Shown here: piece after piece, positions 1 to 10,963 of the stretch
Layout of the letters: each line of letters starts with the position of its first letter
Numbering within the stretch: the first letter of the stretch is position 1
IMG/VR virus record: IMGVR_UViG_2617270976_000014
Location: 1-10,963 of that record
Origin: a virus
Taxonomy: Duplodnaviria; Heunggongvirae; Uroviricota; Caudoviricetes
Direction: 5' to 3' (one strand)
DNA length: 10,963 nt
Made by a program: the position numbers and the translations under genes
The notes under the pieces: model-generated
The model's database searches: none
What the model saw: only the letters and a program-made list of their open reading frames with translations
What the model was told of the DNA's origin: nothing

Positions 1-1734
1 ATGAAAGAAAAAAAATTCGTTAGTGAGCTTTTCCTTGAAAATGGGCAGTTTATTTTAGTCGGTTTGACAGGTCGAACTGGTTCTGGTTGCACAACAACAG
101 CTAATATTCTTGAAAACGAAAAAACAGTCTTCCCTGATGTAAGTAAATTACAGGGGTTTTACAAGGGATTGGATGTCCATCGTTATAATATAGTTAAAAA
201 ATTCGCAGAAAATCACTGGGAAAATTTTTACTCAATTAAGGTGAGTGACCTAATCTCAGCGTATCTTCTGATGTTAACAGTTGAGGAAGCTTCTGAATTC
301 ATTCTATCATCTAATAAATTTATCAGTAAAGAGCATTTAGATATTGTATTAACTTTTGGTGTATTCTCAGATAATCTCATTTTGACAAGATTTAAAAATG
401 TAATTGAGAATTTGCTTGATCATAATAGTGAATTGAAGTTTGATAAAAAAACGATTAATAAATTTATATCAATTTTGAAGTTAGTTAGAAAATTTACTAA
501 AGAATTCAAAGCTGAACTAAATGAGATAAACTCAAATTTATATGTTTCAGCCTATCAGTTAGCAGGTAAGTCAATTAGACGTCGTGGGCGTATTGAAGTC
601 GATTTTGAAGATAAAGAGTTTATGCCTAAATCTGTTTTTCATTTGCCGGAAACTATTAATAGGGTTATTAAATTAATAAGAAAAAGCAAAAGAGATAACG
701 CATTAATTGTCATAGATGCTATTAGAAATCCATATGAGGCAAAATTTTTTAAGGATAGATATTCTGCATTTCATTTAATGTCAATAAATGCCCCAGATGA
801 ACATCGAACAAACTATTTGCGGAAACTACATAAGTTTTCAGAAAAGCAGATAGAGGAAATAGATTCTGTAGAGTCAGGTAAAGGTGATAACTCTTACAAA
901 CATCTCACCAATCCAAATGTAACTAAATGTATTGAACTATCAGATATACACATTTTTAACCCAAAAAATGAATTTGATAATGACAATATTTTAAAAGCAC
1001 AATTAGCGTGGTACATCGCACTGATGAAGCATCCTGGTCTGATAACACCTACTGCAATGGAAAGGGTTATGCAAGTTGCGTATACGGTAAAATTAAACTC
1101 TGGCTGTATATCTAGACAGGTGGGAGCTGTAGTAACTGATGGTGATAATTCAATAAAATCAGTTGGTTGGAATGATGTTGCCAACGGTCAGATTCCTTGC
1201 TCTATGAGATCTCTAGATGGCCTAATGAACGATTTTGATGAAAAAACGTACAGTCATTATGAGAGAAATAATAGTTCTTTCAGAATTAAAGCTAATGAGA
1301 AACTCTTAAATTTTAGGGCGATAGATAAAACTGGTGATATTTATAGAGGCAGGAACTTATCTTATTGTTTTAAAGATATACATAATGATCTTGATAAAGA
1401 GAAAAAAGGTAATCAAGTTCATACACGTGCATTACATGCTGAGGAAAACGCATTTTTACAACTTGCAAAATATGGTGGTATTGGCGTTCTGGGGGGGAAG
1501 TTGTATACAACTGCCAGTCCCTGTGAGTTGTGTGCGAAAAAAGCTTATCAGTTAGGTATATCTGAAATTGTATTTATTGATCCCTACCCAGGTATAGCTC
1601 AAGACCATATTATTAATATAGGTAGTAAGCCACCAAAGTTAATACAATTTAGAGGCGCAATTGGGAAGTCATATCACCGACTTTATGAGCAAATTATCCC
1701 GATAAAAGATGAGTTAGAATATCTCCTTGAGTAG
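1..1734 (+). CDS. P-loop kinase-like / cytidine (dCMP) deaminase fusion protein, AvcD/DcdV-type dCTP-deaminase antiphage protein-like (577 aa)
   Basis: Uninterrupted 577-codon ORF starting ATG at 1, stop TAG 1732-1734. N-terminal glycine-rich loop GLTGRTGSGCTT (Walker-A-like, Cys where the Lys is expected). C-terminal zinc-deaminase signature HAEENA...PCELC (HxE plus PCxxC). About 30% GC, unlike the adjacent prophage. Upstream region lies outside the window. Confidence 0.7.
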   Translation: MKEKKFVSELFLENGQFILVGLTGRTGSGCTTTANILENEKTVFPDVSKLQGFYKGLDVHRYNIVKKFAENHWENFYSIKVSDLISAYLLMLTVEEASEFILSSNKFISKEHLDIVLTFGVFSDNLILTRFKNVIENLLDHNSELKFDKKTINKFISILKLVRKFTKEFKAELNEINSNLYVSAYQLAGKSIRRRGRIEVDFEDKEFMPKSVFHLPETINRVIKLIRKSKRDNALIVIDAIRNPYEAKFFKDRYSAFHLMSINAPDEHRTNYLRKLHKFSEKQIEEIDSVESGKGDNSYKHLTNPNVTKCIELSDIHIFNPKNEFDNDNILKAQLAWYIALMKHPGLITPTAMERVMQVAYTVKLNSGCISRQVGAVVTDGDNSIKSVGWNDVANGQIPCSMRSLDGLMNDFDEKTYSHYERNNSSFRIKANEKLLNFRAIDKTGDIYRGRNLSYCFKDIHNDLDKEKKGNQVHTRALHAEENAFLQLAKYGGIGVLGGKLYTTASPCELCAKKAYQLGISEIVFIDPYPGIAQDHIINIGSKPPKLIQFRGAIGKSYHRLYEQIIPIKDELEYLLE

Positions 1735-1765
1735 AAATATTATACTCATCCTTCCTGAGGTAAGC

Positions 1766-1799
1766 TTCAAGATGATCAATAAATATTGATCATCTTGAA
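1766..1799. repeat. Perfect 16-bp inverted repeat (TTCAAGATGATCAATA-AA-TATTGATCATCTTGAA) with two GATC sites, 32 nt after the deaminase stop
   Basis: Read directly from the sequence; the arms are exact reverse complements with a 2-nt spacer. Could be a terminator hairpin or a protein-binding site. Confidence 0.8.
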
Positions 1800-2114
1800 A
1801 GTTAATTGCAGAGTCAAACTAGTAGTCAGACTGAAGCTTCGATAAAAAATGTTTTTGTTTTTTTCATTTTCTAATGACTGTTTTTTATTAGTTTCTTTTT
1901 AATGTTGCAATGCTATGCTTTTCTACTATTTTTGAATGTGGCATCTTTGATGTTTTTATACAACAAAGATGAGGGCTTATAGGTTTTTTTGTGATGTAAA
2001 AATTATCTTATTCTATAAATAAAACCTAAACTCAGTCTGAAGAGTTAAATGAGAATGGATAACCTGCTGAATATTATATTTGTAAATAGTTTGAGTTTGT
2101 TTTCATAAGTTACT

Positions 2115-3131
2115 CTATCTTAAGTTGCATAAAGGGTTTTTAGTTACCGCATCTTCAAGGTGATCGGGCGAAAAGTGGGCGTAAATCATCGTCATTTTTA
2201 TATCGGCATGGCCCAGAATATCGCGCAGCACCAGTATGTTTCCGCCATTCATCATAAAATGGCTGGCGAATGTATGACGTAGCACGTGAGTGCATTGGCC
2301 CTCTGGCAGCTCGATGCCAGCTCGCTTTACTGCTCGTTCAAAGGCTTTTCTGCACGGGGTGAATAGCTTCCCTCTGTTCTTGGGGAGTTCGTCATACAGA
2401 TCTTGAGATATCGGCACGGTGCGGTTTTTCTTACCCTTCGTCTTGGTATAAGTGATGCGGTATTTAGATAACTGATGGCCCTGCAGGTTTTCAGCTTCAC
2501 TCCAGCGTGCGCCGGTGGCCAGGCATATTTTTGCAATCAAAAGCAGACTGGGGTTTTGAGAATCAGCGCAGGCATCTAGCAGACGTTTAATTTCTTCCGA
2601 GGTCAGGAACGCCAGTTCCCCCTCAGCGATTTTAAATGTTGGCAGCCCGGCGAGAGGATTTGGTGCTGACCAGTGGCCTAGTTTTTTCAATGTGCCGAAA
2701 ACCGATGATAGGTTACGTTGCTCAAGATTCACCGTGCGTGGTTTTACTGGCGACATTAGTGTGCCGTCTTCGTTACGAACGTCACCTTTTAACCGTGCTT
2801 CGCGGTATTTCGTAAAGTCACCGGCTGTCAGTTCTGAGGCGATGGGGTCGCCTAGACCATTACAGATAATTCTAAGTTTCGCCATGAGGCGCTTGGGGTC
2901 TGCGAGTGTCTGACCATACAGGGAATACCAAAGCTCAATTAATTCTGATAGGCGTCGCCGATCATCCTTTTCACCCAACCACGGTTTTTTATTCACTTCT
3001 TCCATTGTGAAGCTTTCAAAAGCAATGGCTTCGCCTTTCGTAGCAAATTGCTTACGCACGCGCTTACCATTGCGTCCATTGGGATAGCACTCACACAACC
3101 ATTTTCCGTTCGGCTGTTTTCTGATGGTCAT
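2115..3131 (-). CDS. int: Tyrosine recombinase, P2/186-family phage integrase (338 aa)
   Basis: N-terminus MTIRKQPNGKW...YPNGRNGKRVRKQF is P2-family-like. C-terminal catalytic residues in context: ATGARWSE (Arg), HVLRHTFAS (His-x-x-Arg), MIYAHF (Tyr). Its start lies 1 nt after the stop of the upstream repressor gene (TGA-T-ATG on the minus strand). Confidence 0.9.
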   Translation of the reverse strand: MTIRKQPNGKWLCECYPNGRNGKRVRKQFATKGEAIAFESFTMEEVNKKPWLGEKDDRRRLSELIELWYSLYGQTLADPKRLMAKLRIICNGLGDPIASELTAGDFTKYREARLKGDVRNEDGTLMSPVKPRTVNLEQRNLSSVFGTLKKLGHWSAPNPLAGLPTFKIAEGELAFLTSEEIKRLLDACADSQNPSLLLIAKICLATGARWSEAENLQGHQLSKYRITYTKTKGKKNRTVPISQDLYDELPKNRGKLFTPCRKAFERAVKRAGIELPEGQCTHVLRHTFASHFMMNGGNILVLRDILGHADIKMTMIYAHFSPDHLEDAVTKNPLCNLR

Positions 3132-3132
3132 A

Positions 3133-3765
3133 TCAAAGGCTCTTAATGATTTTCAGTGCGCGGCCTACTACCTCAATGTCATCTAGGCCACACTCAAACG
3201 ATGAATCATCCTGATGCACTACTAATTTGTTTCCCGGAAGTCGAGTCAATTTAACAATGCTTTTTATCCCGTCAATATCGACTAACCACATACCATTTAC
3301 TGGTGGTGTTTGGTTGCGATCTATTAAATAAGAATCACCAGAAGTAGTCACCAGCAGTAGGTTGCTTGAGTCTGAGGGGAGTATGCTGCTATCAATGATT
3401 GCTTTTCCAGCATCGACCAATAAACCACCGTTGAGAGTCGCCTTGTCAATTTCAGGAGATACTAGTTCAGAAAGAGGTACAACCTTGCTGGAGTTCACGG
3501 AATTGATATTTTTTTTAGGTTCAATGTTTGGACCTGGCTCCCCCTGTCCGGTGGTTAGCCACAGTAAAGAAACTCCTGTTTCCAAGGCGCACTGAATCAC
3601 CCACTCTGCAGGAAAACTATCTCTTAAGTATCTGTTTGCCATGGTGCTTTTTGATGCGCCTAAGTGATCGCAAAGTTGCTGTCTGGACTTGAAATCATAG
3701 GCTGCCATTAGTCTATGGATAGCCTCTCTTCCCCCTGTATTCTCTCCAACCTTTACCTGTATCAT
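3133..3765 (-). CDS. cI: CI-type immunity repressor, phage 186-like (210 aa)
   Basis: Sits directly upstream of int on the same strand and divergent from the early operon. HTH-like segment SRQQLCDHLGASKSTMANRYL near the N-terminus. Size and position match 186 CI. Confidence 0.7.
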   Translation of the reverse strand: MIQVKVGENTGGREAIHRLMAAYDFKSRQQLCDHLGASKSTMANRYLRDSFPAEWVIQCALETGVSLLWLTTGQGEPGPNIEPKKNINSVNSSKVVPLSELVSPEIDKATLNGGLLVDAGKAIIDSSILPSDSSNLLLVTTSGDSYLIDRNQTPPVNGMWLVDIDGIKSIVKLTRLPGNKLVVHQDDSSFECGLDDIEVVGRALKIIKSL

Positions 3766-3777
3766 TTTTTAATCCTG

Positions 3778-3835
3778 TTGACGTATCAAATATTGGATCG
3801 TAGTATCTCGATGCATCAAATATTGAATCAAGTAA
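3778..3835 (+). promoter_or_regulatory. Lytic/lysogenic switch region: candidate early promoter (-35 TTGACG 3778-3783, 17-bp spacer, -10 TAGTAT 3801-3806) flanked by two copies of an ATCAAATATTGRATC operator-like repeat (3785-3799 and 3814-3828)
   Basis: Hexamers and spacing read from sequence; the near-identical 15-mer occurs twice, 29 bp apart, between divergent cI and the Apl-like gene. Confidence 0.45.
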
Positions 3836-3884
3836 AACGAGATAAAACGACGTAAACCAAACCTTAATCGGGAGATACTGCACT

Positions 3885-4127
3885 ATGAGCACTGATATTT
3901 CAATTCGTGTACCAAAAGAGATGGCTACGCCTGCAGAGTTCGCGGAATGGGAAGGTATCTCCCGCGGCTCTGTGTATCAAAAAATTCATCATGGTCAGCT
4001 TGCTAAATACATGGTCAAGAAAGAAAAAAACAAAGGCCGCGTAAGCCTGCGTTATTTAATGTACAAAACCGATCAGGTCCGTGAATCCCTCGGTCATTCC
4101 AACTTCCGCGTCATTGTTGGTAAGTAA
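3885..4127 (+). CDS. Apl/Cox-like small DNA-binding protein (excisionase / switch regulator), 80 aa
   Basis: First gene of the rightward operon, immediately after the switch region; RBS GGGAGA upstream of the ATG; size and position match 186 Apl / P2 Cox. Confidence 0.55.
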   Translation: MSTDISIRVPKEMATPAEFAEWEGISRGSVYQKIHHGQLAKYMVKKEKNKGRVSLRYLMYKTDQVRESLGHSNFRVIVGK

Positions 4128-4159
4128 GTTCAATTATGAGAACTTTCTAAGGGGGTAGC

Positions 4160-4669
4160 ATGTTTGATTATAAGATTTCCAAACACCCGCATTTTGATGA
4201 AGCCTGTAGAGCTTTTGCACTTCGTCACAATATGGCGAAGCTGGCAGAACGTTCAGGAATGAATGTCCAGACTCTGCGAAACAAACTCAACCCAGATCAA
4301 CCGCATCAGCTCAATGCGCCAGATATCTGGCTACTTACCGATCTGACGGAAGATTCAACGCTGGTAGACGGTTTTCTGGCACAGATTCACTGCCTGCCAT
4401 GTGTACCGATTAATGAGGTGGCAAAAGAGAAACTGCCACATTACGTCATGAGTGCAACCGCAGAGATCGGGCGTGTTGCTGCAGGTGCGGTATCTGGCGA
4501 TGTAAAAACCAGTGCAGGTCGTCGTGATGCTATCAGCAGCATTAACTCTGTTACACGACTGATGGCGTTAGCTGCTGTTTCATTGCAGGCCCGTTTACAG
4601 GTTAATCCTGCGATGGCAAGTGCAGTTGATACTGTAACCGGCCTCGGTGCTTCATTCGGTTTGCTGTGA
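4160..4669 (+). CDS. cII: CII-like transcriptional activator (169 aa), phage 186 CII-like
   Basis: RBS AGGGGG 6 nt upstream of ATG; 169 aa, the length I recall for 186 CII; HTH-like segment MAKLAERSGMNVQTLRNKL; second gene of the early operon. Confidence 0.6.
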   Translation: MFDYKISKHPHFDEACRAFALRHNMAKLAERSGMNVQTLRNKLNPDQPHQLNAPDIWLLTDLTEDSTLVDGFLAQIHCLPCVPINEVAKEKLPHYVMSATAEIGRVAAGAVSGDVKTSAGRRDAISSINSVTRLMALAAVSLQARLQVNPAMASAVDTVTGLGASFGLL

Positions 4670-4676
4670 GGTGCTT

Positions 4677-4877
4677 ATGCTGACGAAAGAACCATCATTT
4701 GCATCGCTGCTGGTAAAACAAAGTCCGGCAATGCACTACGGTCACGGCTGGATCATGGGTGAGGATGGTAAACGCTGGCATCCGTGCCGTTCACAAGATG
4801 AATTGCTGGCAGAACTATCTACGAAAAAACGGGGGAACAAATGGCTATTGAAGGCGCTGCGGCGACTGTTCCATTAA
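4677..4877 (+). CDS. Small early protein of unknown function (66 aa), at the position of 186 fil
   Basis: ATG at 4677 preceded by GAGGTG RBS that overlaps the cII stop; the ORF-track start at 4647 is likely an upstream extension. Confidence 0.4.
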   Translation: MLTKEPSFASLLVKQSPAMHYGHGWIMGEDGKRWHPCRSQDELLAELSTKKRGNKWLLKALRRLFH

Positions 4878-5182
4878 GCCCCGGTGAACGCCTGAATGGA
4901 CTTAATCACATAGCGGAATTAAGGGCGAAAGTTTTTGGCCTGAATATTGAGTCAGAGCTTGAGCGGTTTATTAAAGACATGCGTGATCCACGGGATATCA
5001 ATAACGAACAAAATAAACGAGCACTGGCAGCCATATTCTTTATGGCAAAAATTCCGGCTGAACGTCATAGCATCAGCATCAATGAGCTGACCACTGACGA
5101 AAAGCGGGAGTTGATTAAAGCAATGAATCATTTTCGTGCAGTGGTGAGCTTATTTCCCAGACGGCTAACCATGCCGAATTAA
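4841..5182 (+). CDS. Hypothetical phage early protein (113 aa)
   Basis: ATG preceded by GGGGGAA RBS; same strand as the operon; overlaps the 3' end of the preceding ORF by 37 nt in another frame. Confidence 0.45.
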   Translation: MAIEGAAATVPLSPGERLNGLNHIAELRAKVFGLNIESELERFIKDMRDPRDINNEQNKRALAAIFFMAKIPAERHSISINELTTDEKRELIKAMNHFRAVVSLFPRRLTMPN

Positions 5183-5249
5183 CCAACTAATGAAATTAAT
5201 GGCGTAAACCCGCCGAGCATCCCTTTATCTAAATTCAGGAGAATTGATT

Positions 5250-5483
5250 ATGCGTAATATTGAAATCCTCACGACTAAAACCGGACCGGATGATGCAGGG
5301 CTTAATATTTTACTGACAGAGGCTCGTCTGGAAGAACGCCGGGCAAGGGCTGAAGCAATGGCAGCTCGCCTTGATAGCCTGGCGTGTCATATCTCATCCC
5401 GTCAGCTAAACCACGTGGAAGCGGCAGAACTGCTGCGTGTGACTGCTGAAGCAATCCAGAACGAAGCGCAGGAGATCCACTAA
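5250..5483 (+). CDS. Hypothetical phage early protein (77 aa)
   Basis: ATG at 5250 preceded by AGGAG; its stop overlaps the next start (TAATG). Confidence 0.45.
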   Translation: MRNIEILTTKTGPDDAGLNILLTEARLEERRARAEAMAARLDSLACHISSRQLNHVEAAELLRVTAEAIQNEAQEIH

Positions 5484-5710
5484 TGGCTGATGCAATGGAT
5501 CTCGTACAGCAGCGCGTTGAAGAAGAACGCCAGCGCCATATCCGTGCTGCCCGTGCCAAAACACCGGGCGTGTCTCGCGTGCTTTGCATTGAGTGTGAAG
5601 CGCCAATTCCGCCAGCACGCCGCCGTGCCATTCCGGGTGTGCAGCTTTGCATTACCTGCCAGGAAATTGCAGAGCTGAAAGGCAAACATTACAACGTAGG
5701 TGCTGTATGA
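5483..5710 (+). CDS. TraR/DksA-family C4 zinc-finger protein (75 aa)
   Basis: Two CxxC pairs with the spacing of the TraR/DksA finger (CIEC...CITC); RBS AGGAGA; start overlaps the preceding stop. Confidence 0.75.
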   Translation: MADAMDLVQQRVEEERQRHIRAARAKTPGVSRVLCIECEAPIPPARRRAIPGVQLCITCQEIAELKGKHYNVGAV

Positions 5711-6564
5711 GCACCATCCTGAAATGGGCGGGAAATAAAACCGCCATTATGTCCGAACTGAAAAAACACCTTCCTGCTGGCCCGCGACTGGTTGAACCTT
5801 TCGCGGGTTCCTGTGCTGTGATGATGGAGACGGATTACCCCAGCTATCTTGTTGCGGATATTAATCCTGATTTAATCAACCTCTATAAAAAGGTTGCTGC
5901 TGATTGTGAGGCATTTATATCTCGTGCCAGAGCTTTATTTGAGGAAGCAAACAGGGAGGTGGCTTATTACAACATAAGGCAGGAGTTTAATTACTCCACT
6001 GAAATTACTGATTTCATGAAAGCGGTATATTTTCTGTATCTCAATCGTCATGGTTACCGTGGGTTATGTCGCTATAACAAGAGCGGGTATTTCAACATTC
6101 CCTACGGTAATTATAAAAATCCGTATTTCCCTGAAAAAGAAATTCGCGCATTTGCAGAGAAAGCCCAGCGGGCAACGTTTATCTGCGCCAGCTTTGATGA
6201 AACGCTGGCGATGTTGAAGGCGGGGGATGTGGTGTATTGCGATCCGCCGTATGACGGCACGTTTTCCGGTTATCACACTGACGGCTTCACTGAAGATGAC
6301 CAGTATCACCTGGCATCCGTTCTTGAACATCGGTCATCAGAAGGACATCCGGTCATTGTTTCTAACAGTGACACATCCCTGATCCGTTCGCTGTATCGCA
6401 ATTTTACTCACCACTACATCAAGGCAAAACGCAGCATCGGCGTAGCAGCTGGTGAGAGTAAATCTGCAACAGAAATCATCGCTGTTTCTGGGGCGCGCTG
6501 CTGGGTGGGATTTGATCCTTCGCGTGGCGTGGATAGTTCTGCCGTGTACGGAGTGCGTGCATGA
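5707..6564 (+). CDS. dam: DNA N6-adenine methyltransferase, Dam family (285 aa)
   Basis: N-terminal ILKWAGNK, AdoMet-binding EPFAGSCAV and catalytic DPPY (VYCDPPYDG) motifs; start ATG overlaps the upstream stop (ATGA) and its stop overlaps the start of gene A. Confidence 0.85.
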
Positions 6565-8975
6565 GCCATGCTGATATGAACAACTGCAGCGGCTTTAACG
6601 AGGCCGCCGCAGCATTCTCATGGGACAGCCCGAAAAAGGCTATTAACCCTTATCTGGATCCGGCAGAAGTTGCGCCGGTTTCTGCGCTTTCAAACCTGAT
6701 CACTCTGTACGCTGCCGATAACGAGCAGGAACAACTGCGCCGCGAGGCACTCAGTGATCAGGTCTGGGAGCGTTATTTCTTTAATGAATCCCGTGATCCT
6801 GTCCAGCGCGAAATGGAGCAGGATAAGCTCATTAGCCGGGCAAAGCTGGCGCATGAGCAGCAGCGTTTTAATCCGGATATGGTCATTCTGGCGGACGTCA
6901 ACGCCCAGCCTTCCCATATCAGCAAGCCGCTGATGCAACGTATTGAATACTTCAGCAGCCTGGGCAGGCCAAAGGCTTATTCCCGCTATTTGCGTGAGAC
7001 GATTAAGCCATGTCTGGAACGACTGGAGCATGTACGCGAGAGTCAGCTATCCACTTCTTTTCGCTTTATGGCAAGCCATGAAGGGCTGGACGGCCTGCTG
7101 ATCCTGCCTGAAATGAGTCAGGATCATGTGAAACGCCTGTCCACCCTGGTAGCTGCGCATATGAGCATGTGCCTTGATGCAGCTTGTGGCGATTTGTATG
7201 CCACCGATGACGTTAAGCCAGAAGAAATCCGCAAGACATGGGAAAAGGTGGCGGCGGAAACCCTGCGTCTGGATGTCATCCCACCTGCGTTTGAGCAACT
7301 CCGTCGGAAAAGAAACCGCCGTAAACCCGTGCCCTATGAACTCATTCCGGGTTCGCTGGCGCGTATGTTGTGCGGCGACTGGTGGTATCGGAAATTATGG
7401 AAGATGCGTTGCGAATGGCGGGAAGAGCAGTTGCGCGCTGTTTGCCTGGTCAGCAAAAAAGCATCTCCTTATGTCAGCTATGAAGCCGTGATGCATAAAC
7501 GTGAGCAGCGCCGTAAGTCGCTGGAGTTTTTCCGTTCTCATGAACTGGTGAACGAAGACGGCGACACGCTGGACATGGAGGATGTGGTAAACGCCAGCAG
7601 CAGCAACCCTGTGCATCGCCGCAATGAGATGATGGCCTGTGTTAAAGGTCTGGAGCTTATCGCGGAAATGCGCGGTGACTGCGCCGTTTTCTACACTATC
7701 ACCTGTCCGTCGCGTTTCCATTCCACGCTAAATAACGGCAGACCAAACCCGACCTGGACAAACGCGACGGTAAGACAAAGCAGCGATTATCTGGTCGGCA
7801 TGTTTGCTGCATTTCGTAAGGCGATGCACAAAGCCGGGTTGCGCTGGTATGGCGTGCGGGTGGCTGAGCCGCATCATGACGGCACAGTTCACTGGCACCT
7901 GTTGTGTTTCATGCGCAAAAAAGACCGCCGTGCCATCACTGCATTACTGCGTAAGTTTGCCACCCGTGAAGACCGCGAGGAGCTGGGCAATAACACTGGG
8001 CCGCGCTTTAAGTCTGAGTTGATTAACCCGCGCAAAGGAACGCCGACAAGCTACATCGCGAAATATATCAGTAAGAACATTGACGGTCGTGGTCTGGCTG
8101 GCGAGATCAGCAAGGAAACGGGTAAATCTCTGCGTGATAACGCTGAATACGTGAATGCCTGGGCGTCTCTGCATCGTGTTCAGCAATTCCGCTTCTTTGG
8201 TATTCCGGGGCGTCAGGCTTACCGTGAACTTCGCTTGCTGGCTGGTCAGGCGGCAAGGCAACAGGGTGACAAAAAAGTAGGTGCGCCGGTACTGGATAAC
8301 CCGCGTCTTGATGCCATTCTGGCTGCTGCTGATGCTGGTTGTTTTGCCACCTACATCATGAAGCAGGGCGGCGTACTGGTTCCCCGTAAATATCACCTCA
8401 TCAGAACCGCTTATGAAATCAACGAAGAGCCGACCGCCTATGGCGATCACGGCATTCGTATTTATGGCATCTGGTCACCCATTGCAGAGGGCAAGATCTG
8501 CACTCATGCAGTGAAGTGGAAAATGGTTCGTAAAGCCGTTGACGTTCAGGAGGCGGCAGCCGACCAGGGCGCTTGCGCCCCTTGGACTCGTGGCAATAAC
8601 TGTCCCCTTGCTGAAAATTTGAACCAACAAGGGAAAGACAAATCAGCTGATGGGGATACCAGGACGGACATTACCCGCATGGATGACAAGGAGTTGCACG
8701 ATTACCTGCACAGTATGAGCAAAAAAGAGCGCCGGGAACTGGCTGCAAGGTTACGCCTGGTGAAACCGAAACGGCGTAAAGACTACAAACAGCGAATTAC
8801 AGACCATCAGCGACAGCAGCTCGTCTATGAACTGAAGTCCAGAGGATTTAATGGCAGCGAGAAAGAGGTCGATTTACTCCTTCGCGGCGGCAGTATTCCG
8901 TCAGGAGCAGGCCTGCGTATCTTCTATCGGAACCAGCGTTTGCAGGAAGATGATAAGTGGCGAAACCTGTATTAA
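6561..8975 (+). CDS. A: Rolling-circle replication initiator endonuclease, P2/186 gpA family (804 aa)
   Basis: HUH motif (TVHWHLLCF) and paired catalytic tyrosines ([11 protein letters not shown]); size and position after the early genes match P2 A. Confidence 0.85.
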
Positions 8976-9067
8976 TTACGCGGGTTAACAATTCGTGCTC
9001 TTAATAATACCAGGCATATCAGGCTAATGAACGTAAAAAAACGTTTTACATCAGTAAGATTATTATA

Positions 9068-9087
9068 TACTGTAAATATAAACAGTG
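9068..9087 (+). promoter_or_regulatory. LexA (SOS) box TACTGTAAATATAAACAGTG
   Basis: CTGT-N8-ACAG with an AT-rich spacer, close to the consensus TACTGTATATATATACAGTA; lies 41 nt upstream of the ATG at 9129 and overlaps plausible -10 hexamers. Confidence 0.6.
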
Positions 9088-9128
9088 GTTATGCATACAG
9101 TATTGCTTGTGGTGTCATAGGAGGAAAG

Positions 9129-9317
9129 ATGCAGGACTATTTTTTGGAGTCTTTGAAGCTCCAGCGCATTGATTTTTTTCTTAAGCTTGTAGCGGCTAGT
9201 GAGTGTAGTGATGAAGAGAAGGGGCTGGCTTTGCAGTGGGTTTCTGAACTGACAGATGAACTCATGGCAAAAATCAGAACCCACGAATACAACCGCTCAA
9301 TGGATGTCATCAGCTGA
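9129..9317 (+). CDS. Small SOS-controlled protein (62 aa), possible Tum-like antirepressor
   Basis: Strong RBS AGGAGG before the ATG at 9129; LexA box just upstream; the position after A and next to a DinI-like gene mirrors 186 tum. No sequence match to Tum could be verified by eye. Confidence 0.4.
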   Translation: MQDYFLESLKLQRIDFFLKLVAASECSDEEKGLALQWVSELTDELMAKIRTHEYNRSMDVIS

Positions 9318-9327
9318 GGTGACCTTT

Positions 9328-9561
9328 ATGCGCATTGAAATAATGATCGATAAAGAGCAGAAGATTAGCCAGTCTACCCTGGACGCCCTTGAATCCGAGC
9401 TTTACCGCAATCTGCGCCCCCTGTATCCCAAAACGGTAATTCGCATCCGCAAAGGTAGCTCTAACGGTGTGGAACTGACCGGACTGCAACTGGACGAAGA
9501 AAGAAAACAAGTGATGAAGATTATGCAGAAGGTGTGGGAAGACGACAGCTGGCTGCATTAA
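9328..9561 (+). CDS. dinI: DinI-family protein (77 aa)
   Basis: MRIEIMIDKEQ...DALESEL...IMQKVWEDDSWL aligns by eye with E. coli DinI (MRIEV...DALAGEL...ILQETWESADDW); RBS GAGGTGA upstream. Confidence 0.75.
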   Translation: MRIEIMIDKEQKISQSTLDALESELYRNLRPLYPKTVIRIRKGSSNGVELTGLQLDEERKQVMKIMQKVWEDDSWLH

Positions 9562-9720
9562 GAAAAGTTGCTGGCGTCTGAACTTGGTTCTGGCGTCAGC
9601 AAGGTTGAACAACGAGTACAGTGAGGCGTTAGGTGTGGCGTTTATTTGATGAGTGAACGCCCGTTCTGCGACAGGTTCGGAGATTAAGGTTGAAACTACG
9701 GGCAAAATACCATCTTTTTC

Positions 9721-10146
9721 CTACTTAATTGAGTCCAGTAACAAGTTACAGTTACTCTCATTGTAGAGAGAACGAGCAATTAGTGTTACCTGCTTTCCAT
9801 TCATTCCCGGCTTATCCCATAACACAGCTTCTTGCGACGCCACAAATTCAGCATAATCAATTATGCGTTGTTCGTGATCTGGTTCCTCATAGCCAAAGTA
9901 TGAGAGCGCATCGTTGTAAGCGTGGTAAGCTGCTTTCTGTAATATCTTGATATCGGCTGTAGGTACTTGCTCCGTGTAGCTAGGATCTAATTGTGTGCTA
10001 CTGCCATAGAATGCACATGAAAGGTAAGATATTGATTTCTGTTGAGCTTTAGTTCCTTTCTCATAGTTTTTAGCTGTTACCGCCTGAACAGGGACGCTAA
10101 CAAAGCTTGCAACCAGAATTAAAATTAATACGTAAAAGCTTTTCAT
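9721..10146 (-). CDS. Secreted or periplasmic protein of unknown function (141 aa), likely prophage cargo gene
   Basis: N-terminal signal peptide (MKSFYVLILILVASFVSVPVQA, AxA-type cleavage site, no lipobox Cys); GAGG RBS 7 nt upstream; two Cys in the mature part; about 40% GC; opposite strand to the phage operon, between dinI and the cos-like motif. Confidence 0.6.
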   Translation of the reverse strand: MKSFYVLILILVASFVSVPVQAVTAKNYEKGTKAQQKSISYLSCAFYGSSTQLDPSYTEQVPTADIKILQKAAYHAYNDALSYFGYEEPDHEQRIIDYAEFVASQEAVLWDKPGMNGKQVTLIARSLYNESNCNLLLDSIK

Positions 10147-10419
10147 TTTGACCTCAGCCGAAACGTTAGAGAGACTATCGAAATTTGTAAAACCCGTGGC
10201 GATTCAGTTTGAGATCCTCCCCCTTACATGATTTTTAATCAAATATATGCTTTTGTAAGCATACCTGTTAACCGAATTATTTATTTTTAGAGATCTTCCG
10301 ACATACTGATTATGCCCGCTGAGGAGTTCACCTTGCGTAAAGTCCGATTCGCTTTACTCGTCTGTGCATGTCTATGCTGCATGAGATTGCATGATCGTTT
10401 GAGGATCGTTTTTGCTAAG

Positions 10420-10446
10420 GCCCGCCAGAACTGGCGGGCTTTTGCG
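10420..10446 (+). terminator. Rho-independent terminator (GCCCGCCAG-AA-CTGGCGGGC followed by TTTTGCG)
   Basis: GC-rich inverted repeat (8-9 bp stem) immediately followed by a T-run on the plus strand. Confidence 0.6.
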
Positions 10447-10488
10447 TAGATCATGCTCCTGCATGAAAACCACTACATAAAGCGGGCA

Positions 10489-10507
10489 GGCGTGGCGGGG
10501 ATACGAG
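10489..10507. other. Candidate cos site of a P2/186-family phage (GGCGTGGCGGGGATACGAG)
   Basis: The first 13 nt match the P2/186 cohesive-end sequence as I recall it (GGCGTGGCGGGGAAAGCAT for 186); position after the A-tum-dinI region is where cos is expected in an integrated prophage. Recalled from memory, not verified. Confidence 0.4.
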
Positions 10508-10632
10508 CGCGCGCTCATGGTTGAATTAATGAAATTATGGTGTTAAATAGGCTAGCTTTTTAAGTCGTGAATATTCAATTTTTCAACTCATTTTTTTCAT
10601 AGGGAGGAGTAATTGACATGGTTATGTTAGTG

Positions 10633-10963
10633 GGTGATGCTGCCAACTTACTGATTTAGTGTATGATGGTGTTTTTGAGGTGCTCCAGTGGCTTCTGTTT
10701 CTATCAGCTGTCCCTCCTGTTCAGCTACTGACGGGGTGGTGCGTAACGGCAAAAGCACCGCCGGACATCAGCGCTATCTCTGCTCTCACTGCCGTAAAAC
10801 ATGGCAACTGCAGTTCACTTACACCGCTTCTCAACCCGGTACGCACCAGAAAATCATTGATATGGCCATGAATGGCGTTGGATGCCGGGCAACAGCCCGC
10901 ATTATGGGCGTTGGCCTCAACACGATTTTACGTCACTTAAAAAACTCAGGCCGCAGTCGGTAA
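10633..10963 (+). mobile_element. IS1 insertion sequence, left end (IRL GGTGATGCTGCCAACTTACTGAT) continuing beyond the window
   Basis: Canonical IS1 left inverted repeat at 10633-10655 followed by insA; the window ends at the insA stop, so insB and the IRR are not visible. Confidence 0.9.
10688..10963 (+). CDS. insA: IS1 transposition regulator InsA (91 aa)
   Basis: GTG start; translation [40 protein letters not shown]... matches IS1 InsA as I recall it. Confidence 0.95.

Follow-up and report, generated by a model that had tools for sequence, protein, structure and literature searches.

The closest described relatives of the protein considered here are enzymes in which an N-terminal P-loop kinase-like domain is fused to a C-terminal deaminase. 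For the 576-aa version from E. coli AW1.7, both phage protection and depletion of dCTP have been demonstrated (Tal et al., Nat Microbiol 2022; preprint 10.1101/2021.04.26.441389), and both are lost in a kinase-motif mutant carrying G29A and C30A together, as well as in a zinc-site mutant carrying C370A and C401A together (10.1101/2021.04.26.441389). The methods of that preprint delimit the family as single proteins of >350 aa with a kinase-like N terminus and a deaminase C terminus, and the literature treats this “dCTP deaminase” family of Tal/Sorek as the same family as AvcD/DcdV. AvcD of V. cholerae (VC0175; 532 aa), likewise a fusion of a P-loop kinase to a dCMP deaminase, depletes the dC pool upon transcription shut-off and needs an upstream RNA of 152 to 174 nt; it carries a serine (Ser52) at the Walker A lysine position, and the S52K substitution inactivates it. 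The single-domain dCMP deaminases, such as T4 Cd (1vq2), the S. mutans enzyme (2hvv), and PBCV-1 bi-DCD (7fh4), are biosynthetic and are without the N-terminal kinase-like domain. With respect to genomic setting, the interval between int and att of P2-like prophages has been described as a minor defense hotspot that holds 3% of P2 systems (PMC13586616, NAR 2026) and is a locus separate from the classic P2 hotspot, which lies between gpA and gpQ (PMC9122126).

The window, by which we mean the entire 10,963-nt stretch of DNA that was analyzed, begins with an intact member of this already characterized family of anti-phage dCTP deaminases. Positions 1 to 1734 on the plus strand constitute a single ORF of 577 aa plus the stop codon, and its product, a kinase-like–deaminase fusion, falls within the >350-aa definition given above. 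It scores 425.5 bits against the NCBIfam equivalog NF041025, “anti-phage dCTP deaminase” (cutoff, 400), with aa 17 to 569 aligning onto model positions 1 to 437 of 437, and aa 9 to 573 are recovered by the PADLOC dCTP deaminase model PDLC02373 (E = 2.1e-145; 484 bits). The AW1.7 enzyme passes the same NCBIfam and PADLOC models and is 72% identical to the window protein over its full length. Further, the protein shows a full-length match to phrog_8118 of PHROGs (1310 bits), it is matched by Pfam PF00383, and the RefSeq name for the 99.9%-identical genes is “anti-phage dCTP deaminase.” These results bear out what the sequence-only reading had put forward from the ORF, its motifs, and its low GC content, namely a kinase-deaminase fusion of the AvcD/dCTP deaminase antiphage type. 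Comparison with six alleles, 0/6 of which contain stop codons, gave dN/dS values of 0.05 to 0.15 and shows the gene to be under purifying selection. A contig search that used this one protein as the query yielded a single, partial locus from Photobacterium, and no solved structure for the full-length family was found in the PDB.

Both folds are present in the protein, a P-loop kinase-like domain at approximately aa 1 to 340 and a zinc-dependent deaminase of the dCMP/dCTP type at approximately aa 345 to 577, and all of the residues defined by mutation in the AW1.7 enzyme are conserved. The P-loop GLTGRTGSGCTT (aa 21 to 32; positions 61 to 96, plus strand) lies in the predicted structure after a strand at aa 17 to 23 and before a helix at aa 29 to 38, and its segment from G21 to C30 is invariant in an alignment of 38 homologs. 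The sequence-only reading had correctly noted a cysteine in place of the Walker A lysine and had taken it as a hint that the domain might be a nucleotide sensor rather than an active kinase; the invariance of this Cys30, the loss of function in the G29A/C30A mutant, and the serine at the same position in V. cholerae AvcD mark it as a hallmark of the family rather than evidence of a locally degenerate domain. A strand with the sequence LIVIDAI (aa 234 to 240; positions 700 to 720, plus strand), modeled as a strand over aa 234 to 239 and invariant at V237, I238, D239, and A240 in the 38 homologs, is the putative Walker B element. In the deaminase domain, Cys369 and Cys400 (positions 1105 to 1200, plus strand), both invariant in the homologs, are the counterparts of AW1.7 C370 and C401, the AW1.7 numbering being one higher at this Cys pair according to the BLASTP alignment; together with G29 and C30, all four residues changed in the defense-negative AW1.7 mutants are thus kept. 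The catalytic zinc motif, HAE (aa 479 to 481) followed after 25 residues by PCELC (aa 507 to 511), occupies positions 1435 to 1533 on the plus strand, is invariant at H479, A480, E481, and P507 to C511 in the 38 homologs, and aligns with the active-site motifs of the dCMP deaminases of T4 and S-TIM5.

Thus, the AW1.7 enzyme and the window protein share the two domains, the GLTGRTGSGCTT P-loop, the Cys pair, and the HAE/PCELC motif. The likeness to VC0175, which we draw from its described features and not from a sequence alignment, extends to the fusion itself, to a HAE...PCxxC zinc site, and to a nonlysine residue at the Walker A lysine position (Ser52 and Cys30, respectively), whereas the spacing between HAE and PCxxC is 28 residues in AvcD and 25 in the window protein. 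The AvcD homolog of ETEC H10407 showed no blastn similarity to the window gene or to the divergent allele from LF82.

The sequence-only reading had placed the gene in an AT-rich island beside the prophage; the att sites put it instead within the prophage, with the attP arm on one side and int on the other. The element is a Fels-2-like P2-family prophage integrated at the 3' end of ssrA, and the deaminase gene is part of its cargo. The full ssrA gene is found at the ogr end (positions 12123 to 12485 of locus L002), and a 45-bp duplicate of the 3' end of ssrA (positions 8770 to 8814 of locus L001) lies 186 nt before the ATG of the deaminase gene; the window itself contains no tRNA or tmRNA. Downstream, the integrase gene (positions 2115 to 3131, minus strand) encodes a tyrosine recombinase of the Fels-2/SopEPhi/SEN8 type by ORF and RefSeq annotation and is followed by the gene for the CI repressor (positions 3133 to 3765, minus strand; PF07022/PF16452, RefSeq), the int-cI region being 81 to 89% identical in nucleotide sequence to Felsduovirus-type phages. 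An early operon, recognized by its ORFs and RefSeq annotation, runs from position 3885 to 8975 on the plus strand and encodes an Apl/Cox-like protein (positions 3885 to 4127), CII (positions 4160 to 4669), and the replication endonuclease gpA (positions 6561 to 8975), with Fil, DUF5347, DUF2732, TraR/DksA, and Dam methylase proteins between CII and gpA. The classic gpA-gpQ hotspot is found at about positions 9000 to 10630, where it holds an IS1.

The stretch between the deaminase gene and int (positions 1735 to 2114) is an AT-rich spacer. A perfect inverted repeat at positions 1766 to 1799, 32 nt past the stop codon, folds with an MFE of -30 kcal/mol (z = -4.92), which none of 200 shuffled sequences matched; a hairpin with a different stem sequence stands at the same place in the Citrobacter and Siccibacter versions, and it is probably a transcript-end hairpin between the convergent genes. 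The spacer is what is left, in degenerate form and on the minus strand, of another cargo gene (208 aa; phrog_21256), of which it represents the 5' half; in the Citrobacter and Siccibacter prophage versions this gene is intact. Alignment revealed homology to this gene over roughly the last 280 nt of the spacer, and blastn gave 68% identity over 226 nt to Siccibacter (L015) and no match to Citrobacter (L013); any ORFs left in the spacer are shorter than 27 aa.

The deaminase gene falls exactly in the int-att hotspot interval of PMC13586616, the text of which does not mention a dCTP deaminase or use the word “deaminase.” In other strains, the same slot holds divergent deaminase alleles (E. coli E1433 and G5) or a 506-aa gene of unknown function (strain 873.10), or it is empty (T28R); the 208-aa, 506-aa, and 141-aa cargo proteins gave no Pfam or PADLOC matches. 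Among 5426 complete E. coli genomes, only 38 have the gene, in every case within a mobile element. The family also has homes outside P2-like prophages: a serine-recombinase element in dusC, an ICE in LF82, and, in AW1.7, an integrase island at tRNA-Phe, where the 524-nt upstream region is unrelated to the 186 nt that precede the window allele. A tblastn search of the phage genome collection recovered no carrier (best identity, <31%), so mobilization of the gene in virions is something that we infer. Several of the carrier prophages have decayed, with shortened tail regions or an IS in NCTC9038 and E47 and the IS1 noted above in the window, and in such strains the gene is now effectively chromosomal.

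Taking these findings together, we consider it highly likely that the gene, carried as cargo in the int-att slot of a Fels-2-like prophage, specifies a functional member of the AvcD/DcdV family of anti-phage dCTP deaminases. By homology to the characterized members, from which we infer the activity, trigger, and defensive role of the window allele, the enzyme would be made in the lysogen and held inactive until a superinfecting lytic phage shuts off host transcription and thereby switches it on. The zinc deaminase (H479/E481/C508/C511) would then act on dCTP, and probably also on dCMP, to give dUTP and dUMP, and the resulting collapse of the dC pool would stall phage DNA replication; the P-loop domain at the N terminus, marked by the G29-C30 motif specific to the family, is predicted to be required for this defense. 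Since the gene travels with the phage, its action would amount to superinfection exclusion that benefits the prophage.

The DNA upstream of the gene was read in the 99.9%-identical genomes (186 nt in L001). Its att-proximal ~110 nt carry conserved tandem TGCCGCCA repeats and look like an integrase arm, and tandem pairs of TG[CT]CGCCA with an 11-bp spacing adjoin both att copies of the prophage. A promoter scan flagged nothing in the 186 nt. The best-conserved promoter-like element, singled out by eye on its conservation and falling below the scan threshold, is TAGAAT-17 nt-TATAAT, present in 3 of 5 alleles about 40 to 50 nt from the ATG.

Two alternatives bear on what the gene is and to which element it belongs. 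One is that it resides on a separate small chromosomal or tandem-integrated island that merely abuts the prophage, as its GC content would suggest (32.8% for the ORF versus roughly 49 to 53% in the prophage nearby). The emptiness of the slot in T28R, the occurrence of family members in non-P2 elements, and, in NCTC9038, a shortened second integrase and an IS just beyond the deaminase gene could be read in the same way. However, the ssrA att copy stands between that integrase and the deaminase gene, so that the integrase belongs to the next, CP4-57-like, element, and no further att copy was found between the deaminase gene and int, within 3 mismatches, or elsewhere in the window. Moreover, the arm-like repeats occur at both ends of the prophage, and the att-deaminase-int-cI order is the same in Citrobacter and Siccibacter, so that the linkage spans three genera, with similar divergence of the deaminase gene (85% nucleotide identity), int (84%), and the early genes (82 to 85%); we therefore regard a distinct island as very unlikely. 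A role in nucleotide metabolism, either as a housekeeping dCMP deaminase or in supplying a phage with dUMP for dTTP synthesis, is more improbable still, to the point of being hardly credible. It finds some encouragement in the C-terminal half, where the deaminase fold expected by the sequence-only reading is 26 to 31% identical to the T4, human, S. mutans, S-TIM5 cyanophage, and PBCV-1 dCMP deaminases and is also matched by the “dCMP deaminase” family phrog_174. Against it stand a score of just 36.4 bits for the ComEB model TIGR02571 (cutoff, 219.45), a protein three to four times longer than these enzymes, whose single domain spans about 140 to 190 aa, with a family-specific N-terminal domain, the sporadic distribution confined to mobile elements, and the 72% identity to a protein with demonstrated defense.

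A third alternative concerns regulation and would refine rather than contradict the preferred reading of a prophage-borne defense deaminase: the locus could be a type III toxin-antitoxin system of the AvcID type, in which a labile RNA of ~150 to 175 nt, encoded on the same strand immediately 5' of the gene, binds and inhibits the enzyme until its transcription is shut off by a phage. In V. cholerae, the 152- to 174-nt AvcI/DifV RNA is encoded immediately 5' of avcD, is cotranscribed with it, and is present in large excess; once transcription is shut off, the decay of this RNA activates AvcD (PMC10511110). The V. parahaemolyticus, P. mirabilis, and ETEC H10407 homologs also have functional cognate upstream regions, which share no sequence similarity. 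Further, the T7 escapers of the AW1.7 enzyme map to gene 5.7, an inhibitor of the host RNA polymerase, which fits a labile inhibitor, and because the clone of the AW1.7 gene included its own upstream DNA, an RNA was never excluded there (10.1101/2021.04.26.441389). The window gene offers little room for such an RNA: from the att core to the ATG there are only 186 nt, ~110 nt of these are arm-like, and the promoter-like element is close to the start codon; in other E. coli alleles, the noncoding space upstream varies from 57 to 524 nt. The sequence-only reading had supposed that any RNA partner would be encoded upstream of position 1, and of the available in silico tests, all of which are weak given the lack of sequence conservation among the known AvcI RNAs, none detected a structured or conserved counterpart there. 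Rfam matched only the tmRNA fragment in this region, a 189-nt upstream RNA folds worse than its shuffled versions (z = +1.48), and RNAalifold on five upstream alleles gave -3.78 kcal/mol with an unfavorable covariation term and no consensus structure. Weighing these points, we view an AvcI-like RNA as a possibility worth keeping in mind but a doubtful one.

The gene family, its mechanism, and the genomic slot have all been published already, and in these respects the locus adds little. It does provide a clean natural case of a dCTP deaminase carried between int and att by a Fels-2-like phage, seen in Escherichia, Citrobacter, and Siccibacter. With an upstream region that is too short, and too much occupied by the attP arm, for an obvious AvcI, it also makes a convenient construct for asking whether an RNA antitoxin is universal in the family. 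A more speculative and, in our estimate, unlikely proposal is that P2-borne dCTP deaminases work without an AvcI-type RNA and have their control tied to the integration state of the phage. As the DNA next to the promoter is that of the attP arm, everything upstream of the att core is swapped upon excision; the ssrA terminator and the chromosomal flank would be exchanged for ogr-side phage DNA, and binding of Int/IHF to the arm could gate expression of the deaminase. If this were true, the gene would be regulated differently in the lysogen, after induction, and during a new infection, and the phage could shield its own replication from its own deaminase.

The first 1,734 nt of the window (1-1734, plus strand) hold a single ORF of 577 aa, with its ATG at the very first base. 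As the sequence-only reading had described, it combines a P-loop-like motif (GLTGRTGSGCTT, aa 21-32), in which Cys30 occupies the Lys position of GxxxxGK[ST], with the zinc-deaminase motifs HAE (aa 479-481) and PCELC (aa 507-511). The proposed profile search of the two halves bore out the C-terminal one, where Pfam places a dCMP_cyt_deam_1 domain (aa 353-525, E=1.6e-14), whereas P-loop matches in the N-terminal half fell below significance (AAA_18, E=0.063). On sequence grounds, the family is settled by two curated full-length models, namely, the NCBIfam equivalog model NF041025, "anti-phage dCTP deaminase," which aligns end to end and whose cutoff of 400 bits is exceeded (425.5 bits), and the PADLOC model for dCTP deaminases (E=2.1e-145). 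A full-length PHROGs family, phrog_8118, also exists for the protein. The housekeeping dCMP deaminase (ComEB) was rejected as an identification, with its model reaching 36 of the 219 bits that its cutoff demands.

The same allele is present in 20 complete E. coli genomes in RefSeq at nucleotide identities of at least 97.4% (at least 99.6% in 7 of the 20), where it is named "anti-phage dCTP deaminase" (WP_032248869.1). Annotated family members occur in 38 of 5426 complete E. coli genomes, and thousands of relatives, many named alike, were found in a large protein database in Enterobacterales, Vibrionaceae, Pseudomonas, and others. Six E. coli genomes (e.g., SF-468, record positions 3915066-3915697) encode a "hypothetical protein" that matches parts of the deaminase domain at 73% identity in two stretches of 180-197 nt; these genes may represent a more remote or fragmentary relative.

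Among characterised homologues, the 576-aa protein of E. coli AW1.7 is 72% identical across its whole length and confers broad phage protection with dCTP depletion (10.1101/2021.04.26.441389). This identity, both models, and the RefSeq name uphold the core of the earlier interpretation, an antiphage deaminase that depletes dCTP. In AW1.7, the kinase-motif mutant G29A+C30A and the mutant C370A+C401A each lose both protection and dCTP depletion (10.1101/2021.04.26.441389); the equivalent G29, C30, C369, and C400 are conserved here and, like HAE and PCxxC, are invariant across 38 homologues. The Cys had been taken as a sign that the N-domain may be a noncatalytic sensor. It is indeed present, but because it is invariant in those homologues and the G29A/C30A double mutant lost defence, it is instead to be read as a hallmark of the family. 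The Vibrio cholerae relative AvcD differs in having Ser at this position, and its S52K mutation abolishes activity (10.1101/2021.03.31.437871). An AlphaFold2 model from a 38-sequence alignment has a mean pLDDT of 77 and a pTM of 0.70, with N-domain blocks mostly at 85-94; Foldseek searches with it agreed, more weakly for the N-domain, and structure searches recovered no solved structure spanning both domains. The dN/dS values against six alleles (0.05-0.15) point to purifying selection. The AvcD/AvcI pair that was experimentally tested in ETEC comes from E. coli H10407 (NC_017633.1); blastn of that genome with our gene or the divergent LF82 allele found no similarity, and hence what the literature calls "ETEC AvcD" is distantly related to the window allele.

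The gene is AT rich, as had been noted, with a GC fraction of 0.328 (0.271 in the spacer at 1735-2114) against 0.485, 0.438, and 0.532 in the phage genes int, CI, and gpA, respectively. Its placement as an island beside the prophage has to be revised. In E. coli NCTC9038, where base 1 of the window corresponds to position 9001 of locus L001 (the deaminase end of the prophage), the gene is followed by int, CI, Apl/Cox-like, CII, Fil, Dam, and gpA and then by the late genes up to ogr. Directly past ogr lies the full ssrA (tmRNA) gene (locus L002, 12123-12485, minus strand). At the other end, 186 nt 5' of the deaminase ATG, 45 bp of the ssrA 3' end are repeated (L001 8770-8814), with the original ssrA terminator behind them. 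There is no further att copy between the deaminase and int, and no tRNA or tmRNA in the window; thus, the gene lies within the att-delimited element. The int-cI region is 81-89% identical in nucleotides to Fels-2, SopEPhi, SEN8, and related Felsduovirus-type phages. Tandem pairs of the octamer TG[CT]CGCCA at 11-bp spacing adjoin both att copies outside the window (L001 8900-8918, at 8900/8911; L002 12056-12074, at 12056/12067), are conserved in five alleles, and probably serve the Fels-2-type integrase as arm-type binding sites, which would put the attP arm 5' of the deaminase. Since none of the deposited phage genomes carries the gene, its packaging in the virion is inferred. A truncated integrase past the att copy in NCTC9038 belongs to a neighbouring CP4-57-like element. 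Just past the att copy, E. coli E47 has an integrase and then a SIR2-family protein (L021 41650-44247), and Siccibacter colletis has an AAA_15/AAA_21 ATPase and an HNH protein (L015 620-2384); other likely defence genes thus cluster at this ssrA locus.

Linkage to the phage is old and extends across genera. In Citrobacter portucalensis and S. colletis, a protein 89% identical is encoded in the same arrangement: the ssrA att copy is followed after about 197 nt by the deaminase and then by int and CI. Nucleotide identity to these versions is 85% for the deaminase, 84% for int, and 82-85% for the early genes, a matched divergence as expected for codescent with the phage. Both also have, between deaminase and int, a 208-aa gene (phrog_21256; L013 5872-6498 in Citrobacter, L015 5874-6500 in Siccibacter) whose product has no Pfam or PADLOC match. 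It is a second predicted cargo gene of this slot, and, judged from sequence comparison, the AT-rich spacer 1735-2114 (minus strand) is its decayed 5' half. In E. coli E1433 and G5, 72-75%-identical deaminase alleles sit in backbones otherwise 83-98% identical, indicating allele swapping in the slot. In E. coli 873.10, an unrelated 506-aa gene takes the deaminase's place (L004 3459-4979; WP_000615103.1; phrog_14259); it has no Pfam or PADLOC match and is a candidate uncharacterised defence gene. The slot is empty in T28R and holds IS5 in TST3. Elsewhere, the AW1.7 family member lies in a tRNA-Phe island, that of LR-29-1 in a serine-recombinase element in dusC, and that of LF82 in an ICE. A 2026 survey of P2-like prophages explicitly counted the stretch between integrase and att as a minor hotspot of defence, with 3% of P2 systems (PMC13586616).

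Several other features of the window deserve mention. A perfect 14-16-bp inverted repeat (1766-1799), 32 nt past the deaminase stop, folds with an MFE of -30 kcal/mol (z=-4.9); the lack of a following T-run rules it out as a canonical intrinsic terminator. A hairpin at the equivalent spot in Citrobacter and Siccibacter has a different stem sequence. The prophage carries a Dam methylase ORF (5647-6564) typical of Fels-2-like phages and, just 3' of gpA, a DinI-family gene (9327-9560, plus strand; Pfam E=1.3e-22). The classic P2 gpA-gpQ hotspot holds a 141-aa ORF with a signal-peptide-like N-terminus, MKSFYVLILILVASFVSVPVQA... (9721-10146, minus strand; phrog_7437, of unknown function), without a Pfam or PADLOC match, and the left end of an IS1 (10633-10963; inverted repeat GGTGATGCTGCCAACTTACTGAT, insA from 10688) that runs past the window end. 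In NCTC9038 and E47, this hotspot holds other genes, including one for a DUF4145 protein. The IS1 and the truncated tail regions of NCTC9038 and E47 suggest that many carriers of the prophage are defective.

In V. cholerae, AvcD's RNA partner AvcI/DifV (152-174 nt) is encoded on the same strand as avcD, directly 5' of it, and is cotranscribed with it; its decay after transcription shut-off frees the enzyme (PMC10511110). The cognate regions of other AvcD homologues have no sequence similarity to AvcI. The sequence-only reading had expected such a partner 5' of position 1, DNA that could be read from identical genomes. There, Rfam matched nothing but a tmRNA fragment, the 189-nt upstream RNA folded more poorly than shuffled controls (z=+1.48), and in RNAalifold the five upstream alleles reached -3.78 kcal/mol, the covariation term being positive. 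Space is also scant: the att-proximal ~110 nt consist of arm-like repeats, and, of promoter-like elements, the one conserved best (TAGAAT, 17 nt, TATAAT; recognised by eye and under the promoter-scan threshold) is about 40-50 nt away from the ATG. While we thus found no positive evidence for an AvcI-like RNA, these tests are weak and the AW1.7 experiments kept the native upstream DNA (10.1101/2021.04.26.441389), so we regard such a partner as somewhat unlikely but still conceivable.

Taken together, the observation stands and was correctly interpreted at its core; it was already known in three respects, namely, the deaminase family, the name given to exactly this protein, and the int-att slot. 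From the homologues, we propose that the lysogen would make the deaminase in an inactive state and that infection by a lytic phage, with shut-off of host transcription, would activate it. The zinc site would then deaminate dCTP and dCMP, and the P-loop domain would be needed for this activity; the resulting collapse of the dC pool would stall phage replication. As phage cargo, the gene would act in superinfection exclusion.

Follow-up and report, generated by a model that had tools for sequence, protein, structure and literature searches.

An anti-phage dCTP deaminase gene as cargo between the ssrA attachment site and the integrase gene of a 186/Fels-2-like prophage

The window, a stretch of 10,963 nucleotides of tailed-phage DNA from the IMG/VR record IMGVR_UViG_2617270976_000014, is the left end of a 186/Fels-2-like (Peduoviridae) prophage, and the anti-phage dCTP deaminase gene with which it begins is prophage cargo, lying between the left attachment site (attL) and the integrase gene (int). 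The full reading proposed here, to which a probability of a little under nine in ten is given, is that an attL derived from ssrA lies outside the window and that a low-GC cargo module of about 2.19 kb (positions -78 to 2114), comprising the deaminase cassette, a 3' hairpin region and the relic of an earlier cargo gene of a family here designated c3, lies inside the prophage. The interval at 1735–2114, between the deaminase gene and int, is interior non-coding filler of the cargo slot, made up of the 3' tail of the deaminase cassette and the decayed stump of the earlier cargo gene.

Gene content of the window

The deaminase gene, encoding a protein of 577 aa, occupies positions 1–1734 on the plus strand and is followed by two genes on the minus strand, one for a tyrosine integrase of 338 aa (2115–3131; Pfam Int_N and Phage_integrase) and one for a CI repressor of the 186 type (3133–3765; Pfam Phage_CI_repr and Phage_CI_C). 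The coordinates of the interval between the first two genes are exact, as the deaminase ORF ends at 1734 and that of the convergent int at 2115, with its minus-strand stop codon at 2115–2117. Beyond cI, the ORF listing together with family searches disclosed apl, cII, fil, a dam methylase gene and a replication endonuclease gene, and the neighbours of cI are syntenic with apl, cII, fil, dam and repA of a related locus (L001). As the CI repressor is of the 186 type, the locus was placed at the left end of a 186/Fels-2-like prophage.

Positions 8976–10963, past the replication endonuclease gene, correspond to the classical P2 old/tin-type hotspot position (repA to the portal gene). The ORFs there are one of 96 aa (9027–9317), a DinI-like one (inside 9256–9561) and one of 141 aa on the minus strand that looks secreted (9721–10146); the 96 aa and 141 aa ORFs had no PADLOC match. 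The content of this region in the window differs from that of Escherichia coli NCTC9038 at the same position. An IS1 insA gene starts at 10688 and runs past the end of the window, which suggests that this copy of the prophage is possibly disrupted, and some of the host prophages look defective, with pseudogenes in NCTC9038 and the IS1 in the window.

The 577 aa protein is a known anti-phage dCTP deaminase of the DcdV type. It matched the dCTPase entry of PADLOC with E = 2e-145 and the NCBIfam equivalog NF041025.1 (antiphage_deaminase) with 425.5 bits against a cutoff of 400, and the RefSeq product name is 'anti-phage dCTP deaminase' in 19 of 20 genomes. The architecture is the two-domain one of DcdV, with an N-terminal P-loop kinase-like domain (GRTGSGCTT, including G29 and C30) and a C-terminal zinc deaminase domain (Pfam dCMP_cyt_deam_1, PF00383), and the GSGC P-loop and the HAEENA...PCELC motif can be read in the translation. 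G29 and C30 fall at what appear to be defence-critical positions, mutation of the equivalent P-loop positions in the E. coli AW1.7 protein having abolished defence (Tal et al., bioRxiv 10.1101/2021.04.26.441389). The E. coli AW1.7 and Vibrio homologues defend by dCTP depletion (bioRxiv 10.1101/2021.04.26.441389; 10.1101/2021.03.31.437871), and the deaminase of the window is predicted from these tested homologues to protect the lysogen through dCTP depletion when other phages infect it.

The first 3.2 kb of the window shares 99.7–99.9% identity with seven complete E. coli genomes and about 97% with thirteen more, and all 20 copies of the deaminase gene in these complete genomes are linked to int. 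A second deaminase allele, here called group B, has 71–75% amino acid identity to that of the window and was found in four complete E. coli genomes, in the same slot of phages with an int 92% identical; there the convergent stop codons of the deaminase gene and int are about 10 bp apart, and the spacer is absent. None of the deposited genomes in the phages collection carries the deaminase of the window. The single relative in GTDB, from Photobacterium (67% identity), lies at a contig end among transporter genes and is uninformative on the spacer.

The closest matches to int were the int genes of Fels-2, SopEPhi, RE2010, SEN8 and Cartapus, at 84–85% nucleotide identity, and Fels-2 and SopEPhi are reported to integrate into ssrA (PMC3448106, citing Pelludat et al. 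2003). The integrase of the window is of this Fels-2/SopEPhi type, predicted to target the 3' end of ssrA (tmRNA). Near-identical int–deaminase modules, with 99.4–100% amino acid identity in the integrase (L013–L024), were also found joined to a CI only 52% identical to that of the window, and two more kinds of CI accompany the group B modules; the att–int–cargo block recombines independently of the immunity region.

Composition and content of the interval between the deaminase gene and int

The original prediction had described a sharp compositional break at 1735–2114, and the break is real and sharp, lying at the right-hand edge of the interval within the last ~30 bp of int. GC content is 0.271 in 1735–2114 and 0.328 in the deaminase coding sequence, against 0.485 in int, and the maximum-likelihood single change point in a scan over 1–4000 is at position 2146; the deaminase gene and the spacer form a single low-GC block. 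Relatives that lack the deaminase gene align only from 2130 or 2160 onward, and homology to relatives with other cargo begins at 2120–2134, within the last few codons of int. The boundary at 2130–2160, where the GC change point and the starts of the relatives' alignments fall, is the right-hand edge of a variable cargo module.

The absence of any visible tRNA-like sequence or att core, noted in the same prediction, was borne out by the searches: ARAGORN found no tRNA or tmRNA in the window, and the ssrA att core had no match in it with up to three mismatches allowed. Neither ssrA nor the att arms are significantly similar to the spacer, in which the longest word in common with the core is 5 nt, and the 186-type arm site TGYCGCCA is absent from 1–2114, its only copy in the window being at 2748, inside int. 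The two CTGAAG-containing repeats that had been pointed out as present but weak do exist, as TCAGACTGAAG at 1826–1836 and TCAGTCTGAAG at 2032–2042, identical at 10 of 11 positions; as a candidate att core they were rejected, since pairs of 11-mers with at most one mismatch are no more frequent here than by chance (4 observed, 5.4 expected in Markov-1 simulations).

The spacer was found in 20 of 5426 E. coli genomes, always with the deaminase gene, and a search of the same 5426 genomes disclosed no origin for it elsewhere in E. coli. It is kept whole in both subgroups of the allele, between which its identity is 93.2%, with indels, as against 97.6% and 97.9% for the flanking genes; the spacer evolves faster than its flanks.

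The deaminase-side part of the interval (1735–1893, plus strand) is the 3' untranslated region of the deaminase cassette, and six-frame translation gave stops in all six frames, as it did for the 380 bp as a whole. It contains a conserved hairpin at 1761–1804 (plus strand), 27 nt past the deaminase stop codon, formed by an inverted repeat with 21-nt arms that are 90% complementary. The fold of 1725–1870 has a free energy of -36.6 kcal/mol (z = -3.86), and the 13-bp core stem of the hairpin, at about -20.5 kcal/mol, is invariant across both allele subgroups. No U-tract adjoins the hairpin; further on, at 1843–1870, is a hairpin made of A and T only, with a T-run. A scan of the interval for consensus terminators returned no match, neither hairpin scoring as canonical, and a promoter and terminator consensus scan upstream of the deaminase gene showed no enrichment. 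The hairpin at 1761–1804 is a possible candidate for a barrier to transcription where the deaminase gene and int converge, its stem being invariant and so without covariation. Such a barrier would limit convergent read-through, and keeping two convergent transcription units apart would be the only plausible role of the interval. A sub-threshold Rfam match of the hairpin to mir-81 was rejected as meaningless here. Also rejected was an integrase remnant in the spacer, suggested by a 13-nt match, CTTCAAGATGATC, to the 3' end of the group B int; tblastn of the integrase against the spacer gave a best E value of 2.

The int-side part of the interval, at about 1894–2106 on the minus strand, is the decayed first third of a former c3 cargo gene, some 70 codons long, frameshifted and with in-frame stops. 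In relatives, c3 encodes a membrane protein of about 207–224 aa (PHROG 21256) and starts 13–23 nt downstream of the int stop codon. The starting clue was a single weak blastn match, in a comparison of the spacer with all fetched loci, to the slot of a c3-bearing phage. With tblastn, residues 3–60 of c3 matched minus-strand positions 2101–1931 with 34% identity, 31.6 bits and two in-frame stops, a score reached by none of 500 dinucleotide shuffles. A protein HMM built from nine distinct c3 members matched at the same place over its positions 5–61 with 13.9 bits, the maximum among shuffles being 11.0 (0 of 500 reaching the score), and a DNA HMM of the 5' region of c3 gave 21.8 bits over window positions 2052–1894, with none of 300 shuffles above 0 bits. 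These scores are statistically clear, though low in absolute terms (13.9–31.6 bits) and obtained in AT-rich sequence. In addition, the junction of the int stop and ATGAA seen in c3 relatives is kept in the window, with a deletion of 1 nt. As a relic of the cargo families c0, c1 or c2 the spacer was rejected, the best score being 23.9 bits and the matches not collinear. The ancestral arrangement would have been int followed by a c3 gene, of which the distal, arm-proximal two thirds were probably overwritten by the deaminase cassette in the opposite orientation.

That the 380-bp spacer encodes a functional non-coding RNA, either a DifV-like antitoxin for the deaminase or an antisense or terminator element for int, is improbable, though of the alternatives weighed it fares best. 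The strong conserved hairpin and the retention of the entire spacer in both allele subgroups would fit such an RNA, as would the restraint of Vibrio DcdV-type deaminases by the small RNA DifV (bioRxiv 10.1101/2021.03.31.437871). DifV, however, is an RNA of about 150–175 nt immediately 5' of the deaminase gene (bioRxiv 10.1101/2021.03.31.437871), in the same orientation as dcdV and co-transcribed with it, whereas the spacer lies 3' of the gene; and on the 5' side, the gap of 78 bp between the phage arm and the ATG differs from the DcdV arrangement in being too small for a DifV-like RNA of 150–170 nt unless this overlapped the arm. Against an RNA also stand the group B allele, which does without the spacer, the fast evolution of the spacer and its indels, and a search of 1600–2300 against Rfam at permissive thresholds, which gave nothing above threshold. 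Promoter-like sites in the interval are not enriched (3 found, 3.8 expected), and more than half of the spacer is accounted for by the gene relic.

Attachment site and limits of the prophage

E. coli NCTC9038 is 99.9% identical to the window over positions 1–3200, and its prophage is bordered by ssrA on one side and by a truncated CP4-57-type intA on the other. In this genome a 45-bp direct repeat, TGGTGGAGCTGGCGGGAGTTGAACCCGCGTCCGAAATTCCTACAT, was found as the 3' end of ssrA and as a second copy 196–240 bp upstream of the deaminase ATG. The attL of the window is predicted to be such a 45-bp copy of the ssrA 3' end, outside the window and 196–240 bp to the left of position 1, a placement read from near-identical genomes (7–17 mismatches over 6.7 kb), the window itself starting at the deaminase ATG. 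In all 20 complete E. coli genomes with this deaminase gene the core and an arm stand directly upstream of it, each genome having a second copy of the core elsewhere; in these genomes, as in the 12 IMG/VR contigs that have this deaminase gene and reach upstream of it, the distance of the core is again 196–240 bp. IMG/VR holds 17 loci with a relative of the deaminase, and all 13 that extend far enough upstream read core–deaminase–int–cI; 12 of these 13 belong to the allele group of the window, and the contigs of the other four end at or near the start of the deaminase gene.

The core is followed by a conserved int-side phage arm of 117 bp, which ends in two tandem 186-type Int arm sites, CTGCCGCCAAAGTGCCGCCAT, and the opposite arm carries CTGTCGCCATTTTGCCGCCAC. 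Both sequences match the published repeat of 186-type arms, the consensus of which is tgccGCCActt (PMC3448106). In locus L003 the tandem pairs of arm sites are at 1649/1660 and 24056/24067, beside the two cores, and upstream of the window the core TGGTGGAGCTGGCGGGAGTTGAACCCGCGTCCGAAATTCCTACAT would be expected at -240 to -196, with the TGCCGCCA pair closer in, at about -101 to -83. Four deposited phage genomes, Cartapus, SEN8, RE2010 and SopEPhi, have the same 45-bp core beside int.

A synthetic empty site of 688 bp, from which the DNA between the cores had been removed together with the deaminase gene, is present unbroken and at 100% identity in many E. coli genomes, and 967 genomes match over at least 80% of its length. 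Comparison with prophage-free genomes, a check put forward with the original prediction, recovers the empty site, and it is recreated only when the deaminase gene is removed along with the prophage. Because of the upstream ssrA repeat, the phage arm and the recreated empty site, the deaminase gene is assigned to the cargo inside the prophage. The original prediction had offered cargo between att and int as one of two possibilities and had taken an attL to the left of position 1 as placing the deaminase gene inside the mobile element; as this is where attL maps in the near-identical genomes, it is that possibility which holds. Such cargo, regarded there as unusual for the phage family, is indeed atypical, yet documented (SopEPhi orfY, AY319521.1; PMC13586616). 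Upon excision the attP circle would take the deaminase gene with it, and the gene would be packaged along with the phage, as suggested by the other cargo found in the slot in the deposited phage genomes Cartapus, RE2010 and SopEPhi.

An origin of the deaminase cassette as a separate small mobile element or satellite, inserted in tandem at ssrA and leaving a degenerate second att before int, is very unlikely. ssrA is a site of tandem integration, with a CP4-57-type intA island adjoining the prophage, and the cassette has a foreign GC content and an orientation opposite to that of all other cargo in the slot. It has, however, neither an integrase or recombinase of its own nor a second core. To its left it borders on the 117-bp arm of the phage itself, an arm also found in deposited phage genomes, and to its right on the remains of a phage cargo gene that run continuously into int. 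A diverged deaminase allele (74% amino acid identity) sits in the same slot, flush against int, and the cassette is linked to int in every one of the 20 complete E. coli copies. Least probable of all, and in effect excluded, is the other possibility of the original prediction, that the deaminase gene is chromosomal-island DNA abutting the prophage and attL lies within 1735–2114, where a GC break close to the int stop and a core only 117 bp past that stop in cargo-free relatives would lead one to expect it. The interval holds neither a core nor an arm-type site and resembles neither ssrA nor the arms; in 20 of 20 genomes the core and phage arm stand beyond the deaminase gene, and the natural empty site is restored by joint removal of the gene and the prophage.

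Next to the prophage, in tandem with it, stands a CP4-57-type island, the intA of which starts 167 bp from the internal copy of the ssrA core (L003 627–1554; L002 5393–6833); in NCTC9038 this intA is truncated by ISEc52. As a multiply occupied site, ssrA makes the automatic delimitation of prophages harder. Two further IMG/VR viral genomes, L012 and L016, begin exactly at the deaminase ATG, as does the window, and the automatic trimming of proviruses apparently stops at the edge of the gene, so that the arm and the core, 80–240 bp further out, are lost.

The cargo slot between the arm and int in related phages

The slot is empty in SEN8, where the arm abuts int and 117 bp separate the core from the int stop. 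Among the 55 IMG/VR loci in which both int and the core were captured, 15 have exactly 117 bp between them and are empty, and the other 40 carry 764–2775 bp of cargo. This cargo is AT-rich throughout (median GC 0.33) and falls into at least seven unrelated sets among the 40 occupied loci. The occupants are a protein of about 400 aa, of the family of SopEPhi orfY, RE2010 gp01 and Cartapus gp33; a membrane protein of about 350 aa; a 509 aa protein of the GapS1 antiphage family (7 loci; 446 bits against a cutoff of 320); the c3 membrane protein of about 220 aa; a pair of DCD-like and ThyX proteins; the dCTP deaminase; and an IS5 insertion. Most of the occupants other than the recognised defence genes belong to PHROG families of unknown function and have no PADLOC or Pfam match. 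The deaminase cassette is the only one oriented opposite to all other cargo in the slot.

The slot lies inside an att-delimited element, has conserved flanks in the arm and int, occurs in variable and empty states and holds recognised anti-phage genes, as an att–int hotspot does. It is tentatively proposed, at somewhat less than even odds, that the slot is heavily used and that its cassettes are overwritten and not cleanly swapped, leaving datable relics, so that the occupants with no annotated function would be candidate anti-phage genes. The orfY family, the membrane protein of about 350 aa, c3 and the DCD-like and ThyX pair are put forward as such candidates because they have the slot in common with two known defence genes.

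The pair of DCD-like and ThyX genes was seen in L039 (IMG/VR contig 3300028453_000039) at about 7040–8600, downstream of int. The product of the first gene is dCTP-deaminase-like, has the dUTPase fold (PF22769) and carries a membrane segment at its C-terminus; the second gene encodes a ThyX thymidylate synthase (PF02511), and neither matches PADLOC. The two genes, a second nucleotide-metabolism cargo of the slot, may act together in defence or counter-defence.

In L036, L002 and other occupied slots, cargo ORFs that run in the direction of int extend through the arm-type Int binding sites, and unrelated cargo proteins thus have similar C-terminal peptides, encoded by these sites (...GGTLAAES, ...DKLAAEH). 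Such ORFs begin 13–23 nt past the int stop, a spacing suggestive of joint transcription with int. Across attP from the slot, a gene of 160 aa lying between the arm and ogr (L003 23517–23999, minus strand) corresponds to Cartapus gp32 (L004 2011–2493). It matches PHROG 2561 ('DNA ligase'), weakly a BRCT domain, and the C-terminal part of the PADLOC candidate PDC-S48 (E = 1.7e-7), and SEN8 has a different small ORF at this position; both sides of attP seem to accept cargo.

The prophage of the window resembles SopEPhi, Fels-2, RE2010, Cartapus and SEN8 in its 45-bp ssrA core, its tgccGCCActt-type arm and its homologous int, and the slot occupied by the deaminase gene is the one filled by orfY in SopEPhi, gp01 in RE2010 and gp33 in Cartapus. 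Those phages have there an uncharacterised protein of about 400 aa, encoded in the direction of int, or, like SEN8, no cargo, whereas the window has a convergent deaminase cassette and a relic; the Fels-2 record stops about 170 bp past the end of int. The position also matches the int–att defence hotspot described for P2-like prophages, which accounts for 3% of P2 defence systems, was called atypical and is probably mobilised with the phage (NAR 2026, PMC13586616). To that description the present analysis adds the ssrA-integrating lineage of Fels-2 type and the exact place of insertion, bounded by the 186-type arm sites on one side and the int stop codon on the other, as well as the occupancy of 40 of 55 loci and the relic of one cargo displaced by another. 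In common with the old/tin and Z/fun hotspots of P2 (Rousset et al. 2022, PMC9122126), the slot has variable low-GC defence cargo at a fixed position in syntenic genomes; unlike old/tin, between repA and the portal gene, and Z/fun, in the tail region, it lies between att and int, and it is absent from the E. coli hotspots given in PMC9122126.

The att–int hotspot, the ssrA site and the deaminase have all been published, and the locus is an ordinary example of a described arrangement, the modest extra being the relic that shows how one cargo gene displaced another. As the deaminase gene belongs to the prophage, this defence gene can spread by lysogeny and is not fixed in the chromosome. In the ssrA-integrating Fels-2-like lineage, cargo can be lost to boundary rules of the kind 'att sits next to int', and the relic of the displaced gene gives a concrete picture of turnover in the slot.

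Follow-up and report, generated by a model that had tools for sequence, protein, structure and literature searches.

AvcI, the RNA antitoxin of AvcID deaminase systems, is about 170–300 nt long, and avcI and avcD have been treated as one locus with a possible terminator discussed between them (PMC10511110). For E. coli, Rho-dependent transcripts have been found to end just past stable stem-loops that have no U-rich sequence, and these stem-loops protect the transcripts from PNPase and RNase II (Dar & Sorek 2018, PMC6061677). Other hairpins situated beyond genes include the intrinsic and bidirectional terminators between convergent genes, the extragenic REP/BIME palindromes, which are dispersed in many copies per genome and can stabilize the upstream mRNA, and the sib/tI retroregulator of phage lambda, in which a hairpin past int governs the RNase III-dependent decay of the int mRNA. 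The original AvcID work reportedly placed avcI 5′ of avcD. Here we compare with these systems a perfect palindrome that follows an AvcD-type deaminase gene in a prophage. The window, that is, the whole stretch of DNA analyzed, is 10,963 nt long, and the features needed for the comparison are the following.

1–1734, + strand: anti-phage dCTP deaminase gene of the AvcD/dCTPase family, 577 aa (PADLOC, Pfam, RefSeq)
1735–1765, + strand: 3′ UTR leader of 31 nt from the stop codon to the palindrome (pairwise alignment)
1766–1781, + strand: left arm of the palindrome, with the conserved core CAAGATGATC at 1768–1777 and GATC at 1774–1777
1782–1783, no strand assigned: 2-nt center; the innermost pair opens in the folded strand, giving a 4-nt loop
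1784–1799, + strand: right arm of the palindrome, with the conserved core GATCATCTTG at 1788–1797 and GATC at 1788–1791
1928–2104, − strand: pseudogene remnant of a 208-aa gene, N-terminal ~60 codons (tblastn, blastn)
2115–3131, − strand: 186/P2-type prophage integrase gene, int (Pfam Int_N and Phage_integrase; RefSeq annotation)
2153–2165, − strand: int codons for PDHLED, reading CTTCAAGGTGATC on the + strand (direct repeat D1; shuffle test)
5647–6564, + strand: D12-class (Dam-family) adenine methyltransferase gene of the prophage (Pfam MethyltransfD12, 6.3e-77)

The palindrome is real and lies far beyond chance. Its left arm, TTCAAGATGATCAATA, and right arm, TATTGATCATCTTGAA, are exact reverse complements around a central AA, and its first base is the 32nd nucleotide past the deaminase stop codon TAG (1732–1734), within a spacer of 380 nt (1735–2114) between the deaminase gene and int. 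The earlier note on this DNA had described the 16-nt arms, the 2-nt center, the distance from the stop codon, the spacer length and the GATC in each arm, all of which agree with the sequence. A repeat search listed the arm pair as inverted repeat I1 and extended it to 21 nt at 90%. The note had also considered the palindrome too long to be accidental. This was borne out by 2000 dinucleotide-preserving shuffles of the spacer, in which no perfect arm exceeded 12 nt (gap up to 10); the second-best palindrome of the whole window has 9-nt arms. An 18-nt arm appeared in one of 100 shuffles of the whole window and was assumed to be an A-run/T-run artefact. As single-stranded DNA, the palindrome, whose stem is AU-rich (4 G/C of 16 per arm), folds at −13.6 kcal/mol versus −3.35 ± 1.5 kcal/mol for shuffled sequences (z = −6.7).

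The deaminase (PADLOC dCTPase, 2.1e-145; Pfam dCMP_cyt_deam_1) bears the RefSeq label 'anti-phage dCTP deaminase', and its gene is convergent with int. Downstream of it are encoded int, CI, Rha/Apl-like, CII, Fil, DUF5347, DUF2732, TraR, the D12/Dam methylase and gpA; the window prophage is a 186-type member of the P2 group. The Dam-family gene to which the earlier note referred is genuine (Pfam MethyltransfD12, 6e-77), with a RefSeq span of 5707–6564 and the label 'DNA adenine methylase'. In all related loci, a 45-nt copy of the ssrA (tmRNA) 3′ end precedes the deaminase ATG by about 190–240 nt, a position beyond the window. This copy gives a partial Rfam tmRNA match (E 4e-10) and matches the annotated ssrA gene in the rows listed, the match being present in 5426 of 5426 genomes. 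The deaminase gene lies between this attachment-site copy and int and is therefore cargo inside the 186-like prophage, not a neighbor of it, which corrects the note's placement of the gene next to an adjacent prophage. The upstream neighbor varies: strain E47 has a P4-like satellite there, and CV839-06 has ypjA. The int–att position is itself variable among related prophages, with other genes filling it in L004, L005, L178–L180 and L183. This location fits the minor 'integrase-att' defense hotspot reported in P2-like phages (PMC13586616).

Several observations were made on the surroundings of this position. The int–att genes of the other prophages (L004 2919–3980, L005 2954–3883, L178 1266–2477, L179 1229–2485, L180 1362–2489 and L183 1565–2788) are diverse and uncharacterized, encode 309–418 aa and lie on the same strand as int; they are candidates for unrecognized defense genes. 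The ssrA copy that forms the prophage att site occupies L001 11765–11810, upstream of the window start. About 90 nt past it, two direct TGCCGCCA repeats, 11 nt apart (L001 11900–11918), are kept in nearly all deaminase-carrying 186-like loci and might serve as arm-type sites for the integrase or belong to the AvcI/promoter region. The P4-like satellite of strain E47 (L001 1830–11576) directly adjoins the prophage att end and has primase-helicase, psu, delta-like and integrase genes, with a SIR2-family gene in its own hotspot; satellite and prophage look like a tandem occupation of the ssrA site. In the Citrobacter and Siccibacter prophages L017 (10879–11126) and L022 (10873–11120), traR is followed directly by gene A and no Dam methylase gene was called between the two, where the E. 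coli versions have one (window 5647–6564). The traR–gene A interval is a second variable position in these prophages.

The palindrome was found in 20 of 5426 E. coli genomes, at one place per genome and always in this prophage, with no further copy across the 5426; the deaminase–spacer–int segment is likewise intact in 20 of the 5426 complete genomes. Eleven IMG/VR contigs have the exact palindrome and all represent the same element. Scans with degenerate patterns yielded 32 stretches from IMG/VR and at least 120 from metagenomes, among which L055, L094 and L163 were the sole members of the element besides the 11 known loci; the remaining matches had no deaminase or int match and were taken as chance. 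A protein scan of genome contigs added at least one distant locus. Citrobacter, Siccibacter and Enterobacter relatives, whose deaminases are 89% identical in protein sequence, have a hairpin at the same place. In a deaminase homologue of the AW1.7 type, about 72% identical as a protein, the gene is followed by unrelated sequence free of inverted repeats; the downstream region of a Photobacterium locus is different too, and loci of the L025 type have no deaminase–int spacer at all. The orthologous loci to which the earlier note had looked for the same palindrome thus divide: the hairpin is kept in the 89% relatives and missing from AW1.7-type loci, and the spacer itself is missing in L025-type loci. 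Judging from the AW1.7-type loci, the hairpin is dispensable for the deaminase gene family.

We compared seven variants of the hairpin, from the window, the second E. coli clade, L055, Citrobacter, Siccibacter, a Logan contig and E. hormaechei. The 89% relatives have the form CAAGATGACC-(13 nt)-GGTCATCTTG, placed as far from the stop codon as the window palindrome, and this offset is constant in all seven variants. The cores are retained throughout as a 10-bp CAAGATGAYC/GRTCATCTTG stem, in which a single pair differs, U-A in E. coli and C-G in the others, with both sides altered. This one change abolishes both GATC sites, giving GACC/GGTC in Citrobacter, Siccibacter, E. hormaechei and L023. 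The inner pairs are lineage-specific, AAUA/UAUU in the window and GGG/CUU (two G-U, one G-C) in the 89% relatives; across variants, two A-U pairs interchange with G-U and one U-A pair with G-C. In the second E. coli clade, base 1799 is T and the stem is 15 bp long. L055, found in the degenerate scans, has a 4-nt insertion exactly at the palindrome center (1782–1783), resulting in a 13-bp stem and an 8-nt loop. The interior measures 10, 13 or 14 nt among free-standing variants, and this variability together with the tolerated central insertion is behavior that, on comparison of the sequences, resembles that of a loop.

What the relatives have kept is the pairing and not the sequence. When the seven variants are aligned by structure, 90.9% of the cells are paired, versus 25–47% when the 3′ partners are slid by 1–3 columns; both sides differ in three pairs and one side in two, counts that rest on two or three independent lineages and thus on few evolutionary events. 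In the structure-fitted alignment, the window and clade-2 rows are gapped at three inner pairs (MAFFT set the inner arm of the window out of register, and realignment with a covariance model kept the gaps), and the covariation of the inner pairs therefore rests on L055 versus the 89% clade and on the sequences as read directly. Between the E. coli and the Citrobacter types, the arms are identical at 18 of 20 positions, compared with about 50–60% for the non-coding flanks and 59–68% for third codon positions in the last 300 nt of the gene; a simple binomial estimate puts the probability of this arm conservation by chance at roughly 0.004–0.02. The window hairpin (15–16 bp) folds as RNA at −19.9 kcal/mol on the + strand and −19.5 kcal/mol on the minus strand. 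On the + strand, all seven variants fold at −20 to −24 kcal/mol; on the minus strand, the four 89%-clade variants reach only −14 to −16 kcal/mol because of their G-U pairs, which favor the + strand RNA, i.e., the deaminase strand. The variable spacing, the insertion accommodated at the center, the persistence of pairing and the G-U pairs all point to a stem-loop that is read on the deaminase strand.

The leader between stop codon and palindrome (1735–1765) can be partly aligned with the 89% relatives, with gaps, at 53–61% identity and with ACTC..CTTCCT..AGG in common. A second inverted repeat, 1705–1714/1744–1753 (AAAGATGAGT/ACTCATCCTT), straddles the deaminase stop codon and folds at −19.7 kcal/mol on the minus strand. 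It is present in both E. coli clades only and missing from the 89% relatives, and may be another template-switch inverted duplication.

The hairpin was then set against the known classes of element. Like intrinsic and bidirectional terminators, it is a stable stem-loop (−19.9 kcal/mol, 15–16 bp) between convergent genes, here 31 nt past the stop codon; unlike them, it has an AU-rich stem and lacks a U-tract on either strand. No U run starts 0–2 nt after the stem (+ tail AAGUUAAUUGCA, minus tail GCUUACCUCAGG), in agreement with what the earlier note had seen; a terminator scan gave 0 terminator-like sites, and the relatives are without a U run too. A canonical intrinsic terminator was rejected on the missing U-tract and on the lack of a C-rich, rut-like stretch downstream. 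Thus, of the terminator hairpin that the note had proposed, the hairpin is backed by pairing conservation, variable spacing and G-U pairs, and the intrinsic terminator is not. Elsewhere, the deaminase homologues L003/L031 and L024 have short hairpins followed by T-rich sequence, as judged by eye. About 50 nt past the palindrome, an A-run/T-run stretch (1846–1873, AAAAAATGTTTTTGTTTTTTTCATTTTC) gives an A-U hairpin only, below the reach of the terminator scan, and could contribute to termination of the deaminase transcript.

The stem-loops of Rho-dependent transcripts (PMC6061677) come closest: they too are stable, follow shortly after the stop codon, lack a U-rich stretch and occur in E. coli. 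The palindrome differs from them in being unusually long, perfect and AU-rich and in having no rut-like region downstream. A C-rich, G-poor rut region was not found in the 80 nt (C/G 0.77) or 150 nt (C/G 0.75) downstream, where C makes up 12%, and the C/G ratio of the coding region is similar (0.72–0.75). Since the C-rich region is missing, we use the Rho-dependent protective stem-loop as a working analogy only and do not claim membership of that class. The resemblance to REP/BIME lies in the extragenic position past a gene end. Such elements have many dispersed copies per genome, and REP/BIME was rejected for this single-copy palindrome, which occupies one place in each of 20 of 5426 E. coli genomes and has no Rfam match above threshold. 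A known RNA family was rejected as well, as Rfam searches of the window and the wider locus gave sub-threshold matches only (mir-81, 23.4 bits versus a cut-off of 54.5). With AvcI the hairpin shares the character of a non-coding RNA feature tied to an AvcD-type deaminase gene; the antitoxin RNA was rejected since the palindrome is 3′ of the gene and only 34 nt long, and a duplex between it and the upstream region (−27.9 versus a shuffle mean of −31.9) is no better than with shuffled sequences. Lambda sib/tI is likewise a long hairpin beyond the 3′ end of a prophage int, near the att end. Here, the better-conserved fold is on the strand opposite int, att does not lie between int and hairpin in the prophage, and in a sister architecture described below the hairpin is inside the int coding sequence.

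Besides the terminator hairpin, the earlier note had offered a dimeric regulator site or a recombination site, and in view of the GATC in each arm it had suggested that occupancy might be sensitive to methylation. Searches of the 10,963-nt window, including the cI/apl control region, revealed no further half-site at up to 3 mismatches. An operator would hold half-site spacing fixed and base identity above pairing; the interior of 10, 13 or 14 nt and the compensatory C-G/U-A change within the half-site are the reverse of this. A promoter-like match that overlaps the right arm scores no better than chance. The window shows no enrichment of GATC, with 40 sites in its 10,963 nt, and the Dam enzyme of an E. 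coli host would methylate the palindrome sites anyway. With GATC replaced by GACC/GGTC in the 89% relatives, Dam sensitivity is not a conserved property of the palindrome.

An origin of the hairpin is suggested by int itself. The left arm plus one flanking base, CTTCAAGATGATC (1765–1777), recurs inside int at 2153–2165 with 12 of 13 nt identical, and with 13 of 13 in the int of clade 2 and in the int allele of the abutting type; shuffled palindromes reach a 13-nt int match in about 6 of 10,000 trials (p about 6e-4). On sequence comparison, the arms are homologous to the integrase codons for PDHLED and DIKMT. In a third architecture, represented by the ENA contig L025, ETEC TW10598 (L177), JX21CE8 (L181) and a locus with only an int remnant (L026–29), the deaminase stop codon is only about 6–13 nt from the int stop codon. 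The int codons GAT ATC AAG ATG ACC ATG ... CCA GAY CAT CTT GAA GA form an imperfect inverted repeat there, which starts 41–45 nt past the deaminase stop codon and has an interior of 25 nt. This int-embedded hairpin folds at −12 to −19 kcal/mol on the + strand versus −8 to −14 kcal/mol on the int strand, the same strand bias as that of the free-standing hairpin, and a covariance model of the latter matches int 3′ ends in L025 (28.7 bits, E 8e-6) and L026 (23.7 bits). Eight other int alleles encode the same amino acids through ATA AAA ATG ACN and have no such repeat. The palindrome thus seems to be derived from the tail of an int allele of the 186 type.

Among the 13 IMG/VR loci that have the repeat-forming int allele and enough flanking sequence, the deaminase gene abuts int in 11; L183 and L194 combine this type of int with other cargo and no deaminase. 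A strict linkage was rejected on these two loci, and we therefore do not claim that selection for the deaminase has acted on the int codons. From these sequences the link looks strong without being absolute, and it is sufficiently explained if the last ~100 nt of int hitch-hiked with the cargo.

Part of the 380-nt spacer is itself a decayed gene. The remnant at 1928–2104 matches a 208-aa protein at 42% identity over 60 aa (tblastn, E 2e-6) with two in-frame stops, and blastn against the relatives gave 73–77% identity over window 1896/1991–2200. An intact 208-aa gene is present on the minus strand of the hairpin-to-int interval in Citrobacter portucalensis, Siccibacter colletis, Enterobacter hormaechei and Logan contigs. 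Its product has no Pfam match on record in the contig tables and is hydrophobic by eye. In the simplest account of the origin, an abutting deaminase–int junction would have been joined by recombination to another cargo-plus-int module, consisting of the 208-aa gene and its int. The old int tail would then have decayed except for two complementary pieces, which were kept and drawn together as the loop shortened from 25 nt to 13 nt to 2–4 nt and new inner pairs were gained. The free-standing palindrome is probably the leftover of such an int tail.

Descent from int leaves room for a hairpin that does nothing, and this is the serious rival to a functional reading: a functionless relic of the int 3′ end, whose quasi-palindrome of DIKMT and PDHLED codons was perfected and kept symmetric by template-switch errors. 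Intrastrand template switching can yield compensatory-looking changes in DNA palindromes without selection and would mimic the covariation described above. The derivation of the arms from int codons agrees with a relic, as do the decay of the neighboring 208-aa gene, which indicates relaxed constraint in the region, the inverted duplication across the stop codon, which is confined to the E. coli type and suggests local template-switch activity, and the missing hairpin at more distant deaminase loci. Against this, the arms (18 of 20) are far better conserved than flanks and synonymous sites (about 50–68%); the inner pairs of the 89% clade are G-U, which symmetrizing at the DNA level does not favor; and inner pairs were gained and loops shortened independently in each lineage, the fold going from −12 to −19 kcal/mol to −20 to −24 kcal/mol. 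On balance we regard a neutral relic as possible, with some doubt. The same int homology might instead mark or promote exchange of cargo modules at the int–att hotspot, through short int identity or a cruciform. The 13-nt identity to the int 3′ end does flank the decayed 208-aa segment as a direct repeat (1765–1777 and 2153–2165), and cargo at this position is variable in the prophages named above, in keeping with the minor P2 hotspot (PMC13586616). Such a DNA-level junction would explain the origin of the arms and not their retained pairing; there is one copy per element, and the palindrome was not found at the boundaries of other cargos. We know of no recombinase for such a site, and take this minor rival to be a long shot.

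In a different minor rival, the hairpin would act as a barrier or terminator on the opposite strand, or on both, and would stop transcripts of cI–int (and of the 208-aa gene) from running antisense into the deaminase gene. The palindrome lies exactly between the convergent units and the window sequence folds nearly equally on the two strands; however, neither strand has a U-tract, the minus-strand hairpin is 6–8 kcal/mol weaker in the four 89%-clade variants, and the abutting-type hairpin, being inside the int coding sequence, cannot terminate int transcription. This barrier is unlikely. The dimeric regulator site dependent on Dam methylation has in its favor a perfect dyad with one GATC per arm and a Dam-family methylase in the same prophage. 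This reading is very improbable and largely refuted by the comparative data: the 89% relatives keep the pairing with GACC/GGTC in place of GATC, half-site spacing differs by 3–4 bp among variants, the window has no other half-site at 3 mismatches, the promoter-like match over the right arm is at chance level, and no Dam gene was called in the L017 and L022 prophages.

The explanation that we prefer, at a probability of about one half, is that the palindrome is a 3′-UTR stem-loop of the deaminase mRNA, without a U-tract, i.e., a transcript-end structure with int-codon ancestry. We infer that it works as an RNA structure, on the transcript of the deaminase gene. By analogy with the Rho-dependent stem-loops, our best guess at its function is that it shields the 3′ end of this mRNA: standing between the deaminase gene and the convergent int and decayed 208-aa genes, the 15–16-bp stem-loop of about −20 kcal/mol would block 3′→5′ exonucleases and so give the deaminase mRNA a defined, protected 3′ end, perhaps pausing RNA polymerase as well, and would keep the two convergent transcription units apart. 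As a transcript-end structure, the palindrome is an ordinary kind of element. In a bolder version, which we consider rather unlikely, the hairpin would be an integral and selected part of the mobile AvcD-type module, needed to adjust how much toxin mRNA there is, or how long it lasts, against the labile AvcI antitoxin, and would be kept in two forms, as synonymous sites of the last int codons in the abutting architecture or as a free-standing exapted remnant. If this were true, the coding sequence of one gene would have been recruited, and later kept as non-coding DNA, as the 3′ regulatory element of its convergent neighbor.

For the annotation of this locus, the results mean that the deaminase gene is cargo of the int–att hotspot, that the apparent spacer holds a dead gene, and that the readings of the twin-GATC palindrome as a methylation switch or an operator are unsupported. 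The practical value is modest. The balance between toxin and antitoxin RNA is central to the firing of AvcD-type systems (PMC10511110), and if the hairpin does determine where the deaminase mRNA ends or how stable it is, cloning or comparison of such a system should include it. That a non-coding hairpin apparently descends from int codons is a small, clean case of usable debris left by module swapping in prophage defense hotspots.

Follow-up and report, generated by a model that had tools for sequence, protein, structure and literature searches.

The window, that is, the whole stretch of 10,963 nucleotides analysed here, encodes int, CI, homologs of Apl, CII and Fil, gpA and DinI, and it shares approximately 96–97% nucleotide identity with Felsduovirus phages, in line with the phage origin that a first-pass annotation of the sequence had proposed. 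The prophage is Felsduovirus/186-like (P2/186-like), and its early lytic operon contains dam, directly between a TraR-like zinc-finger gene and gpA (Table 1). The earlier description of the downstream gene as the replication initiator holds as well, and relatives of gpA carry the annotation replication endonuclease. At the far end of the window, positions 1–1734 encode an AvcD-type dCTP deaminase, a defence cargo. Rfam and tRNA scans returned no matches.

Table 1. Coordinates of dam, its neighbours and the associated sequence features in the window.
Feature	Position (nt)	Codons or residues	Strand	Basis or remark
Candidate pR early lytic promoter, TTGACG-17-TAGTAT	3778..3806		+	Promoter scan; position relative to cI/apl matches 186 pR
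TraR/DksA-type C4 zinc-finger gene, 75 aa	5483..5710		+	PF01258, TIGR02419, phrog_54
Shine-Dalgarno-like AGGTG	5698..5702		+	4 nt before dam ATG, inside upstream ORF
Predicted 6-bp hairpin GGUGCU/AGCACC	5699..5715		+	RNA fold; dam AUG in loop, Shine-Dalgarno in stem
dam, Dam-family (D12/alpha-class) N6-adenine DNA methyltransferase, 285 aa	5707..6564		+	CDS, stop codon included
KWAGNK N-terminal motif	5722..5739	6–11	+	Sequence; EcoDam alignment
F-A-G-S, AdoMet-binding motif I (FxG core)	5800..5811	32–35	+	Aligned to EcoDam F-V-G-A
DNA-recognition hairpin region	6055..6114	117–136	+	EcoDam alignment; residue roles from PMC4417163
D-P-P-Y catalytic motif IV	6241..6252	179–182	+	Sequence; invariant across all aligned homologs
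C-terminal tail	6487..6561	261–285	+	Outside Dam core; present across aligned prophage homologs
Predicted 8-bp hairpin	6543..6563		+	gpA AUG (6561–6563) in 3' stem, most of Shine-Dalgarno GGAG in loop
gpA, P2/186-type rolling-circle replication initiator (nicking endonuclease)	6561..8975		+	PF05840, E = 2.9e-126
12-bp GC-rich hairpin, then AUUCUCAU	6584..6612		+	24–52 nt into gpA; candidate counterpart of phage 186 tM1 terminator

A program-made list of open reading frames places the start of the dam frame at TTG 5647. The start backed by homologs is ATG 5707: family profiles align from residue 1 of this frame, and the N-termini of the aligned homologs read M(S/T/A)(T/S)(I/M)LKWAGNK. In motif I, the FxGxG signature, F32-A-G34 pairs with F-V-G of E. 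coli Dam (EcoDam) and the last glycine is replaced by Cys36, leaving the FxG core alone; Cys36 and the surrounding EPFAGSCAV are invariant within the phage clade. The catalytic D179-P-P-Y182 aligns to the EcoDam DPPY and follows the target-recognition region, which is the alpha order, and the two proteins are colinear over residues 4–260. A GATC site is present at 6241–6244, inside the DPPY codons GAT CCG themselves.

The assignment to the Dam family, made earlier from the KWAGNK, FAGS and DPPY motifs, is confirmed by profile, sequence and structure comparisons. The protein matches PF02086 over the entire profile (1–253 of 253; E = 5e-77; 259.5 bits against a cut-off of 22) and TIGR00571 'dam' over positions 1–266 of 267 (323.1 bits against a cut-off of 114.85). 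It matches the sequences of the E. coli Dam crystal structures at E = 1.5e-73, with 46% identity to E. coli Dam. In a Foldseek search of the PDB with an AF2 model (mean pLDDT 67, with 70–90 in the core), the top 14 matches are all EcoDam (E = 1e-22 to 4e-21, TM 0.75–0.78 on target), followed by DpnM and T4 Dam. Additionally, the host-Dam equivalog NF008152 is not reached, at 289.3 bits against a cut-off of 441. Taken together, these matches identify the protein as a full-length Dam-family (alpha-class, D12) N6-adenine DNA methyltransferase and place it, on sequence grounds, in a separate prophage-associated clade that is no ortholog of the chromosomal dam. Both the family profiles and the matched EcoDam span (EcoDam residues 7–267) stop at approximately residue 260. 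In the tail beyond this point, conservation within the prophage clade reaches at least 90% at W266, D270, D276 and V283; the AF2 confidence is low there, with pLDDT dropping from 66 to 26.

The overlapping stop/start codons reported on both sides of dam are read directly in the sequence. The dam start overlaps the TGA of the upstream ORF in the ATGA at 5707–5710, and the gpA start overlaps the dam TGA in the ATGA at 6561–6564. Both overlaps are kept in all 79 related IMG/VR loci and in phage RE-2010, and the annotations of four out of five divergent lineages (Fels-2, SEN8, Gegavirus and Quadragintavirus), whose Dam proteins are 50–75% identical, likewise show stop/start overlaps. Because genes in this operon generally abut closely or overlap (cII/fil, fil/DUF5347, DUF2732/traR, traR/dam and dam/gpA), the ATGA overlaps represent the usual packing of phage genes rather than a peculiarity of dam. 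The Shine-Dalgarno of dam is weaker in the window, GTAGGT versus GGAGGT in all 79 IMG/VR relatives checked. The gpA Shine-Dalgarno, GGAG at 6550–6553, is located inside dam, 7 nt upstream of the gpA start.

Phage 186 offers a parallel for this arrangement. Its GenBank record notes that 'translation to end of orf84 appears necessary for translation of A protein', and its orf84–A junction is a 4-nt overlap, as is the dam/gpA junction in the window; the slot before A in phage 186 holds orf82–84 (exonuclease-like, DUF5405 and PAPS-reductase-like) and no dam. From the layout of the junction we infer that translation of gpA is coupled to that of dam, and by analogy this coupling would have a direct precedent in phage 186, in the same slot.

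Predicted RNA folds surround both junctions. The folds at the dam start and at the gpA junction are unremarkable, with z-scores of −1.64 and −1.45, respectively, and both hairpins are short. In the hairpin that holds the gpA AUG, all eight base pairs can still form in every one of 21 distinct relatives, via one-sided changes alone. Further downstream, the GC-rich hairpin in early gpA is the most stable 40-nt fold within the 2.4-kb gene. The phage 186 record annotates tM1 within A, at its 5' end. The 5' end of the window gpA and the 186 A/tM1 region are not alignable at the nucleotide level, and local folds were ranked by energy in place of an alignment. In this ranking, tM1 as annotated holds first place within the 186 A gene, and the equivalents in Fels-2, SEN8 and a Gegavirus rank within the top 2–3 of theirs. 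Compared with 186 tM1, the window hairpin is nearer to the start codon (+24 versus about +85); its U-tract is poor, weaker than that of tM1, and the terminator scan makes no call at the hairpin.

As to transcription, dam is presumably transcribed from the pR-like promoter, since the promoter scan finds no other plus-strand promoter-like site between this promoter and dam. The terminator scan detects no canonical terminator around dam. A weak 5-bp terminator-like site at 5568–5580 is no more than shuffled sequences predict, and an antisense promoter-like match at 6137–6110 is within chance expectation. Under CI repression, dam would be silent, and it would be expressed at induction or infection alongside gpA. 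M.EcoMIV, a Dam homolog of prophage Phi2 in EC958 (ST131) that is reportedly untranscribed in lysogens, was considered as a relative, and no tie to this Dam family was established; two 50-kb stretches of EC958 contain the end of an apparent Mu-like prophage and none of the P2-like kind.

Three readings other than that of an orphan GATC methylase were weighed, and the first concerns the target. In EcoDam, residues K9, Y119, L122, R124, P134 and Y138 contact GATC; K9 touches the first GATC base pair and Y119 is the intercalating residue (PMC4417163). In the alignment, all six are identical in the window protein, as K6, Y117, L120, R122, P132 and Y136. At five of these positions, K6, L120, R122, P132 and Y136, the prophage clade, ESSI2_ev015 and EcoDam show no variation; the sixth, Y117, is constant within the prophage clade, and ESSI2_ev015 has F in its place. 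Because these contact residues are conserved, GATC specificity is strongly predicted. A Dam-family enzyme with a target other than plain GATC (relaxed or extended), which would act as a broader anti-restriction methylase, would fit several observations: Pfam D12 membership by itself leaves the target undefined, the host-Dam equivalog cut-off is missed, reviews describe phage and plasmid orphan methylases as semi-specific in some cases, and two DNA-binding residues of EcoDam are changed, N120 to R118 (an arginine shared by the whole prophage clade) and R137 to N135. Against such a target, in addition to the identical base contacts and intercalating tyrosine, stand the 46% identity to EcoDam, which is high for a change of specificity, and the closest solved relatives, EcoDam, DpnM and T4 Dam, all of which are GATC methylases. 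DpnM, too, methylates GATC. Moreover, a protein that bears the retron-Ec67 Dam methylase name is 96% identical to the window Dam, an identity to the protein so named and not to the sequence published in 1990. We therefore regard a different target as very unlikely; the R118 and N135 substitutions may alter the flanking preference or the fidelity of the enzyme. GATC is neither avoided nor enriched across the window, with 40 sites observed and 37.8 expected.

A further reading holds that dam persists chiefly as a leader whose translation serves gpA, its methylase activity being incidental or dispensable. The 186 slot, filled with the unrelated and non-essential orf82–84, of which orf84 apparently has to be translated through to its end for A to be translated, would suit this reading, as would the differing content of the slot between lineages and the report of P2 as lacking any methylase. 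On the other hand, dam is under purifying selection, with a dN/dS of 0.10–0.15 in comparison with RE-2010, Fels-2, SEN8 and a Gegavirus, and the catalytic and DNA-contact residues are invariant in homologs down to approximately 48–52% identity; selection therefore acts on the enzyme itself, beyond the maintenance of an open frame. Additionally, dam adjoins A in every dam-carrying lineage examined. A leader role and an enzyme role are not mutually exclusive, yet the leader as the main reason for keeping dam has, in our judgement, little chance of being right. That the methylase is instead the modification half of a prophage restriction-modification or other defence system can hardly be correct. 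PADLOC models of type II methyltransferases do match (291 bits), the prophage carries defence cargo in the form of the dCTP deaminase, and RE-2010 carries an AIPR protein; however, the best PADLOC model is the orphan methyltransferase (oMTase, 370 bits), and the neighbours are a TraR-like non-nuclease and the replication nickase gpA, with no restriction gene near dam within the window. The gene order of TraR-like (or another gene), dam and gpA is kept in several Peduoviridae genera, and no endonuclease gene lies beside dam in five Peduoviridae lineages with the same synteny. Judged by its neighbours, the enzyme is, as first proposed, an orphan methyltransferase.

Overall, we consider it highly likely that the locus encodes a functional orphan GATC methylase that is expressed in the early lytic operon, is coupled to gpA and supplements the host Dam. 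The gene fills a variable cargo slot directly 5' of A, which elsewhere is occupied by orf82–84 (186) or by an exonuclease-like gene together with dam. In this model, ribosomes finishing the upstream ORF would stop on the next start within ATGA and reinitiate, giving rise to a coupled chain that runs from DUF2732 via the TraR-like protein and Dam to gpA. Those translating the 3' end of dam would melt the small hairpin holding the gpA AUG, and those entering gpA would cover the tM1-like hairpin 24–52 nt downstream, as in the phage 186 annotation. The enzyme would transfer a methyl group from AdoMet to the N6 of adenine in GATC. Its likely role would be to top up host Dam during burst rolling-circle replication, such that progeny DNA becomes fully GATC-methylated before packaging; full methylation would guard against GATC restriction that methylation blocks and would spare under-methylated DNA the handling by MutH and SeqA.

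Of the two roles put forward in the first-pass annotation, protection of phage DNA from restriction is a reasonable reading, and for the other, the timing of replication and packaging by Dam, no evidence was found for P2-like phages. These phages package from cos sites and are not known to depend on Dam. The hosts, E. coli, Salmonella and Klebsiella, are already Dam-positive, and a second GATC methylase brings no obvious benefit. A more far-reaching idea, which we put forward as speculation and think probably wrong, is that the slot 5' of A might be a translation-gated cargo slot across P2/186-like phages, in which any gene present would hand its terminating ribosomes on to the A start, where they would mask a conserved terminator hairpin in early A, and that the tail of Dam could dock gpA or the replisome. 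If such gating operates, initiator synthesis would be tied to cargo expression and the amount of methylase would be linked to that of the initiator; if the tail serves as a docking peptide, new DNA would be methylated as it is made.

The gene occurs in 1239 of 5426 complete E. coli genomes (approximately 23%), and both gene and layout recur in RE-2010 and Fels-2, which are phages of Salmonella, as well as in many phages of Klebsiella. A prophage dam gene upstream of gpA is thus ordinary and already described, and the value of the locus as a discovery is small, given the credit in a 1990 title (below), the annotation in Fels-2 and RE-2010 and the frequency in E. coli. Its interest lies elsewhere. 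The prophage Dam would give many clinical Enterobacteriaceae an inducible GATC methylase in addition to their own and could confound dam-mutant phenotypes and methylomes; the locus bears on what advantage a phage of Dam-positive hosts draws from a redundant GATC methylase; and the dam–gpA junction is a handy natural case for studying how P2-like phages couple translation and attenuate their early genes.

The closest known systems include Fels-2 STM2730, RE-2010 gp10 and the Dam proteins of Klebsiella and Escherichia Peduoviridae, which are 74% (Fels-2) to 98% (RE-2010) identical to the window Dam, have the same C-terminal tail and are encoded directly 5' of gpA, usually after a TraR-like gene and with stop and start codons that overlap. 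They differ in detail: the upstream neighbour can be an exonuclease-like orf82 homolog (SEN8), DUF3850 (some E. coli prophages) or an annotated RNA-binding protein (ESSI2_ev015), and the annotated overlap in Fels-2 and SEN8 is 10 nt, compared with 4 nt in the window. The 90% cluster of the window Dam has 4038 members, including the NCBI protein named 'retron EC67 DNA adenine methylase', which has the same length of 285 aa, and the Fels-2 record also links its own Dam homolog to the retron EC67 name. The title of the 1990 paper (Hsu, Inouye & Inouye, PNAS 87:9454) credits the retron-Ec67 element with Dam methylase function, and the element is cited as located in a 186-related prophage (Dodd & Egan 1996). 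The window differs from it in carrying no retron, and nothing substantive is known to differ in Dam.

Comparison with the E. coli chromosomal Dam (PDB 2G1P, 4RTJ and others) reveals the same fold, motif order and DPPY. The window Dam is set apart by the arginine and asparagine at EcoDam positions N120 and R137, and by the cysteine in place of the second motif I glycine, and its final ~25 residues lie beyond the Dam profile match; furthermore, the EcoDam gene belongs to the host dam operon, whereas the window dam belongs to a repressor-controlled phage operon. T4/T2 Dam and the dmt product of a P1-like phage are more distant, with approximately 22% and 36% identity, respectively, and a different genome context. 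According to a review, pac cutting in P1 requires GATC methylation, and the role of T4 Dam in vivo is unclear. T4/T2 Dam and P1 Dmt are phage-encoded GATC methylases without a partner endonuclease, and the window Dam, with its strongly predicted specificity, would be an enzyme of the same kind.

The gene at window positions 5707-6564, referred to here as dam, is an intact open reading frame of 285 codons plus stop, and both the sequence and the modelled fold of its product place it in the Dam family, as the first-pass annotation had proposed. The protein is matched end to end by PF02086 (D12-class N6-adenine DNA methyltransferase, E = 5e-77) and scores 323 bits against the NCBIfam 'dam' subfamily model TIGR00571, for which the cut-off is 115. 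Its best sequence matches among solved structures are those of E. coli Dam (2G1P, 4RTJ and others, E = 1.5e-73), followed by DpnM (1.7e-33) and then T4 Dam (1.8e-17), and the two proteins share 46% identity by BLASTP (with E. coli Dam, across residues 4-260). An AlphaFold2 model built with 25 homologs as input is only moderately confident (mean pLDDT 67, core 70-90), with the N-terminus and the DNA-binding hairpin disordered; Foldseek searched with this model returns E. coli Dam structures as all of its top 14 matches (E = 1e-22 to 4e-21). The KWAGNK, FAGS and DPPY motifs that had been named are all present. A mechanical ORF list extends the frame upstream to TTG 5647; homologs begin at ATG 5707, with the N-terminus M(S/T/A)(T/S)(I/M)LKWAGNK, and residue 1 is also where the Pfam and TIGR alignments start. 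With 289 bits, the protein does not reach the 441-bit cut-off of the host-Dam equivalog model; it belongs to a clade distinct from chromosomal dam, rather than being a copy of the host gene. The dN/dS of 0.10-0.15 (against RE-2010, Fels-2, SEN8 and a Gegavirus) indicates purifying selection on the enzyme itself.

Beyond the Dam profile match, a C-terminal tail (residues 261-285, window 6487-6561) is kept across the prophage clade, with W266, D270, D276 and V283 at least 90% conserved. The tail changes faster than the core (pN 0.32 versus 0.15-0.17) and is modelled with low confidence, and its nucleotides double as the carrier of the gpA Shine-Dalgarno sequence and start hairpin. Additionally, in a small number of E. 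coli proteins in the databases (P0022, P0023 and P0092; 456-496 aa), 72-90% of the Dam sequence is fused to a PF05954 domain; these are probably prophage deletion products or assembly joins.

The target of the enzyme is very likely GATC, judging from conserved contact residues, characterised relatives and a 96%-identical protein named after Ec67. In E. coli Dam, recognition of the first base pair falls to K9 and Y138, Y119 is intercalated between the central A:T pairs, N120 forms a hydrogen bond to a base, R124 reads the guanine at base pair four, and L122 and P134 contact the base pair next to it (PMC4417163). By alignment, the counterparts are K6, Y136, Y117, R118, R122, L120 and P132, respectively, and the replacement of N120 by R118 is the only difference among the seven. 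K6, L120, R122, P132 and Y136 do not vary among the prophage clade, ESSI2_ev015 and E. coli Dam; Y117 is constant inside the prophage clade and F in ESSI2_ev015. GATC is the methylation target of all three relatives of known structure, E. coli Dam, DpnM and T4 Dam. The 90%-identity cluster of the protein has 4038 members, one of which, 96% identical to it, bears the NCBI name 'retron EC67 DNA adenine methylase'; the Fels-2 record likewise links its own Dam homolog to that name. The 1990 retron-Ec67 paper reportedly describes a 285-residue ORF 44% identical to E. coli Dam, in agreement with the values measured here. The Ec67 element has been credited in the literature with a Dam methylase function (1990) and described as a 186-related prophage (Dodd & Egan 1996). 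Within dam, the Asp-Pro codons of DPPY, GAT CCG, form a GATC site (6241-6244), so that the predicted target lies inside the gene's own active-site codons, which is probably a coincidence.

The window corresponds to the immunity and early part of a P2/186-like prophage (see table), syntenic with Salmonella phage RE-2010, which bears out the phage-borne origin that had been claimed; the downstream partner is indeed the replication initiator gpA.

Motifs of dam and annotated genes of the prophage early region
Feature	Position (nt)	Strand	Basis
Integrase	2115-3131	-	
CI repressor	3133-3765	-	
Apl-like ORF	3885-4127	+	
CII	4160-4669	+	
Fil	4647-4877	+	
DUF5347	4841-5182	+	
DUF2732	5244-5483	+	
TraR/DksA zinc finger	5483-5710	+	
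Dam	5707-6564	+	
KWAGNK motif	5722-5739	+	sequence
F-A-G-S motif	5800-5811	+	sequence
D-P-P-Y motif	6241-6252	+	sequence
gpA replication initiator	6561-8975	+	PF05840, E = 3e-126
DinI/Tum-like ORF	9256-9561	+	

Nucleotide identity of the dam region reaches 96-97% to RE-2010, whose gene order and 4-nt overlaps are identical, and to many Klebsiella prophages. Among complete E. coli genomes, 17 contain the window over at least 80% of its length, and 1239 of 5426 contain dam itself. The flanking genes include no nuclease gene, and the best PADLOC model for the protein is of the orphan-methyltransferase class, consistent with the orphan status assigned earlier. Elsewhere in the window, a 577-aa P-loop plus dCMP-deaminase protein (1-1734, + strand; PADLOC 'dCTPase' model, E = 2e-145) bears the annotation 'anti-phage dCTP deaminase' in genomes of E. 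coli, and its gene has a GC content of 32.8% against 45% for the window. Because this gene adjoins the integrase, where a different, hypothetical gene stands in RE-2010, it looks like prophage-borne defence cargo. Similarity to related prophages ends at about 10515-10637, and IS1 insA (10688-10963, + strand; InsA N- and C-terminal domains) is cut by the window end, which suggests that IS1 inserted into the variable region that follows gpA and DinI. The same region holds a 141-aa ORF (9721-10146, - strand; GC 40%) with a hydrophobic N-terminus, which matches phrog_7437 (function unknown) end to end (E = 4e-99) and has no match in Pfam or PADLOC.

In remoter Peduoviridae (Fels-2, SEN8, SopEPhi, Klebsiella Gegavirus, Quadragintavirus and Yersinia Firavirus), Dam is 50-75% identical. 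The gene lies directly 5' of gpA in all five such records inspected, with a stop-start overlap in all four that annotate dam. The gene upstream of dam varies, being TraR-like, an exonuclease-like orf82 homolog, a gene annotated as RNA-binding protein or, in some E. coli prophages, DUF3850. Phage 186 lacks dam and carries in this slot orf82-84, three non-essential ORFs that are likewise linked by 4-nt overlaps, and P2 is reported to lack a methylase. Dam is thus an accessory gene in a variable slot that ends, on its 3' side, where gene A starts. In Yersinia phage vB_YenM_42.18 (NC_070913), a 53%-identical Dam frame at 3201-3998 is unannotated, small hypothetical ORFs being called instead; the annotated gpA start (locus 3844) falls within this match and is therefore probably wrong.

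The ATGA stop/start overlaps on both sides of dam were read as described, the TGA of the upstream ORF overlapping the dam start at 5707-5710 and the dam TGA overlapping the start of the 804-codon downstream ORF at 6561-6564. Both are kept in 79/79 close relatives despite two different upstream genes. The gpA Shine-Dalgarno sequence, GGAG, lies inside dam, 7 nt before the gpA ATG, and a predicted 8-bp hairpin (6543-6563) holds the gpA AUG in its stem. All substitutions in 21 distinct relatives preserve its pairs, but the support that they lend is modest because all are one-sided. A predicted 6-bp hairpin (5699-5715) holds the dam Shine-Dalgarno sequence in its stem and the dam AUG in its loop; z-scores of the folds at both junctions are unremarkable. 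Window position 5697 is T, and G in 79/79 IMG/VR relatives checked, which changes the dam Shine-Dalgarno sequence from GGAGGT to GTAGGT and replaces Gly with Val at position 72 in the TraR-like protein; E. coli VG888-46E9 is 100% identical to the window across the dam coding sequence.

Further downstream, a 12-bp GC-rich hairpin (6584-6612, + strand), 24-52 nt into gpA, is the most stable 40-nt fold of the whole 2.4-kb gene; it has a poor U-tract and was not called by the terminator scan. In a folding-energy rank test, the annotated tM1 terminator ranks first in 186, and counterpart hairpins are among the two or three most stable folds in Fels-2, SEN8 and Gegavirus, although the sequences cannot be aligned. 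The outer stem of the window hairpin differs from that of Fels-2 by two pairing-preserving double changes (CUGC/GCAG versus CCAC/GUGG, by eye). According to the GenBank record of 186, 'translation to end of orf84 appears necessary for translation of A protein', and tM1, which lies within the first 110 nt of A, is entered there as the 'expected terminator for lytic transcripts in absence of translation of A gene'. The dam-gpA junction follows this orf84-A precedent, and by analogy we infer that translation of gpA is coupled to that of dam.

The sole + strand promoter-like site upstream of dam is pR-like (3778-3806) and lies beside the divergent cI, as in phage 186. No convincing terminator was found between this site and dam, the one weak + strand match (5568-5580) being within chance expectation. 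Given this arrangement, dam should be repressed in the lysogen and made together with gpA upon induction. Candidate CI operators are two copies of ATCAAATATTG(G/A)ATC, at 3785-3799 and 3815-3829, spaced by 30 bp in the intergenic region between cI and apl; the former falls in the -35/-10 spacer of the pR-like promoter and includes GATC 3796-3799, and the latter has GAATC in place of GATC.

Host Dam is scarce. The most economical reading is that phage Dam would supplement limiting host Dam during rapid rolling-circle replication; packaged genomes would then be fully methylated, shielded from GATC endonucleases that methylation blocks, and would escape treatment as under-methylated DNA by MutH or SeqA. 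The window holds about as many GATC sites as expected by chance (40 observed, 37.8 expected). Many phages encode Dam homologs, P1 packaging requires GATC methylation, and what T4 Dam does in vivo is still unclear (2025 review). We found no support for a packaging or replication-timing role of Dam in P2-like phages.

Taken together, dam belongs to a prophage Dam family that is already known and named and is very common; the gene itself holds nothing new, and its first-pass description is supported. Points of mild interest are the conserved C-terminal tail, the generality of a translated slot plus early-A hairpin, and the fitness benefit of the enzyme. The entries nearest to it are Dam from the retron-Ec67/186-related prophage, Fels-2 STM2730 and RE-2010 gp10, and it would work like E. 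coli Dam, yet is not its ortholog.

Follow-up and report, generated by a model that had tools for sequence, protein, structure and literature searches.

The split tumA/tumB-type module of an Escherichia coli P2-family prophage is very probably its LexA-controlled SOS-induction operon

In phage 186, the LexA-controlled Tum protein sequesters the CI immunity repressor and blocks its DNA binding (PMC7708051), and the GenBank record of this phage carries the corresponding note that Tum "inhibits CI DNA binding". The 186 protein is a single 146-aa polypeptide with internal starts that also give the DinI-like part alone, and the short forms are described in the same record as "modulators of SOS induction". 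In Fels-2 and PSP3, tum is found in two parts and the upstream gene of PSP3 is an antirepressor (PMC3121763); the tumA gene of PSP3 is annotated as "similar to 5' end 186 tum; UV induction of prophage". According to the account of Bunny et al. (2002) given in PMC3121763, the split tum of Fels-2 is what makes a lexA null lethal in LT2. The mutagen MX furthermore induces the operon STM2726-2727-2728 of Fels-2 alongside the LexA-regulon genes recA, sulA and umuD, with an increase of 5.5- to 14.8-fold for STM2727 (PMC2225428). In the E. coli HS prophage DuoHS, deletion of "tum" or a lexA(Ind-) allele abolished mitomycin C-induced lysis and virion foci, the host SOS response being still intact in the delta-tum strain (PMC12055606). 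A more distant parallel is provided by the dinI-gfoA/gftA modules of Gifsy-1, -2 and -3, in which a LexA box likewise governs a dinI homologue and a small antirepressor directed against a non-cleavable repressor (PMC3121763).

We analyzed a window of 10,963 nucleotides, which covers the early part of a P2-family prophage carried by an E. coli chromosome; strains E47 and NCTC9038 are 99% identical to it over ~10.6 kb. Directly after the replicase gene, starting at position 9045, lies a short module that we regard, with high confidence, as the operon for SOS induction in a P2-family prophage of the 186/Fels-2 type. The features of the window are the following.

1-1734: anti-phage dCTP deaminase
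2115-3131, minus strand: integrase
3133-3765, minus strand: 186-type CI immunity repressor (Pfam Phage_CI_repr PF07022, E 5.4e-31, and Phage_CI_C PF16452, E 5.6e-28)
6561-8975: gpA-type replicase (replicase A)
9045-9073, plus strand: putative SOS operon promoter, counterpart of 186 p95 (-35 TTTACA at 9045-9050, 17-bp spacer, -10 TACTGT at 9068-9073)
9068-9087, plus strand: predicted LexA operator (SOS box) TACTGTAAATATAAACAGTG, core CTGT-N8-ACAG at 9070-9085
9129-9317, plus strand: tumA-type gene, 62 aa (RBS AGGAGG at 9119-9124, ATG at 9129, TGA at 9315-9317)
9328-9561, plus strand: tumB-type gene of the DinI family, 77 aa (own RBS GAGG at 9316-9319, overlapping the TGA stop of tumA)
9568-9602, plus strand: hairpin of 11 bp plus 4 bp with no U-run, from RNA folding, just 3' of the operon
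Cargo region, minus strand: secreted-looking 141-aa ORF, phrog_7437
Cargo region, after the 141-aa ORF: hairpin-plus-T-run element
From 10633, 1.07 kb downstream: IS1, cutting the sixth codon of a DUF4145 gene; the window ends inside IS1

Between CI and the replicase are found apl/cox, cII, fil, small early genes and a Dam methylase gene. The resulting order int, 186-type CI, apl/cox, cII, fil, dam, replicase A is that of 186, and the gene order of the window also agrees with those of PSP3, Fels-2 and E. coli HS. The position of the module is shared as well: p95-tum comes after gene A in 186, the DuoHS module follows the replicase gene, and PSP3 carries two genes under a LexA box after gene A. 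In 186, tum is followed by orf97, which the window lacks. The Gifsy modules depart further from this arrangement, with dinI placed first, antirepressors and repressors unrelated to those of the window, and lambdoid rather than P2-like phages as carriers.

An earlier note, made from the letters of the window, had described a near-consensus LexA box at 9070-9085, a 62-aa ORF with a strong RBS just after it and a DinI-like gene with its own RBS. All three were recovered: the core of the box is exact, the 62-aa ORF is preceded by AGGAGG, and the DinI-like gene has a GAGG over the tumA stop. As that note states, the reading frames of the two ORFs differ; the gap between them is 10 nt (9318-9327, from the tumA stop to the next ATG) and not the 11 nt given there, and the start coordinates were also slightly corrected.

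The promoter was read from the sequence and assigned by analogy with 186 p95, and is put forward as putative. The annotated p95 promoter consists of TTCACA, an 18-bp spacing and TACTGT, the LexA site enclosing the -10, and its geometry matches that of the window, where the -10 TACTGT coincides with the left arm of the LexA box; both are promoters placed after gene A, LexA-repressed in the case of 186. A generic sigma-70 promoter scan left the SOS promoter uncalled because TACTGT fits TATAAT at only 3/6 positions, which falls under the scan threshold. The operator itself, TACTGTAAATATAAACAGTG, agrees with the LexA consensus at 17/20 positions, and when the 20-mer consensus was searched allowing at most 3 mismatches, 9068-9087 was the sole match in the window, with 0 matches in 200 shuffles. 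The box overlaps the promoter immediately 5' of the first gene of the module. A possible second full LexA box at 9085-9100 was rejected, as only an ACAG half-site is present there.

The box was then compared between phages in an upstream alignment that took in the window, Fels-2, 813R9, PSP3, 186, Yersinia phage 06.16-2 and ENT90. These seven diverged phages all share an unchanged TACTGT-N8-ACAGT, and the flanks are largely unalignable between clades; an invariant box amid diverging flanks is the pattern expected of a functional operator. One CTGT-N8-ACAG box is present just 5' of tum or tumA in every locus fetched, and the corresponding site is annotated in the 186 record as a putative LexA binding site. 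The segment 9043-9093 of the window, comprising promoter and LexA box, is identical to the promoter region of DuoHS.

The first gene of the operon encodes 62 aa, the form called by the NCBI PGAP annotation and by phage records. A 96-aa extended ORF at 9027-9317 was rejected as the gene, its start lying 5' of the -35 and of the LexA box. RefSeq and most phage records list the 62-aa gene as a "hypothetical protein"; in one instance it carries the name "levan regulatory protein".

The earlier note had suggested aligning both products to 186 Tum. The 77-aa protein aligned directly (41% identity to residues 71-145), and for the 62-aa protein the relationship emerged only with profiles. Pairwise BLASTP gave nothing between the 62-aa protein and 186 Tum, between the 62-aa protein and PSP3 TumA, or between PSP3 TumA and 186 Tum; the identity of the 62-aa protein to the N-terminal domain of Tum is just ~20%. 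Against PHROG, the 62-aa ORF matched phrog_698 (E 3.6e-38), phrog_8554 (2.4e-8) and phrog_1993 (2e-3), and residues 1-70 of 186 Tum matched the same families (E 5.9e-6, 3.4e-12 and 1.5e-23, respectively). PSP3 TumA belongs to phrog_1993 (2.7e-32), a subfamily other than the phrog_698 of the window, and so does the ENT90 protein. All three families are matched, and bridged, by the "tum protein" of a Yersinia phage (phrog_8554). When a profile built from 28 diverse members of the 62-aa family was compared by hhalign to 186 Tum, it aligned to residues 3-44 with a probability of 94.9% (E 4.5e-8), the shared core being roughly h-x-h-[QE]-R-[IV]-[DE]-h-h-A-[RK]-L ... C ... [DE]-[KR]-E-h-A-L-x-h-h-[AS]-E-h. 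The direct hhalign comparison to PSP3 TumA was weak (E 0.0039, probability 8.6%). These comparisons point clearly to homology of the 62-aa ORF with the N-terminal, antirepressor domain of Tum, at the profile level only.

An AlphaFold2 model (pLDDT 88) presents the 62-aa protein as a two-helix hairpin (residues 2-23 and 28-61) whose loop holds the conserved Cys. The ORF had no match in Pfam, NCBIfam or PADLOC, the family profile had no sequence match in the PDB, and no BFVD viral structure matched the model in Foldseek at E <=0.001; a predicted two-helix hairpin is too simple a fold for an informative structure search. The 62-aa gene can be safely annotated as a TumA-type antirepressor.

The second gene supplies a DinI-like moiety as a separate protein after the first gene. 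Its 77-aa product matches Pfam DinI (PF06183) over the full model, 1-63, with an E-value of 6.6e-23 and 81.3 bits for a cut-off of 24.2, and aligns to the E. coli DinI structure 1GHH (E 2.7e-6). It is 78% identical to PSP3 TumB. The score against the host DinI equivalog NCBIfam NF007893 is 42.7 bits, below the cut-off of 111, and the protein is a phage DinI-like paralogue, distinct from the product of chromosomal dinI.

Two loci of known behaviour carry nearly the same module. In DuoHS the 62-aa protein ECHS_RS04495 is identical to that of the window at 61/62 positions and the DinI-like ECHS_RS04500 at 77/77, and the -35, LexA box, -10 and RBS are identical. In Fels-2 the corresponding proteins are STM2728 (62 aa, 98.4% identical) and STM2726.1 (DinI-like, 100%), with a LexA box and the same split into different frames. 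Differences are seen in the neighbouring genes. The CI of the window is 58% identical to that of Fels-2, 44% to that of DuoHS (73% in the N-terminal domain and 34% in the C-terminal domain) and 34% to that of 186; Fels-2 has STM2726 (phrog_1353) downstream where the window has its minus-strand 141-aa ORF, and the downstream cargo of DuoHS differs from that of the window, which contains IS1.

The near-identity with DuoHS bears directly on function. The "tum" deleted in that prophage is given the locus tag ECHS_RS04495 in the supplement of the Phollow study (Nat Microbiol 2025; PMC12055606), and this tag designates a 189-nt "hypothetical protein" gene immediately 5' of the DinI-like ECHS_RS04500. 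That induction requires LexA cleavage and the 62-aa gene is thus shown elsewhere, in a 98-100% identical copy. The DuoHS experiment establishes only that the 62-aa gene is required for induction, CI binding being a separate matter, and transfer of the function to the window assumes that TumA tolerates the divergence between the two CIs (44% identity). The proposal of the earlier note that the locus is a LexA-controlled tum-like SOS module is upheld by the Tum profile homology, the conserved box and the E. coli HS genetics (PMC12055606). Such a module is ordinary and already described, being the standard trigger of 186/Fels-2-type P2-like prophages.

By analogy with these systems, host LexA bound to 9068-9087, where it overlaps the -10 hexamer, would keep the promoter shut in a lysogen. 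DNA damage would activate RecA and lead to LexA self-cleavage, whereupon the operon would be transcribed. The TumA-type two-helix protein would then bind the non-cleavable 186-type CI encoded at 3133-3765 and stop it from binding its operators, and the inactivation of CI would derepress the early lytic promoter and induce the prophage. That the 62-aa protein binds CI directly is something we infer from homology, and the CI of the window is its presumed target from the biochemistry of 186. The TumB-type protein would most likely bind RecA filaments and tune the strength or duration of the SOS response rather than act on CI; this role in RecA/SOS modulation is likewise one that we infer. In the Gifsy prophages, non-polar deletions of dinI were without effect on induction (PMC3121763). 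If the prophage is otherwise intact, the module predicts that agents damaging DNA, quinolones and mitomycin C among them, would induce it.

The existence of two ORFs instead of one invites the question, already raised in the earlier note, of whether tum is naturally split here or is a fused 186-like gene that is frameshifted and decaying, or affected by a sequencing error near 9300-9330. The layout itself gives the latter idea some substance, since just 10 nt separate two ORFs whose frames differ, and one phage record, 500465-1, does have frameshifts in the tumA/dinI region (these appear to come from assembly, and the record was left out of the selection analysis). The split nonetheless recurs in phages of Escherichia, Klebsiella, Salmonella and Yersinia (67 records) and in about a fifth of the complete E. 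coli genomes (1126 of 5426), 1078 of them at a coverage of at least 80%; the same stop, spacer and second RBS are shared by these 1078 genomes, Fels-2, 813R9, E. coli HS and many Klebsiella and Salmonella phages. The 62-aa protein has 482 homologues, with lengths of 55-109 aa among the best 120 of these, and a HMMER scan of 1.84 billion cluster representatives retrieved 66 relatives, each representing a cluster at 50% identity, of which 0 were fused to a DinI domain. Both ORFs have dN/dS values of 0-0.11: in pairs among the window, 813R9, Fels-2 and E. coli HS, tumA shows 0-4 synonymous vs 0-2 non-synonymous substitutions and the dinI-like gene 3-6 vs 0, so that both are under purifying selection. 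PSP3, with an independently diverged pair, also has separate tumA and tumB genes, which share one frame with a stop codon between them, unlike the two genes of the window; the split tum works in E. coli HS; and even in 186 an internal GTG start yields a separate DinI-like product (Tum95.5). On the strength of the conserved split and the selection data, the frameshift or pseudogene reading was rejected and is considered very improbable, and of the two options in the earlier note it is the natural split that stands. The module is not a 186 Tum in the strict sense, that is a single 146-aa polypeptide in one frame. Because of the TGA at 9315-9317, the different frames and the lack of fused members among the subfamily proteins retrieved, it is filed under the split tumA/tumB form, and the tum of the window, as judged from these sequences, is a naturally split two-gene version. 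Still less credible is a fortuitous LexA-like palindrome in front of an operon outside SOS control. A second CTGT-N8-ACAG does occur at 1104-1119, inside an unrelated gene, and illustrates that the 8-base core can arise by chance. This does not extend to the 20-mer match, for which 0 were expected, nor to a box that is invariant in diverged phages and placed relative to the -10 as in 186 p95, and a chance origin is difficult to reconcile with the mutagen induction of the Fels-2 operon (PMC2225428) or with the block imposed by lexA(Ind-) on the E. coli HS prophage, which has the identical promoter (PMC12055606).

Granted a naturally split, SOS-regulated operon, the 62-aa protein might be needed for induction and yet act elsewhere than on CI, for instance on CII, Apl or a host factor. 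The E. coli HS paper speaks only of "inhibiting pro-lysogenic regulators" (PMC12055606), the similarity to 186 Tum is remote, and one and the same TumA occurs with CIs of 40-58% overall identity. We nevertheless consider this unlikely, as the profile homology spans the conserved core of the N-terminal domain of Tum, a protein documented in 186 to inhibit DNA binding by CI, antirepressor activity is reported for the upstream gene of PSP3 (PMC3121763), and all partner phages have a CI of 186-type architecture. The CI proteins themselves provide a further argument. One TumA (98-100% identical) accompanies CIs that are 40-95% identical overall, and a comparison among the 8 phages of this TumA type gives identities of 58-98% (mean 69%) for the CI N-terminal domain and 23-95% (mean 37%) for the C-terminal domain. 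Compared to the CIs of phages with other Tum types (186, PSP3, Yersinia and ESSI2), the means are 48% and 31%, respectively, in what is a small and phylogenetically non-independent sample. The N-terminal domains of the TumA-sharing CIs are thus distinctly conserved (mean 69% vs 48%), and this group is set apart by the N-terminal segment SKST[ML]A.R..RD.FPA[DE]W[VI]IQC.LETG. The combination of conserved N-terminal and divergent C-terminal domains suggests the N-terminal domain as the target of TumA, although linkage by recombination could be another source of the pattern. A literature search on the CI domain bound by Tum returned nothing relevant. We tentatively raise the possibility, itself rather doubtful, that TumA recognizes a surface conserved in the DNA-binding N-terminal domain of CI and could cross-induce co-resident heteroimmune P2-like prophages. 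If true, this would be the 186-family counterpart of the "trans-acting antirepressor" crosstalk of the Gifsy prophages; the co-variation of TumA with the CI N-terminal domain offers a testable hypothesis on the binding place of this class of antirepressors.

Downstream of the dinI-like gene, the terminator scan called no canonical intrinsic terminator, leaving the hairpin at 9568-9602 uncalled, and scanning the entire window against Rfam gave no family. The hairpin lies at the position of 186 t95a and may be a weak or partial terminator; the RNA fold across the whole segment containing it has a z-score of only -1.75. Homology to other phages ends at query position 657, corresponding to window position ~9632, after which begins the variable cargo region of P2-like phages. 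The cargo and IS1 leave the SOS module unaffected, and relatives carry other cargo at this position, namely TIR, Ymh or DUF4145 genes.

The gene of the immunity repressor CI in the window (3133-3765) was compared with its counterparts in the comparison phage and genome records L009-L017, L019 and L001. Among phages carrying a near-identical TumA, the mean identity of CI was 69% in the N-terminal domain vs 37% in the C-terminal domain, and the N-terminal domains of phages with other Tum types shared only about 48% identity with those of the TumA-sharing phages. These alignments suggest that it is the N-terminal domain of CI that is recognised by TumA.

The 62-aa TumA-type gene bears the label "hypothetical protein" across RefSeq and phage records, including those of over 1000 E. 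coli genomes, examples being found in the comparison records at the following positions:
L008, 15128-15316
L019, 10620-10808
It is occasionally called "levan regulatory (domain) protein", a name for which we found no support in this analysis. In the RefSeq record of Escherichia phage 500465-1 (L003, NC_049342), tumA carries compensating frameshifts and the dinI-like gene is also frameshifted (both within 3150-3690), and the portal and IS genes are in fragments. These frameshifts and gene fragments seem to stem from faulty assembly and not to be biological.

Beyond the SOS operon and the CI gene, the following features of the window were mapped:
1-1734, plus strand: anti-phage dCTP deaminase of 577 aa (PADLOC dCTPase and NCBIfam NF041025)
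1104-1119: second exact copy of CTGT-N8-ACAG (CTGTATATCTAGACAG), inside the dCTP deaminase coding region
9721-10146, minus strand: ORF of 141 aa (phrog_7437, E 4e-99)
10312-10449, plus strand: cysteine-rich hydrophobic ORF of 45 aa with a terminal hairpin
10633-10963: IS1 part, starting with the left end (GGTGATGCTGCC...)

The 141-aa ORF, convergent to the SOS operon, is a cargo gene of the variable region past dinI. Its product begins with a signal-peptide-like segment and matched nothing in Pfam, NCBIfam or PADLOC searches. The 45-aa ORF ends in a GC-rich hairpin with a T-run behind it (at about 10422-10447, gcccgccagaactggcgggcttttg). A simple terminator scan did not call this hairpin, and an Rfam search returned no family for the region; the element may represent an sRNA terminator or a small gene of toxin-like type. 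A further cargo gene, encoding a DUF4145 protein and starting with an ATG at 10618, is cut after about 5 codons by IS1, whose insA continues to the window edge; the intact gene, devoid of IS1, was found in NZ_OY754453.

The second LexA-like core is probably a chance occurrence; at least two matches to CTGT-N8-ACAG were obtained in just 2 of 200 shuffles. The surrounding dCTP deaminase gene lies just beyond the prophage boundary, at the integrase end, and its product combines an N-terminal P-loop domain with a C-terminal dCMP-deaminase domain (PADLOC match, E 2.1e-145; NF041025 score, 425 bits vs a cut-off of 400). In E. coli E47, the dCTP deaminase gene is flanked by a P2-like prophage and a P4-like satellite carrying psu, delta, SIR2 and int.
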